The notes under the pieces are model-generated. The model was given only the letters and a program-made list of their open reading frames with translations. It had not been told where the DNA came from and did no database searches. Positions 1 to 64,000 of a stretch of DNA of 64,000 nt are shown one piece after another; positions within the stretch are counted from its first letter, which is position 1; every line of letters starts with the position of its first letter. Origin of the DNA: a virus; IMG/VR virus record IMGVR_UViG_3300030099_006533. One strand, given 5' to 3'. The position numbers and the translations under genes are program-made.

Positions 1-1074
1 GTGCAAGAGCTTTCAAAAGCGCTTTCAGGAGACCTAGATACACTCAATGTTTCTACAGAACAGCAAGCTTTGGAGCAAGAGCGACTGGCAGAAATTGCCA
101 GAACTAACCAAGATGTACAATCTCAGCTTGCTGCAGCTTTTGCAGCCATGGCTCCCGATCTTAAGTTTATTATTGATAAGGTTAGTAACGGACTCAATAA
201 AGTGTTGCCAATATTAGCCAGACATGGTGGAAAAATAATCGTCATGCTTGGCGCCCTAAAAGTTGTTGCCATGGCCGCCCAGTTCGCCATGGCGCTAAAA
301 ACGCTGGGATTAATATCAAATACAGCCGCACTAGGAGCAAACAGATTAGCAGGCCTTAAGAATATTGCTATGTTCGTCGCTGAGAAGGTCGCAATCGGTC
401 TTTCGACTGCTGGTTATATATTGTATGCTGGTGCTCTAGGTACTGTAACGTTGGCCAAATTCGCCCTCGCCGGCGCAGCAAAGCTTTTGGGCATGGTCAT
501 GGCTGCCAACCCGATTGGCTTAGCTATTGTCGGAATCCTTGCCGTTGGTGCTGCGATTTACGCGCTTGTTAACGGGTGGGAAAAAACAGTAGATATGATG
601 AAGACCATTGGAATAAGGCTCTTTCAAGTAATTACTTTTCCTATGAGGGCTGCTGTTGCATCCGTCATCGGCGGCTTCAACCTCATTATTAGAGGTATGA
701 ACAAGATCCCCGGGGTCAATATTCCGATTATTCCCAACCTTAGCGGTGCCATGGCAGCAGGAATTCCCATGTTATCAAATGGAGCAAACGGACTGCCCCA
801 GGACATGATGACGATCACAGGCGACGGCCCAGGCGGTAAAGGTGAAGTTACTACACTACCACAAGGGGCATCAGTGGCTCCCGCTAATACGAATTCTCCC
901 GCAGTCGAGATGACCCGGGTTATTACAGCCGCTCATCAGATGGGACGTACCGAGAAAGGCATGGGAGGCGGCCAGCCTGTTCAAATCACGTCTGTCTTAC
1001 AGCTAGACAAGAGGGTCTTGGCAACAGCCACTGAGGAAACTGTGATTGGGCTATTGGATCCCGCGCAGGGATAG
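1..1074 (+). CDS. Tail tape measure protein, C-terminal part (5'-truncated by window)
   Basis: Ala/Gly/Leu-rich amphipathic segments (AANPIGLAIVGILAVGAAIYALVNGWE; NKIPGVNIP); sits directly upstream of baseplate-like genes. Confidence 0.6.
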   Translation: MQELSKALSGDLDTLNVSTEQQALEQERLAEIARTNQDVQSQLAAAFAAMAPDLKFIIDKVSNGLNKVLPILARHGGKIIVMLGALKVVAMAAQFAMALKTLGLISNTAALGANRLAGLKNIAMFVAEKVAIGLSTAGYILYAGALGTVTLAKFALAGAAKLLGMVMAANPIGLAIVGILAVGAAIYALVNGWEKTVDMMKTIGIRLFQVITFPMRAAVASVIGGFNLIIRGMNKIPGVNIPIIPNLSGAMAAGIPMLSNGANGLPQDMMTITGDGPGGKGEVTTLPQGASVAPANTNSPAVEMTRVITAAHQMGRTEKGMGGGQPVQITSVLQLDKRVLATATEETVIGLLDPAQG

Positions 1075-1085
1075 GAGGGTAGAAG

Positions 1086-1925
1086 ATGGGCTTTATAGAC
1101 AAATTAAACGATCAGCTAAGGGGACGAGACAGCCTATTTGATGAAAATGAAGGTAAGTTTGACGATAGAACCGAAATTTATGCTAATGGTAATAAACTAT
1201 TTTTAGAATTTTATCACCTACCCTCCGATAAATCTGTTGCATTTAAAGGCTATATTACCTCGTGGTCAGATAAATTCGAATCTAGATACAATGCTGAAAC
1301 GGTATACGGCCGAAACGACGATATTCACACTTTTGAAGGCACTACAAGAAGCATATCACTTAGTTGGGATGTGGTTGCTGGTAGTTACGAAGAAGCAAGA
1401 AATAATCTTGCGCGCGTCTCGATGCTGGCCCAGTTTTTGTACCCCGCTTACAAAATGAAGACTTTCAATTTTTCAAACTCTACCGGAGCCCCACAAGACC
1501 TCAAGGTTGGAACGATGACAAAAGCGCCGCTAATCAAAGTCAGATTTGCAAACTTGGTCATGGATGCTAGAGGTTCAGTAAATAGTGTGGATGCGAAAGA
1601 TACTGGCTTATTGGCTGCTTTGGATGGCCTCACAGTTGAGGCAGATTTAGAAGCTGGCGTGTTCGACAGCGCCGGCCTTGCGACCCCAAAGGTGTTCAAG
1701 TTATCTGCCAACTTGTCAGTATTGCACGAGCACACTCTTGGGTGGGACAACGATTCCAAGGTGTGGCTAGGAACAAGCGAGAACGCCGGCGCTTACCCAT
1801 ATAATGCTTTTGGTCCCCAGAGCTATGAAGGTGGCTCTAGCACAGCCGCCCCGACTGCAGGTGGCAGTTCCACTCCCGCCCCGACCCCTTCGGGAGCTAC
1901 CCCGCCAACATCCAGCACACCATAG
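1086..1925 (+). CDS. Putative tail tube-initiator/baseplate protein (CIS-tube-like)
   Basis: FKGYITSWSDKFESRY..VYGRNDDIHTFEGTTRSISLSW pattern typical of tube-fold baseplate proteins; lies between tape measure and LysM gene. Confidence 0.5.
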   Translation: MGFIDKLNDQLRGRDSLFDENEGKFDDRTEIYANGNKLFLEFYHLPSDKSVAFKGYITSWSDKFESRYNAETVYGRNDDIHTFEGTTRSISLSWDVVAGSYEEARNNLARVSMLAQFLYPAYKMKTFNFSNSTGAPQDLKVGTMTKAPLIKVRFANLVMDARGSVNSVDAKDTGLLAALDGLTVEADLEAGVFDSAGLATPKVFKLSANLSVLHEHTLGWDNDSKVWLGTSENAGAYPYNAFGPQSYEGGSSTAAPTAGGSSTPAPTPSGATPPTSSTP

Positions 1926-1934
1926 GTATAAATT

Positions 1935-2279
1935 ATGAGCAGCAGATATCACGGAAAAAATAAAAAGACTACTGATTTGACGACTCATAAGGAGTTGTTA
2001 GAGCGCCGCGCCACCACAAAAATTAACCACTTTGAAACGCCGAAACTGAACCACCCAACTCCCGAGCAAAGAGAGCAGATGACGCAATCTGTACATGTGT
2101 GGAAAGAGGGTGACCGATTTTTCAAATTAGCCCACCATCACTACGGTGATTCAAAATATTGGTGGGTAATTGCATGGTGGAACTTGAGGCCTACAGAAGC
2201 CCACGTTAAAATCGGAGAAGTGCTTCGAATCCCGGGCCCCCTTGGTCAAGTGATGAGTATTCTGAAGAGGAAGATTTAA
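1935..2279 (+). CDS. LysM/gp53-like baseplate wedge protein
   Basis: HVWKEGDRFFKLAHHHYGDSKYWWVIAWWN..GEVLRIP LysM-like motif in tail context. Confidence 0.65.
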   Translation: MSSRYHGKNKKTTDLTTHKELLERRATTKINHFETPKLNHPTPEQREQMTQSVHVWKEGDRFFKLAHHHYGDSKYWWVIAWWNLRPTEAHVKIGEVLRIPGPLGQVMSILKRKI

Positions 2280-2280
2280 A

Positions 2281-5200
2281 ATGGCATTACCTCCAAAGCC
2301 AACGCCAATAAGGTGGACTCCATCGCAGGAGATCGTAGATGCTGTTAATAAAATAACCTTATATGTACCAAATGCTGAAGGTGAGATAGTTCCAGTTGAA
2401 GGAGATATCTCTCCTCCGTACACAGCTGAACAAATCGGAGAAATCTCAGCTCAGGCTTTGATAACTGCCCTTGGTTTTGATGAAGAATTTGGTGAAGCCA
2501 GCAAAGACTTTGATGCGGATCCTGGGCCTGCAATTACCCCCTGGGAGTACAAGAGTGTTAACGATGAACTCCGTGACGGCAACGATCTATCATCAGATCT
2601 ATACAGGTGGCTAGCCTCCGGCGCCTCAAGCGGGCAGGTTACCCACCAGAACGGCGATGGCAGCAAAGAAGTTACTTTAGACAACCAAGACTGGCTTGAC
2701 GAAGATAATGGAACCAGGGGCATACTTGGCGCCCCCGACACTTTTCAAATTCCTCGCAGTGTGCAAAACGAGTATATGATCAATGATGGGCGCACTATGG
2801 GATATACAAATCGTTGGCTCGATGACTATAGGGCCGATTCAGAAGGTAACCTCATGTCCCTTGCTACTCACGGTGCATTTAGTATGGTCAAGGCAGGAAC
2901 TCAATCTTCCGGCATGGATAAAATAGACGTATCAAGCATACCTGCATATGTGCCATATTTCGTGTCTAACGGCGGCCGCGCTACCTACCTAGCTGGCACT
3001 GGACCCACTTATACTCTGGCTGAGTATTACCACCAAACACAGGTTGACAGCGCCTTTCTTCAACTGCGAGCTACTAAGATCTTTACTGCAATTAGGGCAG
3101 TTAGGGCGGCCTACCAAGAGGATGCCGAGGGTGCCCAAGAGATCAGCAACCAGCGCGCTGAACTAGAGGCCTTACGACAACGACAAAACTCAACCGATCC
3201 TGAAGATGCTTTATCTGCCGAAGAACAGGCGCGCCTAAGAGCCCTGGAGGCCGGCCTTGGAGACCTGTCCGATGTGGCTGCGCAAAATAACTTTATTGCA
3301 GATCAGGCACGCGGCGGCGAAGACTATGCAAGCGAATTTCGCTCAAAAGAGCAGTGCTTTTTATTGACAAAGATCATTTCTCTAGCACAAGCCAACATGT
3401 CGAGAAGGGCAGTGTATGATACGGAGTCCGAAGGCCCCAAAGCTTATGCTGTGCAAGGCACCCCCGGTCAGATTGTGAGTCAGCTAACTTATGATCCGAG
3501 TTATTCGGCATTTTACATGATTCCACCGTCCAGGCTATCTTATCTGGTACCAGCCGTAAAGTTTTATCAGGTTTTGCACCAATATTACGGCCGGCCAAAC
3601 GCTGCCGGTGAAAGGGAAACGGTTGACTTAGCTAAGCCAGTAGATTTTGAAGTTCCCTTCTTTCAACACATTACAAATCATTCAGTTGAACAGATTATGT
3701 CGGGAATGTACGGTGGTAAAGGCGGCGGAGTTGGCTTAAAATCATTTGAGTGGACCTATCAGGGCTCGAATCCCGCTTCGTCAAGAAGAGATATTAAGGC
3801 AAAACTAGTTTTACATGCTCAGTCTTTCACAGATCTCCTAGAGGAACATAGAACCTCTCTGACAGACTCTGAGGGTGAAGCATTTCAGCATGCTTTTAAC
3901 TATACAGATTTGGCCATTAGAAGAAATCGCGACCACTTACAGGCACCAGACGTTCTATATCAGCAATTGAAAGTTGTTGTAGGTTGGTCTTTACCTGAAG
4001 CTACGACAGAAAGCTTACAGTTTACTCCTGATGAAGTCGCCGCAATTAGAAACTCGCGTGTGACCATGTATCTGACAATTATCGATCATTCATTTGATAT
4101 TGCCGACAATGGAACTGTTGATTTTACGATTGAATATCGAGCATGGGTTGAAGGGGCCTTTACGTCACCAGAATCAAACATTTTAATTAATGAAAACTTG
4201 ATGAGAAGAAATGCCGAGCGAGAAGAGGCTATGCGGTTAATGAGAGAAGACCTTTCTGCTGGCTCTGATGCTACATGTACAGATGAAGACATGGCTGAGC
4301 TTCGAAGAAGAATAACAAATTCGATTCAGCTTGACAAAGCAGACGCACACGTTTCTTTGATTGAGGGCCTGGAGAGTAACAAGCCACACTCCCGCGTATT
4401 TAGATATAGGGTGCCTGTTGCAGAGGTGGTTAGCTATATTAGAAGTCCAAATTTCGCAATGTCCCCCACGCCATACCAGTCAAATGTGCCCGATGCAGAT
4501 TTGACGTCTACTACCGGAGTGGCCGCGGACTTGAAATCACAAATTAATTTCCCAACTAGCGTGGACTTTAACAATTCAGAGAACAACCCAACAGTTGAGA
4601 AGATTATGGAAAATGTTTACACAAGAGCCGCCGGCGGCGATCTAAACATACCATATTTCTTCCTTGGAGATATTGTTAATGTTGCTCTAGAAAACATTAA
4701 CAAAGTAGACCTACAATCTAGTGGTGGCGTAGATGCTCTTCGTAGATTTAATAAAATGAGAGTTTTGTTAGGCCCCGTGGAAATTAGAGATCCAGAAGGG
4801 CAACAAAGCACCCCAATGCAAATCAACATGGCAGATATTCCTATTTCTGTAAATTACTTTATGGAGTGGTTTATGGGCAAGATTATTTCTAAACAGAAGG
4901 TGTCATGGTTCTTATTAGAATTTATTAAAGATTTAACAAAAGATCTTGTGCTAAGAACACTGACTTCAGAGGACTGCTTCGGCGGCGCCCATCGTCAAAG
5001 AGCTAAATTCACCAACTTGTATCTTGTGGGCTCTGAAAATAGTGGCCAAGATCCGATTGGCGCCTTAATCGCATCGAAGGCCGGAAATAGCAATTCACCA
5101 ACGGGTCAATCTAAGCGCTTTTTTATTGATGAGTTTTCGGGAGTTGGCTCTAACATGCCAATTTTGGCTCAAGACGCAGAAGATGAGGAAAAGCCCACAG

Positions 5201-5829
5201 AAGGAATGTACCACTATGTGTTATGCTACGCCTCAGATCCAGTGCCTCGCCAGTTAAATGGTGATTTCACAAAAGACGTTAAAAAGGGAGTTTTTCACTT
5301 TCACATTGGTACCAACAAGGGTATTGTAAAACGAATTCGATTTTCAAAAACAGATCAGCCTTATTTACGAGAGGCTAGATATTTTGGCCAAGGGTATTCT
5401 GGTATCTCGCAGCTAAGAGAGCCGTATAAGGTAAGTATTGAGATGTATGGCAACTCTAAGGTATTCCCAGGACAAACTATTTTTGTGGATCCTGCTGGAT
5501 TGGGATACGCACTGGGTAGACCAAATGAAGAAGGCTCATATGCTCATTTATTGGGTTTAGGCGGCTATCACATGGTAATCAACGTAAAGAACGTCATCGA
5601 AAAGGGCAAGTACGACACAACAGCAGAGTGTGTATGGGTCTACCGAGGCTCCCCAGCCGGAGAGATCACTACCGGTCCCGATCCGACCACTCCGGTTAGA
5701 GCCTCGACCGAGTGTCAGGTCTGGAGTCAGGTCGGAGATGAACTTCAGGTTCACAGCGGCTATACGCCCCCGCCTGCAGGCGAAGCGCCCGTACCAACAG
5801 CAACAGATACATCGGGGGATGATACATAA
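2281..5829 (+). CDS. Large baseplate hub-like structural protein
   Basis: 1182-aa ORF after LysM gene; C-terminal hub-like pattern (SIEMYGNSKVFPGQTIFV..LGLGGYHMVINVKNVI). Confidence 0.45.
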   Translation: MALPPKPTPIRWTPSQEIVDAVNKITLYVPNAEGEIVPVEGDISPPYTAEQIGEISAQALITALGFDEEFGEASKDFDADPGPAITPWEYKSVNDELRDGNDLSSDLYRWLASGASSGQVTHQNGDGSKEVTLDNQDWLDEDNGTRGILGAPDTFQIPRSVQNEYMINDGRTMGYTNRWLDDYRADSEGNLMSLATHGAFSMVKAGTQSSGMDKIDVSSIPAYVPYFVSNGGRATYLAGTGPTYTLAEYYHQTQVDSAFLQLRATKIFTAIRAVRAAYQEDAEGAQEISNQRAELEALRQRQNSTDPEDALSAEEQARLRALEAGLGDLSDVAAQNNFIADQARGGEDYASEFRSKEQCFLLTKIISLAQANMSRRAVYDTESEGPKAYAVQGTPGQIVSQLTYDPSYSAFYMIPPSRLSYLVPAVKFYQVLHQYYGRPNAAGERETVDLAKPVDFEVPFFQHITNHSVEQIMSGMYGGKGGGVGLKSFEWTYQGSNPASSRRDIKAKLVLHAQSFTDLLEEHRTSLTDSEGEAFQHAFNYTDLAIRRNRDHLQAPDVLYQQLKVVVGWSLPEATTESLQFTPDEVAAIRNSRVTMYLTIIDHSFDIADNGTVDFTIEYRAWVEGAFTSPESNILINENLMRRNAEREEAMRLMREDLSAGSDATCTDEDMAELRRRITNSIQLDKADAHVSLIEGLESNKPHSRVFRYRVPVAEVVSYIRSPNFAMSPTPYQSNVPDADLTSTTGVAADLKSQINFPTSVDFNNSENNPTVEKIMENVYTRAAGGDLNIPYFFLGDIVNVALENINKVDLQSSGGVDALRRFNKMRVLLGPVEIRDPEGQQSTPMQINMADIPISVNYFMEWFMGKIISKQKVSWFLLEFIKDLTKDLVLRTLTSEDCFGGAHRQRAKFTNLYLVGSENSGQDPIGALIASKAGNSNSPTGQSKRFFIDEFSGVGSNMPILAQDAEDEEKPTEGMYHYVLCYASDPVPRQLNGDFTKDVKKGVFHFHIGTNKGIVKRIRFSKTDQPYLREARYFGQGYSGISQLREPYKVSIEMYGNSKVFPGQTIFVDPAGLGYALGRPNEEGSYAHLLGLGGYHMVINVKNVIEKGKYDTTAECVWVYRGSPAGEITTGPDPTTPVRASTECQVWSQVGDELQVHSGYTPPPAGEAPVPTATDTSGDDT

Positions 5830-7112
5830 TGGAAGTTCGTGGAATAGACCCAACAACTAGAGAGTATAAGGGCAAAAACAAGCTGTCCACTCTGGCCTTA
5901 TTTTATTATCGCACACTTTATTCTGCCACTTTTACAACTGGCGGACTCCGCGACATCAAAAAAAGTGTTCGTAATTTTGATTATGGAGAGAGAATTTTTT
6001 ATGGTCGTGTAAACCATGAAATGGCCCCAATTATGCCAAAAGAAGAGTTTTTGGTAATGGCCACATCTTTGCGCGCAGACAAGGTTGTTAAAGTTATGAA
6101 TTTCGTAGCCAAAGCCTTTGAAGACTTCCAAAACGCGTTCTTCGTCGCTACTGAAAAAAAGCAAATTAGTTTAGACGAAGGTTTTATGTCCCGCCCAGCC
6201 CCGCTGAAGGGCTTCGAATCCGCGGTCGCCAGCTATGGCGAGTATCGCCGGGCGCTGTACGAATTATTTGTAGAGAAGTTAAAGAAAGACAAGCAAAAAG
6301 AGATTTATATCAGAGACTTTGACTCATTTGTTCCGTATCTTGACAGTTTTATCGAAGATATCGCATCAGTGGCACCATTCACATTCAGCGCCTATATGCG
6401 AAGCAAATATGCTTCACCGCATACAACAGGGCTGGTCATTGATTTAGCTGAATTTAATGCCTCCAAGGATGAAAAGAAGGTCGCCCGAGTTTACAACAAT
6501 CAGAATTATCCATTTTATGAAAACATGGCAATGCAGTTCGGATTCAGCATTGACAAGAACGTGCCATATAGATTGGTCGCAGATTTGAACTCGCCTGCCA
6601 TGATCAGATATATGAAACAGTTTGGATTCAACGATCATATAGATGTGTTTAGAACTTGCTATCAGTTGACATGTATCAAAGATTATAATGTTTTTAAGTC
6701 TTTATATACAACATATTACAATTCTTATGTGTCTTTCAACCGTTCTGTGTCTGTCCCGAGGATGAGGAAAGATGGAAAGTACACTCCAAAAAATATTTTT
6801 AGAGAACCTAAAGATCTTGTTTCGATTAATGTAGAATATGGAGAAAAGTGGTTTTTGGAAAAATACATGAAAATTCGAAATGCGGAAGAGGGCGGAAAGT
6901 ACACACCAGAAAGAATGAAGCAATTAGCAGATCGTGCCAATCGTATCAGTAAGGTGCGTACGAAAGAGCATGCTTTGGTTTTGGTAGATCAACAGTTTAG
7001 AGATGTGTCACATATGCCAGGGTCGGTAAACCACATACAGAAAAACTTTGAAAAAAGAAAACAAAGAAATGGCCAGCCATCCATGACAGCCTCTCACGAG
7101 ACAAAATATTAA
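5829..7112 (+). CDS. Hypothetical protein (end of tail module)
   Basis: 427-aa ORF coupled to previous stop (TAATG); no recognised motif. Confidence 0.55.
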   Translation: MEVRGIDPTTREYKGKNKLSTLALFYYRTLYSATFTTGGLRDIKKSVRNFDYGERIFYGRVNHEMAPIMPKEEFLVMATSLRADKVVKVMNFVAKAFEDFQNAFFVATEKKQISLDEGFMSRPAPLKGFESAVASYGEYRRALYELFVEKLKKDKQKEIYIRDFDSFVPYLDSFIEDIASVAPFTFSAYMRSKYASPHTTGLVIDLAEFNASKDEKKVARVYNNQNYPFYENMAMQFGFSIDKNVPYRLVADLNSPAMIRYMKQFGFNDHIDVFRTCYQLTCIKDYNVFKSLYTTYYNSYVSFNRSVSVPRMRKDGKYTPKNIFREPKDLVSINVEYGEKWFLEKYMKIRNAEEGGKYTPERMKQLADRANRISKVRTKEHALVLVDQQFRDVSHMPGSVNHIQKNFEKRKQRNGQPSMTASHETKY

Positions 7113-7119
7113 AAAAAGC

Positions 7120-7148
7120 TTGACAACTTTGTTGCTTCCGGTTATTCT
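7120..7148 (+). promoter_or_regulatory. sigma70-type promoter upstream of PolA-like gene
   Basis: TTGACA-17bp-TATTCT. Confidence 0.6.
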
Positions 7149-7163
7149 CTAAATCAAAGGTAG

Positions 7164-8363
7164 GTGTGCGTGCTTTTTCAAGCCCTCGATAATAAGCAAG
7201 AGTGTGTCGGCATTTATGTCGATAGCAAACTTGTGTATGAAGACTTTCCACAAAATTTAACACGAACTTGGTCGTATTCTCCGTCAATTGACGACGAGCA
7301 GGTTGAGTACGCTAGCCTGTATTGTGTCGGAAGCGAGTTAGGGGACGTATGCCCAGAAGAGCATAAGGAAGAATGGGATAGGGTCTCTTCACGCATGCGA
7401 GCTTATTTAAAGGCCTTTGTGTCTTCCGGTGTTTCGCTGGATGAAAACTGCTACTTCGATTTGGTGCCCGAAAGGTATCTTATGGAGTTTTGCGAGATCA
7501 AGAACAAAATTACGGAACATGTTTTCGCTGAGTACCCTCGTCCTGAAAACTATGAGCAGACCCTAGCAACGACAAGACTAGTCAGCCAAATCTCCGCTCA
7601 GAAGCTAAATATAAATCCTAACAACATCAAGCAGTTTCGTGCTAACAAGCAGTGCCGAAACCTACTAAAAAAGATTAATAAAACGGCCCCATATTGCAAG
7701 TACATTGTAGATGGTACAAAAACTGGTCGTTTAACCACTAGTCCAACCAGCTTTCCGATACTCACTTTGAAAAAAGAGCACCGTACCATTCTAGAGCCAA
7801 ACAATGACTGGTTTGTGGAGCTAGATTTTAATGCCGCAGAATTGAGAGTCTTGTTATCACTGATTGGAAAAGAACAGCCAGAACAAGATATCCATAATTG
7901 GAACATTGATAATGTTTTTCGCGGCAATGGAACCAGAGAGGAGGCCAAAAAGCGCGCATTTGCGTGGTTGTATAACCCAGAGTCTGAAGATCACTTGATG
8001 AATCGGTTCTATGACCGCGACAGCGTTTTGGGTCAATATTGGGATGGCAACAACGTCAAAACCGTGTATAATCGTCAGATTCCCGCAGACCGCTTTCACG
8101 CACTCAATTATATTATTCAGAGCACATGCGCAGACATGGTATTAGAACAGGCATGCAAGATCCGCTCGCTATTGGCTAATAAGCGCTCTACAATTGCGTT
8201 CGTGATTCATGATAGCGTGGTGCTTGATTTCGCAGATGAGGACCGTCAGGAGCTAATGTCGCTTGTGAATGAATTTTCTTCTACAAGGCTCGGCAAATTT
8301 ATGGTAAACATTAGTGCAGGCAAGAATTTTGGTAAGCTTAGGGAGTTGAGAGTAAATGGATAA
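7164..8363 (+). CDS. polA: Short family A DNA polymerase (polymerase domain, no clear exonuclease)
   Basis: TKTGRLTT; motif A LDFNAAELR; motif B REEAKKRAFAWLY; ALNYIIQSTCAD; motif C VIHDSVV. Confidence 0.85.
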   Translation: MCVLFQALDNKQECVGIYVDSKLVYEDFPQNLTRTWSYSPSIDDEQVEYASLYCVGSELGDVCPEEHKEEWDRVSSRMRAYLKAFVSSGVSLDENCYFDLVPERYLMEFCEIKNKITEHVFAEYPRPENYEQTLATTRLVSQISAQKLNINPNNIKQFRANKQCRNLLKKINKTAPYCKYIVDGTKTGRLTTSPTSFPILTLKKEHRTILEPNNDWFVELDFNAAELRVLLSLIGKEQPEQDIHNWNIDNVFRGNGTREEAKKRAFAWLYNPESEDHLMNRFYDRDSVLGQYWDGNNVKTVYNRQIPADRFHALNYIIQSTCADMVLEQACKIRSLLANKRSTIAFVIHDSVVLDFADEDRQELMSLVNEFSSTRLGKFMVNISAGKNFGKLRELRVNG

Positions 8364-9201
8364 AGTAATTGGTTTGGGCTCAGCTGGCGTAAACATTTTA
8401 GCTCAGCTTATGAATTATCCACAGTATACGGGATACTTCATTGATACTGATGTTACAGGTCTCAAAAAGAACGGTTTTTACAGGCTTGACGAGCAAAACT
8501 CCCCGGAAGACTACGAGGCTAACTGCCCTTCGTTTAAGAGCTTCCTCCGCTCAGCAGGACCAGAGGTTTCGGTAATCTTGCCATCTTCTGGCCGTATTTC
8601 AGGCGTCAGTTTGGCTCTGCTGGAACAGATCAAGGATCGTATGATCAACGTTATTTTGGTGAGAGGGAATGAGCGTCAGATCGGTGCTCATACGTCTGCC
8701 ATTGATCGCGCCACTACCGGTGTTCTGCAAGAATATGCAAGATCAGGCCTATTCAATGAAATCTGTATTATCAACAACAAGCAGGTTGAAGAGGTGCTTG
8801 GTGAGGTGCCCATGATTGGATATCATGATGCCATCAACAGCATGGTATCAAACACCATTCATATGATGAACGTTTTCGACCATCAAAAGCCTGTGATTTC
8901 CGATATCGCACCAATTCCAGATATTTACAAGATCTCAACGTTGGGCTTTTGGGAGTTCGATGAGAAAAATGAAGAAAAGTTGTTTTTTCCTCTTGACACT
9001 CCCCGCATGATGAGATATTATATAGCTATCAATCAGCAACAGCTTGAGACCGATGGAACACTAAATAAAAAAATCAACGACTTTTTAGAAAAAACAAAAG
9101 AAAGAGAAATCGACATTTCATATGGCGTTTACTCTACAAAATACGATAAAAACTTTGTATACTGTAAAGCGTACACTAACATAATTCAGGAGATCAAATG
9201 A
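8356..9201 (+). CDS. Divergent tubulin/FtsZ-family protein
   Basis: N-terminal VIGLGSAGVNI, FIDTD, CIINNKQV, DAINSMV align with FtsZ blocks; GGGTGTG signature replaced by SSGRISG. Confidence 0.65.
   Translation: MDKVIGLGSAGVNILAQLMNYPQYTGYFIDTDVTGLKKNGFYRLDEQNSPEDYEANCPSFKSFLRSAGPEVSVILPSSGRISGVSLALLEQIKDRMINVILVRGNERQIGAHTSAIDRATTGVLQEYARSGLFNEICIINNKQVEEVLGEVPMIGYHDAINSMVSNTIHMMNVFDHQKPVISDIAPIPDIYKISTLGFWEFDEKNEEKLFFPLDTPRMMRYYIAINQQQLETDGTLNKKINDFLEKTKEREIDISYGVYSTKYDKNFVYCKAYTNIIQEIK
8993..9021 (+). promoter_or_regulatory. sigma70-type promoter inside tubulin-like gene
   Basis: TTGACA-17bp-TATTAT. Confidence 0.5.
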
Positions 9202-9482
9202 TTGTATATACTGGAACTTTTACCAAGGCAGATGGCTCAGCCCGAACCATGCATTTTGCAAGGCTCACAGACCTGCCAGATTCGTTTCTGGCGGCTCGTG
9301 TGAAGGGCGGAGAGGTTACGGAGGCCCGCGCCGAAGCAAAGGCCAAGATGCTCGCTGAGGGCAAGGAAACAGTATGGGATCTGGAGGCCAACAACTTCCG
9401 GGTATTTAATTGGAACACAACCGTGGATGATGTATGTGAAGAGGAAGTAGAAGAATTAAACTTTTTTCAAAATAATGCTTGA
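9198..9482 (+). CDS. SH3-fold (WYL_2/DUF2693-like) protein
   Basis: GTFTKADGSARTM..VWDLEANNFRVFNW pattern. Confidence 0.5.
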   Translation: MIVYTGTFTKADGSARTMHFARLTDLPDSFLAARVKGGEVTEARAEAKAKMLAEGKETVWDLEANNFRVFNWNTTVDDVCEEEVEELNFFQNNA

Positions 9483-9507
9483 CTTCTGTGAAGAAGGGTG
9501 TTATATT
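9479..9507 (+). promoter_or_regulatory. sigma70-type promoter upstream of SSB
   Basis: TTGACT-17bp-TATATT with TG upstream of -10. Confidence 0.65.
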
Positions 9508-9571
9508 GATAAACAGAGGTTCGGGACATTTGCCGGGCCTACTATAGCCAAGTGCAAAAGGAGAAAATGTA

Positions 9572-10318
9572 ATGGCAATTGACATGAAGGCAATGCGCGC
9601 CAAGCTAAGCGCACTCAAGAATGGTGGAGGCAACCGAAACGTCTTTTGGCGTCCGCAGGACGGCGATCAGGACATTCGAATTGTTTCACCGGAAGATGGA
9701 GATCCTTTCAAGGATTTCTATTTCCACTATAACGTAGGAAACAACAGTGGTTTCTTATGTCCCAAGAAGAACTTTGGAGACGACTGTGCTGTATGCAGCT
9801 TCGTTCGATCCCTTTATGATGAGGGAACCGAGGAGTCAATCAAGATGGCCAAGTCGCTCACCGCACGCCAGCGCTTCTTTTCCCCGGTCGTTGTCCGCGG
9901 CGAAGAGCGTGAGGGCGTTCGAATTTGGGGCTACGGTAAGACTGCTTATGAGACCCTACTCAACCTTGTACTGAACCCCGACTACGGTGATATCACCGAT
10001 CTTGAGGAAGGTACAGACCTCACACTTAATTACGGAAAGCCTGCAGGTGCCGCATACCCGCAGACCAAGATCCAACCTCGCCGTCGTACCAGTGCGCTAG
10101 TTGACTCTCCTGAGCAAGTAGCTGAGCTGATCGATAATATCCCAGAGTTTCAGTCGCTCTTTGACAAGAAGACTCCGGCAGAAGTCGAGACGCTCCTAGA
10201 CGCATTTCTTTCGGATGACGAAGATGCCGAGTCGCGCTCTAGTGAGTCCCATCGCTACGGAACCTCCGAGAAGGAAACTAGCACTGTAGATGAAGCTTTT
10301 GACCAGCTTCTAGCATAA
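9572..10318 (+). CDS. Single-stranded DNA-binding protein, T4 gp32-like
   Basis: FWRP..IRIV..FHY..CP..DCAVC zinc motif, WGYGKT, acidic C-tail; adjacent to RecA. Confidence 0.8.
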   Translation: MAIDMKAMRAKLSALKNGGGNRNVFWRPQDGDQDIRIVSPEDGDPFKDFYFHYNVGNNSGFLCPKKNFGDDCAVCSFVRSLYDEGTEESIKMAKSLTARQRFFSPVVVRGEEREGVRIWGYGKTAYETLLNLVLNPDYGDITDLEEGTDLTLNYGKPAGAAYPQTKIQPRRRTSALVDSPEQVAELIDNIPEFQSLFDKKTPAEVETLLDAFLSDDEDAESRSSESHRYGTSEKETSTVDEAFDQLLA

Positions 10319-10398
10319 CGGCGCGCCCACAGGGAGGCATAGGGTTATCAGGTGCCTCACTCTTTACATAGTATGAACTTTGCCAGTTTTAGGAGATA

Positions 10399-11523
10399 TT
10401 GATGGCAAGAAGGAAAAAGTCTGCTGGTGCGGGTAAGATGTCTATTGCTGACATGCGCGCCATCATTAACAAGAAAGCTGGTATGGAAGTTGCCCACGAC
10501 CTGTCTGGCGAGAACCCCACAGCGGTAAAGGATTGGATTCCTACCGGCTCTCGGTGGTTAGATTCGATTATCTGCAAGGGTTCCCGAGCAGGCATTCCAG
10601 TGGGCAAGGTCACAGAGATTGCGGGCCTGGAAGCGTCTGGTAAGTCGTTTCTTGCGGCCCAAGTTGCAGCAAATGCACAGCAGATGGGTATCGACGTCAT
10701 TTACTTCGATTCTGAGTCTGCTATTGACCCGGCATTTCTTGAACGCGCTGGCTGTGATGTGGACACACTACTATATGTACAGGCGACGTCAGTTGAGTTT
10801 GTGTTGGAGACCATCGAAGATCTTCTCTCAAACAATGAGAATCGGATGCTGTTTATCTGGGACTCGCTGGCTCTTACGCCCTCTATATCAGATGTAGAAG
10901 GTGACTTCAACCCACAGTCATCTATGGCCGTGAAGGCTCGTATCCTTGCAAAGGGAATGAGTAAACTTACGGTCCCAATCGCCAATTCGCAGAGCACCTT
11001 TCTGGTACTGAATCAGCTTAAGTCAAATATCACCCGCTCCCCGTCAGAGGCACTTGTAACGCCCTATATGACTCCGGGCGGCAAGGCAATGATCTATGCC
11101 TATTCGCTGCGAATCTGGCTTACAGGCCGCAAGGCGAAGGCTAGCTACATTACCGATGAGAAGGGCTTCCGCATCGGCTCTGAGGTAAAGGTAAAGTTGG
11201 AGAAGTCGCGCTTTGGAACCCAGGGCCGACAGTGCAACTTTAAGATTCTATGGGGCACACATGCAGTTGGAGTGCAGGACCGAGAATCATGGTTTGAGGC
11301 TATTAAGGGCTCGGACCACATCAAGCAAGCTGGCGCATGGTTTACTCTCGTATATGCCGATGGCACAGAAGAGCGATTCCAAGCATCAAAGTGGATTTCT
11401 AAGCTAGAGAACGAGAAGTTCCTCGCCCGAGTCGAAGAAATCATGGACATTGAAGTTGTCCAAAAATTCAACAACCGAGAAGGTTCAGCCGAAGATTTTT
11501 ATGGAGAAAAGGATGAACAATAA
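10399..11523 (+). CDS. recA: RecA/UvsX recombinase
   Basis: IPTGS..LD, Walker A GLEASGKS, YFDSESAID, IWDSLA, VLNQL, TPGGKA. Confidence 0.95.
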   Translation: MMARRKKSAGAGKMSIADMRAIINKKAGMEVAHDLSGENPTAVKDWIPTGSRWLDSIICKGSRAGIPVGKVTEIAGLEASGKSFLAAQVAANAQQMGIDVIYFDSESAIDPAFLERAGCDVDTLLYVQATSVEFVLETIEDLLSNNENRMLFIWDSLALTPSISDVEGDFNPQSSMAVKARILAKGMSKLTVPIANSQSTFLVLNQLKSNITRSPSEALVTPYMTPGGKAMIYAYSLRIWLTGRKAKASYITDEKGFRIGSEVKVKLEKSRFGTQGRQCNFKILWGTHAVGVQDRESWFEAIKGSDHIKQAGAWFTLVYADGTEERFQASKWISKLENEKFLARVEEIMDIEVVQKFNNREGSAEDFYGEKDEQ

Positions 11524-12733
11524 CATTCAAGCAAAAATGACCCAATGGGGCCCCGCAACAGTAAGCGACAATATTATTCAACGTTGCATGGAAAGCGCGT
11601 CAGCATCAGCGGACGAGTATATTAAGGCCGCTGATTACCTAAACCGCCAGGGCCTAGAAGTTGTCCATGTTCCTAATTTTGACTATGCTGCTCACACCTC
11701 GTGGGCTCCAAAGGATAGTCCACTACTTAAGGAAGCACAGACCCGGGCTGGAGGTCTTAACGCAATTAAGGCTAATCGATACAAGGACCGCTTTGATGAC
11801 GGTGAGACTCTTAAGCGCCCACCCATTGAGTTCTGGACAGGAGAGGAGACCATCCCAGGGATCGGCCACACTCGTACCGATGCCAAGCGTCGCTCTACAA
11901 ACTCTGTTGGTCCGGCCTTTTTCGTTGACCTATCAGCTAAGTCAAAGTTGGCTCAACGTGCCATCATTTTGGAGATCGCAAGTTATGGCAACAAGGAGTC
12001 CAAGGACGACCGTGACCTTGACTCAATGAGCGATGCCGCAAAGCAGTCGGTAGCTTACTGGAATATCGTCATGGAGATGGATCCCGATGCCGACGCCTCT
12101 GAGTTGGCCCTAAAAGAACAGCTTAAGCTACGAACTGAATATGACAAGCTCTCAACAGACGAGGAAAAGGAGGAGTTTCGACTCAACTGGCACGCTAGTT
12201 GGATGGATGCGAGATACCAGTATCAGTTCCGCAACCAAGGCGAGCGAACCAAGATTTACAAGGTTGCATTTACGGAGGCTCGTTTCTCACCACTAAAGGA
12301 AGAGGAGTGGACCGCCGAGGGCTTGGCAGACGTATATACTAGGTTCTGGCCCAACAACGAGTGGAACCCCACGGAGTGGTCCATCAAGGAAAAGCCAGAA
12401 ACTTCAGTACACCAGTTTATTACCGGGTTCGCAACACACAGTCGCAACTATCGACGCACTGTATCGGATTTGGGCTGGAACTATGATGGCACATACACTG
12501 TAGAGACTATGATTTATGGCAACCCAAAGGTAACAAACCCAGACACTCGCGCTGCAAATATTGAGTCTCACCTTAAGGTATTGACCGAGTACAATAACAA
12601 TGCACGCCGTACAAAGTGGGGCCTACCAGAGTACAAGAAGGTAATCTTTTTGCAGGGCTTGATCACTGAAGATGATGACAGTTACGCATACGAGTGGAAC
12701 ACCCAGCACAGGCGTTTTGATCAAGTAAAATAA
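11513..12733 (+). CDS. Hypothetical protein with putative ParB/sulfiredoxin-like domain
   Basis: QTR..RPPIEF..IPGIGHTRTDA resembles ParB-N (PI.V..GxxR..A); start moved to ATG 11513. Confidence 0.45.
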   Translation: MNNNIQAKMTQWGPATVSDNIIQRCMESASASADEYIKAADYLNRQGLEVVHVPNFDYAAHTSWAPKDSPLLKEAQTRAGGLNAIKANRYKDRFDDGETLKRPPIEFWTGEETIPGIGHTRTDAKRRSTNSVGPAFFVDLSAKSKLAQRAIILEIASYGNKESKDDRDLDSMSDAAKQSVAYWNIVMEMDPDADASELALKEQLKLRTEYDKLSTDEEKEEFRLNWHASWMDARYQYQFRNQGERTKIYKVAFTEARFSPLKEEEWTAEGLADVYTRFWPNNEWNPTEWSIKEKPETSVHQFITGFATHSRNYRRTVSDLGWNYDGTYTVETMIYGNPKVTNPDTRAANIESHLKVLTEYNNNARRTKWGLPEYKKVIFLQGLITEDDDSYAYEWNTQHRRFDQVK

Positions 12734-12759
12734 AAGATCACTTCTTTTTAAAAAAGTGC

Positions 12760-12788
12760 TTGACTATATATCTAATGGATGTTATATT
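12760..12788 (+). promoter_or_regulatory. sigma70-type promoter
   Basis: TTGACT-17bp-TATATT. Confidence 0.65.
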
Positions 12789-12810
12789 AATAACATAAGG
12801 AGAAAACATT

Positions 12811-13263
12811 ATGAAATCAAGCATCTTGCTAGCCTTTGTCGCCCTTATGAGTACGGGCTGTTTTTCAGCCCATGCTCATTATACGCCGCCAATCGTATAT
12901 GCACCCCCCGCTCAACCAGCAGTGGTGATTACGCCCAGTTCCGTGGCTATCCAGTGGCACTATGTGTATATTAACACGACTTGGGTCCGCCGTGCCGGTC
13001 CACCTCCACGCGGCTCGGTTTACCATGCACACCCTTCGCATCGCCACTCGGTGATTGTACACCGCTCCTCCAGTGGCCATCGCGCACCAGCATATCGCTC
13101 TAGTAGCCGGTCAACCAATCACAGGCATGTGGTTAGGCCTAGCAACTCTCAGCGCCGCTCCTCGGTTCGGACTAGCCAAAGTCGCAGTTCAACTAGGAAC
13201 TCACACAGCCGGGGCACAAACCAGACCAACAACAAGAACGGCCGTTCAACTCGTCGTCGCTAG
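12811..13263 (+). CDS. Putative lipoprotein with His/Ser/Arg-rich tail
   Basis: Signal peptide with lipobox-like STGC; low-complexity basic C-terminus; SD AGGAG. Confidence 0.55.
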   Translation: MKSSILLAFVALMSTGCFSAHAHYTPPIVYAPPAQPAVVITPSSVAIQWHYVYINTTWVRRAGPPPRGSVYHAHPSHRHSVIVHRSSSGHRAPAYRSSSRSTNHRHVVRPSNSQRRSSVRTSQSRSSTRNSHSRGTNQTNNKNGRSTRRR

Positions 13264-13272
13264 GAGGCTACA

Positions 13273-13785
13273 ATGTTTAAGAAGCTAATCTCTATCCTGC
13301 TTTTGGCAGCCACAGGCTGTGTCCCTGCAACCCCTGGTACCTTGTCTGGTGGTGTCAGTTACCAACACGACGGCTACGGTCCAACCGTGCACGATCAACA
13401 CCATAGCGGCTACGGTCCAATTATTGTTGACGCATACGCGGAGTGTTGGGAGTACTACCACGACTGGGGTGGCTGGGGCTGGTACTTTGACGCAGTTGTT
13501 GATCACCCATACGGCCCATCTGAGATTGAGTCTGTGTGGGTAGACATCTACGGCCCCTACAGCAGCGCACACTACGCACTATACGATGGAATCACGCTTC
13601 AATACCCAGTCGAAGCCCCAGGTGCAGAAATGTATGGTTTTTCTACTGTGCCAAATGATGGTCTTTGGATGTACTCTACAAAAGAGTCGCCACCACTTAA
13701 TTGTTACTCTGGCACCGCTTACGAGATTCATACCACGGCGTACGATTGGGACGGAAACTATCAGACTGTCATTCAATATCTTTAA
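13273..13785 (+). CDS. Putative lipoprotein
   Basis: MFKKLISILLLAATGC lipobox-like signal; SD GGAGG. Confidence 0.55.
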   Translation: MFKKLISILLLAATGCVPATPGTLSGGVSYQHDGYGPTVHDQHHSGYGPIIVDAYAECWEYYHDWGGWGWYFDAVVDHPYGPSEIESVWVDIYGPYSSAHYALYDGITLQYPVEAPGAEMYGFSTVPNDGLWMYSTKESPPLNCYSGTAYEIHTTAYDWDGNYQTVIQYL

Positions 13786-13794
13786 AATTTCCTC

Positions 13795-13823
13795 TTGACT
13801 TGAGCCTCCTTATCTGTTATATT
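13795..13823 (+). promoter_or_regulatory. sigma70-type promoter
   Basis: TTGACT-17bp-TATATT. Confidence 0.65.
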
Positions 13824-13845
13824 ATTAATAGTTAAGGAGGCTCAA

Positions 13846-14268
13846 ATGTATTCAACTGACGACGGCACCATACATGAACTGCGCGGCCGACACAAGAGGT
13901 TTATCGAGGCCTCAGCACGCACAGCAGAAGACTCGGAATTTCCCAACTACCGACACGGTGCCCTTCTTGTTCGCGGTGGATCAATTATAAGTTCCGCTTT
14001 CAACAAGAGTAACCATATCAACTGGGCGAATAAGTTCCGCAACAAAGATTGTGGCCATGCAACCCACCACGCAGAAGTGGGAGCTGTCCTCGGAATGGCC
14101 CGCGAAAAAACGACAGGTGCAACGATGTATGTTGCCAGGATCGGTAAAACAGGAGAGCTTAAAATGTCAAAACCTTGCGAAATGTGCCAACAAGTGCTTG
14201 CACATGTGGGTGTAAAAAAGGTATACTATAGCATCGATGACGAACACATTGGTTGTATCAAACTGTAA
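13846..14268 (+). CDS. CMP/dCMP-type zinc deaminase
   Basis: HGALLV, HAE and PCEMC motifs. Confidence 0.85.
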   Translation: MYSTDDGTIHELRGRHKRFIEASARTAEDSEFPNYRHGALLVRGGSIISSAFNKSNHINWANKFRNKDCGHATHHAEVGAVLGMAREKTTGATMYVARIGKTGELKMSKPCEMCQQVLAHVGVKKVYYSIDDEHIGCIKL

Positions 14269-14279
14269 CTAACGGAGAA

Positions 14280-15221
14280 ATGATGAAGAATTTTGGTTAT
14301 GCCTGTATCAATATGGGCTTTTCTACACGTCCTAAGTCCAAGCGGATTACTACTAATCGTACAATGATCAAGCGCACGTTCCTTGAGAAGGGTATTGAGT
14401 ATGCTTCCGAGCTTGCGCTGCAAAACCTACGCGATCTGCGCACTATTCTAGAGTGGAACCTAGAGAACGATATTTACTTCTACCGCCTGTCTTCAGACAT
14501 CATCCCTTGGGCCAGCGAGTACGAACTTACAGATATGCCAAACTATGGTGCTATTCATGCTGCAGCACTATCTGCCGGCAACTTCGCTCGCGAGCACGGG
14601 ATGCGCCTCACTTCACACCCTGGCCCGTTCAACAAGCTTGCATCCCCCAAGGAACGCGTCTATCAGCTTACAGCCAAAGACCTGACCGTGCATGCTGACC
14701 TGTTTGATCTCATTGGTCTGCCTCGCACACCCTATGCCAAGCTCAATATTCATGTCGGTGCAGCCTATGGCGATAAGCCCTTTGCACTTGACAACTTCTG
14801 TCGCAACTTCGAACGCCTACCGGAGTCCGTGCGATCCCGCCTGACTGTCGAGAATGATGACAAGCCGTCACTGTATTCTACCAAGGAGTTGTATGACGGT
14901 GTGTACAAACGCATTGGTATTCCTATTGTATTCGACTATCACCACCACATGCTCCACCCCGGAGGTCAGACTGAGCAGGAAGCACTAGAGCTAGCCCTGT
15001 CTACATGGGGCGATATCAAGCCTGTGGTCCACTATGCCGAGTCCCGGTCGCTAGAGCACAACAACCCCAAGATCAAGCCGCAAGCGCACTCTGATCGCGT
15101 TGTGCGCCCGTTTGACGACTACGGCCACGACCTCGACGTTATGATCGAAGCAAAGCACAAAGAGCTTGCACTTCTTGAGTATCGTGATATAATGAATGGA
15201 CAGATTAGGGAGGCATCATGA
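14280..15221 (+). CDS. uvsE: UV damage endonuclease UvsE/UVDE
   Basis: FGYACIN, FYRLSSD, HPGPF, IHVG, ENDDK, FDYHHH, QAHSD, MIEAKHKE. Confidence 0.95.
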   Translation: MMKNFGYACINMGFSTRPKSKRITTNRTMIKRTFLEKGIEYASELALQNLRDLRTILEWNLENDIYFYRLSSDIIPWASEYELTDMPNYGAIHAAALSAGNFAREHGMRLTSHPGPFNKLASPKERVYQLTAKDLTVHADLFDLIGLPRTPYAKLNIHVGAAYGDKPFALDNFCRNFERLPESVRSRLTVENDDKPSLYSTKELYDGVYKRIGIPIVFDYHHHMLHPGGQTEQEALELALSTWGDIKPVVHYAESRSLEHNNPKIKPQAHSDRVVRPFDDYGHDLDVMIEAKHKELALLEYRDIMNGQIREAS

Positions 15222-15943
15222 GTGACGCTTATGCAAAAAGTGTAGAACTATACTCTGACGGAATTGGAAGAGTAGACTATGTAAACCACATGGGTGACGA
15301 CCTTACCGTCGTAAACAGCGCGCGCGTTTCATTCGGCGTGCAGAAGGATACACTAGATGAGAGAGACAAGAAGCTCATCAACTACCTTATTAGGCATCAG
15401 CACACTTCGACTTTGGAGCACAATCTCATTACTTTCAGGTTCTGTGTTCCTCTGTTCGTTCGGTCTCAGCACCATCGTCATCGAACATGGTCTTATAATG
15501 AGATTTCTCGACGCTATACCGATGTAAACATCCAGTTTTATGAACCGGATTCATTTAGGACACAGCACAAGAGCAATCGACAGGCAAGCAATGCTGAAGA
15601 GTTGATTAATCCGCTTACTTCCTATCCTAATAAGGAGCAATATTCGGCCATGCCCGCAGCATCAGCCGTGAGGCTTCACAACCAAAATAGCCTGCTTCTT
15701 TTTGAGAGGCTTGTTGAATCTGGGGTGTGTAGGGAGCAGGCCCGAGGCGTCTTGTCTCAGAATATGTATACAGAATATTATGGAACTGTTAATCTATCTA
15801 ACTTGCTCAAGTTCATTCAGCTACGAACTCATGTGGGAGCACAGTGGGAAATCCAAAAAGTCGCAGAAGCGTGCTTGGAAATTGCCACGGATCTTTTCCC
15901 AGAAACAGTAGGGGCCTATCGCAACATCAGGAGTGCAGCATGA
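15218..15943 (+). CDS. thyX: FAD-dependent thymidylate synthase
   Basis: VVNSARVSF, RSQHHRHRTWSYNEISRRY motif, EQARGVL, AQWEI. Confidence 0.95.
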   Translation: MSDAYAKSVELYSDGIGRVDYVNHMGDDLTVVNSARVSFGVQKDTLDERDKKLINYLIRHQHTSTLEHNLITFRFCVPLFVRSQHHRHRTWSYNEISRRYTDVNIQFYEPDSFRTQHKSNRQASNAEELINPLTSYPNKEQYSAMPAASAVRLHNQNSLLLFERLVESGVCREQARGVLSQNMYTEYYGTVNLSNLLKFIQLRTHVGAQWEIQKVAEACLEIATDLFPETVGAYRNIRSAA

Positions 15944-16914
15944 AACGAGTGCTTATTGTTGACGCACTAAACATGTTCTTCAGGGCTTACATTGTAGACC
16001 CCAGTCTTTCAACCAATGGGCAGCCTATTGGCGGCCTCAAGGGTTTTCTCAAGATTCTGCAGAAGCAGATCCGCGAGACCAAGCCTGATCAGGTGGTTAT
16101 TGCGTGGGATGGCTTTGGCGGATCCCGCAAGCGCAAGTCTGTAAATAAGAACTACAAGGAAGGTCGCAAGCCTATCCGTCTAAATCGCTCTATCCGAAAC
16201 ATGACAGAGAATGAGGAGATGGAAAACAAGGTATGGCAGCAGACCCGCGTGTTTGACTACCTTAACGAGATGCCAATTGCACAGATCATGCTTCCCGAGG
16301 TGGAGGCCGATGATGTCATTGCAGCAGTGACCAATCTGGATTACTATAAGGGTTGGCAAAAGGTAATCGTATCCAGCGATAAGGACTTTTTACAGTTGTG
16401 CGATCACGAGACCGTACTGTACCGACCAATCCAGAAGGTGGTAATGAACCGAAATAAGGTCATTGAAGAGTACGGTATTCACCCGGTCAACATGGCCCTT
16501 GCTCGTGCAATTGTGGGCGACAAGTCGGACAACCTTGACGGCATCCCCGGCATCGGCCTAAAGACTGTTGCCAAGCGCTTTCCGTTTATGGAGAATGAGG
16601 AATATTGCACAATTGATAACCTTGTGGAGCACTGTCAATCACACGAGGACTCCAAGCTCAAGGTGTACCAGTCAATTGTAGAGAATCGTGAACTAATTGA
16701 AGAAAACTACGGACTTATGCAGTTGTACGTCCCCTCGCTTTCGGTGCAGGGAAAGCAAAAAATTAAGTATACTGTAGAAAATGCAGAAAAATTCTTCAAT
16801 CAAACTGAAATCAATGTTATGATGCTTGAGGATGGAATGGGAGTGTGGGACTGGTCAACCCTGTTCACAACCATGAAGCGAATTGTATCAGACAACAAGA
16901 ACCGAGAAGAGTAA
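15940..16914 (+). CDS. 5'-3' exonuclease (FEN/T4 RNase H/Pol I N-terminal-like)
   Basis: LIVDALN, AWDG, YKEGR, EADDVIA, SSDKDFLQL, GDKSDNLDGIPGIGLKT. Confidence 0.92.
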   Translation: MKRVLIVDALNMFFRAYIVDPSLSTNGQPIGGLKGFLKILQKQIRETKPDQVVIAWDGFGGSRKRKSVNKNYKEGRKPIRLNRSIRNMTENEEMENKVWQQTRVFDYLNEMPIAQIMLPEVEADDVIAAVTNLDYYKGWQKVIVSSDKDFLQLCDHETVLYRPIQKVVMNRNKVIEEYGIHPVNMALARAIVGDKSDNLDGIPGIGLKTVAKRFPFMENEEYCTIDNLVEHCQSHEDSKLKVYQSIVENRELIEENYGLMQLYVPSLSVQGKQKIKYTVENAEKFFNQTEINVMMLEDGMGVWDWSTLFTTMKRIVSDNKNREE

Positions 16915-18273
16915 ATGGAAGAAAAGGCATCTTTTAGCCGCTACGGGAAAAACTTCCAAGAGGGCCTATGTCAGCTTATCTTGGAAGATCGCCCCTTTGC
17001 TGATCGTATAACGGAAGTGCTCGACTTGAACTTTCTTGAGCTGTCTTATCTACAGACATTTGCCAAGAAGATCATCAATTACCGTGAAAAGTATGGTGTA
17101 CATCCAACGTATAACACCATGCTCACGATCTTTCGCACGGAGCTAGAGGAAGAGCCAGAGATCGTCCAGACTCAGGTACGCAAGTATTTCGCTCGCATTC
17201 ACAAGAGCGACGTCGAAGGCCCAGACTATATTAAGGAAGTTTCTTTGGATTTCTGCCGCAAGCAGAAACTGAAAGAGGCAATGCTCCAATCAGTAAAGTT
17301 GCTCAAGACTTCCTCGTATGATGAAATCTCACAAACCATCAATGATGCCCTAAAGCTTGGTTCAGACAACAATTTTGGATACGACTATGTGGTTGATTTT
17401 GAGGAGCGATTTAAGTTCAAGGCCCGCGACCCGGTAACTACTGGTTGGGACGAAATTGACGACATCTGCAAACAAGGCCTTGGAAAAGGTGAGTTGGGGG
17501 TTGTCATCGCACCCACAGGCGCCGGCAAGTCCATGGTTTTGGTCCATCTGGGCTCAACGGCTGTTCAGGCCGGCAAGACCGTTGTACACTATACATTAGA
17601 GTTGCGAGATACCACTATTGCCTGTCGATATGACAGCTGTCTCACGGGTATCCCCCTTGGTGAGTTGACAAATTTTAAGGATGACATTTTTGAGGCAGTG
17701 CAAGAGGTAGAAGGTCAGCTGATCGTCAAGGAGTATCCTACTAAATCAGCCAGTATTAAAACCATCAAAACGCACTTAGAGACTCTAAAAAAGAGGGATA
17801 TTCATCCCGATATGATCATCGTTGATTATGCAGATCTGTTGCGATCAATTAGCAATCATCGAGAGAAAAGAATGGAACTTGAATCTATTTATGAAGGACT
17901 ACGAGGTCTAGCACAGGAGTTCGACTGCGGAATTTGGACAGCTTCACAAACGAATCGTTCTGGCCTTAATGCTGAGGTTATTACGATGGAGTCAATTTCC
18001 GAAGCGTTTAACAAGTGCTTCGTCGCGGACTTCATCTTCTCAGTCTCCAGAACAGTTCAGGACAAGACGACCAACAGCGGCAGAATCTTCGTTGCAAAGA
18101 ATCGAAATGGTCCAGACGGGATTATCTATCCTATCTATATGGACACAAGTCGGGTAAAGATCAAAGTCTTCGCCAGTCAAAATGAAACAATTGAAAGTGT
18201 GGCCGCTGTATCAGCCAAAGAGCAACAAAAGTCACTAAAAGAAAAGTACAAGAAATTTAAGGAGAACAATTAG
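16915..18273 (+). CDS. dnaB: DnaB-like replicative helicase (gp41-like)
   Basis: Walker A APTGAGKS, YTLEL, IVDYADLL, WTASQTNR, KNRNG. Confidence 0.9.
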   Translation: MEEKASFSRYGKNFQEGLCQLILEDRPFADRITEVLDLNFLELSYLQTFAKKIINYREKYGVHPTYNTMLTIFRTELEEEPEIVQTQVRKYFARIHKSDVEGPDYIKEVSLDFCRKQKLKEAMLQSVKLLKTSSYDEISQTINDALKLGSDNNFGYDYVVDFEERFKFKARDPVTTGWDEIDDICKQGLGKGELGVVIAPTGAGKSMVLVHLGSTAVQAGKTVVHYTLELRDTTIACRYDSCLTGIPLGELTNFKDDIFEAVQEVEGQLIVKEYPTKSASIKTIKTHLETLKKRDIHPDMIIVDYADLLRSISNHREKRMELESIYEGLRGLAQEFDCGIWTASQTNRSGLNAEVITMESISEAFNKCFVADFIFSVSRTVQDKTTNSGRIFVAKNRNGPDGIIYPIYMDTSRVKIKVFASQNETIESVAAVSAKEQQKSLKEKYKKFKENN

Positions 18274-18275
18274 TA

Positions 18276-20243
18276 ATGAAAGAGACAACCGTGAGAAAGT
18301 TCCGACTATCGGACACATTTATTGAGCCCTATACAACTGCCGAGGTGCCCTGGGGCCCCCTAGGGTATGTTACGTTTAAACGCACATATGCTCGTAGGCT
18401 GAGCGAGTTTGAGGCAGCTGCTGAAGGCACAGAAGAGTGGTATCAGACCTGCCGACGCGTTATTGAAGGCATGTTTACAATTCAGAAACGACATGTATTC
18501 ATGCTAGGCCTTGAATGGAACGACGCCAAAGCCCAGCGCACAGCTAAGGATGCTTATGATCGCCTATTCAATCTCAAGTGGACGCCCCCGGGCCGCGGCC
18601 TTTGGATGATGGGTACCGAGTTTGTAGAAACACGCACCGGCGCCGGCCTTTTCAACTGTGCTTTCCGCTCTACACGCGATCTATCAGCAAAGGGTGGCTA
18701 TTTGTTCGCATGGATTATGGATGCCCTCATGGTTGGCATCGGCGTGGGTTTTGATACTCTCGGAGCAGGCACAGTCACTATCAAGGAGCCTAGTTGGACT
18801 GATGAGGTCTATGCAATCGAGGATTCACGAGAGGGCTGGGTTAACAGTGTTCGTCTACTGATTGACGGGTATATGTTCGGCTCCCAGGTACCGCAGTTTG
18901 ATTATTCCAATATTCGTCCTCACGGCGCCCCCATCCGCGGCTTCGGTGGCACGTCCTCCGGCCCGGATCCTCTTATTGAGTTACACGACAATCTAAAGAA
19001 TCTTTACTCTGGAAAGATCGGAGAACAGATTACTTCTGTTGACATTGTTGACACTGAAAATCTCATCGGCCGTTGTGTTGTTGCGGGTAACGTCCGCCGC
19101 TCTGCAGCGCTGGCTCTTGGCTCCCATGATGATATGGAATACTTGCAGATGAAGAACGATCAGGAGGCACTGTACCACCATCGCTGGGGCTCCAACAACT
19201 CGTTTCACGCAAAGGTGGGCATGGACTACACTTGGCATGCCAACCAGTCGCAGAACAATGGTGAGCCTGGGTATATCTGGCTTGATAACGCTCGCTCAAG
19301 GGGCCGCTTCAAAGATCCCGAGCGCTATGATGACCGCAACATTATGGGCTTTAATCCATGTGTTGAGCAACAGCTTGAAGATGCTGAGTTGTGCTGCCTA
19401 GTAGAGACGTTCCCGGCTAAGCACGAGACTTACGAAGATTACCTGAAGACTCTCAAGATTGCTTATCTATATGGCAAAACAGTAACCTTGGTGAACACCC
19501 ACTGGCCCGAGACTAATGCAATCATGCTTAAGAATCGCCGGATCGGCCTCTCACAGTCAGGTGTCGTTCAGGCGTTCAACAAGCACGGCCGACGCACAAT
19601 GCTAAACTGGTGTGATCGTGCTTATGATCATGTGCAGGATCTTGACGAACAGTATTCTAATTGGCTGTGTATTCCGCGCTCTATCAGAATGACATCTATC
19701 AAGCCTTCTGGCACCGTGTCATTGTTGAACGGCTCAACACCCGGCATCCACTTCCCAGAGGACGAGTACTACATTCGTCGCATTCGTTTCTCAACAACTT
19801 CAGAATTGCTTGAAAAACTAAAGGAAAACGGGTATACTATTGAAAAGGATGCTTATTCTCCCAACACGATGGTTGTTGAGTTCCCGGTTAGGGAGCCGTA
19901 CTTCCAGAAGGGTAAGAGGGATGCAAGTATGTGGGAGCAGCTTGAGATCGCAGCGCAGTATCAGCACTATTGGGCAGACAATTCAGTTTCTGTAACCGTA
20001 TCATTCAAGCCCGAAGAAGGCGACCAGCTTCGCGAAGCTTTGGAGATGTATGAAACCAGACTAAAAGCTGTGTCTTTCCTCAAGTACGAAGAGACTGGAT
20101 ATGAGCAGGCCCCATATGAGCCCATTACAGAGGAAAAGTATGAAGAAATGGTAAGCAGGATCACCCCGTTCCAGCGCGCCAACGTGACCACCGGTGGAGC
20201 CGGCACTAAATTTTGTGATGGAGACACCTGTGTCATAAACTAG
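18276..20243 (+). CDS. nrdJ: Class II (B12-dependent) monomeric ribonucleotide reductase
   Basis: PPGRGLW, FNCAF, VVAGNVRRSA, GFNPCVEQ, TSIKPSGTVS, C-terminal CDGDTC. Confidence 0.92.
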   Translation: MKETTVRKFRLSDTFIEPYTTAEVPWGPLGYVTFKRTYARRLSEFEAAAEGTEEWYQTCRRVIEGMFTIQKRHVFMLGLEWNDAKAQRTAKDAYDRLFNLKWTPPGRGLWMMGTEFVETRTGAGLFNCAFRSTRDLSAKGGYLFAWIMDALMVGIGVGFDTLGAGTVTIKEPSWTDEVYAIEDSREGWVNSVRLLIDGYMFGSQVPQFDYSNIRPHGAPIRGFGGTSSGPDPLIELHDNLKNLYSGKIGEQITSVDIVDTENLIGRCVVAGNVRRSAALALGSHDDMEYLQMKNDQEALYHHRWGSNNSFHAKVGMDYTWHANQSQNNGEPGYIWLDNARSRGRFKDPERYDDRNIMGFNPCVEQQLEDAELCCLVETFPAKHETYEDYLKTLKIAYLYGKTVTLVNTHWPETNAIMLKNRRIGLSQSGVVQAFNKHGRRTMLNWCDRAYDHVQDLDEQYSNWLCIPRSIRMTSIKPSGTVSLLNGSTPGIHFPEDEYYIRRIRFSTTSELLEKLKENGYTIEKDAYSPNTMVVEFPVREPYFQKGKRDASMWEQLEIAAQYQHYWADNSVSVTVSFKPEEGDQLREALEMYETRLKAVSFLKYEETGYEQAPYEPITEEKYEEMVSRITPFQRANVTTGGAGTKFCDGDTCVIN

Positions 20244-20255
20244 GAGTTTAGTAAA

Positions 20256-20501
20256 GTGCGATATACCAAACTAAATCATTTGCTGGAAGCTCGATTAGCT
20301 AAAGGCACTTGTGCTGGCACTAACAGACTTCACCACTGGGTCGCTAGTGGTGAAGTCAGGGCAACTCAGGGACAAAATGTGTTTGTTAGCTTGAGGTGTC
20401 AGCGATGTAATATGAGAGAAACAGCATTATTAAATGCTAGCCAATATGAACTACAAAAACGAGTTATTAATAACTCACTTAACGAGCAGGAGAAGCTATG
20501 A
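20256..20501 (+). CDS. Hypothetical small protein with CxxC
   Basis: In operon, SD GGAG; LRCQRC. Confidence 0.45.
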   Translation: MRYTKLNHLLEARLAKGTCAGTNRLHHWVASGEVRATQGQNVFVSLRCQRCNMRETALLNASQYELQKRVINNSLNEQEKL

Positions 20502-20779
20502 GCACATTCGTGCCTTTTAACCGACACATTTTGGTTCAACGCCAACCAAGAAAGCAGCAGGAAACTGACATCCTACTGCCAGAAGAATATACTAGTAGTC
20601 AGAAGACTCACGAGGTAGTAACTGTCCTTGGTGCATCACCAAATTGTGCGTTTATCGACAGAGTACCACCAGACACTCAGATTGTTGTTTTGTCTAATTT
20701 CCTTGAGGAAATCAAGGTGGGGTCTGAGACTCACACTGTTATTCTTGAGAACTACGTCCTAGGCGCCGTTTCTTCTTGA
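20498..20779 (+). CDS. groES: GroES-like co-chaperonin
   Basis: FVPFNRHILV..ILLPE..EVVTVLG..ILENYVLG matches Cpn10 pattern. Confidence 0.7.
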   Translation: MSTFVPFNRHILVQRQPRKQQETDILLPEEYTSSQKTHEVVTVLGASPNCAFIDRVPPDTQIVVLSNFLEEIKVGSETHTVILENYVLGAVSS

Positions 20780-20792
20780 GCCCGGACAGGCA

Positions 20793-21626
20793 GTGAAAGG
20801 GCATACGCACAGATATGAAAAAATAATCATTGGTGACTCACTAGAGGCCCTGCTGATGGGCTATAAGGAGGGCCGACCAGTGATCACTTTGAATCCTATA
20901 GAGCCTTTCTTTTTTGAGACCTATAATTCCGCAGTTGACTTATCTTTCCTAGGTATAGAAAACAAAGAGCGAATTATAAAAACGCCAGATGATGAGATCA
21001 AGGTAGGAATCAAAAAGCAAGAGGTATATCGAAAAGTAGCCATGGTTATGGCACTTGCTGGTTTATTACCTTTTGCGGGCAAAGCCATCTCAATGAGGCA
21101 AGTGGAAGATAAAAAAGTGCGTGTGGTTTTGGACCATGCTAGATCGGCATTCTTCACGTTTGACAGTTCGGTAACCGTAGGCAACAATATACTAGATCCA
21201 GAAATCCCTCCAAAATATTTGGTTTTAGATTGGATGGATGTCCGTTCTGGCATGGTCCACCCCTTTGACCGGATAGAAAAGTATACAGACTTTGTTAAGT
21301 GTATACATTTTTATCCATCTGACCGACTCGACGGCGCACACGATAAAAAAGACCTTGTATGTGTATCACAGCTTACAAGAGAACAGATGAACAACTATGA
21401 ATATTCAGACACTTACGCTAGGTTTGAAGTATTAGACTCGATGAAAAGAGCGGGCATTCGCGGCGCCCGCAACGGCCGTGATCCGAATCGGCCTGGAAAA
21501 TATAAGCACTATGCTGTAAAATTAGAAACAAACAGAAGAGAGGCTTACCCGATATATTCAAAGATTGAGTACAAGCCACAGCCCACAGCACATCGTAATT
21601 TAAAACTTTTGACGGACGTTTTTTGA
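20793..21626 (+). CDS. Hypothetical protein with degenerate Rossmann-like N-terminus
   Basis: YEKIIIGDSLEAL resembles a dinucleotide-binding beta-alpha start. Confidence 0.35.
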   Translation: MKGHTHRYEKIIIGDSLEALLMGYKEGRPVITLNPIEPFFFETYNSAVDLSFLGIENKERIIKTPDDEIKVGIKKQEVYRKVAMVMALAGLLPFAGKAISMRQVEDKKVRVVLDHARSAFFTFDSSVTVGNNILDPEIPPKYLVLDWMDVRSGMVHPFDRIEKYTDFVKCIHFYPSDRLDGAHDKKDLVCVSQLTREQMNNYEYSDTYARFEVLDSMKRAGIRGARNGRDPNRPGKYKHYAVKLETNRREAYPIYSKIEYKPQPTAHRNLKLLTDVF

Positions 21627-22504
21627 GACTAAGAAGGAGACACATTGCTGGCGTAATTCCAGTTGCAGGCCATGAAGACACCATCGATGTACCATGGTCA
21701 GATTGTATGATGCCGGTAGCACACAACATGCTTGCAATTGAGCGAGCAGTGCTGGAGTGTGCGTATGCTGGGTGTAAAACAATTTGGATTGTTTGCAATG
21801 ATGACATGGCGCCGTTGATAAAAGAAAGGACCGGAGAATACGTTTTCGACCCAGTGTACCACTATCGCAAGGAGAGGTGGTCACATGAGATGAGAAGGGT
21901 GATCCCGATTTTCTATGTTCCGATTCATGCAAAAGATTTGAATAAAAGAGATTGTTTGGCTTGGTCCATCTTATACGGCTCTGTGACGGCCTTCAAGATT
22001 GGCAAAACGCTGAGCGGCTGGGTCACACCATACAGATACTATGTATCCTTCCCACAAGGCGTGTACGACCCATCCCTTGTCAGAGAGCACAGGAATCTTA
22101 TAAAGAAGCAGGAAGTGTTCGCGCTGTCTCACAACGATGAGACTTTCAAAAACAATCACTATTTAGGATTTACTTTTGGAAAAGATGAATGGCTTGCAAT
22201 GCGCCGCGTGATTCGCTCTGGTACAGGAGCGTTCACGTCGGATGATCTAAAAGATGGGCAATATCCAAGGACGTTGCTGCCCTTAGAAGAAAGATACTCA
22301 GCACGCTATTTTACGCTTGACAAAGTAGCAGAACCTGTTAATATAGAACATGTACAGGAGATTGACGACTATTATTCGATTCAAGACTGGGAATCGTATG
22401 TAAAATATATGTCATCAGGAAAAGTTTTAGATTGCGATGTTTCTTACTTGACAAGAGGTAAGAAATTGAATAAAATGTGTATAGACAGTGAGGATATTAC
22501 ATGA
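21623..22504 (+). CDS. Sugar-phosphate nucleotidyltransferase-like protein
   Basis: IAGVIPVAG..MMPVA..AIERAVLECAYAGCKTIWIV matches NTP_transferase N-terminus, with degenerate GxGxR. Confidence 0.55.
   Translation: MRLRRRHIAGVIPVAGHEDTIDVPWSDCMMPVAHNMLAIERAVLECAYAGCKTIWIVCNDDMAPLIKERTGEYVFDPVYHYRKERWSHEMRRVIPIFYVPIHAKDLNKRDCLAWSILYGSVTAFKIGKTLSGWVTPYRYYVSFPQGVYDPSLVREHRNLIKKQEVFALSHNDETFKNNHYLGFTFGKDEWLAMRRVIRSGTGAFTSDDLKDGQYPRTLLPLEERYSARYFTLDKVAEPVNIEHVQEIDDYYSIQDWESYVKYMSSGKVLDCDVSYLTRGKKLNKMCIDSEDIT
22448..22476 (+). promoter_or_regulatory. sigma70-type promoter upstream of dnaE
   Basis: TTGACA-17bp-TAAAAT. Confidence 0.55.
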
Positions 22505-25500
22505 CAGGCCCCAAAATTAAATTCGTTAACCTTCATGCCCACAGCGTGGCAGGTTCTATCTTTGATGCTATCGGCTATCCGTCCGATCATATGGACTTCG
22601 CACACGCTAATGGTCTAGACGCCCTTGCGCTCACCGACCATGGCAACATGAATGGGTTGGCATATCAGGTTCTCCACGGCCGCAAGATGGCCGAAGAGGG
22701 CAAGAACTTCAAGCCTATCTATGGGGTCGAGGCCTATTTCATTCCTTCGCTCGATGAGTGGCGTGACGAGTATGAGCAGGTCATGCAGGACAAGAAGAAG
22801 GCACGCGAGCACGCTAAGGGCAAGCAGTCCGGGGCCACAGTTGAAGATTCCGCAGAGTCCAAGCGTGCCACAAACAATATCCTCAAGCGCCGCTCTCACC
22901 TGATCCTGCTGGCTCAGAACCAGACTGGTCTGAACAATATCTTCAAGCTGGTGTCTGAGAGCTATAAGCCAGAAAACTACTATCGATACCCGCGTATCGA
23001 CTTTGAAATGTTGGAGAAGCATAATGAAGGTATCGTTGCTGCTAGTGCATGCCTTGGTGGTGTGTATGCTTCTGACTTCTGGCGTTCAAGCACTTATGAC
23101 GATGAGGGCAACCGCACCGGCTTCGACCGAGATGCTGCCCTTGAGTCCATGCGAAAGACAACCAGTCGTATGGTTGACATTTTCGGTGATCGCTGGTATG
23201 CCGAGTTGCAGTGGAACAACATTCCAGAGCAGCACCACCTTAACCAGCTTGTTGTACAGGTAGCAGACGAGCATAATGTAAAGTTGATCTCAACCGCCGA
23301 CAGCCACTACCCTAATCCTGATGCCTGGAAGGACCGGGAGCTTTACAATCGCCTCGGTTGGCTTGGTAAGGGCCGGCCCTCATGGGCAGAGGAAGATTCA
23401 GATCTGCCTGTCGATGTTGACGAGGTTGGCTATGAGCTATATCCTAAGAATGGCGACCAGATGTGGGAGTCATACAAGAAGTATTCTGCAATGTGCAATG
23501 AAGAGTACGACGATGACCTTATTCTAGAGTCCATCACGAATACTTACTCTATTGCTCACGACAGAATCGAGAACTTCTTCCCAGACAACACGGTTCGTCT
23601 GCCAGACTTTGTTGTACCCGCAGGTATGTCAGCCACCGATGCGCTGATCAAGCTGTCTATGGACGGCCTGAACGAAATGGGCTTCGCGGACAATCAGGAG
23701 TACATTGACCGCCTCCGCCATGAGCTTAAGGTTATCGATGACCGAGGATTCTCCAAGTACTTCCTGACAATGAAGGCAATCTCCGACCGCGCCACAGAAT
23801 CAATGCTCACCGGCCCGGGCCGCGGCTCTGCCGCTGGCTCGCTGGTTGCTTATGTGCTGCGCATCACACAGGTTGACCCAATCAAGTATGGTCTTCTGTT
23901 CTCTCGCTTCCTGCGCTCTGACGCCACAGACTATCCTGATATCGATTACGATGTGGCTGACCCAATGGTACTCAAGGAGCAGTTGATCGAGGAGTGGGGC
24001 GAGGATACTGTTGCTCCAATCTCCAACTGGAACACGCTACAGCTTCGCTCGCTCATCAAGGACATCTCAAAGTTCTATGGTGTCGAGTATACCGAGGTCA
24101 ACAAAGTAACCTCTGTCATGATGTCAGAAGCCACTCCGCTGGCAAAGCAAAAGCATGGTATCAAGGCTGGTATTTATGCCCCAACTTGGCAGGAGGTTGT
24201 CGAGTTTAGTCCGACGCTTCGTACCTTCCTTGAGACCTATCCAGATATCAAGACTCACGTTGAGACTTTGGTTGGTCAGGTTCGTAGCTGTAGCCGCCAT
24301 GCTGGTGGCGTTGTGGTGGCAGAGAATCTAGACCATCACATGCCGCTGATCAACTCGGGTGGAGTCCGTCAGACTCCGTGGTCAGAGGGTCAGAACGTTC
24401 GTCATCTAGAGCCCATGGGCTTTATTAAGTTCGACTTGCTTGGTCTGGCTTCTCTTCGTATGATTGACGGTGCAGTTCGGCATATTCTCACTCGCCACCA
24501 CGGTATTGAGAACCCGACATTTGCAGACGTCAAGAGGTATTACGATGAAAACCTGCATCCAGACGTCATCAACCTTGATGATCAGGATGTATACGAAAAC
24601 GTATTCCATCAAGGTAAGTGGGCTGGTGTCTTCCAGTTTACTGAGTCTGGCGCACAGAACTTCTGTGTTCGTGCAAAGCCGCAGAGCATTGTTGACATCT
24701 CAGCCATTACGTCTATCTTCCGTCCAGGCCCATTGTCTGCTGGCGTCGATGACCAGTATGTTGAGGCCAAGGAAAGCCCTCAGTATATCAAGTATGTACA
24801 TCCGCTTGTGCAGGAAGTAACTGAGGAGACGTTCGGTTTCCTTATCTTCCAAGAGCAGATTGCTCTTCTGGCTCACAAGCTAGGCAAGGATGTCAGCCTT
24901 GACGAGGGTAACAAGCTGCGAAAGCTGCTTACTAAGAAGGGTACTGGCAAGGGCGCCCGCGAGAAGAACAAGATTCATAAGAAGTTTATCGAAGGCTGTG
25001 TTGAAAAGGGATTGCAGAAGTCCACAGGCCAGCGCCTTTGGGAAACCTTTGAATACTTCTCGGGCTACGGCTTCAACAAGTCCCACGCGGTTTCGTACAG
25101 TATCCTGTCGTTCCAGTGTGCTTGGCTTCTCAACTACTACCCGGCTGAGTGGATCGCAGCATTCCTTGATAAGGAACCTGAGTCTCGCAAGGAGAAGGCC
25201 ATCAGTGTGGCCAAGAACTTTGGTTTCGATATCAAGGCTCTAAATGTAAACACCTCTGGCCGTGTGTGGGAGATTAATGAAGATGGCTCGACACTGATCC
25301 AACCCTTCAGTTCTATCAAGGGGCTGGGTGATGCTGCTATCGATCAGATTCTCGCCAATCGACCGTTTGAAGACATTGAAGACTTCCTGTTCAATGACGG
25401 CATTTCATACTCTAAGCTGAATAAGAAGGCTCTGGATGTGCTCATCCGCAGCGAATCGCTTGACAGCCTGATGGACGAGAGGTTTACTGGCACCAAGCAC

Positions 25501-25962
25501 TTCTGGTCTGCAGTTGCTGTTGACCGGCCAAAGAACAAGAAGAAGTTCCTAGAGAACGTCGAACTATACCGACCCGAAGGGGAGTTCACAGAGGAAGAGA
25601 AGATCCAATCTATTGTTGACCTGACTGGTGTGTTCCCGATGTCTCGCGTTATTGATGATGATATTATGCAGAGGCTTGAGGAGAAGTTCATCCCGCCCAT
25701 TGCCGAATTCGATCCAGACCTGCAGGTGACTTGGTTCATTCCACGCAAGATTGTTCCGAAGAAGACTAAGAATGGTAAGCTTTATTGGATTCTGGAAGTT
25801 ATTGACTCTACCAATGCGTTGACTAAGATTCGTTGTTGGGGTGTGCAGCCTGATAAGGATCGGATTCTTTTGAACCGCCCATATCTAGCAAAGCTAGACT
25901 TCAACACGCAGTGGGGATTCAGCACACGCTCGATTCGCTACAATTTCCGATTGCTCGGATAG
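22501..25962 (+). CDS. dnaE: DNA polymerase III alpha subunit (family C, PHP domain)
   Basis: NLHAHS, ALTDHG, ADSHY, GRGSAAGS, PDIDYD, RHAGGVV, IKFDLLGL, YGFNKSHAVSY. Confidence 0.97.
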   Translation: MTGPKIKFVNLHAHSVAGSIFDAIGYPSDHMDFAHANGLDALALTDHGNMNGLAYQVLHGRKMAEEGKNFKPIYGVEAYFIPSLDEWRDEYEQVMQDKKKAREHAKGKQSGATVEDSAESKRATNNILKRRSHLILLAQNQTGLNNIFKLVSESYKPENYYRYPRIDFEMLEKHNEGIVAASACLGGVYASDFWRSSTYDDEGNRTGFDRDAALESMRKTTSRMVDIFGDRWYAELQWNNIPEQHHLNQLVVQVADEHNVKLISTADSHYPNPDAWKDRELYNRLGWLGKGRPSWAEEDSDLPVDVDEVGYELYPKNGDQMWESYKKYSAMCNEEYDDDLILESITNTYSIAHDRIENFFPDNTVRLPDFVVPAGMSATDALIKLSMDGLNEMGFADNQEYIDRLRHELKVIDDRGFSKYFLTMKAISDRATESMLTGPGRGSAAGSLVAYVLRITQVDPIKYGLLFSRFLRSDATDYPDIDYDVADPMVLKEQLIEEWGEDTVAPISNWNTLQLRSLIKDISKFYGVEYTEVNKVTSVMMSEATPLAKQKHGIKAGIYAPTWQEVVEFSPTLRTFLETYPDIKTHVETLVGQVRSCSRHAGGVVVAENLDHHMPLINSGGVRQTPWSEGQNVRHLEPMGFIKFDLLGLASLRMIDGAVRHILTRHHGIENPTFADVKRYYDENLHPDVINLDDQDVYENVFHQGKWAGVFQFTESGAQNFCVRAKPQSIVDISAITSIFRPGPLSAGVDDQYVEAKESPQYIKYVHPLVQEVTEETFGFLIFQEQIALLAHKLGKDVSLDEGNKLRKLLTKKGTGKGAREKNKIHKKFIEGCVEKGLQKSTGQRLWETFEYFSGYGFNKSHAVSYSILSFQCAWLLNYYPAEWIAAFLDKEPESRKEKAISVAKNFGFDIKALNVNTSGRVWEINEDGSTLIQPFSSIKGLGDAAIDQILANRPFEDIEDFLFNDGISYSKLNKKALDVLIRSESLDSLMDERFTGTKHFWSAVAVDRPKNKKKFLENVELYRPEGEFTEEEKIQSIVDLTGVFPMSRVIDDDIMQRLEEKFIPPIAEFDPDLQVTWFIPRKIVPKKTKNGKLYWILEVIDSTNALTKIRCWGVQPDKDRILLNRPYLAKLDFNTQWGFSTRSIRYNFRLLG

Positions 25963-25968
25963 TTAGTA

Positions 25969-26442
25969 TTGATGGTCAAGTGGTTTACCGGTTCTGGACG
26001 AGAGATAGATTTTGCCGAGATTGTAGAGTACATCAAGGCCCACGCAGCCTCAAAAGGTAAAGTTTATCTAGGAACAGACTCCTTCCTGAATAAAGACAAA
26101 TGCACGTTTTCAACGGCGCTTGTTTTACATGGCGCCGAAAGTCAACGAGGCGGCCGCTATTTTGTAACAAGGATGAATGTAGAGAAAGGCAAGTATGATG
26201 TTTTGGTGGCTAGGATAACAGAAGAGACAAATCGCTCGGTCCAGCTGGGTTTGCGTCTCATGCAGATGTGTCCCAATTTGAAAATAGAAATTCACCTAGA
26301 TGTAAGCGCATCAGACAAGAAAGAAGGCACCAGCCAGTTTTCAGATATGCTTATTGGATTCGCAAAAGGGGCCGGCTTTGAAGCTAAAATTAAACCAGAA
26401 GCATTTGCAGCTGCGTCCATCGCTGATAAGCATTCTAAATAA
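25969..26442 (+). CDS. RNase H-like YkuK (DUF458) family protein
   Basis: YLGTDS, EETNRSV, EIHLDV, KPEAFAAASIAD. Confidence 0.75.
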   Translation: MMVKWFTGSGREIDFAEIVEYIKAHAASKGKVYLGTDSFLNKDKCTFSTALVLHGAESQRGGRYFVTRMNVEKGKYDVLVARITEETNRSVQLGLRLMQMCPNLKIEIHLDVSASDKKEGTSQFSDMLIGFAKGAGFEAKIKPEAFAAASIADKHSK

Positions 26443-26464
26443 AGTTACGATTACTATATGAGTT

Positions 26465-26474
26465 ACTATTTATA
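26465..26474 (+). promoter_or_regulatory. Candidate late-promoter motif ACTATTTATA
   Basis: Identical 10-mer also at 32750 and 40949, each intergenic upstream of putative virion genes. Confidence 0.45.
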
Positions 26475-26501
26475 AATGTTCGTTTATAAGGAGCCAATAC
26501 C

Positions 26502-26927
26502 GTGTTTTTAACTGATAAGATGTTGCGGCAGATGATTGCCGAAATTAAGGATGAGTATTTGACCCAACTACCCGGGAACTACGAAGATCCTCGTTGCGGC
26601 ACAGAAAATGCCATGGAAAACTTCTCATGTGAGTTGGATGAAATCGAAATAGACTCCAGCGAGGGCGTAAACTTTATGGGCAACAGCATGTCATATGAGG
26701 AGCTTATTTCGATTGTGGGCAACTATGTTGCTAGCCATGAGCAACGACACTCCGGCGGCGCCCCAATGAAGCAGCTTCGCGACGGTATCAAAGGCGCCAT
26801 CCGTGATGCATTGTCTGATGTTCCGCAAATGATTGCCGATGCACTGGCCGAAGAACTGGAACCTTATATTGAAGACGACGATGATCACATGATGCAATAT
26901 GATCAAGACGACATGGGAGAGTTTTAA
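26502..26927 (+). CDS. Acidic putative virion-internal protein
   Basis: N-terminal LT.KMLRQMI.E motif; acidic. Confidence 0.4.
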   Translation: MFLTDKMLRQMIAEIKDEYLTQLPGNYEDPRCGTENAMENFSCELDEIEIDSSEGVNFMGNSMSYEELISIVGNYVASHEQRHSGGAPMKQLRDGIKGAIRDALSDVPQMIADALAEELEPYIEDDDDHMMQYDQDDMGEF

Positions 26928-27343
26928 TGCAGTTTAAAGTTGAAGACATCAAGCAGATGATCAAAGAAGAGCTTGAGGTTATCCTAACAAACGAAGAGGC
27001 CGGCGACTTATTCGGTATCGAAGTGCAGCGTCAGCTTGAGGAAGGTCATGGCGGCGAAGGCTCAATGGCTGTTGGTCAGCTAAATAGAATGGCCGAGATG
27101 GTTGACGAAGTTCGCGGCATGATTGACGAGCAGGACGACCTAGAAGAGTGGGTTGAGTCAAAGATTACAAAGGCTCATGATTATATCAATACGGTTCTGA
27201 ACTATCTCTCAGGAGCAGACGACGACCTCGACTCCACCGAACCCGGACTAGAACTTCCCCAGATTGATAGGGATACGTTTGATCGCATGAAGAACATCGG
27301 TCGTCAACGTGCGAACCCTAGACTAAAATACAAGGATTTATAA
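26927..27343 (+). CDS. Acidic putative virion-internal protein
   Basis: N-terminal IKQMIKEEL motif; LEEWVESKITKAHDYI helical domain. Confidence 0.4.
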   Translation: MQFKVEDIKQMIKEELEVILTNEEAGDLFGIEVQRQLEEGHGGEGSMAVGQLNRMAEMVDEVRGMIDEQDDLEEWVESKITKAHDYINTVLNYLSGADDDLDSTEPGLELPQIDRDTFDRMKNIGRQRANPRLKYKDL

Positions 27344-27347
27344 CAAA

Positions 27348-28139
27348 ATGAAAATCACCACAAAAAGACTCAAAGAGATTATCATGGAAGAGGTCAAGGC
27401 CCTTTCGGAGAATGCTCCTGCAGAAGAAATCGAAGAGGCTCGCGACGACCGAGACGATGCACAGGTCATGCGCGACATTGAACACATGCTTGAGACCCTT
27501 AAACTCTCAGACGAGGTAAGAAATGAACTTGAACGTATTCTAAACGAACTCTTTAAAGGTCGATACGGCCGCGATGATAAGCCATCACCGGTCGAGCCGA
27601 ATCCGCTAGCATCTCTCAGCATGGACCACTATGGCATGTCAACTCCGAGTTTCGAAGAGGGTCTGACCAAAAAGGATCTCGCAAGAATCATCCACGAGGA
27701 AACTGTCAAGGCCATCAAGGAAGGCGGCCAAGTCATCAACAAAGACGGCGAAATGATCTTCACCGACACAGATGGTGATGCATCCGACAAGGCTCGGATG
27801 GCGGCAAGACGAAACGACTACGAAAAGGTTTTGGAGAAGATTGCCAACATGATCAAGAGTGGCAAACCACAACTAGCATACGACGAAGCTCTCAAGATGC
27901 TCTCCGCTAGCAGCGAAAAAGGCAGGGAGCGTGCTAATGCTATCGAGCCCGAAGACGCGCTTGGAGAAGAGAATGAGGTGGAACTAGAAGAGAAGTTCTA
28001 CGGTGGAGCATATGACAAGTCGCGCTATACCAAAGGCCCGGATGGTAAGGAACGCGGCGAGCAGTCTGCCAACACAGGCTCAAGGCAAAAAGACAGCTCC
28101 ACTTCTCGCGATCGCAACAGGCATCCCAGCGGCCGATAA
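27348..28139 (+). CDS. Putative virion-internal protein
   Basis: MKITTKRLKEIIMEEV plus internal repeat LTKKDLARIIHEE. Confidence 0.45.
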   Translation: MKITTKRLKEIIMEEVKALSENAPAEEIEEARDDRDDAQVMRDIEHMLETLKLSDEVRNELERILNELFKGRYGRDDKPSPVEPNPLASLSMDHYGMSTPSFEEGLTKKDLARIIHEETVKAIKEGGQVINKDGEMIFTDTDGDASDKARMAARRNDYEKVLEKIANMIKSGKPQLAYDEALKMLSASSEKGRERANAIEPEDALGEENEVELEEKFYGGAYDKSRYTKGPDGKERGEQSANTGSRQKDSSTSRDRNRHPSGR

Positions 28140-28155
28140 TAATCCACAATAACAC

Positions 28156-28184
28156 TTGACACAAAGCTAACAACCTGTTATATT
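28156..28184 (+). promoter_or_regulatory. sigma70-type promoter
   Basis: TTGACA-17bp-TATATT. Confidence 0.7.
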
Positions 28185-28190
28185 ATATGA

Positions 28191-28466
28191 ATGGAATATA
28201 AGACAGGCGACATCGTCCTAGTAAAGAGCTTCGCAGGCCCAAACGTCCGCGTTCGCTTGGATGAGCGCCACGCCAACTTTGGTGATGGATGGGGTGCTGA
28301 AGGCTGGGACGCCACAATAATTTATAAAAAAGATATTGACAAACTACGCCAAAATGGTGTACCATATAAAAAGAGTGGAAAGCCGAATGTGTGGGTTTTC
28401 GACTTTGAAATAATCAAACTAATAAGGAGCAGCAGTGCTAAACCTAGACGACGACAAGAGAGCTAA
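28191..28466 (+). CDS. Small SH3/KOW-like protein
   Basis: YKTGDIVLV start; directly after promoter. Confidence 0.45.
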   Translation: MEYKTGDIVLVKSFAGPNVRVRLDERHANFGDGWGAEGWDATIIYKKDIDKLRQNGVPYKKSGKPNVWVFDFEIIKLIRSSSAKPRRRQES

Positions 28467-28713
28467 GATCGTTGAATATATCCGTTCCCTCAAGACCATT
28501 GAGGATGCAATGGAGCCATACAAGGAGCAGAAGCGCGAGCTTCGCAAGGACTTTAAGGATCAGGGTTGGCTAAACCAGACAGAGCAGCGTCTGGCTACCA
28601 AGGCTTACCGGCTTATGAAAAGCGAGATTGATCTTGATGAGCTGTATGATGTGTACGAGGCCCTAGTAAAGCCTTCGACAGCAACTGCAACCTACGATAA
28701 CACCGGAGATTAA
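28435..28713 (+). CDS. GapR/T4 DsbA-like dsDNA-binding protein
   Basis: IVEYIRSLKTIE..KEQKRELRKDF..AYRLMK coiled-coil pattern; SD AAGGAG. Confidence 0.55.
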   Translation: MLNLDDDKRAKIVEYIRSLKTIEDAMEPYKEQKRELRKDFKDQGWLNQTEQRLATKAYRLMKSEIDLDELYDVYEALVKPSTATATYDNTGD

Positions 28714-28714
28714 G

Positions 28715-29176
28715 GTGATTCTAGAGTTTTATAAGACCCGAAAGGACGTATTGACGCCCACCCGGGCCAACCCCTCTGACGCAGGGTTGGATGTATATTT
28801 TTGTCCAGAAGACTCAAGTCTATCTGGCAAGTGGCTTGAGCCCGGAGAGTCTGGCCTATTCCAGACTGGTCTCAAGTTCGGAGTGCCCCACGGGTACATG
28901 TTGGAAGTAAAGAACCGTTCAGGGAATGCAGCGAAGCGACATCTGTTAGTGGGCGCGTGTGTAGTTGATTCTGGTTATGATGGCGAGGTATTCGTAAACC
29001 TGCACAATGTAGGTAATGAACGGCAACTTATTGAAAAGAACATGAAGATCGCCCAACTTGTAATGACGCCCGTGGTGCACTTCCGTCCACTTGAACGCTC
29101 AGATGACAGCTTATACAATCAGCCTATGACAATCAGTAATCGTGGCGACGGTGCCCTTGGAAGCACCGATGTATAA
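28715..29176 (+). CDS. dut: Trimeric dUTPase
   Basis: DAGLD, RSG, VVDSGYDGEV, KIAQLV, RGDGALGST. Confidence 0.95.
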   Translation: MILEFYKTRKDVLTPTRANPSDAGLDVYFCPEDSSLSGKWLEPGESGLFQTGLKFGVPHGYMLEVKNRSGNAAKRHLLVGACVVDSGYDGEVFVNLHNVGNERQLIEKNMKIAQLVMTPVVHFRPLERSDDSLYNQPMTISNRGDGALGSTDV

Positions 29177-29681
29177 TCAAGCACAAAAATTTAGTACCGT
29201 TAGTTCAACCGACATATACTCTCAAGGCGGGATGGCTAATCACACAGGCTCAATGAACGAGGCCCATGTGAATGATCAACTACGCAACATCGGACTTCAA
29301 CCAGAGAAAAGAAGATACGAATCGTCATGGAGCTTACGGTCAGAGGTAGATTGCGATTTAGAAAAGTGTGATAAACTTGGAATCTGTGCTGAATACAAAG
29401 TTCAAAATGTCTCTGGTACCGCGGATCAGAAAGGCGGAACTGAACTTTACAATGCAGGCAAGAAAATTGTTTGTGATGATTATGTATTAGTTTTTTCTGG
29501 CTCACATTGGGAACATGGACGCGGCCAAAAGCTTTTTGAAATGTATAAAGAAATGGCATCCGACTTTAATGCGGCACCTGATAGATTTTGTGTAGCTGCT
29601 AAAAAACTTCATGTGATGAAACAATGTGAGTTTATCGAATTCGTAGAACAAAGACAAAAGGAGAGACTACAAAATGGATGA
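29169..29681 (+). CDS. PD-(D/E)XK nuclease-like protein
   Basis: NEAHV..VD..AEYKVQNVSGTADQK resembles restriction-endonuclease-like ExKxQ..G motif. Confidence 0.5.
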   Translation: MYNQAQKFSTVSSTDIYSQGGMANHTGSMNEAHVNDQLRNIGLQPEKRRYESSWSLRSEVDCDLEKCDKLGICAEYKVQNVSGTADQKGGTELYNAGKKIVCDDYVLVFSGSHWEHGRGQKLFEMYKEMASDFNAAPDRFCVAAKKLHVMKQCEFIEFVEQRQKERLQNG

Positions 29682-30150
29682 AAATACAAAAAAAGTAATG
29701 TTCAGTTCCAAGACTGGTGACTGGGCTACCCCACAAGATTTCTTTGACAAACTTAACTGGCGCTATGGACCGTTTGATTTGGATCCCTGCGCCAGCACAC
29801 ACAATACGAAGTGTGCCAATTTCTTTACCGAGGCTGAAGATGGTCTCTCAAAGGACTGGACCGGTCACACCGTCTTTGTCAACCCTCCGTATGGTCGAGG
29901 TATTGACAAGTGGATTGCAAAGGGGTATAATACAGCTAAGGATGAGAACTCTAAGGTTGTCATGCTTATCCCAGCAAGGACGGATACTCGATATTGGCAC
30001 GATTATGTTATGAAGGCAGCAGAGGTACACTTTGTAAAGGGTCGCCTCAAGTTTGGAGACTCGCAAAACTCTGCTCCATTCCCATCTGCAGTTATCGTAT
30101 TCGACGGCAGCTATGCAGGACCACAAATTTTCGGTGCAATGAACCGATAA
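29674..30150 (+). CDS. Phage DNA N6-adenine methyltransferase
   Basis: WATPQ, FDLDPCA, VFVNPPYG, LIPARTDT, GRLKF. Confidence 0.9.
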   Translation: MDENTKKVMFSSKTGDWATPQDFFDKLNWRYGPFDLDPCASTHNTKCANFFTEAEDGLSKDWTGHTVFVNPPYGRGIDKWIAKGYNTAKDENSKVVMLIPARTDTRYWHDYVMKAAEVHFVKGRLKFGDSQNSAPFPSAVIVFDGSYAGPQIFGAMNR

Positions 30151-30159
30151 GGAGAACAC

Positions 30160-30525
30160 ATGTTAGATGAAACAGTACAGTCAGCTATTCTACAGCTGCA
30201 AGCACAACTAACTGGCATTATTGGCCAGATGAAAGATATGGCCCGCCGGCGCACTGAGCCCGCTGATCCGCAGGTTCTAGGCAACCTTGCCCTTCAGGCC
30301 GCTCAGATTCAGGGAGCAATCCAGGCGGTCACCCAGCTTCGTCAGGATCTGGTTGAAACCGGCCGCGATGCTCTGCGTCTCTCTGAAGAGCCAGCCAGTA
30401 CAACCGTGGAAGTACAGGAAGAAGACGATGAGGAGTTACCTAGTGTCATTACACAAGAGGTTCTAGATTCCCGCCGTGTTAAGCCACGCGACGCCGGTAC
30501 TGAGGAAGAGTCGAGTGAATCGTAA
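30160..30525 (+). CDS. Hypothetical coiled-coil protein
   Basis: SD AAGGAG; heptad-like helix. Confidence 0.5.
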   Translation: MLDETVQSAILQLQAQLTGIIGQMKDMARRRTEPADPQVLGNLALQAAQIQGAIQAVTQLRQDLVETGRDALRLSEEPASTTVEVQEEDDEELPSVITQEVLDSRRVKPRDAGTEEESSES

Positions 30526-30838
30526 GCAGCGACGTGCCATGGCTAGCCAGCAAAAGAAGGCCATCAAGAATTCTAAGGGCGCCCAAGATGATGTCGGCGC
30601 CAAGATGGCCTTGTTCGGGCACCTGCCAGATGCGTGCACAGCATGCAACAAGCCCTTTGATAAGAAGGACCAGTCTATGGTTATGTCATGGCACGTCACT
30701 GTTCGTGAGAAAGAAGAGAAAGTAAACTTATACTGCCCTCCTTGTTGGTCGAAAGCCATGGAGGTTGTAAAGCAGCTTCAAGAAGATATGGAAAAGGAAG
30801 AGTTCAGTCATGAGCATCAAAAGCACGCTAACGTATGA
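30515..30838 (+). CDS. Hypothetical zinc-finger protein
   Basis: CTAC..CPPC; probable GTG start at 30515. Confidence 0.5.
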   Translation: MNRKQRRAMASQQKKAIKNSKGAQDDVGAKMALFGHLPDACTACNKPFDKKDQSMVMSWHVTVREKEEKVNLYCPPCWSKAMEVVKQLQEDMEKEEFSHEHQKHANV

Positions 30839-31844
30839 TGATGTATTGTTGGTGCCCAAGTATAGCGACATTAGAAGCCGAAGCGAGATTGATATCTCAA
30901 GCAAACTAGATAGCAACATTACGCTAAGGCTACCAGTCATCGCCAGCCCAATGGATACAGTTAGCGGCTTTGAGATGGCTAGCTATCTTTCGAAGGTCGG
31001 TGGACTAGCCGTCTTGCATCGCTATATGAAGATCACCCAACAGGTAGAAGCAGTATCAAACCTCAAGAAGGAAACTGGTGCGATTGTCGCCGCGGCCATT
31101 GGCACAGGCAAGGAGCATCAAACCCGCGCTCTCTGTCTCGCCTCGGTAGGTGTTGATGTATTGTGCATCGACGTTGCTCATGGCCACCATATTGCTGTTA
31201 AAGAGATCATTGATTGGCTAAGGTCAGACCCGGCCTTTGATCATATTCACATCATGGCCGGCAATGTTGCAACACCGGAAGCCGTAGCAGAACTTGCAAC
31301 CTGGGGAGCCCAGTCTATTCGCATCGGCATCGGCGGCGGTTCCATTTGCTCAACCCGAATCCAGACCGGCCACGGAGTGCCTACCTTACAGTCTGTGATG
31401 GACTGCGCAGCGGTGGCAGACGAATACAACGTTAAACTAATTGCTGACGGTGGGATTAGAAACTCGGGAGACATTGTAAAGTCTTACGCAGCCGGCGCAG
31501 ACTTTGTTATGCTAGGATCTATTCTGGGCGGTACCCACGAGGCCCCCGGCCGAATCATTACAATGGGAGATAGAAAGTACAAAGAATACAGGGGTATGGC
31601 TTCCGCTGCAGCACAGATGGACTGGCGCGGCCGCACAGCCTCTTTGGAGGGCGTATCGAGTATGATTCCCTACAAGGGTCCTGTCGCCCCTATCCTAAGT
31701 CAGCTTGAGAACGGTATCAGAAGCGGGTTCTCATACTCAGGCGCTAGGAACTTCAACGAGTTTCAGCGAGCCGCAAGTATTATTCAGCAGTCCCCCGCCG
31801 GTCAGCTAGAAAGCTCAACTCATATTAAGGTAAGGTATGGCTGA
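30810..31844 (+). CDS. guaB: IMP dehydrogenase/GMP reductase family protein (no CBS domains)
   Basis: LTYDDVLLVP, SPMDTV, IDVAHGH, GIGGGSICSTR, IADGGI, YRGMAS; GuaB vs GuaC not resolvable by eye. Confidence 0.85.
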   Translation: MSIKSTLTYDDVLLVPKYSDIRSRSEIDISSKLDSNITLRLPVIASPMDTVSGFEMASYLSKVGGLAVLHRYMKITQQVEAVSNLKKETGAIVAAAIGTGKEHQTRALCLASVGVDVLCIDVAHGHHIAVKEIIDWLRSDPAFDHIHIMAGNVATPEAVAELATWGAQSIRIGIGGGSICSTRIQTGHGVPTLQSVMDCAAVADEYNVKLIADGGIRNSGDIVKSYAAGADFVMLGSILGGTHEAPGRIITMGDRKYKEYRGMASAAAQMDWRGRTASLEGVSSMIPYKGPVAPILSQLENGIRSGFSYSGARNFNEFQRAASIIQQSPAGQLESSTHIKVRYG

Positions 31845-32175
31845 GAATGACGATTACGGTGTCAACGATAAGAAGATAATGTTCTATGACACCGACAAGC
31901 GGCATGCCGATTTAAAAATCAGGCTGCACCATGATGGATTAACGCAATCGGGTTTTTTCCGCATGCTCATCACAGGATACCTAGAGCAAGATTCTGAGCT
32001 TATGTCCTACATTGACAGGTACAAAGAAGAGAACGAAGTTCAAAGCAAGGCAAAACGAAAAAAGATTAATAAAATGATGACCAAAGGCAGAGAGTTGGAA
32101 TCCTCTCATGGTCTCAAAGACAGTGAAGTCGAGAGCATTTTCGACTTGATTCAACAGGAGCACCCGGAGTTATGA
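31837..32175 (+). CDS. Putative ribbon-helix-helix DNA-binding protein
   Basis: KKIMFYD strand, helix, G, TQSGFFRMLI helix. Confidence 0.45.
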   Translation: MAENDDYGVNDKKIMFYDTDKRHADLKIRLHHDGLTQSGFFRMLITGYLEQDSELMSYIDRYKEENEVQSKAKRKKINKMMTKGRELESSHGLKDSEVESIFDLIQQEHPEL

Positions 32176-32450
32176 TGTCGAACGAAAGAGTCGGAAGAGT
32201 TGTGTTACAGAACAAAAACGGCGTCGTCAGATACGGCGTCGTCACAACTGAAAAAATTAAACAAGATGGCTGGTTGTATTACACGATCTACTGGATTAGT
32301 AAGACCAGCGGCGAGTCCCCATGGATGAAGCAGATTGAATGGAGGCATGACAAGCTGCATCTTATTGATGAAGACAGGCATCTCTATGACCTACAAACTG
32401 CGATGCAATTTGGTAAGTCTAGAAAATTTACTGAAGAAGGTAATTTATAA
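32172..32450 (+). CDS. Hypothetical protein (SH3-like)
   Basis: Coupled ORF; RYGVVTTEK..YTIYW. Confidence 0.45.
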   Translation: MMSNERVGRVVLQNKNGVVRYGVVTTEKIKQDGWLYYTIYWISKTSGESPWMKQIEWRHDKLHLIDEDRHLYDLQTAMQFGKSRKFTEEGNL

Positions 32451-32719
32451 TGGCTAAGATTAAACATAAGCAGACAGAACCATCTTGTGGAGCATGGAAA
32501 CATTTAGTAGATGAGAACAAGGTATGCAATCAGAAAAACTGTCGATTATGGATTGACTATCCAGAGGACAGAAACTGTACAAATGTTACAGTTTACGAGC
32601 ACGGCAATATAACTTTAGCAGAAACAGCAAAAAGACTTGGCATCTCACTATCTAGAGTAAAGCAGATTGAGCAAGCGGCTTTGGCTAAGCTTAAAAAGAG
32701 AAAGATTTTTGATTTTTAG
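32450..32719 (+). CDS. Stand-alone sigma70 region-4-like HTH protein with Cys-rich N-terminus
   Basis: ITLAETAKRLGISLSRVKQIEQAALAKLK aligns to sigma 4.2 TLEEVG..TRERIRQIEAKALRKL. Confidence 0.75.
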   Translation: MAKIKHKQTEPSCGAWKHLVDENKVCNQKNCRLWIDYPEDRNCTNVTVYEHGNITLAETAKRLGISLSRVKQIEQAALAKLKKRKIFDF

Positions 32720-32749
32720 ATACACGAAAAGCATTTAACAAAAGTATGC

Positions 32750-32759
32750 ACTATTTATA
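32750..32759 (+). promoter_or_regulatory. Candidate late-promoter motif ACTATTTATA
   Basis: Identical to 26465 and 40949. Confidence 0.45.
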
Positions 32760-32831
32760 AGTGTTGATTTGGGTATTATATTAATACGCTTGTTTTCATA
32801 ATTTATTATATACACGGGAGATTCATTTAAA

Positions 32832-33458
32832 ATGAGCAAGAAAACACTTCTTAACGAGACTCAGGTCCGCAGATTCATGAAGCTGGCCAACGTTGGAACA
32901 CTAACCGATGGTTTTGTCAGCAACCTTTCAGAGGCTGGCTATTTTGATAATCCGCTAGCCGAGGAGGAAGAAGAGCTTCCCGGCGAGGATGATGAGGGCA
33001 TGGGTGCTCTCGACGCCGCCGCACCTGAAGATGAAGAGGGCCCCATGGACGACGAACCCATGGACATGGATGAGCCTGCAATGGATGATGCTGTTGGCGA
33101 CGAGATGTCTCCCGAAGTCGTAGCCAAAGTTGAAGATATCCTTGGCCACATGCTTGGTGCCGCAGTTGACGCTGTTAAAGAAAAGGTGCCCGAAGCTGAT
33201 CTGTCTATTGATGACGGTAGCGATATGGACGACTTGGATGCGATGCCCCCGGCTGAAGAGCCAATGGATGCCATGGGTGACGAAGAGGAGCCCATGGGCG
33301 ACATGGATGCCATGGGTGATGAAGAGGACGACATGCCGGCCGATCTCGATGACGAAGCCATGGGCGGTCGTTACATGGAGGAGTCAGCCTCCGGTGATGC
33401 CGAATTGGTTGAGGCAATCGTAAAGCGAGTTGCCGCCCGCCTCCGCGAACTAACGTAA
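32832..33458 (+). CDS. Highly acidic protein (scaffold/internal protein-like)
   Basis: D/E/M/P-rich repeats (MDAMGDEEE); LLNETQVRRFMKLA N-terminus. Confidence 0.45.
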   Translation: MSKKTLLNETQVRRFMKLANVGTLTDGFVSNLSEAGYFDNPLAEEEEELPGEDDEGMGALDAAAPEDEEGPMDDEPMDMDEPAMDDAVGDEMSPEVVAKVEDILGHMLGAAVDAVKEKVPEADLSIDDGSDMDDLDAMPPAEEPMDAMGDEEEPMGDMDAMGDEEDDMPADLDDEAMGGRYMEESASGDAELVEAIVKRVAARLRELT

Positions 33459-33483
33459 TTAGTTTACACACATACACATGATT

Positions 33484-33513
33484 CAAGGGCCGCAACAGCG
33501 GCCTTTGTTTTTT
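33484..33513 (+). terminator. Rho-independent terminator
   Basis: CAAGGGCCGC-AACA-GCGGCCTTTG stem followed by T-run. Confidence 0.7.
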
Positions 33514-33592
33514 ATGAATTTTAAAAACTCAAGGACTAATTACTACAGGTGCGCTAAAACGCCTCACAGCAATATAATCGGGATTACAAAAA

Positions 33593-34285
33593 ATGTCAAA
33601 AGAAAAAGAAATGATAGAACAAGCAGTTGCACTTACAGAAACCGAAGAAGATGATTCGTCTAAGAGTAAGATTTTTATCATGCCCCCTATCGGAGGCCTG
33701 CTCGGCGGCTCGGGCCGCCCAGCGCCAAGAATCGTAAGACTGTTCGGTGAAGTTAATGACGAACAGAGCGAGAGAATAATTGATGAACTCATGACACTTG
33801 CAGACACGGCTGAGGAGTTGGTCCCCAAAGACCCACAAGACCCAGAATGTAAAGACATGGAGCGGGTGATTCACGAGATTGACTTTTTGATCTCAACTTA
33901 CGGTGGCAATGCCGATGACATGTTCGCAATTTACGATTTCATGAAAAAGTTTAGGGACTTTGTCCCAATTCACACAGCCGGCGTCGGTAAAGTAATGTCC
34001 GCTGGCGTTCTGCTTCTTGCTGCAGGTACTAAAGGAGAGCGAAGAATTGGCAAAAACACTCGTGTCATGATTCACCATGTCGCCGGCGGCATCGCGGGCT
34101 CCCTACCTTCTATGGAAGCAGACTTAGACTCCATCAAGGCGATGGAAGATCGCTACATTGATGTAATGATTTCAGAGACTAAATTTACAAAAAGAACTTT
34201 GCGTAAATTGTTAGATAGAAGAGTGAACATCTATTTATCTGCAGAAGAAGCGATTGAATACGGAATTGCAGATAAACTTATTTAG
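33593..34285 (+). CDS. clpP: ClpP-like protease
   Basis: ISTYGG, MSAGVLLLAAG (Ser), MIHH (His), YLSAEEAIEYGIAD. Confidence 0.9.
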   Translation: MSKEKEMIEQAVALTETEEDDSSKSKIFIMPPIGGLLGGSGRPAPRIVRLFGEVNDEQSERIIDELMTLADTAEELVPKDPQDPECKDMERVIHEIDFLISTYGGNADDMFAIYDFMKKFRDFVPIHTAGVGKVMSAGVLLLAAGTKGERRIGKNTRVMIHHVAGGIAGSLPSMEADLDSIKAMEDRYIDVMISETKFTKRTLRKLLDRRVNIYLSAEEAIEYGIADKLI

Positions 34286-34295
34286 GAAAAAAGAT

Positions 34296-34916
34296 ATGGC
34301 CAAAATTAGAGGATTCCACGCAGAAGTTATAAAGGAAAGATATCGAAAAATTATAGAGAAAAAAGGCTATAAATTTTTTGACAGTGATGTACCATATAAC
34401 GTAAACATTATCGGGGTTAGAAACATGCATGGCCAAGTAAATAAGTTTGATGATCTAATTCTTGTTATTTACCGAGATTCGTACAAAAGATGGATCGTAG
34501 ATTCTTATCAAGCAACAACAGACCCCGGTCTCTACTGGCTCAAGAAGCCAATGAACGTGGATGGAACAGCTATTTTATGCCCCGGCCAGTATAGAGGTTC
34601 CCACAAGATCGACAAACACCAAGGCAAATACGAAGCCCTCTGCCAACGAGGCGCCGAAGTGACTGTCTGGCGTGATGCAGACAGGGACGCAAGACACGAT
34701 ATGGATGATTCATCTAAGCAAACAGGCTGGTTTGGAATCAATCTTCACAAGGCTGGTAGAGCATCTATTCGTGTTGATAAGTGGTCAGCCGGCTGTCAAG
34801 TTTTTAAAAACGACAGTGATTTCAAGGGTTTCATGCAAACAATGAATGAGGCTGCCAAAAGATTGGGCAACTCATTTACTTACACACTCATCGAAAGTAC
34901 AGACGTAGAGGATTAA
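34296..34916 (+). CDS. YkuD/L,D-transpeptidase-like cell-wall enzyme (possible lysin)
   Basis: FDD..TTDPG..GINLHKAG..WSAGCQVF His/Cys motif. Confidence 0.55.
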   Translation: MAKIRGFHAEVIKERYRKIIEKKGYKFFDSDVPYNVNIIGVRNMHGQVNKFDDLILVIYRDSYKRWIVDSYQATTDPGLYWLKKPMNVDGTAILCPGQYRGSHKIDKHQGKYEALCQRGAEVTVWRDADRDARHDMDDSSKQTGWFGINLHKAGRASIRVDKWSAGCQVFKNDSDFKGFMQTMNEAAKRLGNSFTYTLIESTDVED

Positions 34917-34918
34917 AG

Positions 34919-36583
34919 ATGTCAGACTTTGACAAATTAGTAGAAGGTTTCTTAAGGCCGCGACAAAAATTAGATTTTGATAGACTAACCTCCTTGGTAG
35001 AGGAAGTCATTAGTGAATGGAAGGTAGAGCCACTAAACGAAGAAGCTCCAGCAGGCGGCCGCTTCAGTGTTCATATTCCGATTCCAAAGTTGGTTCCAAC
35101 AGAAGCTTGGGGTGACCCCAACTCAATGGCACGCGAAGAGATCGACAAGGTGTTCTCAGCGATTAGACGCCAAGGCTCCATTAAGGATCGTATTGCCCAT
35201 GTTAACTCATTCCTTGACGCTGAGCAGGCCCTAAAGAAGGCTCCCGGTGGCAAGGTAAACACGCTGCTTAGCATGATGCAGATTATTGAGTCCTTGCAGG
35301 CTACCCTAAACGACTTCAACGAGTCCTCCGCTGGATTCGTTTTCGAAGGTTTTATGGCTGCACTGACCCAAGGTCGCCAGGAAGCGGGTCGTGTTGGCGG
35401 CACACTACCGATTGAGGACTTTATCACTGGTGACGACCGCAACGTCAGCCTGAAGCTCCTAGGCCCCACTACGCCGATTCATGGTAGCTTCACTAACTTG
35501 GTTGACTACCTGTTTATTCGCGGTGGATCCGGTGTGCCTTCCATTGATTATCTCGTTGCCTACAAGGACAAGGAGGGCGACAATGTGTCGCGTCTCGGTA
35601 TCTGGGAGTTTGAGGTTAACAGGGATAATCTCGTAGATATGCTTTCACAAACTGGTAAAAAGAACGCAGGCCTTCTCGGAAAGATGGCACAGCCGCTAAA
35701 GCAGCATATTGCCAACTGGCAAGATTCTCCCGAGTGGCGAGTGCAAATGGCTCAGATTTTACAACAAACCCCTGGCTATACTTGGCCCCGCGGCATGTTT
35801 AACAAGAACCTTGACAGCTCCGGTGCTTTTGACGCAAAAGACCCCACAGATGAGCCATCAGCTGACGTTGGCAGATCGGCTAAGTTTGATAGTATGGCCG
35901 CCAGGGGCGCAAGAGTAAACTTGTACCACTCTGCCAGGACTGCTGGATTTGAACACTCCAGAGAGAACGGCCCAGATTTTGAATCTTGGTGGGCTAACAT
36001 TTCATACGAGGATAAATACAAAATGGGCCTTGCTTCTGGTTCTAAAGTAGAAAGAACTCGCGTAAAGAAGGATGCCGAGATTGGTGCTAAAATTAAAGAA
36101 AAGTACTTTGATGCTGGTGTAGAAGAGGCCGAGGCCACAATGGTTGGCAATGACGAGACAGACCAGTTAACGCAGCAAGCCCCGGTCACCGAATCTTACT
36201 TTGGTCACTTCCACGAAAGAGAGAAGCAATTGATGGCAGAGGAGAGTGCCCTAATGGAAGGCGGAAAAGGCGGCGATGCCGGCTCGCAATGGGGGCTAAC
36301 CGGAACCCATATTTCAGATCTCACCTCGCTTCTAAACACAGACTATTATGGAGAGATCAACCTTTCTAGCGACAACATTGAAGCTGTTGCCAAGATCTAT
36401 ATTGAAAAGCTTGGCGAGGACATGATGACTCTGCTTCAAACAACAAAAGAATTCTCAGAAAATATTGGAGTTTACTTTACAGCAGAGGACCGCACCAGAG
36501 GCGCCGAGGCTAGCCGCCAAGCACAGGACCAAGGAAAGGCGATTGTCTCCTCTCTTGCTGAGCGCAAAGAAGACACAGAATAA
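34919..36583 (+). CDS. Hypothetical protein, possibly virion-internal with nuclease-like motif
   Basis: GFVFEGF..PIEDF..VSLKL; LxE-type putative cleavage sites. Confidence 0.35.
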   Translation: MSDFDKLVEGFLRPRQKLDFDRLTSLVEEVISEWKVEPLNEEAPAGGRFSVHIPIPKLVPTEAWGDPNSMAREEIDKVFSAIRRQGSIKDRIAHVNSFLDAEQALKKAPGGKVNTLLSMMQIIESLQATLNDFNESSAGFVFEGFMAALTQGRQEAGRVGGTLPIEDFITGDDRNVSLKLLGPTTPIHGSFTNLVDYLFIRGGSGVPSIDYLVAYKDKEGDNVSRLGIWEFEVNRDNLVDMLSQTGKKNAGLLGKMAQPLKQHIANWQDSPEWRVQMAQILQQTPGYTWPRGMFNKNLDSSGAFDAKDPTDEPSADVGRSAKFDSMAARGARVNLYHSARTAGFEHSRENGPDFESWWANISYEDKYKMGLASGSKVERTRVKKDAEIGAKIKEKYFDAGVEEAEATMVGNDETDQLTQQAPVTESYFGHFHEREKQLMAEESALMEGGKGGDAGSQWGLTGTHISDLTSLLNTDYYGEINLSSDNIEAVAKIYIEKLGEDMMTLLQTTKEFSENIGVYFTAEDRTRGAEASRQAQDQGKAIVSSLAERKEDTE

Positions 36584-36597
36584 TTTACTAAATTTAG

Positions 36598-36626
36598 TTG
36601 CAAGTCTCGCAACACTAGGTTATAAT
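36598..36626 (+). promoter_or_regulatory. sigma70-type promoter for groEL
   Basis: TTGCAA-17bp-TATAAT. Confidence 0.65.
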
Positions 36627-36650
36627 GTATAAAAGACAACGGAGGAATAA

Positions 36651-38228
36651 TTGTCAACATTCAGCTATGATTCAAAAACTACACTTCGTGAGAAGATTCT
36701 TAACGGAGTAAACACACTGGCCGATAACGTGGCCACAACCCTAGGACCAAAAGGTCGAAATGTAATCTTACAAGAAAAGGACAAACCCCCGTTCATCACG
36801 AAGGACGGTGTTACAGTAGCACAATTTGTTCATCTTGAAGATCACTTTGAGAATGCCGCCGCCCAGATTATTAAGCAGGCTGCTATCGAAACCAATACGC
36901 ACGCCGGAGATGGCACCACTACAGCAACGGTACTATCACGGGATATCCTTAGAAATGCTCAAGGGTATCTTGCTGCTGGCTCATCGCCTGTAGAGCTTAA
37001 GCGAGGTCTGGACAGGGCAGCAAAGGTTGCTGTTGAGCACCTTCGCGAAGTAGCCACGCCGGTAAAGACCATCGCTGACGTCGAACACATCGCAACAATT
37101 TCAGCAAACAACGATAAGTTTATTGGCAAGCTCGTAGCCACTGCTGTTGATAAAGTAGGCAATGACGGATCGATTACTATCGAAGAGTCGAGAACGATGG
37201 AGACTTATGTTGATATTATGGAAGGCTTTCGATTTGATTCGGGCTACCGAGCCGGCGCATTCGTAACTGACGAGCGCCGCGGCACCATGAACTATAATAA
37301 CCCGCTGATTATGGTAACAGACTATAAGGTTGAAATGGTTGATGAGATCTTGCCGGTCCTAGAACTGGCAGCCCGAGAGTCCCGACCACTGATTATTGTC
37401 GCGGACGACATCGAAGGTCAGGCCTTGTCTGCTCTTATTATGAATACAATGCGCGGCTCCCTAAAGGTAGCAGCTATCAAGGCCCCTCGTTACGGCCAAG
37501 AACGCCGTGATATGCTGGCTGACCTTGCGCTGTCCGTTGGCGCAAATCTGATTACTCGCGCAAAGGGCATGAAGCTAAAAGAGACAAAGCTGACAGATCT
37601 GGGCACCGCCAAGACTATTGAGGCAACGAAAACACACACCACAATTGTTGGCGGTCAGGCTGACTATGAAGCCATTGAAGTGCAGATCGCTCGCCTCAAG
37701 GAAGAGATCAAGAACGAAGAATCGATGCAGCTTTGCGATGCTATGCAGCAGCGCATCACGCGTCTGGCTTCTGGCGTGGCGGTGATTCATGTCGGAGCGC
37801 CCACACAAGTTGAAATGATTGAAAAGAAGCATCGTATTGAAGATGCTCTTGAAGCTGTAAAGTCTGCACAAATTGATGGCATCGTTCCAGGCGGCGGCAC
37901 CGCTTTATTGCGCACCGCAGCCGAGATTGAAAACAATATCGAGACAGATAATGAAGATCAGCAGAGAGGTGTAGAGATTCTCTTGCGCGCCATGACTGGT
38001 CCTATTCGACAAATGTCTATCAATGCCGGCCTCAGCGCCGACTTGATTGTTAATCAGGTTTCCTCTGAACCAGCCCCAATGGGATGTAACTTCCGAACCC
38101 TAGAGAAGACCAACCTTTTAAAGGCAGGAATTATAGATCCGGTTAAGGTCACCACAACTGCACTGCAGAATGCAGTATCCGCCGCTGGGACTCTGATTAC
38201 GACAAATTATGCCATCATTCAAAGCTGA
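36651..38228 (+). CDS. groEL: Chaperonin GroEL
   Basis: TLGPKGRNV, ITKDGVTVA, AGDGTTTATV, GIVPGGG, GIIDPVKV; TTG start with SD GGAGG. Confidence 0.97.
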   Translation: MSTFSYDSKTTLREKILNGVNTLADNVATTLGPKGRNVILQEKDKPPFITKDGVTVAQFVHLEDHFENAAAQIIKQAAIETNTHAGDGTTTATVLSRDILRNAQGYLAAGSSPVELKRGLDRAAKVAVEHLREVATPVKTIADVEHIATISANNDKFIGKLVATAVDKVGNDGSITIEESRTMETYVDIMEGFRFDSGYRAGAFVTDERRGTMNYNNPLIMVTDYKVEMVDEILPVLELAARESRPLIIVADDIEGQALSALIMNTMRGSLKVAAIKAPRYGQERRDMLADLALSVGANLITRAKGMKLKETKLTDLGTAKTIEATKTHTTIVGGQADYEAIEVQIARLKEEIKNEESMQLCDAMQQRITRLASGVAVIHVGAPTQVEMIEKKHRIEDALEAVKSAQIDGIVPGGGTALLRTAAEIENNIETDNEDQQRGVEILLRAMTGPIRQMSINAGLSADLIVNQVSSEPAPMGCNFRTLEKTNLLKAGIIDPVKVTTTALQNAVSAAGTLITTNYAIIQS

Positions 38229-38257
38229 ACTAGATCGGCGGACTACTTACAGAAGCC

Positions 38258-38563
38258 ATGACAGATGAAATGCCAGACATCAAGGACGTCAAGAATGAGA
38301 TCGAGTTAGATCTTATGACCCTTGACACGAAGCTGCAAAGACTTGTAGATGCAGTAGAAGTTGTAAAGGGTCGCCAGGAACAAATGGCTCTTGATATCTC
38401 CAAGATTAAAGAAGCAGTTTATAACCCCGACCAAGGTCTTTATGCTCGTCTGCGCGCCCTAGAGGCTTGGAAAGATACAAGCGCTCGTCTGACATGGATC
38501 ATTGTAACTTCTATCCTCGGTCTCACAACGGCTACGTTGTGGAATATGCTAATCGGCTCATAA
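38258..38563 (+). CDS. Coiled-coil protein with C-terminal TM helix (holin/XhlA-like)
   Basis: Heptad helix, RLRALE, then WIIVTSILGLTTATLW. Confidence 0.45.
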   Translation: MTDEMPDIKDVKNEIELDLMTLDTKLQRLVDAVEVVKGRQEQMALDISKIKEAVYNPDQGLYARLRALEAWKDTSARLTWIIVTSILGLTTATLWNMLIGS

Positions 38564-38569
38564 AAATAT

Positions 38570-38598
38570 TTGACATTCCTATCACAGGGTGTTATTAT
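38570..38598 (+). promoter_or_regulatory. sigma70-type promoter
   Basis: TTGACA-17bp-TATTAT. Confidence 0.65.
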
Positions 38599-38626
38599 AT
38601 ATCATATATTAAGCACAGGAGGGTGC

Positions 38627-39025
38627 ATGAACAAACAACAACAAAGAGTAAATATTCAGTATTCCGTAAACCTTGAGGAGGTTCCTTCGGTGTTGCTGAA
38701 ACTGGCTACAGGTGCTATCAAAAAGCTATCTACTGTGGCTACAACTTCAGGTCATGTCGTTGGTGAGCTTACGGAACACACTTACGATAATCCACAAGAG
38801 GCTGCAAGGCAGATTGATAATATCCGACGAGCATTGGCCGACATCGACTATAGATTGTCAGAGTGTCAGTCGATGTATACGTCTCTGTCACAGCTGGATG
38901 AGTCAGGTCACCCCCCACAAAACCCCACAGAACAACTGGACACCACCGCCGCTACCGAGGCCTTGCGAGAGATGATGGCTTCACAGGTGCCAAGCGTGGC
39001 CGATCAAGGAACTACAGATGAGTAA
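38627..39025 (+). CDS. Hypothetical protein
   Basis: SD AGGAGG before ATG 38627. Confidence 0.55.
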   Translation: MNKQQQRVNIQYSVNLEEVPSVLLKLATGAIKKLSTVATTSGHVVGELTEHTYDNPQEAARQIDNIRRALADIDYRLSECQSMYTSLSQLDESGHPPQNPTEQLDTTAATEALREMMASQVPSVADQGTTDE

Positions 39026-39260
39026 GGATGCTTGGCCGACCTCTGGTGATTTGGTATATGTCCCATCAGAAGTCAACCTTGTGCGGCATGTGTGCCACAC
39101 CAACGGCCCAGTCGTCAAAGACTATCTAAGACTAAAAACTCCTGCAACAATGTTAGTGTCATCTAGCCGAGTAGGCTCTAATTTTGTAGAAGTTATCTAT
39201 CGCGGAACCAAATGGAACGTCGATAAAAGAGAAACATACCCAGTAAACAATGAATACTAA
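39018..39260 (+). CDS. Small SH3/KOW-like protein
   Basis: PTSGDLVYV start. Confidence 0.45.
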   Translation: MSKDAWPTSGDLVYVPSEVNLVRHVCHTNGPVVKDYLRLKTPATMLVSSSRVGSNFVEVIYRGTKWNVDKRETYPVNNEY

Positions 39261-39270
39261 AGGAAAAGAA

Positions 39271-39573
39271 ATGAATAATCAAGTTGTAAGGTTTGTAGAG
39301 ATTGTACAAAACAATTCGTCCACCGGCTCTCGGTATTTTTTGCAAGAAGTGTTTATTAACCCCAATCACATTGTGTATATTCGCAACGCTTCTGGCCTCA
39401 AGCAGGCCCTGACCGAGGGGCAAATGCCTGCTGATCTAGACAGCCGTCAAGAGTTTAGCACAATCCACCTGAGCCGCGGCACTTCCGGGGTAGATATCAA
39501 TGTAATCGGAACCCCCGGCGCCGTCCGAGAGAAGCTAGGAATCGGCGCCCAGCAGGAGCTTCTGCGAGGATAA
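39271..39573 (+). CDS. Hypothetical protein
   Basis: In operon; EVFINPNHIVYIR. Confidence 0.5.
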   Translation: MNNQVVRFVEIVQNNSSTGSRYFLQEVFINPNHIVYIRNASGLKQALTEGQMPADLDSRQEFSTIHLSRGTSGVDINVIGTPGAVREKLGIGAQQELLRG

Positions 39574-39875
39574 TGTTACACTATTATCATGTTTACGCCA
39601 AGGCTGCATGCCCATGGTGCGTCAAGGCAATTAATATGCTACACGACTCAGGCCATGAGTTCGTGCTGACTCTGGTAGACAATTCCCCAGAGTTTTATCA
39701 TACTGTAAAAAAGAAGTATGATTGGCAAACCGTACCGATGATCGTTGAAAACGATATTACAGGCAACGAGAAGTTCATCGGCGGATACACAGACCTAGAA
39801 GAATATTTTTCAGAGAATTTACAAGATGCTGAGACAGTTCAAGAGAACGAAAACACCGCTGACTTATCCGAATGA
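39573..39875 (+). CDS. Glutaredoxin
   Basis: CPWC, QTVPMI, FIGGYTDL. Confidence 0.9.
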   Translation: MLHYYHVYAKAACPWCVKAINMLHDSGHEFVLTLVDNSPEFYHTVKKKYDWQTVPMIVENDITGNEKFIGGYTDLEEYFSENLQDAETVQENENTADLSE

Positions 39876-40599
39876 TAGGCCTCTGTCGGTCTCTCTGTTG
39901 GAGTCAACATTACCAGAAGGGGTAAACAAGATTGTTACTCCTTTTTTAGGTGGTGGTTCGGTACAGATCGGATTAGCTGAGAAGAACTATGATGTGACCG
40001 CGTATACGGAGTATCGTCTTCTGTATGACTTCTGGGAATGTATAATGAGAGACCCAGCAAAGATATACCACATGGCAAAGGCTTTTCATCCGATTGAGGA
40101 TAATAGAACCTTCACCATGTTACAGAAAAAGGTTTATGATCCACACGATGAGTTTCTACGCTCGGCGCTTTTTTATGTTTTAAACCTTTGTTCGCAAGAC
40201 GGCGCCACTACTTCGGGCGAGATGGAATTGGGGACGCCAAGATTTACAAAGTTACGACTTGATAGCATGGCGAATTTTAAAGCAAAGCCTTTTAAGCTGC
40301 AACTAGATAACTATAAAGAAGCACTCAACACAACAGACTATCTCGTATGTGAGATGCCGGATTATATCCCGCCTATGATTCTGGGCGCGGTCGTCATTCC
40401 CGAGAAGCCTCAGATCAGTCATAAGAAATTCAGAAAGTTGATTGAGCAAAGTCCATGTTCTGGTTTTTCTTTACTTTATAAATACTGCGAAGAGGTCATG
40501 GACCTGTATAATGGTTATGATATTACTCTATTAAATGAAGGGTACAGGCCCGTAAAGAACGTAAAGTCAGCGACCGAGGTTTTGATTCGTGGATCTTAA
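39826..40599 (+). CDS. Dam (D12-class) methyltransferase-like protein, catalytic motif degenerate
   Basis: IVTPFLGGGSV and ALFYVLN blocks present; DPPY replaced by EMPDY. Confidence 0.6.
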   Translation: MLRQFKRTKTPLTYPNDRPLSVSLLESTLPEGVNKIVTPFLGGGSVQIGLAEKNYDVTAYTEYRLLYDFWECIMRDPAKIYHMAKAFHPIEDNRTFTMLQKKVYDPHDEFLRSALFYVLNLCSQDGATTSGEMELGTPRFTKLRLDSMANFKAKPFKLQLDNYKEALNTTDYLVCEMPDYIPPMILGAVVIPEKPQISHKKFRKLIEQSPCSGFSLLYKYCEEVMDLYNGYDITLLNEGYRPVKNVKSATEVLIRGS

Positions 40600-40936
40600 G
40601 CTAATATATGGAATGCTGTTGTTCATCGCAGGCCACACGTTGGCTTGGTTTCAGCTTAATTCACAGTTTGTGTGGGATTGGTGGAGGGAACACCCGATTC
40701 TCACCATAGCAATTTATTCAATACCTGTTGGTTTGTGCTTTCTATATGGCACCAAGCTCGTAGTTGGGTCAACAGGTGCCCTGTGGACTTCTAGGTTTAT
40801 TGCTTTTGCGGCCAGTTATTTTACGTTCCCCTTATTTACATGGTGGTTCATGAATGAGTCTCCATTCACCGCAAAGACTATTATCTGTAGCCTGTTGGCT
40901 TTTCTAATAATTATCATCCAAGTCGCGTGGCGTTAG
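40589..40936 (+). CDS. Small multi-pass membrane protein
   Basis: Four hydrophobic segments. Confidence 0.6.
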   Translation: MDLKLIYGMLLFIAGHTLAWFQLNSQFVWDWWREHPILTIAIYSIPVGLCFLYGTKLVVGSTGALWTSRFIAFAASYFTFPLFTWWFMNESPFTAKTIICSLLAFLIIIIQVAWR

Positions 40937-40948
40937 TTTAGAGGCTGT

Positions 40949-40958
40949 ACTATTTATA
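40949..40958 (+). promoter_or_regulatory. Candidate late-promoter motif ACTATTTATA
   Basis: Identical to 26465 and 32750. Confidence 0.45.
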
Positions 40959-40986
40959 AATGCACAAATCGCACTGGAGCCTATTA

Positions 40987-43900
40987 ATGAACAAGAGCAT
41001 GAAACGAATCCTCGCAGAGTTTCGCGAGTACAGTCAAAAAGTAAACTCTCTAGGAAAAGTCATCGAGGCTAGGCATGCTAGACAAAGACGGCTTCAAGAA
41101 GATCGGGAGATCTTTAATGAGATTTCAAGGTCGTCCGCCGAAAACATTTACAACTGGATGAGTGACACTAGTGGCATGCCGTATGATTTTGAGGATCTGT
41201 TCGACGGCGCCATGCGAGTTCAGATTCCCCTTGCGTCGGAGGAGAGTCGCAACCTAGCTAAATTAGCAGCGGAGTTGTCTGACGCGGGGTGGGAGATTCC
41301 TCGCCCCGAAGGTATGTTCCCTGGTGTGCCCCCGCGCAGGTTTCCTGTAAAGAAGGTAAAGCAGAAGCTGCAGCGTCTTGCTGCAGATGGCGGCGGCGAG
41401 TATGAAATTGAAGTTGATGTTGCTGATCTGAGGCTTCTTAGAACAACGCAAAAGGTTATTCCTGCCGGCCCTCGCAAAGGTGAGACTATCGATAAGAAGG
41501 AAGACACCACAATGTCTAAGGCCATCGCTCGTCTGGCTAAGTCTGGAAAGATCGGCACAGACTTGTTAGACTGGTGGCAGAACAATCAAAACATCTACAC
41601 TCGCGATGGCAACCAGAAGATGATTGAAAAGGCCTTTGAGGGTGACGAGTCTACTGACTACTCTATTGTTATTTCGCGCCATCCCATCGATGTGCTCCGC
41701 ATGTCCGATATTAGTAGCATCCAATCCTGCCACTCAGAAGGTAGTGAGTATTTCCATTGCGCCATCGCAGAAGCGAAAGGCCACGGCCCCATCGCCTATC
41801 TTGTAAACTCAGAGGAGTTGGAAAACCATCTGATGGAAGAGGCAGAGGACTTAGATCCGACGCAGATTCTTGGCAGGGCGATGAACAGCTTGGACCGTGA
41901 TGAGTTCCGTGAGAAGATGGCGAAGGAGTTCGATCTAGAGACTCCCGCAGGCCGATGGGTTTACATTGAAACATGGGCTGAGACTCGTGATGGTGACAAG
42001 TGGCTTAAAGAGCTACAGCAGCGCATTGATGTGTCTTCCCACCCAGAGAAGTTCAAGGGCCAGTTTATGAACGCCAAAGCTAAACAGCTAGGTGTTCCGC
42101 TGGAGGAATTAGCCTTCTATTACCGCGTATGGCTAAAGGGCGATATTGAAACGCGCCCCATCCCTGTCAAGGACGCAGAGTACAAGAAAGCACGAAAAGC
42201 AGTCTACGGTCGCAAAGACGCCCCGGCAAACATCAACCCCATCTCGGACTATGACGATCAAGAGTTGTTCCGTGACAGAGATAGAGGCATCAAAGGCATT
42301 GGTGCAGAAGCTCGCCTCCGTCTTCGTAAGTTTGAAGAGCCGATGCGCTTTGGCACTTTTGCAGTGCCAGAGTTTCGTATGTATGGCAGGCACGTTCCCG
42401 GCTTTAAGGATGCCGTGCGGAAGTGGGCCGCCGAAGGTCAGCGCGAACAGTTCGTTGGAGACGACGGCGAGTTGTCATATCCTAGGTTTGAGGATCTCAC
42501 TCGCCGCGGAGGCTCTTATGAAGATAACAAAGACGGCGCCATCCTCAATAAGTTTCTAGAAGAGATGTATGGCCCCGATACAGACTTTGAAGGCCCATAC
42601 GATGACTATAGGAACGCATCAAAAGACTACGAGGACGAAGAGGATGCAATCGCTGATGCGAATGAGCGCCTGTACGAGGAGTACTCAGAAGCAGTTGAGG
42701 AACTTAACAGGTATGCAGCCCAAACGTTAGAGCACTTTAGCGCAGATGCATCAGTTGATTTTTATGACGAGGAAGCTCCCCCGGTGGTCTATGGCGGTGG
42801 TAGTCTGCGATACATCATTCCACTTGACTGGAAGGGCATGCAAGAACTCGAAGATATATATGTCCCGGGAGATTACGATCTGGATGCTGACCCCTACGCT
42901 GAGGAAGCAGGACAGTACATTCCGAAGTCATATGGTGGTAACTACGCCAACAGAAGATCTTTTGAAGACGCACTGGAAGAACCAGTGGACTACTACCCGG
43001 AAGAGACCGAATGGGAACTGATCGAGAACAACGATGGCTCTGTGGAGTTACAGGTTACACACCTTTTAAGGCAGGAAGAGGGATCGGATCCAGATGACTT
43101 TGAAAGCTTTATTGATTATATCAAAGAGCTTGACGACAATTATCGCGCCCTTAAAGAAAAGATCCGACGTAGCTTGGTAGAGAACGAGTTCATCGGTCCA
43201 AGCGACTGGGACAACCTAGAAGATGACTTCTCCGAGATGGAGGAGACATTAGAGAACTGGAAAGTTTACGGACTTGGCGACGACGACGGCGAGGTCTGGT
43301 TCAGACTTCAGCCCGATGGCAGCAGCAGCGCATTTATGAAAAGCGGAATCAAGTGGCCCTACTCAGCAGGTAGCAGATATTCCGATACTGAATCTCTTAG
43401 GGGTCTGTTTGGCGGCAGGCAGCAGTCCATTGGCCTACAACGATACATTTCTTTCGCACCCGTTCCGCACAGTACGGGCGCCAGAGGGTATGGCACCCCA
43501 GCCGGCGCAGTTCTCTTCAAGCGAGCGTTTAATAAACTTCAGGCAGCTGCCAACGATTATGCACAGCGTCAGCTATCGCTGGACTTCGGACCAGAGTATG
43601 AGAAGAAGTTCACACCCATTGAGTTTGGGAAGAATGTTAACTTGGGCCTTGCACTTATCGATGGACAAGAAGAGCTTCAATTAGAGGTTGGCTTTTACAT
43701 GAATGTTACAGTCAACTCAGACGACAACTCAGAAGTCATTGAACAAACCTTCAACTTTGTAAAGTTCCTAGATGCAAACATGGGAATGCTAAAGAAAACA
43801 GTAATGGAGGCTTTCACCGATAGAGTCCTTGGCTTCAAAGAAGAGAACGATGCCGCCGCACGCAGACTGTCCGATGGTACAGCACTGAGCAGAAACCTGA

Positions 43901-45192
43901 GAGGACTCAGGCTTAGCTGGGAAGATGCGGCAGATGAAGGCAGAGAGATGGGAGTGGCAGTTATGAAGGTTGTGATGTGGGCAGAACAAAACTTCAGCAA
44001 GATGCAAAGTGCATCAGAGAGGATTGCAATCACACAGGTGACTCGCAAGATTCATGCCGGCCGTGATGGTTATCATGTGGCCATGGCAGTTTGGGATGAA
44101 GGCAAAGCTCTTCCGCATGATTGGGACAACGAAGTAAAACAGGTCATGGTACAGCAGGGAGCGACGTTCACCCAGAAGCAAAAATACAACAGCAGCTACC
44201 TTGCAGGCGAACCAGAGGGGACCACATACTCTCAGGACTTCAGCGACGGACAGCCAGTCAATGAGCCCGAGGCAGCCTTACGAGGCACAATAGGTGAGCC
44301 ACGCCCTGCCGGCGGTGGCTGGCAAAACGAGGTCCAGTTGAAAGAAGAGATTTACAAGAGACTACAGAAGAAGATTCTGAAGAAGAAAGTAAAGGCTCAT
44401 TTGGTTGAGAAGCTACAAAATCAGAAAGAACTTCAAAAGAATCAGGTTCGCGAACTAGTCAAAAGTAAACTTCTAGAATTGGACATTGGCTACACGCAGC
44501 GAACATACAAACTAAATATGCGAATTGCTATGGCTAAGGAGCACGGCGGCAAGCGCGACGAGACTGAAAACGAGATCCGCGGAGTCGAAGGCGTCACAAC
44601 TGTGAAGATTATTGCAGGTACCACACGACAGGATGCCGCCAACTATTACGCCGATTGCATGATAAAGTGGATACTTCTAGGCCAGCAGTCTGTAACGCAG
44701 TATATTAAGGGCACACTCATGCCTTATCTGAATAAGATCGAGGGTTTGTCGATTCTCCGCGTTGATCAGTGGGAAGAACTCAAGGGGCTTAGAGAGTACA
44801 TCAGTATTCCTGGCGACGTTGGTAACGATAGGATTAGTCCGACACCATCTATCGATCAGATTGCACAAAGTTGGGCCGCCTCTGGTGACGAACGAGCTAC
44901 GCAAGCCATGGCCCACGATCTGGCTCAACAGGTGAGGCAAGTAACAATGATTCCCGTTGCTGAGTTAATGCAATACTTGGGCAGTGCAGGCAACATGTTC
45001 AGCGGAACTAAAAACGAATTTGACGACTTAAAACAAAAGTTTATTAGCGGGTATCATGTTGAGCCAATTATGGTCGCCATCGGCAAAAACGGCCGCGTAA
45101 AGGTTGTCAATGGTGATGATACAATTTTAGTAGCAAAAGACTTGGGGCTTGAGGAGTTGCCAACCGTCTTCAGCTTACAGCTTCAAGTTTAA
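40987..45192 (+). CDS. Giant acidic protein (~1400 aa), probable virion protein, with C-terminal ParB-like domain
   Basis: Follows late motif; C-terminal EPIMVAIGKNGRVKVVNGDD..AKDLGLEELP. Confidence 0.45.
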   Translation: MNKSMKRILAEFREYSQKVNSLGKVIEARHARQRRLQEDREIFNEISRSSAENIYNWMSDTSGMPYDFEDLFDGAMRVQIPLASEESRNLAKLAAELSDAGWEIPRPEGMFPGVPPRRFPVKKVKQKLQRLAADGGGEYEIEVDVADLRLLRTTQKVIPAGPRKGETIDKKEDTTMSKAIARLAKSGKIGTDLLDWWQNNQNIYTRDGNQKMIEKAFEGDESTDYSIVISRHPIDVLRMSDISSIQSCHSEGSEYFHCAIAEAKGHGPIAYLVNSEELENHLMEEAEDLDPTQILGRAMNSLDRDEFREKMAKEFDLETPAGRWVYIETWAETRDGDKWLKELQQRIDVSSHPEKFKGQFMNAKAKQLGVPLEELAFYYRVWLKGDIETRPIPVKDAEYKKARKAVYGRKDAPANINPISDYDDQELFRDRDRGIKGIGAEARLRLRKFEEPMRFGTFAVPEFRMYGRHVPGFKDAVRKWAAEGQREQFVGDDGELSYPRFEDLTRRGGSYEDNKDGAILNKFLEEMYGPDTDFEGPYDDYRNASKDYEDEEDAIADANERLYEEYSEAVEELNRYAAQTLEHFSADASVDFYDEEAPPVVYGGGSLRYIIPLDWKGMQELEDIYVPGDYDLDADPYAEEAGQYIPKSYGGNYANRRSFEDALEEPVDYYPEETEWELIENNDGSVELQVTHLLRQEEGSDPDDFESFIDYIKELDDNYRALKEKIRRSLVENEFIGPSDWDNLEDDFSEMEETLENWKVYGLGDDDGEVWFRLQPDGSSSAFMKSGIKWPYSAGSRYSDTESLRGLFGGRQQSIGLQRYISFAPVPHSTGARGYGTPAGAVLFKRAFNKLQAAANDYAQRQLSLDFGPEYEKKFTPIEFGKNVNLGLALIDGQEELQLEVGFYMNVTVNSDDNSEVIEQTFNFVKFLDANMGMLKKTVMEAFTDRVLGFKEENDAAARRLSDGTALSRNLRGLRLSWEDAADEGREMGVAVMKVVMWAEQNFSKMQSASERIAITQVTRKIHAGRDGYHVAMAVWDEGKALPHDWDNEVKQVMVQQGATFTQKQKYNSSYLAGEPEGTTYSQDFSDGQPVNEPEAALRGTIGEPRPAGGGWQNEVQLKEEIYKRLQKKILKKKVKAHLVEKLQNQKELQKNQVRELVKSKLLELDIGYTQRTYKLNMRIAMAKEHGGKRDETENEIRGVEGVTTVKIIAGTTRQDAANYYADCMIKWILLGQQSVTQYIKGTLMPYLNKIEGLSILRVDQWEELKGLREYISIPGDVGNDRISPTPSIDQIAQSWAASGDERATQAMAHDLAQQVRQVTMIPVAELMQYLGSAGNMFSGTKNEFDDLKQKFISGYHVEPIMVAIGKNGRVKVVNGDDTILVAKDLGLEELPTVFSLQLQV

Positions 45193-45272
45193 CTTTTTTT
45201 GTTCTCCATCTTCTAAAACCGTTTGTACCTTATAGTTAATATTGGGTATAAGAGGCTTTTGTCTCGTTTGGT

Positions 45273-46070
45273 GTGAAGGGGAGGACCGTTTTGAAATACA
45301 TTAAATATCTGCTTGGAGCCGCACTTATGTGTGCTGTCGTTGGGGTATTGGTGCCCGCGACACAAGTTCGCTCACAAGCCATTGGCACTGCGCTAACTGA
45401 TTCCGCAGAAGTCATCCAAAATGAAATCAGTGAAAGACTAGAATTAAGCGAGATTGGTGCGACAGAGCATGTTGCCGTCCGCGAGGACGCGCGCAAGGCA
45501 GCTGTAAGGGTTATCACCCCGTCTGGGCGCGGCTCTGGGACCTACTTTAAAATCGGTGGATATCACGTTGTAGTAACCGCCCAGCATGTCGTTGACGACA
45601 ATCCTGTTGTAATCATTGAAGGTCGCAACGGCGAAACTGTTTATGGCGAGCCGATTCTTCGCGGCATCGACACAGACGTCGCCGTCGTATTGATCCCAGA
45701 GATGAACAGTAGAGAGCCGCTGAAGTATAGAACGATGCCTGCTCCCAGAAATCCTGACAGGATGGTCGGCAGAAGAGTAACCTATACAGGATTCCCTGCC
45801 AGTCACGACTTGATGACGATTGATGGTCAGATCGCCGGATATGAGAACGGCCATGTTATTATTCATTCATACGGCTGGCCCGGGTCGAGCGGTTCCGGTG
45901 TTTTCGACATGCGTGGTCGACTCATCGGTGTCGTTAGTGCAGTTGATGTTGGTCGCTGGAACTGGATGATCCCACCTCAGTTGGTAGAAGACATTGTGTG
46001 GGTAGCCCCAGTGTGGGATATTAAACAAGCTGACATCACCGCCTACCTACGGGCAAGGGGGGAACGATGA
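45273..46070 (+). CDS. Trypsin-like serine protease with N-terminal signal/TM
   Basis: GSGT, TAQHVV (His), TDVAV (Asp), PGSSGSGV (Ser). Confidence 0.85.
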   Translation: MKGRTVLKYIKYLLGAALMCAVVGVLVPATQVRSQAIGTALTDSAEVIQNEISERLELSEIGATEHVAVREDARKAAVRVITPSGRGSGTYFKIGGYHVVVTAQHVVDDNPVVIIEGRNGETVYGEPILRGIDTDVAVVLIPEMNSREPLKYRTMPAPRNPDRMVGRRVTYTGFPASHDLMTIDGQIAGYENGHVIIHSYGWPGSSGSGVFDMRGRLIGVVSAVDVGRWNWMIPPQLVEDIVWVAPVWDIKQADITAYLRARGER

Positions 46071-47081
46071 ATGAACACTTTAGCCAAACTGTTTATGCTT
46101 GTGACCCTTGCGGTGACAGGCTGCTCTGACTATACAATCATGTCCGCACACGGCCCAACTGAGACCGTGTACGTCGAGGTACCCGGAGAGACAGAGTATG
46201 TTGAAGTTCCCGGTGAAACAGAGTACGGAGAGATCTGGGTCGACCACTTCGTCCAACCTCTTAGTGTCGATGGGGTAGATATCCTGTGGGTAATTGACAC
46301 CTCTGGTTCTATGGGCGTGTATCAAGACGAGCTTCTCGCTGGTATCGAAGCCATGATGCTAGCTCTGCCTCCGTCTGGTTGGCGCTTAGCTATGATGAGT
46401 AACGACCCGTTAGCAGCTTCAACGGAGGCTCAGTTTCCCCTAGTGCCCGGTGATGATATCGAAGACGCCATTGGTATGCTCAATGCAATGAACACTGGCC
46501 ATCTCGAAGAGGGCTTTGACGCGACTTACGAATACATGGTTAACAACCCCTACGCCGCAACATGGATGCGCTCCGACGCCGCGCTGCTCGTTGTTTATGT
46601 ATCTGATGAAGAAGAACAGAGTGACGATCACTTCCCGGTAGTGGATGACTTCTTGGTCTGGTACGGCAGTCAGCGAAACGGATCCGCGTTTCTGTCCAGC
46701 ATTGTGAATGTAGAGCAGGCCGATTCAGTTTGCCCGTCCGCCCCGAGCCTGATAAATATTGGCGATAGATACATGGAAGCTACTAATTATTTTGGTGGAG
46801 TAATTGTTGACATTTGTTCTGAAGACTGGTCCCCAGGTGTGACCGATGCGTCAGCACAGATCGAGCCCCATGAGTCATGGGAGCTTACTCATGTGCCGAC
46901 TCATGTTGACACGATTAGAGTATTTTGGGATGGTGTTCCAAACTGGGACTGGTATTACGAGCCGAGCGACAACACTGTACAGTTCACGGTGGTGCCCGAT
47001 GGTAATGTTTTAGTTGAGATGGGTTATCACTACGAGCCCCCTGAAGAGGACGAAGACACTGGAGATACTGAGGCCCCTTGA
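46071..47081 (+). CDS. vWA-domain lipoprotein
   Basis: Lipobox VTGC; MIDAS DTSGS (VDILWVIDTSGSM); VSDEEEQS; (T/E)YVEVPGE repeats. Confidence 0.8.
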   Translation: MNTLAKLFMLVTLAVTGCSDYTIMSAHGPTETVYVEVPGETEYVEVPGETEYGEIWVDHFVQPLSVDGVDILWVIDTSGSMGVYQDELLAGIEAMMLALPPSGWRLAMMSNDPLAASTEAQFPLVPGDDIEDAIGMLNAMNTGHLEEGFDATYEYMVNNPYAATWMRSDAALLVVYVSDEEEQSDDHFPVVDDFLVWYGSQRNGSAFLSSIVNVEQADSVCPSAPSLINIGDRYMEATNYFGGVIVDICSEDWSPGVTDASAQIEPHESWELTHVPTHVDTIRVFWDGVPNWDWYYEPSDNTVQFTVVPDGNVLVEMGYHYEPPEEDEDTGDTEAP

Positions 47082-47097
47082 AAATTAGGAGTGCAAA

Positions 47098-47394
47098 ATG
47101 ACGGGAATTCTGTTATATTCATTAGTAGCAGCCTGTTTGGCAACTATCTTTCCAACAGTTTATATTGCCATAGCCCGACGTCGCCACGACCGGGCCATGC
47201 AAAAAAGACTAGAAGAGTATGCGCGCCAAACAGAACTACGTCTTAAATTTGACGCTATCCGACGAGAACAAGGTAATTGTACAAATGTAATCAATGTTGA
47301 TTTTGTTGACCACGCCCCGGAAGAAGATGACGTAATGGGCTGGAAACTGGTATATAACAAAGAGTTAGGGGTATACCAGAAGGTTCGTCGGTGA
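47098..47394 (+). CDS. Membrane-anchored hypothetical protein
   Basis: N-terminal TM; SD AGGAG. Confidence 0.55.
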   Translation: MTGILLYSLVAACLATIFPTVYIAIARRRHDRAMQKRLEEYARQTELRLKFDAIRREQGNCTNVINVDFVDHAPEEDDVMGWKLVYNKELGVYQKVRR

Positions 47395-47441
47395 CATAAC
47401 CTACAAAAGAAACTAGTTATTCTACACAGCGAGGTATAATT

Positions 47442-47663
47442 GTGTTAAAATGGATCAAGAACAGTTTTGATAATGGCCGAATTCAGAGATTAGAAGCCGA
47501 GGTGGCAGACCTGCGCCGCGAGCAAAAGGTGCTTCGTGATCAGAATGAGGCAATGGTTGAATGTGTAGAAAACATCAGCAAATACGAAAAACAGCTGGTC
47601 GAAGCGGTTGAGAGCCTAACGAAAGACTTGAGCGCCGCTGTTAAAGAAATGACAGGAGAATAG
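47442..47663 (+). CDS. Small coiled-coil protein
   Basis: Heptad pattern; SD GAGG. Confidence 0.5.
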   Translation: MLKWIKNSFDNGRIQRLEAEVADLRREQKVLRDQNEAMVECVENISKYEKQLVEAVESLTKDLSAAVKEMTGE

Positions 47664-47664
47664 A

Positions 47665-48039
47665 ATGTCAGACGAGAATACCGAGAATGATTCTAACGAG
47701 TCAGCGACAGAAATTGCAACAGATCCAGAGGATCTAAAACCAAAGAAGCCCTCCAATAGAGCACCAGAAGGAATTAGAACTTTCACTGTGTGTCGGCAAA
47801 ACGACGAGACGGGGATTTCTGGTGAGGGTGTCGTTATTGAAGGAGTAACCTTTGCGACTGGTCATACAGTAATTCACTGGCTCACCCCGGCCCCGCGAGG
47901 CTCAATCGCATTCTTTGATGCATTCGATGATTTCATCAAGATTCATGTGACCAGCCACCCAACCAACAATACAATCATAACCTTTGAAGACGGTGAACAA
48001 AAACTGTATGAAGGCAAAGGAGAATTAAATGGCTTATAA
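47665..48039 (+). CDS. Hypothetical phage protein
   Basis: RTFTVCRQNDETGISGEGVVIEGVTF..W. Confidence 0.55.
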   Translation: MSDENTENDSNESATEIATDPEDLKPKKPSNRAPEGIRTFTVCRQNDETGISGEGVVIEGVTFATGHTVIHWLTPAPRGSIAFFDAFDDFIKIHVTSHPTNNTIITFEDGEQKLYEGKGELNGL

Positions 48040-48979
48040 ATTTAGACTAGGTTCAGCCTCGTTGTCGGGCTCGATGACAACAGATGACATTATGTTTGTG
48101 GAAGACACAGACACGGGAATTAACTTCGCATCAGATACGATCAAGCTGGAGACTGATGGCACCGCGCGCTTAGAGGTGTCTAACTCAGGCCTGAAGGCGC
48201 TGACAAACATAGTTGTAGACACCAACTCTGAGCCCGCTATAGAATTCAAAGAGGGCGGCGCAAGCCGTGCTCAAATTTCCGTCAATGATTCTGACAATCT
48301 TGTTATCCACAATCAAACTATTAATAAGCATATTGTTCTAAAATGCAACGATGCAGGTCAAACAAGAGAAGGTATACGGTTAGATGGCTCTGTCCCAGAG
48401 GTGGTAGTTAATCAACAATCTGACTCGCTGGTAGACTTCAGAGTTGAATCGGACAACAACACGCACATGTTGTTTGTCGATGGTGGGAATGATAAAGTAG
48501 GAATCAACACAAGCCAGCCTGATTATGCACTTCATGTAGCAGGCGACATTGGAGTCGATGAGCACATCTATCACAACGGAGATGCCGATACCTTCGTACA
48601 ATTCGCCAATGATAAAATAATTCTCAAGTCCGGCGGTAGAGCGATGATTACTGCTGAGATCAACAACGTGCAGCCCCATGAGGTTACTATTAACGACGGC
48701 AGCAACAATGTTGACTTTGTTGTTAAAGGCAATGGATCTGGGGCCGGAAACCCCGGAATGAAGTTTGATGCCTCTACAAATAGACTAGGCATCAACGGGG
48801 TCGGCTCACCTGAAGTCGCTCTCGACGTCGGCTCAGATGCAATCCGAATAAGAAACAGTAGCACCCCATCAAGCGCCAGCGACTTTGGCTTCCCGGGCGA
48901 GATTAGGTGGGATGCAAATTATATCTATGTGTGTGTCGCAACTGACACTTGGAAGAGAGTGGCACTATCCACTTGGTAA
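48029..48979 (+). CDS. Tail-fibre-like beta-rich structural protein
   Basis: DFRVES..VDGGNDKVGINT, NRLGING, C-terminal GEIRWDANYIYVCVATDTWKRVALSTW. Confidence 0.55.
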   Translation: MAYKFRLGSASLSGSMTTDDIMFVEDTDTGINFASDTIKLETDGTARLEVSNSGLKALTNIVVDTNSEPAIEFKEGGASRAQISVNDSDNLVIHNQTINKHIVLKCNDAGQTREGIRLDGSVPEVVVNQQSDSLVDFRVESDNNTHMLFVDGGNDKVGINTSQPDYALHVAGDIGVDEHIYHNGDADTFVQFANDKIILKSGGRAMITAEINNVQPHEVTINDGSNNVDFVVKGNGSGAGNPGMKFDASTNRLGINGVGSPEVALDVGSDAIRIRNSSTPSSASDFGFPGEIRWDANYIYVCVATDTWKRVALSTW

Positions 48980-48986
48980 ACTAATT

Positions 48987-49970
48987 ATGAGTATGGAAGA
49001 CTGGAACGACTACGTTAATACGGTTCGCGAAGCGCGTAAGAAAAAGAAGCGCCGCGAACCCACACCATTCAAGAGCAAGTATCAAAAGAAGACTAAGCGC
49101 ATGCGGCGCCGCAATGATATTTACTCCACAAAGGCCGGCCACAAGAACCTTAGCACAGGAGCCCCTTTCAACAACAAGGTAAAGCGCGCCGGTACTGATC
49201 GTCTGCGCTTTGAGGACGTAGATCCAGAAAGCATCGATCTAGACAGCTTTGAGATTCAGGACGATCTTGAGCGCAGGATTTGGAATAATAAAGATCAACT
49301 GAAGCCGCTTCTGCGTGAGTACATGATGAAGATCGCCATGGACTTTATCGACAGTCTAGATATGAATATCAATGTTGTGGACATTAAGCTCACTGGCTCG
49401 ATTGCCAACTACAACTGGTCAAAGTTTTCTGATATTGACTTGCACATCGTAGTAGACATGATGCAGTACGGCGAGGATGAGGACTTGGTTCGCGGTTTCT
49501 TTGACGGTAAGCGCATTGCATGGAATCAGGCTCACGATATTAAAATGCTGGGCTATGATGTAGAATTGTATGTTGAGGGCAAAGACGACATTCACATTTC
49601 AACAGGCATGTACTCAGTGCTGAAAGACGAGTGGATTATTCGACCAACACGCGAAGACGAAAAGTTCGATGAGGATTTGGTAAAGCAAAAGGCAGCATAT
49701 CTAATGGATATGGTCGATGCCTCTGAGATTATGCTGAGTAGAAAAGATTACAAAGCAGCTTACATGATGGCAGATAAATTAAAAGAGCGGATCCGTAAGA
49801 TGAGGAAGTGTGGCCTGGAAAAGGGCGGCGCGTACTCAACAGAGAACTTGGCCTTCAAGGTGTTGCGTCGTAATGGTTACCTTGCAACATTGTCGGATGT
49901 AAAGAACAGAGCCTATGATGGCATGAATACAATAGATCAGGTCAGCAAAGGCATTAGGATAAAGATTTGA
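48987..49970 (+). CDS. Pol-beta-superfamily nucleotidyltransferase
   Basis: LTGSIANYNWSKFSDIDLHIV (GS..DxD) and DVELYVE third acid; basic N-terminal extension. Confidence 0.8.
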   Translation: MSMEDWNDYVNTVREARKKKKRREPTPFKSKYQKKTKRMRRRNDIYSTKAGHKNLSTGAPFNNKVKRAGTDRLRFEDVDPESIDLDSFEIQDDLERRIWNNKDQLKPLLREYMMKIAMDFIDSLDMNINVVDIKLTGSIANYNWSKFSDIDLHIVVDMMQYGEDEDLVRGFFDGKRIAWNQAHDIKMLGYDVELYVEGKDDIHISTGMYSVLKDEWIIRPTREDEKFDEDLVKQKAAYLMDMVDASEIMLSRKDYKAAYMMADKLKERIRKMRKCGLEKGGAYSTENLAFKVLRRNGYLATLSDVKNRAYDGMNTIDQVSKGIRIKI

Positions 49971-49971
49971 A

Positions 49972-50217
49972 GTGCCTGCCGCGGCATTCCATAAGGGAGA
50001 CTTAGTGGCAGTCAAGACGCCGCACACTAGAGCAGAAAAGACATACAAAGTAGGGCTGGTGGTCAAGCCTCCCAGCCACAAAAGTAGACTATATGAAATT
50101 TTGTGGTTGACAAGTAACAATTCGTATGTTACTGTGTATACAGAGGGTAGGAATCTGGTGTTGTTGTCAGCCCCAGAGGGCAATGAAGCTCGCTTCCGTC
50201 GCTGGCGCGCCACATAA
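49972..50217 (+). CDS. Small SH3/KOW-like protein
   Basis: FHKGDLVAV..VGLVV..YEILW. Confidence 0.5.
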   Translation: MPAAAFHKGDLVAVKTPHTRAEKTYKVGLVVKPPSHKSRLYEILWLTSNNSYVTVYTEGRNLVLLSAPEGNEARFRRWRAT

Positions 50218-50234
50218 TAACAACGAGAGAATCT

Positions 50235-50639
50235 ATGAGCAACAAAGTACCACTTGATGATGACGAAAGGATGCTGATTATTCAGTTTCTGAGTGTTATG
50301 CACAGTTGGTTTCAAGAAGAGAAGAAGGTTGCTGAACAAAATCTTGCAAACCTTTCACTACAAGAAGGCATCATCAAACTGCTGTTTGCGCGATTGGCCC
50401 GGACCAGTATTGTCAAGGATCCTGTCTTTACTGAGGCTGGTAAAAATGTCTTTGCTGCTGAGGATGGGAATACAGACAACTGGTTTGATAACTTAAACAG
50501 GGAACGCCACCTGCTGAACGCCATGGATGAGGCTTTCACAGATACAGAGTTAGAACAAGAGACGGCGCCCATAGTGGACGATGGGTCTAACGTGATAGAC
50601 TTTACAGCCAGAAAACTACATCGAGAAGAGGATGAATAA
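50235..50639 (+). CDS. Hypothetical protein
   Basis: + strand ORF in gene string. Confidence 0.5.
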   Translation: MSNKVPLDDDERMLIIQFLSVMHSWFQEEKKVAEQNLANLSLQEGIIKLLFARLARTSIVKDPVFTEAGKNVFAAEDGNTDNWFDNLNRERHLLNAMDEAFTDTELEQETAPIVDDGSNVIDFTARKLHREEDE

Positions 50640-50871
50640 AATGTTTAAAGTTGGGGATCTTGTAGAGCATTCTCGTGGCCCGGGCCACCGTGGTATTATA
50701 ACAGAGATCATTTCCACGCGCGCCTCGGGCCAGCCGCGAATCGTTAAGGTGTGTTGGTTTCCGCCAACCGGATTAGCAGTCAAAGCATCTAACCCTTGGC
50801 AGCTTAATAAGTTTGAGGGCGAAAAAAAAGTTTCATGTCTTGATCTTGTAAAGCTCTCCGCAGCACAATGA
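50632..50871 (+). CDS. Small SH3/KOW-like protein
   Basis: FKVGDLV..GIITEI..VKVCW. Confidence 0.55.
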   Translation: MNKMFKVGDLVEHSRGPGHRGIITEIISTRASGQPRIVKVCWFPPTGLAVKASNPWQLNKFEGEKKVSCLDLVKLSAAQ

Positions 50872-51197
50872 AACCAAACTTTCCACCCCGGGGCTTGACA
50901 AAGGGCTCACTAGTTCGCATTAAGACGCGCTATGTAATCCCCCCAGATGTGTTTAGTGCTCCAGACAATCCTGAAGATGATACTGAGATCGGTATTGTTG
51001 TTGACAATCCTCGTTTAGAAACAAGATTCAAAACAGATTTTTTAGACCACTGCGTCAGAAACGAGTCTCATCTTGAGGTGGAGCCCTCTCGGTATGTTTA
51101 TATGATAAAAGTACATTGGCCTGCTTCCAATGCCACAAGTTGGCACAATGTACAAGATTTAGACGTTTTGAGTATTTCGCGGGTACTTACTAAATGA
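50868..51197 (+). CDS. Small SH3/KOW-like protein
   Basis: KGSLVRI..GIVV..KVHW. Confidence 0.5.
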   Translation: MKPNFPPRGLTKGSLVRIKTRYVIPPDVFSAPDNPEDDTEIGIVVDNPRLETRFKTDFLDHCVRNESHLEVEPSRYVYMIKVHWPASNATSWHNVQDLDVLSISRVLTK

Positions 51198-51198
51198 G

Positions 51199-51516
51199 GT
51201 GCCCAAACAAGTTTCAGATACCCAGTATGTCCTTTCCGCTCCTCTGCGCCGCGGCGCTCTTGTACGTTGGATTGTTGATTACAGATTACTTGCCGCAGAT
51301 CACAAGGGTAATATCTGGCCCCACAACCCAAAGTACGAGTATGGTATAGTGACAGAAGTGTCTAAGGTTGATCCATCGCACCTGATTGTGCTTAGCACAG
51401 GGTCCGGCTACTATTTCACTGCTCAACTTGGAGTAGACGAGATTGAGATTATTTCAAACGGCGCCCCCCGAGTTCTTGCCCCCACGGCGCAGGAGATACG
51501 AAAGTATGAAAAGTAA
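51199..51516 (+). CDS. Small SH3/KOW-like protein
   Basis: RRGALVRW..YGIVTEV. Confidence 0.5.
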   Translation: MPKQVSDTQYVLSAPLRRGALVRWIVDYRLLAADHKGNIWPHNPKYEYGIVTEVSKVDPSHLIVLSTGSGYYFTAQLGVDEIEIISNGAPRVLAPTAQEIRKYEK

Positions 51517-51604
51517 ACTTCGCGACGCCGGGCGGCGCCGCGGGGGTCGGGGGTTGAAAAAGTTCGCGCCAAAATTTTCCTCTTTTGGCAGATAGGTAGA
51601 CAAC

Positions 51605-51820
51605 GTGAATGCAGAATATGACCAGTTTGAAGTGGGTGACTTGGTATCAGTCAGCGACCCATACTATCTTAACAATAAGCAGTTTGTTGTTGCCGATGTA
51701 CCGTACATCACTGTTGGCATTATCTTGAGAAAGCAAAGAATAGAGAGCTTCTATACGGTATACGCAAACAACGAGCACTATCACAACGTACATGCATCTT
51801 GGATTACTAAACTAACATGA
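51605..51820 (+). CDS. Small SH3/KOW-like protein
   Basis: FEVGDLVSV..VGIIL. Confidence 0.55.
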   Translation: MNAEYDQFEVGDLVSVSDPYYLNNKQFVVADVPYITVGIILRKQRIESFYTVYANNEHYHNVHASWITKLT

Positions 51821-51993
51821 GCGATTCTTACTACTACAAAATCATCTACCGAGAAGGCACTACTCAAAAGACTACTCTTATCTCGGCTTCATACTCGATT
51901 AAACGGATAAAGAAAATTCTCGCGGAAGTACATCCGAGTTGGGATATCATCCGTGTGCAAGCAACAGGAAAGAAAGTAGAACGTGTAGAATAA
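51817..51993 (+). CDS. Hypothetical 58-aa protein (not in ORF track)
   Basis: ATGA overlap with previous stop; MSDSYYYKIIYREG. Confidence 0.45.
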   Translation: MSDSYYYKIIYREGTTQKTTLISASYSIKRIKKILAEVHPSWDIIRVQATGKKVERVE

Positions 51994-52030
51994 GTCTCTC
52001 TTTCGCCTTTACGGCGCCTACTTATACTAC

Positions 52031-52372
52031 ATGAGGGCCGATGAGAAAAGAGAAAAAATCCGCAAAGGTATGCTGGTGCGACCGGTTGTCTTCTTCTCAG
52101 ACTGGCTGGGTGTGGTGCTAACCGAACCGTACGAGTACGAGCCTACTGAGGAAGATGAGGATATGATGTCATATATCCCCTCGATCATGAACCCTAAAGC
52201 TAACTATTGGGAGGACGTATACGTTGTTGATGTAATGTGGTTTAGTGAAGCGGGGGCAACACAGGAGTTCGTGGACTTCCTTGAGATTGTGTCCCCACCC
52301 CAGGATTGTTATGACGATCCAGATTATATTGCAAAAAGATGGGATTTTGACTGGACAGATGAGGATGAATGA
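52031..52372 (+). CDS. SH3/KOW-like acidic protein
   Basis: RKGMLVR..LGVVL..VDVMW. Confidence 0.5.
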   Translation: MRADEKREKIRKGMLVRPVVFFSDWLGVVLTEPYEYEPTEEDEDMMSYIPSIMNPKANYWEDVYVVDVMWFSEAGATQEFVDFLEIVSPPQDCYDDPDYIAKRWDFDWTDEDE

Positions 52373-52397
52373 GATATACTATGAATGTAACTGAGAG

Positions 52398-52868
52398 GTG
52401 AACATGAAGATCGTATTTCTCCACGGGCTTGAATCGAGCCCTAACTCCACAAAGGCAACGTATCTGCGCTCAATGGGCCATAATGTTGTGGCCCCCCACC
52501 TTCCAAAGGATTTATGGGAGCAGTCTGTGATGGAGGCACGCCGCGCCATTGAGCAGCACCAGCCTGATGTTGTTGTTGGTTCCTCGCGCGGTGGAGCCAT
52601 CGCTATGACAGCTATGATCACGGGCCCGCGTGTGCCCACTGTGCTTGTCGCCCCTGCTTGGATGAAGTATTGTCCGTGGGCAACGACCACATCAGATACT
52701 GTTGTTGTTCACTCGACCGCGGACGATGTGGTTCCCCACAAAGATTCAGAGAAGCTGCAAGCCCACTTTGGTGTTAGGCTTGTTTCTGCTGGCTCCTCCC
52801 ATAGAATGAGTGATCCCGAGGCACTGGAAGCTATTGTTTCGGCATGCGAGGGCCTTATCAATGACTGA
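52398..52868 (+). CDS. Alpha/beta hydrolase (YqiA-like esterase)
   Basis: VFLHGLES, GSSRGG nucleophile elbow, HS..DDVVP, HRM. Confidence 0.85.
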   Translation: MNMKIVFLHGLESSPNSTKATYLRSMGHNVVAPHLPKDLWEQSVMEARRAIEQHQPDVVVGSSRGGAIAMTAMITGPRVPTVLVAPAWMKYCPWATTTSDTVVVHSTADDVVPHKDSEKLQAHFGVRLVSAGSSHRMSDPEALEAIVSACEGLIND

Positions 52869-53046
52869 TGCTGAAGCCATTGACATTGCAGAGGGCATGG
52901 TCGAGCCTCAGAGCGAAGAAGAATACTATGCAGCATGGCAACACCTTATTGATCGCGGGCTTGCGTGGAGTCTGCAAGGATGGTTTGGGAGAACAGCGCA
53001 CCGACTCATCCTGGCGGGGCATTGTCGCCCACCGGATGCTGCTTGA
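52861..53046 (+). CDS. Small hypothetical phage protein
   Basis: AWQHLIDRGLAWSLQGWFGRTA; ATGA coupling. Confidence 0.55.
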   Translation: MTDAEAIDIAEGMVEPQSEEEYYAAWQHLIDRGLAWSLQGWFGRTAHRLILAGHCRPPDAA

Positions 53047-53096
53047 CAACTTTTTTTCATTTGGGCCTTGACAAACGAACCTGGAGCCATTATATT
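53043..53096 (+). promoter_or_regulatory. sigma70 promoter with one extra upstream TTGACA
   Basis: TTGACA 53043; -35 TTGACA 53068; 17 bp; TATATT 53091. Confidence 0.7.
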
Positions 53097-53113
53097 ATAG
53101 GTGGAGGTTAGGA

Positions 53114-53356
53114 ATGACAGACAGACCATCGAATGTTTCAGGCTCTTCGTCTACCGAAGAGGTCGATGTGCTCACTGCCGAGCTTCGCGCCATGAACTTC
53201 GCGAAGAACCTGATGTATAGCACCCAGTTCCACGAGATTCTACCATTGATTGAGGAGATTCAGCAGTGCGACGACGATGACCCTAGGCTGTTGCTTATCA
53301 ATGCTGTGTTGAATGAGGCCCTCGAAACTTTCCCCCTTGCAGATTGCGACGTATAA
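53114..53356 (+). CDS. Hypothetical protein
   Basis: After promoter; SD GGAGG. Confidence 0.55.
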   Translation: MTDRPSNVSGSSSTEEVDVLTAELRAMNFAKNLMYSTQFHEILPLIEEIQQCDDDDPRLLLINAVLNEALETFPLADCDV

Positions 53357-53632
53357 ATGAAGACTGTTATTGTTATTGACACCGAAGATCCTACCGGCAT
53401 GGAGAGCACCCGGCTCATCGTGGATCACCTGATGAAGACCCACCATAAGATTCCTTATGATAGAAACGATCCGTTTGGCTCTAAGATCCAGGCGATCAAA
53501 ACTATCCGTGAGTATGTCAGATTCTGCAAGGAACACTGGCCCGATGACTGGCAGGACGCTATCGGTTCCCTCCGCGCGTCGAAGTCTTATGTTGATTCGC
53601 TCACCAATGCTAAGTTCTCAACGAGACTTTGA
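53357..53632 (+). CDS. Ribosomal L7/L12 C-terminal-like protein
   Basis: KIQAIKTIRE..GSLRASKSYVDS resembles KIAVIKAVR..GLKEAKDLVE. Confidence 0.5.
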   Translation: MKTVIVIDTEDPTGMESTRLIVDHLMKTHHKIPYDRNDPFGSKIQAIKTIREYVRFCKEHWPDDWQDAIGSLRASKSYVDSLTNAKFSTRL

Positions 53633-53859
53633 TGGGAACGCACAGACAAAAGGTAAACTTTGAGATGGGCGAGCTGGTTAGAGTGGTCGATAACACTTTT
53701 CAAGAGGGAATGTCGCCCACCCGCGTGGGGGTTATTACCGGAGTCGGTCAAGACGATTCGGGTTTCCACACAGGGGTGTATGAAGTTCTCTTCGCATCTA
53801 GCGAGGGCACACTAAAGATGCAGTTCTGGCACAAGTTTTTGGAGAAGGTTGTAGTATGA
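53629..53859 (+). CDS. Small SH3/KOW-like protein
   Basis: FEMGELVRV..VGVIT..YEVLF. Confidence 0.55.
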   Translation: MMGTHRQKVNFEMGELVRVVDNTFQEGMSPTRVGVITGVGQDDSGFHTGVYEVLFASSEGTLKMQFWHKFLEKVVV

Positions 53860-54179
53860 GACAAGTCATCCTTGCATTTATTATCGGATTCACAGTCACC
53901 GCATGCACCGAGCGTGCAGTTCGCAATGGCGGTACTTCCGCACTGGAGCGGCGATGTGAGCCGGTGCTTGCCGAGATTCTACAGATTCAGGATCTGAGGC
54001 TGCTCAATAATCACGCCCTGAACCACAAGAGGGCTGAGGGTGTTCTGACTCCTGACGATGTTGAGTCTTGGAAGGCTGTGGAAGAGGAGCTTGGTTCGCG
54101 TGTGAACCATCTTTATAATGTCGCTGACCGTCGCAAGTGCTTTGATGGTGTCGAGCAAATGTTCTTGACATTCTCTTGA
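53856..54179 (+). CDS. Putative lipoprotein
   Basis: Signal peptide ending VTAC. Confidence 0.5.
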   Translation: MRQVILAFIIGFTVTACTERAVRNGGTSALERRCEPVLAEILQIQDLRLLNNHALNHKRAEGVLTPDDVESWKAVEEELGSRVNHLYNVADRRKCFDGVEQMFLTFS

Positions 54180-54219
54180 CAAAAAAGTTCTTGCAATCCA
54201 AAATCCAGCGTGGTATATT
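54165..54219 (+). promoter_or_regulatory. Phased-hexamer early promoter
   Basis: TTGACA 54165, TTGACA 54176, -35 TTGCAA 54191, -10 TATATT 54214. Confidence 0.8.
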
Positions 54220-54242
54220 ATAGAAGATGAAAGGAGAGCCCC

Positions 54243-54575
54243 ATGGCCGATTGGTATGTAAGTCAGGTAAATGTTCGCGAAGGCAACCCCGCAGAGGGAG
54301 AGCCCGCGCTAGTTGTCGATGAGAAGGTGCTAACCATCAAGGCACCGTATCGAGCAGCGCAGCGTTCTTATAACGTATTCCGCTCACTGGGCACGCCCAA
54401 CATCGGGCTTTATCCGTGGGAGACTAACAAGAAGTCTTATGCTGCATCACTCAAGGCACAGAAGCGCCGCAAGTCTAAGAAGCTGACGAAGGCTGATCTG
54501 GCCCCCGCTCTCATGGAGCTTGCAAAGGAGGACGCAGCGCGTGAAACCGCAGAGACAGAAACTCAAGAGGGGTGA
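54243..54575 (+). CDS. Hypothetical protein
   Basis: SD AAGGAG after promoter. Confidence 0.6.
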   Translation: MADWYVSQVNVREGNPAEGEPALVVDEKVLTIKAPYRAAQRSYNVFRSLGTPNIGLYPWETNKKSYAASLKAQKRRKSKKLTKADLAPALMELAKEDAARETAETETQEG

Positions 54576-54741
54576 TCTAGTGACCCTCAAACGTGTGGGC
54601 GCACCAAACTATAGAGGTATCGTATTGGAAACCGATGAATCTCCCATCTGGCCCAGCGCACGGATCATCTTCTATACAGATTCTTATAGCAAAGAAGTAA
54701 CAGTAAATCAAAACCTATATGGACTAAGGAAACTAACATGA
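54541..54741 (+). CDS. Small SH3/KOW-like protein
   Basis: LKRGDLVTL..RGIVL; start uncertain. Confidence 0.45.
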   Translation: MKPQRQKLKRGDLVTLKRVGAPNYRGIVLETDESPIWPSARIIFYTDSYSKEVTVNQNLYGLRKLT

Positions 54742-54938
54742 TGTTTGAAGTAGGACAAGCCGTAACCATCGACAGCAACGATTACATGAACTCACTCCCC
54801 GGCGTCGTCCTTGACGTTAGTGCGTCAAGTGGTGGCGTCGAGACTATGTATACTGTGGATGTTGAAGACCACGGAACCCAGTATTTCTATGGTCACGACC
54901 TCATCAACGCAGAGGAGTCTATCAGTGTTTTCCGATAG
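54738..54938 (+). CDS. Small SH3/KOW-like protein
   Basis: FEVGQAVTI..PGVVLDV..YTVDV. Confidence 0.55.
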   Translation: MMFEVGQAVTIDSNDYMNSLPGVVLDVSASSGGVETMYTVDVEDHGTQYFYGHDLINAEESISVFR

Positions 54939-55137
54939 TCAACTAAACGTATTGAGTGGGCTACTTGCCCGACGTCAAGACCCCGCAGTTTCAAGCTCTG
55001 ACTATGATTCACTTATGAGTGTGGTTCAGTCCCTTCAAGCCATGCGCTCACGCGACTCCATCGAGGATGCAAGGCGGCATGCCACCGATGGGCCCGACAA
55101 CATTCCCCAGCCCTTCAACGATCCACTAGATTGGTAA
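54925..55137 (+). CDS. Hypothetical protein
   Basis: GTG start in ATCAGTG junction after GAGGAG. Confidence 0.4.
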   Translation: MFSDSQLNVLSGLLARRQDPAVSSSDYDSLMSVVQSLQAMRSRDSIEDARRHATDGPDNIPQPFNDPLDW

Positions 55138-55141
55138 TATA

Positions 55142-55453
55142 ATGATGCACAGATATAAGCGAGTAGTATGCAAGGACGGATTCTCAGTTAGCATTCAGGC
55201 TAGTGAGACTAACTATTCTGACCCGAGAGAGACACATGCCGAAAGGTATACTGCTGTCGAGCTAGGGTTCCCGAGCCACAGGGAAGAACTAATCCTAGAG
55301 TGGGCCGAAGATGCTGACCGACCTACTGAGACGGTCTACGGATACGTTCCTGTCACGACCGTGAATCTAGTAATCGCAAAGCATGGTGGCATTATTGCGG
55401 GGGAGACACCGCCCGGAGTTGTACCACTTTACTGTGAAGGATACGAAAAGTAA
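55142..55453 (+). CDS. Hypothetical phage protein
   Basis: VVCKDGFSVSIQAS..AVELGFPS..TVYGYVP..KHGG. Confidence 0.6.
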   Translation: MMHRYKRVVCKDGFSVSIQASETNYSDPRETHAERYTAVELGFPSHREELILEWAEDADRPTETVYGYVPVTTVNLVIAKHGGIIAGETPPGVVPLYCEGYEK

Positions 55454-55466
55454 ACTTCTAGCTTTT

Positions 55467-55552
55467 GGCCGAGTGGTGGAATAGGCAGACACGACGGATT
55501 CAAAATCCGTTGCTCATTGAGCGTGCGGGTTCAAGTCCCGCCTCGGCTACCA
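55467..55552 (+). tRNA. tRNA-Leu(CAA)
   Basis: Acceptor GGCCGAG/CTCGGCT, anticodon arm ACGGA-TTCAAAA-TCCGT, long variable arm, T-arm GCGGG-TTCAAGT-CCCGC, encoded ACCA. Confidence 0.95.
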
Positions 55553-55568
55553 ACTTTGTAGGAACACA

Positions 55569-55760
55569 ATGATTATATTGTTTATGCTTTTGATGGGTTC
55601 GGAATATCCTGAACAGCCTTCCCCTTGTGTGATTGATGTGTGCGAAGAAAAGACATGTACAGTCGAGACACCAGAGGGCTGGGTTGATGTACCTAGGCGA
55701 GATCATTACGAAGAAGGCATGAGAATCGAGTGTCCCTTTTGGTTGATTGATCCAACGTAG
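55569..55760 (+). CDS. Small Cys-rich secreted/membrane protein
   Basis: Hydrophobic N-terminus; four Cys. Confidence 0.45.
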   Translation: MIILFMLLMGSEYPEQPSPCVIDVCEEKTCTVETPEGWVDVPRRDHYEEGMRIECPFWLIDPT

Positions 55761-55786
55761 CCTAGTTACCATAGGAGGGCACAATC

Positions 55787-55966
55787 ATGTCAATCATTCC
55801 ACTGGATAAGCTAGAGCAACTAAGAAGAGAACAAGGACAGGAGAACACTGTTGAAGAACGACCAGCCCTTTACGCACCCGAGCCCCCGATGGAGTTTGTT
55901 TCCGGCTCCGCTGATGATGATGACGCACCAGAGCGGGGCGTCACGATTATAGACTTTACGGTATAG
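55787..55966 (+). CDS. Small acidic protein (not in ORF track)
   Basis: SD AGGAGG; MSIIPLDKLEQLRRE..ERPALY..ERGVTIIDFTV. Confidence 0.55.
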   Translation: MSIIPLDKLEQLRREQGQENTVEERPALYAPEPPMEFVSGSADDDDAPERGVTIIDFTV

Positions 55967-55975
55967 TGAACGCTC

Positions 55976-56188
55976 ATGTTGTTTGATCCACAAGTTGGTG
56001 ATTTAGTTAGGCCGCGTACTTGGTGCGAGCAAGGAAGAAATATAGGCATCGTTGTGTCAACTGGTGAGGGTGTGTTTGAAGATCAGATAAAGGTATTTTG
56101 GGACAAACCAGTATGGTATGACCCCGACGATGGGTACTCGGTTGAGTATGGCCCAGAAATGGAGATAATCAGTGCAGCGCGGAGATAA
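55976..56188 (+). CDS. Small SH3/KOW-like protein
   Basis: PQVGDLVR..IGIVV..KVFW..EIIS. Confidence 0.55.
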   Translation: MLFDPQVGDLVRPRTWCEQGRNIGIVVSTGEGVFEDQIKVFWDKPVWYDPDDGYSVEYGPEMEIISAARR

Positions 56189-56342
56189 AGTAAGGGCAAC
56201 ATGGACTGATGGTCTTGTCATAGTTGGTAAGTATGATCGAATCGAGCGCGGATATGTAATCTTGCTAGATGATTCAGGCAAGCGTATTGTATGCAACCCT
56301 GACGTCGTTGAGTTTGAACTCGTGAACATCAAAGAGGAGTAA
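56172..56342 (+). CDS. Small SH3-like protein (not in ORF track)
   Basis: GTG in GGAGATAATCAGTG junction; MQRGDKVRATW. Confidence 0.5.
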   Translation: MQRGDKVRATWTDGLVIVGKYDRIERGYVILLDDSGKRIVCNPDVVEFELVNIKEE

Positions 56343-56345
56343 TAT

Positions 56346-56603
56346 ATGTCAGCAACAACGCTCATTATCATCGCTTGCTTGATTGCTTATGTTATTGGAT
56401 ATTTCGTTGGCGCTTACGTTCAGCGAATGAAGTATGGTATGATCGACTGGGTGTGCCTACGATGGAACAAGGATAGCCTAGGCTACCGGCCAGTCGCAGA
56501 TGGACAGGTGCTACACAGGGGACAAAGGGTGATGTTGGCGCTTCCGATCCCTACAGATGATTTGCCCGAAGAAGGCATGCCATGGGGAGATAGCCGTTCT
56601 TGA
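56346..56603 (+). CDS. Membrane-anchored small protein
   Basis: N-terminal TM; SD GAGGAG. Confidence 0.55.
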   Translation: MSATTLIIIACLIAYVIGYFVGAYVQRMKYGMIDWVCLRWNKDSLGYRPVADGQVLHRGQRVMLALPIPTDDLPEEGMPWGDSRS

Positions 56604-56654
56604 CATTTCCTTGACAAAATAGTTGTTGACAACCTGACTCGCATGGGCTATATT
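56600..56654 (+). promoter_or_regulatory. Phased-hexamer early promoter
   Basis: TTGACA 56600, TTGACA 56611, -35 TTGACA 56626, -10 TATATT 56649. Confidence 0.85.
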
Positions 56655-56677
56655 ATATGCATAACAAGGAGCGAAAT

Positions 56678-56992
56678 ATGTCCGACTTTCTAAACATCCG
56701 TGTAACTGAATCAGAGCTTGATCTGATCATGCTACTTCTTGAGCAAGCTGGCTCTATGGAGGATTCCAATGGGCAGCCAGCCTTTGAGTTGCTTCACGAC
56801 CTGATGGAGCAATCTGGAAACAGTGAAGAGTGGGAGACTACTGATCTTGAGGGCCGCACCTTCACCGTGGCCGAGGATGACTTTATCAAGATGGGCGAAA
56901 ACGCCCGTGAGCAAGCTAAACTAAACAGTAAACTAATGATGGGCACTCAAAGTGGTGTCGATGTGTGGACCCTTCACGGTCTGGAGGACTAA
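56678..56992 (+). CDS. Hypothetical acidic protein
   Basis: SD AAGGAG before ATG 56678. Confidence 0.55.
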   Translation: MSDFLNIRVTESELDLIMLLLEQAGSMEDSNGQPAFELLHDLMEQSGNSEEWETTDLEGRTFTVAEDDFIKMGENAREQAKLNSKLMMGTQSGVDVWTLHGLED

Positions 56993-57186
56993 TGGCAGAA
57001 TGTATTGAATGTGGCGCAGAGTATAGTGATCGGCGCTTGGCTCTAGGGTATCGTACTTGTTTGGACTGTGGTGATGCTTCTGCTCGCTCTACCATCCGAG
57101 CTAGGACCGCGGCGAACCTGCGGGCAATGGCCCCGAATCATTACACAGGTGACGTCCGTGAGGTACTTGACAAGCGGCCTGACTAA
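56992..57186 (+). CDS. Zinc-ribbon protein
   Basis: CIECG..RRLALGY.TCLDC; TAATG coupling. Confidence 0.6.
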   Translation: MAECIECGAEYSDRRLALGYRTCLDCGDASARSTIRARTAANLRAMAPNHYTGDVREVLDKRPD

Positions 57187-57189
57187 CGC

Positions 57190-57244
57190 TTGACATTCTC
57201 TTTACAACTTTCCCCTTGATCTTCTTCTCTGCATGGGGTATATT
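57190..57244 (+). promoter_or_regulatory. Phased-hexamer early promoter
   Basis: TTGACA 57190, TTTACA 57201, -35 TTGATC 57216, -10 TATATT 57239. Confidence 0.85.
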
Positions 57245-57272
57245 ATAGAAGTAATCAGCAAGGAGTATAGCG

Positions 57273-57626
57273 ATGATGAGAGTGTGCGTCCACTGTGAGA
57301 GCGACTTCGATGACCAGTCCCGTGCAAAGCGTGAAGCTGGGGGTCGAATCAACGAGTGTCCTGATTGTGTGGAAGAACTCGGTACAGAGACAACAGTAAA
57401 GTATCTAGGGTTGCAGGCCGGCGATGGCAAGAGCAACGCTATCTCTATCGTGGCCTTTGAGTCAGACGAGGATCGGGATTCGTACTCACGCGCATGGAAG
57501 GCTGTGACTGGATTCCACAAGGGTAAGTCCTGTCATCTGTCAGGCTCAAACACTACCATCGGCAACCGTCCAATGCGCCACGTTGCTTACAACGCAGGCA
57601 ACGCAAACCACAAGGGGAAGGCATGA
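57273..57626 (+). CDS. Zinc-ribbon protein
   Basis: CVHC..CPDC; SD AAGGAG. Confidence 0.55.
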   Translation: MMRVCVHCESDFDDQSRAKREAGGRINECPDCVEELGTETTVKYLGLQAGDGKSNAISIVAFESDEDRDSYSRAWKAVTGFHKGKSCHLSGSNTTIGNRPMRHVAYNAGNANHKGKA

Positions 57627-57799
57627 GAGTTGGTGATTTAGTAAAAGTAAAGTTGAAGCGCCGCGAAGACACCCTAGGTCTTGTGGTCGAGGTCAAGCAA
57701 GATGATAGCAACCGCATCATCATTGTCCAGCCAGTAAACCCCGGCTTGCAGGTCTATGCCAACCCGGTCGATGTGGAGGTGATCAGTGAAAGTAGGTGA
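57623..57799 (+). CDS. Small SH3/KOW-like protein (not in ORF track)
   Basis: MRVGDLVKV..LGLVVEV..EVISESR. Confidence 0.6.
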   Translation: MRVGDLVKVKLKRREDTLGLVVEVKQDDSNRIIIVQPVNPGLQVYANPVDVEVISESR

Positions 57800-57977
57800 T
57801 ATTGTTAGACATTTTCTTACCGAGCAGATCGGTATTGTGCTAGAGGTACGCAAGGGTACTAGGGTTGCACTTTCCGCAGCAAACGTACTTTGGACCACGC
57901 AAGGCGATTCGCTTTTCGGCCCCGGCCACAAAGAATGGTGCTGGCAAAAAAGTTTGGATCTCTTGACAAATGCTTGA
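57786..57977 (+). CDS. Small SH3/KOW-like protein
   Basis: MKVGDIVR..IGIVLEV..NVLW. Confidence 0.6.
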   Translation: MKVGDIVRHFLTEQIGIVLEVRKGTRVALSAANVLWTTQGDSLFGPGHKEWCWQKSLDLLTNA

Positions 57978-58017
57978 CAAAAGAATCCTTGACCCCAGCA
58001 CTGGGCAGTGATATATT
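57963..58017 (+). promoter_or_regulatory. Phased-hexamer early promoter
   Basis: TTGACA 57963, TTGACA 57974, -35 TTGACC 57989, -10 TATATT 58012. Confidence 0.85.
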
Positions 58018-58040
58018 AGTAGAGTACAAAGGAGATACGC

Positions 58041-58277
58041 ATGGATTATGATAGAGAGTTTCAGGTATACACTGACAACCATCAGTGTGAGGACTTTGAG
58101 GTGCCCTACATTGGTTCGCCTGCCACGCTGGTCATCGCTGCCCGGGATCTGCTGGCATCGAAGGACTATGACACCAGTCACCGCGAGTACCTTAGTCAGT
58201 TTGGCAACCGCGTGCTTGTGATGCAGCGCACCGCAGATCAGAGCCCCGGCTGGTGGCGTGTGACGGAGGTACACTAA
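58041..58277 (+). CDS. Hypothetical protein
   Basis: SD AAGGAG after promoter. Confidence 0.55.
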   Translation: MDYDREFQVYTDNHQCEDFEVPYIGSPATLVIAARDLLASKDYDTSHREYLSQFGNRVLVMQRTADQSPGWWRVTEVH

Positions 58278-58573
58278 TGCAGTTCTGGCATGCATCAATC
58301 ACCCATGAAGGCGAACACGCAGTCACCACCCACTTGACAGAAGAAGGGGCCTTGCGGGCCGCTATCTTTGACGTTATGGAGTTCATGGGTCTTGAAGATG
58401 GTGAGGAACGCATGAACCGCGATCAAGACGTTGATCTAGTCACTGACCATAAGGTGATTATGGAGGCAAGTCTTGATCAGTTGCGGCGATGGTGGCCCAC
58501 ATGGTGCGAGGAAACATGGGATAACCCATATAGCTATGACGTACAAATCACAACGAGTGACCTGCAAGCATGA
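58277..58573 (+). CDS. Hypothetical protein
   Basis: TAATG coupling; SD GGAGGT. Confidence 0.55.
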   Translation: MQFWHASITHEGEHAVTTHLTEEGALRAAIFDVMEFMGLEDGEERMNRDQDVDLVTDHKVIMEASLDQLRRWWPTWCEETWDNPYSYDVQITTSDLQA

Positions 58574-58878
58574 GTATGGAACTACCAGTAAAAGTAACTT
58601 GGCCCCCGTGCCTCGCAAACATCGGATTCAAGCGATTCGCGATCAGCGGTGGAACTTGGATCGAAGTACCACTTGATACCACTCGCGACGAACTAGGGCT
58701 TTACATGGTTTGGGATCGCCCGAAGATTGACACAGTTGAACGAATGACATGGGAGGTCGAGGGCAGCAAGGGCAACGTGTATAAAGTAACCTTGACTGGT
58801 GATCACTGGTCATGTACTTGCCCCGGCTTCAGGTGGCGTAACTCATGCAAGCATATCGAGGCGAAAAAAGCGGGATGA
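58570..58878 (+). CDS. SWIM zinc-finger protein
   Basis: WSCTCPGF..SCKHI. Confidence 0.75.
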   Translation: MSMELPVKVTWPPCLANIGFKRFAISGGTWIEVPLDTTRDELGLYMVWDRPKIDTVERMTWEVEGSKGNVYKVTLTGDHWSCTCPGFRWRNSCKHIEAKKAG

Positions 58879-59087
58879 AAGTTATTGATTTACACGGTGT
58901 TAGACACAAAGATATTTATGGAATGATCGAAGGTCCGTGTGTGGACGGCGAATATCCGTTCATTGTTGTCACGGGCAAATCTGAAACAATGAAAAGGATC
59001 GTGACGCAGATTGTTGGAACATTCGGTCTACACACCAAAGAGAAGCTAGGCAACAGCGGGAGGCTTGTAATCTGTGAAAGTCGGTGA
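58875..59087 (+). CDS. Stand-alone Smr-domain protein
   Basis: IDLHG..IVVTGKS..MKRIV..GNSGRLVI. Confidence 0.65.
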   Translation: MKVIDLHGVRHKDIYGMIEGPCVDGEYPFIVVTGKSETMKRIVTQIVGTFGLHTKEKLGNSGRLVICESR

Positions 59088-59277
59088 TCTAGTCAAGATG
59101 CCGGGAACCATGCATCGCGACGATGCCGAGGTGATAGGCGTGGTTACTCGCACCAGACCCGATGGGATCAATCGAGGCACGCCCCACCTTCATCGCGTTC
59201 AGATTTACTGGATTCAAGACAATGAGTATTCATGGGAGCCCGCGAAGTGGTTGGAGGTGATCAGTGAAAGTCGGTGA
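59074..59277 (+). CDS. Small SH3/KOW-like protein
   Basis: MKVGDLVKM..IGVVT..QIYW..EVISESR. Confidence 0.6.
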   Translation: MKVGDLVKMPGTMHRDDAEVIGVVTRTRPDGINRGTPHLHRVQIYWIQDNEYSWEPAKWLEVISESR

Positions 59278-59416
59278 TTTAGTGGTGCAGATAGGCTGGG
59301 AAGGTGATGGGTTTGGCCTCGTCATCGAAGTTGACGATGGCATTGTCAACGTCCTGTGGCCCGGTGGCGCAGTAAATATGTATGGAACCGATCTGACGGT
59401 GATCAGCAAAAAGTAA
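59264..59416 (+). CDS. Small SH3/KOW-like protein (not in ORF track)
   Basis: MKVGDLVV..FGLVIEV..NVLW..TVISKK. Confidence 0.6.
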   Translation: MKVGDLVVQIGWEGDGFGLVIEVDDGIVNVLWPGGAVNMYGTDLTVISKK

Positions 59417-59446
59417 CCTTTGTGGACATGGCTCATTCCGCCGAGT

Positions 59447-59513
59447 TTGACAAATCTCTTGACATTCTCTTTACAAGATCACTATTGACTCCCTTGCCCA
59501 CAGGTGCTATATT
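59447..59513 (+). promoter_or_regulatory. Phased-hexamer early promoter (three upstream hexamers)
   Basis: TTGACA 59447, TTGACA 59459, TTTACA 59470, -35 TTGACT 59485, -10 TATATT 59508. Confidence 0.85.
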
Positions 59514-59540
59514 ATATAGGTAATCAACGAGGTGAGAGTG

Positions 59541-59684
59541 ATGAGTAACAAGATCAAGGCCCGCAAGACGCGCAACTGGGTGGCTGTCCATGCCTTCCTG
59601 CGCTCTGGTGCGGGCAAGCACAAGGACAAGTCGAAGTACAGCCGCAAGGTGAAGCACAAGGGGGTCTACAATGAAAGTCGGTGA
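59541..59684 (+). CDS. 47-aa basic peptide, ArfA-like C-terminal motif (not in ORF track)
   Basis: First gene after promoter; GAGKHKDKSKYSRKVKHK. Confidence 0.5.
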   Translation: MSNKIKARKTRNWVAVHAFLRSGAGKHKDKSKYSRKVKHKGVYNESR

Positions 59685-59859
59685 TCTAGTGAGAAACCTT
59701 TATTCAGAAAGCGGTATGCTTGGGGTTATTATTGATTGGACGGATACAAGATGGCCTGATAACACTCAACGCTCGAACCATCCTGTTGTAACATGGAACG
59801 ACGGGCGAACAAGTTGGATTGAGGCACATCGTGCGGAGGTAATCAGTGAAAGTCGGTGA
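59671..59859 (+). CDS. Small SH3/KOW-like protein
   Basis: MKVGDLVR..LGVII..VVTW..EVISESR. Confidence 0.6.
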   Translation: MKVGDLVRNLYSESGMLGVIIDWTDTRWPDNTQRSNHPVVTWNDGRTSWIEAHRAEVISESR

Positions 59860-60067
59860 ACTATACGAAGTCCGTCACAACTGGCTTCTGCCCCACAGCA
59901 CGCGCGATTTCTGGTCAACCTGTGGCCCGGTGCTCTATCTGGGCGAGGATGTGATCGAGCGTGAGGATGGGGCGATGATCGTCAACCATGCCGTGCTCGT
60001 AAAAGGCCAAAGACGTATTCTGGACAAGTCTTTCCTCAAGTTCCTAGAGCCCTTGACAAAGACTTGA
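59846..60067 (+). CDS. Small SH3/KOW-like protein
   Basis: MKVGELYEV. Confidence 0.55.
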   Translation: MKVGELYEVRHNWLLPHSTRDFWSTCGPVLYLGEDVIEREDGAMIVNHAVLVKGQRRILDKSFLKFLEPLTKT

Positions 60068-60107
60068 CATTTTAGTTGTTGACTTTCGCTCCCCCCTGTG
60101 GGATAAT
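60053..60107 (+). promoter_or_regulatory. Phased-hexamer early promoter
   Basis: TTGACA 60053, TTGACA 60064, -35 TTGACT 60079, -10 GATAAT 60102. Confidence 0.85.
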
Positions 60108-60133
60108 ACAGAAGTAATCAAGGAGAGATACAT

Positions 60134-60472
60134 ATGGGATACCGTTCACAAGTCATGCTCGCGCTTCGGCCAAAGGCCGCTGCACTCTTTTCAACCGTTC
60201 GCGCCCGTGGTGGCGAACTTGCCGCACTACTTGAGGACGCCGCCGAGGGCAACCACAACGATGGCAACGAGTCCTATAACTGGGATCATATCAAGTGGTA
60301 CGACAGTTATTCGTGTGTCGGTGCCATTGAAGCGTTCATGAATCGACTCGATGAAGAAGACATGGAGGAAGAATATCGCTTCATCCGTATCGGTGAGGAC
60401 ACCGAGGACACAGAGCAGCGCGGCTGCGGCTTTGAGATTTACGTTTCCCGCTCGATTGAGTGGTATGAGTAA
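60134..60472 (+). CDS. Hypothetical phage protein
   Basis: MGYRSQV..IKWYDSY..YRFIRIGED; SD AAGGAG. Confidence 0.6.
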   Translation: MGYRSQVMLALRPKAAALFSTVRARGGELAALLEDAAEGNHNDGNESYNWDHIKWYDSYSCVGAIEAFMNRLDEEDMEEEYRFIRIGEDTEDTEQRGCGFEIYVSRSIEWYE

Positions 60473-60510
60473 ACTGTAATCTTTTCAACTACTTACCAAA
60501 GGACTAACAA

Positions 60511-60687
60511 GGGGCGGCTGCACCATACACGGAGTGACCGTTCACTGTCTCTGACGAACGGCATGTAAGAGGAAGACCCCCATCGCCTTTCGGGTATACC
60601 CGACGATGGCCGAACCCTCGACCCGCAAGGGAGTCAAAGCGAGACTAGGCCGAGTGCTCTGAGGAAGCATTCAATCGCAGCCGCCCC
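60511..60687 (+). ncRNA. Structured non-coding RNA candidate of unknown class
   Basis: 11-bp terminal stem GGGGCGGCTGC/GCAGCCGCCCC enclosing four hairpins in an ORF-free gap; strand inferred from GCAA tetraloop and G-U pairs. Confidence 0.7.
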
Positions 60688-60691
60688 GCCC

Positions 60692-60746
60692 TTTACAAAC
60701 TCTTTACAACTTTCCTCTTGATCTTTCCATTTCCCTGTGTGATAAT
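60692..60746 (+). promoter_or_regulatory. Phased-hexamer early promoter
   Basis: TTTACA 60692, TTTACA 60703, -35 TTGATC 60718, -10 GATAAT 60741. Confidence 0.8.
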
Positions 60747-60771
60747 AGTATCACAGTCAAGGAGAACAACA

Positions 60772-60969
60772 ATGACACAGACCCGTTTTGAGCAAGCTAC
60801 CGCACTATCTGAGGCGTTGATCGTCACGCTCGGACTTCAGGCCACGATGGAGGCAACCCGCGAGCAGCTTGCGGAGACACCCGAAGATGATCGCACCGAG
60901 GTCATTGACACGATGATGCAGACCATCGCCACCAGCATGGCTGCACTCGTAGGCACAGCGGAGGCTTAG
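60772..60969 (+). CDS. Small helical protein
   Basis: SD AAGGAG before ATG 60772. Confidence 0.55.
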   Translation: MTQTRFEQATALSEALIVTLGLQATMEATREQLAETPEDDRTEVIDTMMQTIATSMAALVGTAEA

Positions 60970-60970
60970 A

Positions 60971-61225
60971 ATGAACGTCGGTGATCTTGTAATGGTAACC
61001 TTGCGCGCGCGGGGTGGTGGTGACAAAGACAAGCCCGGGCTGATCTTGCAGTTCGATGACTGCGAGAATGTCCTCGTGCTCACAGGCCCGAACCAGTTTT
61101 GGGTTGAGTCCCGTCAGGTCCGACCGTTCCCGGCTGCGTCAATGGCTCAGAGTCGCCGTGTGGCTCGACGGCTTGAGAGGTTGGTTGTGGAGACAAAGGG
61201 AGGGCAGATCGATGAAGACGAGTAA
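60971..61225 (+). CDS. Small SH3/KOW-like protein
   Basis: MNVGDLVMV..PGLILQ. Confidence 0.6.
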   Translation: MNVGDLVMVTLRARGGGDKDKPGLILQFDDCENVLVLTGPNQFWVESRQVRPFPAASMAQSRRVARRLERLVVETKGGQIDEDE

Positions 61226-61442
61226 CGCCCGTGTGTGCCCCGAAGCGGCCACCGTCGTCGGTGCCCTTGTCAAGCCCCTAGCGACCCTCGCTGGCTCCTC
61301 TGAGGGCCTACAGGAGCCGCCTACAGGCATGAGCGTGGTCATGGAGTACAAAGTAAACTCTAGCGGTGAGTGGGTGTGCTTCGCGCTCAACCCGGATCGC
61401 TGGTGGGATCTCGCCCTGTTTGAAGTTGTCAGCAGAAAGTGA
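61212..61442 (+). CDS. Small SH3/KOW-like protein
   Basis: VVGALVK..GMSVVME..EVVSRK; SD GGAGG. Confidence 0.45.
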   Translation: MKTSNARVCPEAATVVGALVKPLATLAGSSEGLQEPPTGMSVVMEYKVNSSGEWVCFALNPDRWWDLALFEVVSRK

Positions 61443-61447
61443 ATCCC

Positions 61448-61502
61448 TTGACAAACACTTTACAAAATAGTCCTTGATCTTTCAGTCAGCATCACTTATA
61501 AT
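61448..61502 (+). promoter_or_regulatory. Phased-hexamer early promoter
   Basis: TTGACA 61448, TTTACA 61459, -35 TTGATC 61474, -10 TATAAT 61497. Confidence 0.85.
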
Positions 61503-61546
61503 GTATATGTAAGGTCGAGAAACACTCAACAAGGAGAGAGAGAAAT

Positions 61547-61891
61547 ATGGCTTACCTTCACAAAAATGACATCGTGATGATCAACGCGGCGAGTGGGATG
61601 ATTCAGGCTCGCGTCGTTGACATGCAGTTCCGTCGCTTCCGCAAGTCGTGGAAGGACAAGAAGACCGGCGAGAACAAGAGCCGATGGAAATCCGTGCCCT
61701 ATGCGGTGTGTGAGGTCTTCCTGGGTGCTCCTGTTGGCACCGAGTTCCTGATCCCCGGCTACAAGCTGCGGAACGAGACTAAGGACGGCGAGAAGCTGTT
61801 GGTCCTCCGCGACCAGTACGCTGCCGAGTTCACCGGCCACTGGGTCGAGAAGATGATCGCAGAGAGCAAGGAGAAGCGAGCCAATGCCTAG
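61547..61891 (+). CDS. Hypothetical protein
   Basis: SD AAGGAG; strong codon bias. Confidence 0.6.
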   Translation: MAYLHKNDIVMINAASGMIQARVVDMQFRRFRKSWKDKKTGENKSRWKSVPYAVCEVFLGAPVGTEFLIPGYKLRNETKDGEKLLVLRDQYAAEFTGHWVEKMIAESKEKRANA

Positions 61892-62180
61892 ACATAGAAA
61901 CAGTAACGTCGTTCGCCTGTGGGCCGCTGGTCGGCCCGCAACCAACCACAAGGGCACGCTGGTCGCCTGCGAGGATGGGAGCCTGTGGTCATACAGTCTC
62001 AAGATCGGCCAGCGCACGCCCGCTGGGGCCTGCGTGGTGGCCGACTACATGGCTGGGGCCGATGGCTTCCGCAGTCAGACCACTTCCTGTCATGTGTCCC
62101 GTGCGAAGCGGTATGCTGACATGGTGATGAACCCACTGGTCTGGCTTCACTCCCCTATGAGGAAGAAAGGTAACCTTTGA
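61884..62180 (+). CDS. Hypothetical phage protein
   Basis: LWSYSLKIG..SQTTSCHV. Confidence 0.55.
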   Translation: MPRHRNSNVVRLWAAGRPATNHKGTLVACEDGSLWSYSLKIGQRTPAGACVVADYMAGADGFRSQTTSCHVSRAKRYADMVMNPLVWLHSPMRKKGNL

Positions 62181-62434
62181 TGTCACGCCAGCATCTTCAC
62201 TTTCGATGTCCCCGGGTCGGTGATCTTGTTCACCCACTTGAGCACAGTGTAAAGTCCAACCGACGATCCGGGGCCTATGCCGATACCGAGCGTGTGGGCC
62301 TCGTCATCGAGAAGGACGGCCTTGACATACTGGTGCAGTTCACAGGCGAGAAGGATGACGCCGGGGATCCTCACCGACTCTGGTACAGGCGTACCAATGT
62401 CATCACCATCGACGGAGTGACAGAGATTCCTTGA
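62177..62434 (+). CDS. Small SH3/KOW-like protein
   Basis: PRVGDLV..VGLVIEK..LVQF. Confidence 0.55.
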   Translation: MMSRQHLHFRCPRVGDLVHPLEHSVKSNRRSGAYADTERVGLVIEKDGLDILVQFTGEKDDAGDPHRLWYRRTNVITIDGVTEIP

Positions 62435-62485
62435 CAAACACTTGACAACTTAGGGCTTGATCTTTCTAGATGGGGCATGTATAAT
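62431..62485 (+). promoter_or_regulatory. Phased-hexamer early promoter
   Basis: TTGACA 62431, TTGACA 62442, -35 TTGATC 62457, -10 TATAAT 62480. Confidence 0.85.
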
Positions 62486-62513
62486 ACTGGGGTAAGTTTG
62501 AGAAAGGTAAACT

Positions 62514-62717
62514 ATGAAGTTTCAGCCCGCCATGTTCGCAAAGGTAGGTGACCTGCTCTTCTGGTCGAAGTATGCAGACATGACCTCGCAGTCTCCGAAG
62601 ATGCACGAGTATGTGGGCATCTGCACTGGGCGCGAGTCGGGCATCGTCCACCTGATCAGCGCAGAGGGCCGAGCGACGAAGCTGAACGAAATATACCTAT
62701 TGATTTCAACTACTTAG
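62514..62717 (+). CDS. Small SH3/KOW-like protein
   Basis: AKVGDLL..VGICTG. Confidence 0.5.
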   Translation: MKFQPAMFAKVGDLLFWSKYADMTSQSPKMHEYVGICTGRESGIVHLISAEGRATKLNEIYLLISTT

Positions 62718-62721
62718 GCAA

Positions 62722-62788
62722 ATGACAAATCCCTTGACATACTCTTTACAAAATAACCCTTGATCTTTGAATCAAGCTAGGCTATAAT
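62722..62788 (+). promoter_or_regulatory. Phased-hexamer early promoter (three upstream hexamers)
   Basis: ATGACA 62722, TTGACA 62734, TTTACA 62745, -35 TTGATC 62760, -10 TATAAT 62783. Confidence 0.85.
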
Positions 62789-62832
62789 ATGTATGTAAGG
62801 TTGAGGAACGCCCAATAAAGGAGAGAGAGAAC

Positions 62833-63729
62833 ATGGGAAACTACAACGGAACAGTAAGGTGCGGATACTGCTACGAGCGCGGCCACAACGCGGCGGCATG
62901 CCCGAAGAAGAAGGCGCGCGTCGATGAACTTCGCGCATCAGACCCGGACCACTACATGGTTCGCGAGTGGGACCGCAAGGCCGACAAGCGTAAGCAGCGC
63001 GCCACTGGTAAGCGTGTCTGTGCCTACTGCATGGCGCACCGCAAGACCCGCGACTCGTGGGACTGGCGCAACATGTCCGAGGACGAGAAGGCTGAGAGCG
63101 GCATGATCGAGGCTACCACGAAGGATCGCTGGGGCGATACCGTCACCACTGGTGTCGAGGTTGACACCCTCTACGGCACCGAGGGCGAGCGTGGTGTGGG
63201 TCACTCGATTCGTGCCTGCAAGTACCGCAAGGCTGACATTGCTGACAAGACCAGCGAGGTCAAGTGCTCGCGTGTCAACCACCTGAAGCGCATGCTCGCC
63301 ATCGGCTACGGCCCGGGCGCAACCGTCGCTTTCGCAGACGACTGTCAGGCTCACGATGTGACCCCGGGCACCTTCGCCATCACCGACGTCGCATGGCACC
63401 GGCTGGGCCTTGAGGGCCTGAATGGCGACACCGCCTATATCAACGAGACTGTGGCGAATGCGAAGCATATCGCTCACCTGTTCAACCCAAACCCGCCATA
63501 TGGCTCGCTGAGGAACGTCACCCTTCCGATGGATGCGCTCGATGTGGACACGGACGGCTACCGCTCTCGGTACACCGACCGCGTTGCCACTCTGGTCACC
63601 CGCGCGTCGGAAGAGAAGGTTCGCAACTCGATTCCTTTCGGCTGGGCCGATGGCACCGATGACAAGACTCAAGAGGCCATTCTTGAGGGCCTGATGGATG
63701 GCGTCAAGACCCGCAGCAAGAAGAAGTAA
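62833..63729 (+). CDS. CCHC zinc-knuckle protein
   Basis: RCGYCYERGHNAAACP; second CAYC..GHSIRAC; SD AAGGAG. Confidence 0.65.
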   Translation: MGNYNGTVRCGYCYERGHNAAACPKKKARVDELRASDPDHYMVREWDRKADKRKQRATGKRVCAYCMAHRKTRDSWDWRNMSEDEKAESGMIEATTKDRWGDTVTTGVEVDTLYGTEGERGVGHSIRACKYRKADIADKTSEVKCSRVNHLKRMLAIGYGPGATVAFADDCQAHDVTPGTFAITDVAWHRLGLEGLNGDTAYINETVANAKHIAHLFNPNPPYGSLRNVTLPMDALDVDTDGYRSRYTDRVATLVTRASEEKVRNSIPFGWADGTDDKTQEAILEGLMDGVKTRSKKK

Positions 63730-63949
63730 ACTTGAGCAGGGAGCCTGAGAGCCATTCTGACGGCCCCGGGCTCTCTGCCTGACCCTTCACCCTTCCAAAC
63801 CCCCTGACGGCCCTCACAGGGCCTTACAGCCCCCGCAAACAGTAAACTCTGGAGAAACCTTTGACCGCACTTGCCATCCTTTACACGATTCCGCTCATCG
63901 GCCTGTGGGCCGCGGCCCTTTTCGGCTTCGGCATCGCGATTTCGAGTCC

Positions 63950-64000: not shown

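What the first reader, a model, noticed from the sequence alone, without database searches (positions are those of the whole stretch)
60511..60687. Novel ~177-nt multi-branch structured RNA with twin CUGA(C/G)GA loops and a possible pseudoknot
Seen: a perfect 11-bp closing stem (60511-21/60677-87) encloses four hairpins. P2 is CCGTTC/GAACGG with CTGACGA at its 3' side. P3 is CCATCG/CGATGG extended by TCGGG-TATAC-CCCGA. P4 is CTCG/CGAG with GAC..CC-GCAA-GG..GTC (GNRA loop). P5 is GAGTGCT-CTGAGGA-AGCATTC. GTCTC (60547-51, P2 loop) can pair with GAGAC (60641-45). It lies in a 300-nt ORF-free gap, 13 nt after the candidate late motif ACTACTTA and ends 4 nt before the next early promoter. It does not match tRNA, tmRNA, SRP, 6S or a canonical hammerhead by eye. 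Inference: an undescribed phage ncRNA (ribozyme, protein sponge/antitoxin or regulatory RNA).
Basis: partly seen in the sequence, partly recalled or inferred. Interest (0 to 1): 0.75.

Follow-up and report, generated by a model that had tools for sequence, protein, structure and literature searches.

The report
New pseudoknotted RNA in marine phages
The 177-base stretch is a real, evolutionarily maintained folded RNA with a proven pseudoknot. It sits as an optional insert behind an early gene in a group of uncultured ~200-kb marine phages, matches no catalogued RNA family, and its job is still unknown.

Summary
Window 60511-60687 (+) folds far better than shuffles (z -4.0; minus strand -1.8). 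It has no Rfam 15, tRNA or tmRNA match.

I collected about 29 homologous loci from JGI and TARA metagenomes and IMG/VR; 19 were analysed in detail.
- All 19 keep a closing stem (9-19 bp) whose sequence differs between lineages.
- P2 is a 6-bp hairpin that covaries.
- A 5-6 bp pseudoknot joins the P2 loop to the strand after P4. It occurs in 10 different complementary sequence combinations.
- P4 is a tetraloop hairpin.
- P5 is a hairpin with a conserved purine-rich loop.

P3 is lineage-specific and absent in a minimal form. The outer P4 stem is not supported. The "twin CUGANGA loops" are not conserved.

The RNA lies directly behind one of two early genes and in front of an early promoter. Close relatives have the same gene-promoter junction without it, so it is an optional module.

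Function is not shown. My best guess is a stable RNA carried as the 3' tail of an early transcript, with a protein- or ligand-binding core. It is a new family of orphan phage RNA. The scan had flagged this same stretch once before, from an overlapping window.

The parts
60511..60521 (+). P1, 5' strand of the closing stem (GGGGCGGCUGC)
   Evidence: Perfect 11-bp pairing with 60677-87. A closing stem of 9-19 bp is present in all 19 members, with 9 unrelated sequences.
60522..60537 (+). J1/2, an A-rich joining strand. Family consensus is about ACUAUA(A/C)A(A)G..A(A/C).
   Evidence: Per-sequence table. Conserved without a pairing partner.
60538..60561 (+). P2 hairpin: CCGUUC (60538-43), 12-nt loop (60544-55), GAACGG (60556-61)
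   Evidence: 4 of 6 pairs show changes on both sides; 97% of cells paired. Variants are GGGCUC/GAGCCC, GUGUUC/GAACAC, GGGUUC/GAACCC and AGAUUC/GAAUCU.
60547..60551 (+). Pseudoknot 5' strand (GUCUC) inside the P2 loop
   Evidence: Pairs with 60641-45. There are 10 distinct complementary combinations in the family; 3 pairs have compensatory changes.
60580..60609 (+). P3, a lineage-specific extended hairpin (CCAUCG/CGAUGG plus UCGGG-UAUA-CCCGA)
   Evidence: Present in the window-type sequences, with one compensatory pair in L093. Replaced by other hairpins in L092, L096 and G003, and absent in L116, L112 and L129-138.
60622..60631 (+). P4 hairpin, CCC-GCAA-GGG
   Evidence: 96% paired, 2 pairs with changes on both sides. 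Loops are GCAA, GAAA or GUGA in members that have P3, and UUUG or UUCG in the P3-less form.
60632..60640 (+). J4/PK, conserved joining strand AGUCAAAGC (family: AGU Y R A A R N)
   Evidence: AGU is invariant in A9. AGUY could also pair with GRCU as a small alternative hairpin: 96% paired but no change on both sides.
60641..60645 (+). Pseudoknot 3' strand (GAGAC), followed by the conserved U(A/G)G(C)CGAG
60652..60672 (+). P5 hairpin GAGUGCU-CUGAGGA-AGCAUUC with a purine-rich loop
   Evidence: 2 pairs with changes on both sides within the window type (GCU/AGC against GUU/AAC). Divergent members have other stems (CGC/GCG, GUGC/GCAC, GUCGG/CCGAC) closing a conserved loop GGYRAGRACA.
60677..60687 (+). 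P1, 3' strand of the closing stem (GCAGCCGCCCC)
   Evidence: In L122, L117, L116 and L126 this strand runs into the first TTGACA-like box of the next early promoter.
60134..60472 (+). Upstream early gene 'c0' (112 aa, family MGYRS[QE]V...KWYDSY...F.R.GE), the usual 5' neighbour of the RNA
   Evidence: Immediately upstream in 12 of 19 loci, further upstream in L094, and again in all 10 L129-L138 loci. The AF2 model has pLDDT 86.5 and a ferredoxin-like fold. No Pfam or PHROG match.
60079..60107 (+). Sigma-70-type early promoter in front of c0, the likely source of transcripts that reach the RNA
   Evidence: Promoter scan. Repeat family D1.
60691..60765 (+). Next early promoter (TT(G/T)ACA doublet, -35, -10), starting 4 nt after P1
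   Evidence: Repeat family D1/D2. Scan gives 60718-60746. The same arrangement follows the RNA in nearly all homologues.

Best explanation
SHOWN. Window 60511-60687 (+) is one member of a conserved family of folded RNAs. The family occurs in a lineage of uncultured marine phages of about 200 kb that carry a DnaE-type polymerase.

The common fold has these parts:
- A long closing stem P1.
- An A-rich joining strand.
- Hairpin P2, whose loop forms a 5-6 bp pseudoknot with the strand following hairpin P4.
- An optional, variable P3.
- Hairpin P5, with a conserved purine-rich loop.
- Several conserved unpaired nucleotides: AGU, and U(A/G)GCGAG.

The element is an optional insert between an early gene (c0, or c8 in one sublineage) and the next early promoter.

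INFERRED.
- Host RNA polymerase starting at the early promoter in front of c0 transcribes it as the 3' tail of that mRNA.
- P1, followed by the T-rich promoter-upstream DNA, ends or pauses transcription. It also clamps the 3' end against exonucleases and insulates the next promoter.
- The compact pseudoknotted core persists as a stable RNA domain, possibly cut off at the base of P1.
- The core binds a specific partner, a protein or a small ligand, as an accessory early function such as host takeover or counter-defence.
- The partner is unknown.
For: Fold: z -4.0 on the + strand only.

Homologues:
- 9 from one metagenome pattern scan, all true.
- 10 IMG/VR contigs found through covariance model R1.
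- 10 TARA/ENA contigs fetched by the neighbouring protein, not by the RNA.

Covariation:
- A5: 97.9% paired, 6 pairs with changes on both sides.
- A9: 94.1% paired, 9 such pairs, 0 of 500 shuffles as good on all measures. Slid controls give 31-53% paired.
- The pseudoknot was not part of model R1, yet it shows C-G, U-A and A-U exchanges at three positions.
- G-U pairs in P2 and the pseudoknot, together with the strand asymmetry, argue for RNA rather than DNA.

Optional insert: c0 is followed directly by the promoter or the next gene in L109, L123/124, L111, L114, L115 and L125.

3' tail reading:
- The stop codon of c0 or c8 lies about 5-60 nt before P1.
- No promoter-like site lies between them in the window.
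- An RNA-library contig spans 60363-60625.

Termination: P1 is followed at once by U7 in L101 and U4 in L121 and L117.

Complexity: the conserved junction nucleotides and loop are more than a plain terminator needs.
Against: - No direct evidence of a discrete stable RNA, of its ends, or of any partner.
- The single metatranscriptome contig could come from DNA in the library or from read-through. A second contig carries promoter sequence upstream of the expected start.
- The window copy has no canonical U-tract after P1 (GCCCUUUAC), and the terminator scan finds nothing there. That scan only allows loops of 3-8 nt.
- Other early promoters in the window have no stem in front of them, so insulation is not generally needed.
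- c0 often occurs without the RNA, and the RNA occurs behind an unrelated gene, c8. This argues against a specific c0-RNA partnership.
Confidence: 0.4

Rival explanations
1. The element acts only in cis. It is an elaborate terminator and insulator, of the promoter-early-stem-loop (PeSL) type, that ends the upstream early unit and stabilises its mRNA. It has no function in trans.
For: - It always lies at the 3' end of a gene and just before an early promoter.
- P1 is long, GC-rich in many members, and followed by T-rich DNA.
- PeSLs in T4-type phages are stem-loop-plus-early-promoter cassettes that flank variable genes (PMC4122927; PMC2839356).
Against: - A terminator needs only P1. It does not need a covarying pseudoknot, a conserved AGU/GCGAG junction or a conserved 10-nt P5 loop.
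- The other ten early promoters in the window have no such stem.
- Relatives manage without the element at the same junction.
Confidence: 0.2
2. The element is a ribozyme: a self-cleaving or self-processing RNA that defines transcript ends, or a relic or derivative of a group I intron domain.
For: - It has a compact multi-helix fold with a pseudoknot and invariant unpaired nucleotides.
- Its sporadic, insert-like distribution fits a selfish element.
- The P4-J-PK3' module CCC-GCAA-GGG-AGU-N6-GAGACUAG recurs in a td-like group I intron (L089). R1 scores it at 21 bits, E about 1e-5.
- CCC-GNNA-GGG-AGU, the segment just after the P7 5' strand (P7.1 by my recollection of subgroup IA2 introns), is seen in introns of cultured phages.
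Against: - No hit to any Rfam ribozyme or to Intron_gpI at E up to 10.
- No split host gene, no P1/IGS and no P4-P6 domain.
- Apart from L089, the shared stretch with introns is only about 13 nt.
- The hammerhead-like CUGANGA is not conserved.
Confidence: 0.12
3. The element is a stand-alone aptamer. It binds a small molecule, either to sequester it (an RNA 'sponge', for instance for a host signalling nucleotide) or to make termination at P1 depend on a ligand.
For: - The architecture resembles riboswitch aptamers. From established knowledge, the SAM-I aptamer is a junction closed by P1, with a pseudoknot between the P2 loop and J3/4.
- The conserved nucleotides sit in junctions rather than stems.
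- The element is expressed from an early unit, when counter-defence functions act.
Against: - It is not upstream of a regulated gene, because a promoter intervenes.
- P1 is far longer and more stable than a switching helix.
- No candidate ligand, and no metabolic or signalling genes nearby.
Confidence: 0.12
4. The element works at the DNA level, as a mobile inverted-repeat element, recombination hotspot or cruciform, and its RNA fold is incidental.
For: - Presence and absence alternate at the same junction.
- It is flanked by an inverted repeat (P1).
- In L122, L117, L116 and L126 the 5' arm is an inverted copy of the promoter's TTGACA box.
Against: - The terminal repeats are not conserved in sequence; only their complementarity is.
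- Internal helices and a pseudoknot covary and include G-U pairs, which would be C-A mismatches on the other strand.
- The fold is strand-specific.
- No transposase or target-site duplication was seen.
Confidence: 0.04

Closest known systems
Orphan small stable RNAs of phage T4 (rnaC/species 1, rnaD/species 2)
   Same: Phage-encoded, folded, 120-180 nt, and non-coding, with function unknown.
   Different: No sequence or Rfam relation. The T4 RNAs sit in the tRNA cluster and are released by tRNA-processing enzymes. This RNA sits behind a protein gene, 5 kb from the only tRNA in the window. Unlike the T4 RNAs, as far as I recall, it also has a proven pseudoknot.
PeSL cassettes (promoter-early stem-loop) of T4-type phages, PMC2839356 and PMC4122927
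   Same: A stem directly upstream of an early promoter, in a hyperplastic region of small early genes. It is associated with presence/absence polymorphism between close relatives.
   Different: PeSL stems are short simple hairpins of conserved sequence. Here the 'loop' is a 95-155-nt conserved pseudoknotted core, and the stem sequence is free to vary. The other early promoters of this window have no stem.
P1-closed junction aptamers with a loop-to-junction pseudoknot, e.g. the SAM-I riboswitch (established knowledge)
   Same: A closing helix, several hairpins radiating from a junction, a pseudoknot from the first hairpin's loop to a downstream joining strand, and conserved junction nucleotides.
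   Different: No Rfam match to any riboswitch. The position is 3' of a gene with no expression platform, and P1 is 9-19 bp.
Segment just after the P7 5' strand in td-like phage group I introns (P7.1-P7.2 by my recollection of subgroup IA2; Rfam RF00028)
   Same: A CCC-GNRA-GGG-AGU hairpin plus trinucleotide. In one uncultured intron (L089) the full 27-nt module, including GAGACUAG, is shared.
   Different: The window RNA has no P1/P10, P4-P6 or P8-P9 core and no flanking exons, and gets no RF00028 hit. In the introns that I read or aligned, GAGAC has no GUCUC partner in a P2-like loop (for L089, for L147; for L148).
Catalogue of 10,006 candidate structured RNAs from IMG/VR (Fremin, Bhatt and Kyrpides 2023, PMC10690425)
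   Same: The same kind of object (a covarying intergenic structure in uncultured phages), screened over millions of viral sequences as here.
   Different: I could not check whether this motif is in that list, because its supplementary files are not held. That paper assigns no function to most entries.

Membership tests
Any Rfam 15 family | Score at or above the family's gathering threshold, or at least a suggestive E-value, against its covariance model | tested here: not met
   Whole window at gathering threshold: only tRNA-Leu at 55467. Region 60300-60900 at E up to 10: only a chance snoRNA match outside the element. Six divergent members at E up to 1: nothing on the element.
tRNA / tmRNA | Cloverleaf or tRNA-like domain recognised by ARAGORN | tested here: not met
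   ARAGORN finds only tRNA-Leu at 55467-55552.
Hammerhead ribozyme | Conserved catalytic core CUGAUGA ... GAAA at a three-way junction | tested here: not met
   No Rfam hammerhead hit. The two CUGANGA strings of the window copy change to CCGAAGA, GGYRAGRACA, CAAAUGA and CUAACGA in homologues.
Group I intron | P3-P7 pseudoknot together with P4-P6, P8, P9, and a match to RF00028 | tested here: not met
   No RF00028 hit for the window or six members. A true intron, L089, scores 26 bits. Only a 13-27-nt module is shared.
Group I intron | Interrupts a gene whose exons join into one reading frame | tested here: not met
   The upstream gene ends with its own stop codon, and a promoter and a new gene follow.
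Intrinsic terminator / PeSL | GC-rich stem followed at once by a U-tract | tested here: inconclusive
   U7 follows P1 in L101 and U4 in L121 and L117. The window has GCCCUUUAC and G003 has AACUUUAU. The scan tool reports none, but it allows only 3-8-nt loops.
Intrinsic terminator / PeSL | Stem directly upstream of an early promoter and repeated at many promoters | tested here: not met
   The stem precedes the promoter at 60691, but the ten other early promoters in the window lack any such stem.
Riboswitch | Aptamer in the 5' leader of the gene it controls, with an expression platform | tested here: not met
   The element is 3' of c0, and the downstream gene has its own promoter between it and the RNA.
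Riboswitch | Binding of a specific ligand | not testable with these tools
   Needs in-line probing or ITC.
Conserved structured ncRNA (general) | Compensatory base changes that maintain helices across homologues, beyond controls | tested here: met
   0 of 500 shuffles reach the observed values, and slid controls give 31-53% paired. P1 has 9 unrelated sequences.
Conserved structured ncRNA (general) | Transcription of the modelled strand | tested here: inconclusive
   One 263-nt contig of an rRNA-depleted seawater RNA library covers 60363-60625. Contigs show neither strand nor ends, and DNA carry-over is possible.

The most novel reading that the evidence does not exclude
The core is a free-standing aptamer or ribozyme with no expression platform. 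In this reading the phage makes it early in infection either to capture a host small molecule (for example an immune signalling nucleotide), as an RNA counterpart of the protein 'sponges', or to carry out a self-processing reaction. It would then be a new functional class of phage RNA rather than a decorated terminator.
Probability: 0.15. Interest if true: 0.85.

Novelty: new variant of a known kind. Interest (0 to 1): 0.6.

Why it matters
Complex folds with a covarying pseudoknot and invariant junction nucleotides are the small subset of candidate RNAs that have historically turned out to be ribozymes, riboswitch-like aptamers or specific protein scaffolds.

This one has several useful properties:
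- It occurs in an abundant but uncultured marine phage lineage.
- It sits in the early host-takeover region.
- It is gained and lost between close relatives, as accessory or counter-defence cargo is.
- It has a natural minimal form of about 95 nt (core) that suits biochemical and structural work.

It also gives a clean example of a long-range closing helix that merges with promoter DNA. That bears on how early transcription units are insulated in large phages.

Tried and rejected
Searches that found nothing:
- Rfam at gathering and E-value thresholds on the window and homologues: nothing.
- blastn of the region, and tblastn of neighbouring proteins, against 50,697 cultured phage records: no match. 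The polymerase is DnaE-type, below 32% identity to any cultured phage.
- No whole genome is held for the window.
- Pattern scan of 185,579 prokaryote genomes: 0 hits, so there is no sign of a cellular or prophage copy with that motif.
- RNA runs X2 and X3: nothing laid; no conclusion drawn.
- R1 on further c0- or c8-bearing loci (L107, L108, L001, L002, L140-L146, L109-L127 without hits): none.
- Supplementary files of PMC10690425 are not held.

False positives and redundant hits:
- R1 hits L102, L103 and L104, and a second hit in L101, look like coding-region false positives.
- A P5-based pattern in IMG/VR only re-found four known members.

Ideas tested and dropped:
- Group I origin. The match to intron L089 rests on one 27-nt module, and other phage introns share only CCC-GNNA-GGG-AGU.
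- The small AGUY/GRCU hairpin is compatible with the data but uninformative, and it competes with the pseudoknot.
- c0 and c8 are unrelated (hhalign probability 0.1).
- Foldseek of the c0 model against the PDB: only weak ferredoxin-like or ACT-like matches, best E 0.013.
- The motifs CAACTAYTTA and AACTATAMAG are not clearly enriched in the window, so a dedicated promoter for the RNA is unproven.

Full report
**1. The observation**

- A perfect 11-bp stem (GGGGCGGCUGC / GCAGCCGCCCC) encloses hairpins at 60538-61, 60580-609, 60622-31 and 60652-72.
- GUCUC (60547-51) in the first hairpin's loop is complementary to GAGAC (60641-45).
- As RNA, the + strand folds to -75.5 kcal/mol. Dinucleotide shuffles give -58.3 +/- 4.3 (z -4.0; 0 of 200 as good).
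- The minus strand gives z -1.8.
- No + strand ORF of 40 aa or more crosses the element.
- It lies between the stop codon of a 112-aa gene (60134-60472) and a repeated early-promoter cassette starting at 60691.

**2. Known families**

- Rfam 15 at gathering threshold finds only tRNA-Leu at 55467 in the whole window.
- With permissive E-values (up to 10), nothing falls on the element.
- ARAGORN finds no tRNA or tmRNA there.
- The region and its neighbouring proteins have no match among 50,697 cultured phage records.
- The window encodes DnaB, ribonucleotide reductase, a DnaE-type polymerase and GroEL. The polymerase is under 32% identical to that of any cultured phage.

**3. Homologues**

- A relative with a complete 203,859-bp genome with terminal repeats (G003, IMG/VR) carries a syntenic but strongly diverged copy right behind the orthologous gene.
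- One metagenome scan with a motif shared by the two copies returned nine loci, all true homologues.
- A covariance model of the core (R1) then found more distant members in IMG/VR records of related phages: L100, L101, L120, L121, L122, L126, L117, L116 and L112.
- Ten TARA/ENA contigs fetched only through the neighbouring protein all carry the short form.
- A scan of 185,579 prokaryote genomes with the motif found nothing.

**4. Structure**

On the 10-sequence core alignment A5:
- 97.9% of cells pair.
- 6 pairs change on both sides.
- No shuffle reaches these values.

On the 17-sequence MAFFT alignment A9, for P2, the pseudoknot and P4 together:
- 94.1% of cells pair.
- 9 of 15 pairs show changes on both sides.
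- 0 of 500 shuffles are as good on all five measures.
- Sliding the partners by 1-3 columns drops pairing to 31-53%.

The pseudoknot was not part of the search model, yet it covaries. The combinations seen are:

| 5' strand | 3' strand |
|---|---|
| GUCUC | GAGAC |
| GUCUCU | AGAGAC |
| GUCCC | GGGAC |
| GUCUUG | CAAGAC |
| GUCUCC | GGAGAC |
| GUCUAA | UUAGGC |
| GUCACC | GGUGGC |
| GUCGCC | GGUGGC |
| GUCUC | GAGGC |
| UCUCC | GGAGG |

Other features:
- The closing stem is present in all 19 analysed members. It is 9-19 bp long, with nine unrelated sequences.
- P5 stems differ between lineages, but they close a conserved loop: GGYRAGRACA, or CYGARGA in the window type.
- Conserved unpaired nucleotides are the A-rich J1/2, AGU after P4, and U(A/G)GCGAG after the pseudoknot.

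- The outer P4 stem CUCG/CGAG is paired in only 53% of cells and competes with the pseudoknot.
- The twin CUGANGA strings are not conserved.
- P3 is lineage-specific. It is replaced in L092, L096 and G003, and absent in a minimal form in which P2 is followed after 3 nt by P4.

P4 has GNRA loops in several members that have P3, though L126 has GCCA. It has UUCG, UUUG or UACG in the form without P3. This would fit a tetraloop-receptor contact between P4 and P3; that is an inference.

A 4-bp hairpin AGUY/GRCU, which overlaps the pseudoknot strand, is possible in 96% of cells. It shows no change on both sides, so an alternative state can be neither shown nor excluded.

**5. Context**

- The gene immediately upstream is the c0 family in 12 of 19 loci, and again in all ten TARA loci. 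In L094 c0 lies further upstream. L090 and L095 are cut off on that side.
- In one sublineage (L100, L101, L120, L121) the upstream gene is instead an unrelated protein of 268-278 aa, c8.
- c0 has no Pfam or PHROG match.
- c0 is nevertheless a very large family: 2,979 clusters at 50% identity.
- Its AlphaFold model (pLDDT 86.5) is ferredoxin-like, with only weak PDB matches.

Many close relatives have c0 followed at once by the early promoter or the next gene, with no RNA: L109, L123/124, L111, L114, L115 and L125. In L140, c0 is followed by a short coding-looking stretch and then a tRNA. Inside the window, the motif CAACTACTTA that precedes the RNA recurs at 62707. There it is followed after 16 nt by an early promoter, which looks like an 'empty' version of the same junction. 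The RNA is therefore an optional module inserted at gene-promoter junctions of the early region.

In L122, L117, L116 and L126 the 3' arm of P1 runs into the promoter's first TTGACA box, and the 5' arm is its inverted copy.

**6. Expression**

One rRNA-depleted seawater RNA library holds a 263-nt contig covering 60363-60625. That runs from inside c0 into P4, with 4 differences. This fits co-transcription with c0. However, contigs give no strand or ends, and a second contig carries promoter sequence upstream of the expected start, so read-through or DNA carry-over cannot be excluded.

**7. Mechanism**

Shown: a conserved, strand-specific, pseudoknotted fold that is optional and sits at the 3' end of an early unit.

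Inferred:
- It is made as the 3' tail of the upstream early mRNA.
- P1 with the following T-rich DNA (U7 in L101, U4 in L121 and L117) ends transcription and protects the 3' end.
- The compact core survives as a stable domain that binds a specific partner.

The conserved junction nucleotides and loop are the main reason to prefer a binding or catalytic core over a plain terminator. Rivals are a cis-only terminator or insulator, a ribozyme, a free-standing aptamer, and a DNA-level element. The last is contradicted by the G-U pairs, the strand asymmetry and the non-conserved arms.

**8. Comparison with known systems**

- The nearest in kind are the orphan stable RNAs of T4 and the PeSL cassettes of T4-type phages (PMC4122927).
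- The nearest in architecture are P1-closed junction aptamers with a loop-to-junction pseudoknot.
- A 27-nt module (CCC-GCAA-GGG-AGU-N6-GAGACUAG) recurs in one td-like group I intron, L089.
- Introns of cultured phages share only CCC-GNNA-GGG-AGU, and no Rfam intron hit exists for the RNA. I record this as an unexplained resemblance, not as membership.
- A 2023 catalogue of 10,006 candidate structured RNAs from millions of viral sequences could contain this motif.

**9. Verdict**

This is a real, new family of complex-folded phage RNA. Function is open.

Noticed in passing
L091:840-870 (- strand), likewise L095, L097, L098, directly 5' of P1: These four loci carry an extra hairpin just upstream of the RNA (GGGGCGUCUGCCGAAGUAGACGCUUC). 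Its first 11 nt are a near copy of the P1 5' strand (GGGGCGGCUGC). This could be a duplicated arm left by recombination, or an alternative partner for the P1 3' strand.
   Followed up: no
L089:2110-2367: A 4.3-kb IMG/VR contig holds a td-like group I intron (RF00028, 26 bits). Between its P7 5' strand and P3 3' strand it carries the same 27-nt module as the RNA studied here. Model R1 scores it at 21 bits.
   Followed up: partly
L140:440-770: In a more distant relative, the c0 gene is followed by a short coding-looking stretch and then a tRNA with a CAU anticodon. The slot behind c0 may collect different small RNA genes.
   Followed up: no
window 60134-60472 and relatives (alignment A10): The c0 protein family (MGYRS[QE]V...KWYDSY...F.R.GE) is very large (2,979 clusters at 50% identity) yet has no Pfam or PHROG model. 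Its predicted fold is ferredoxin-like (ACT/RRM-like).
   Followed up: partly
window 60486-60495 and 62707-62716: The motif (T)TTCAACTACTTA occurs twice in the window, each time between a gene end and an early promoter. Related copies (CAACTATTTAG) precede the RNA in L092 and L096. Whether it is a promoter, a 3'-end signal or a recombination scar is unknown.
   Followed up: partly
window 22501-25962: The replicative polymerase is DnaE-like (PHROG 405), under 32% identical to any cultured phage.
   Followed up: partly
L104:1501-1612 (G004, 52.2 kb): A weak second R1 hit (14 bits) containing AACCCGCAGGGAG lies inside a GAC-repeat coding-like stretch of the same phage that carries L101. It is probably a false positive, but it could be a decayed copy.
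   Followed up: no
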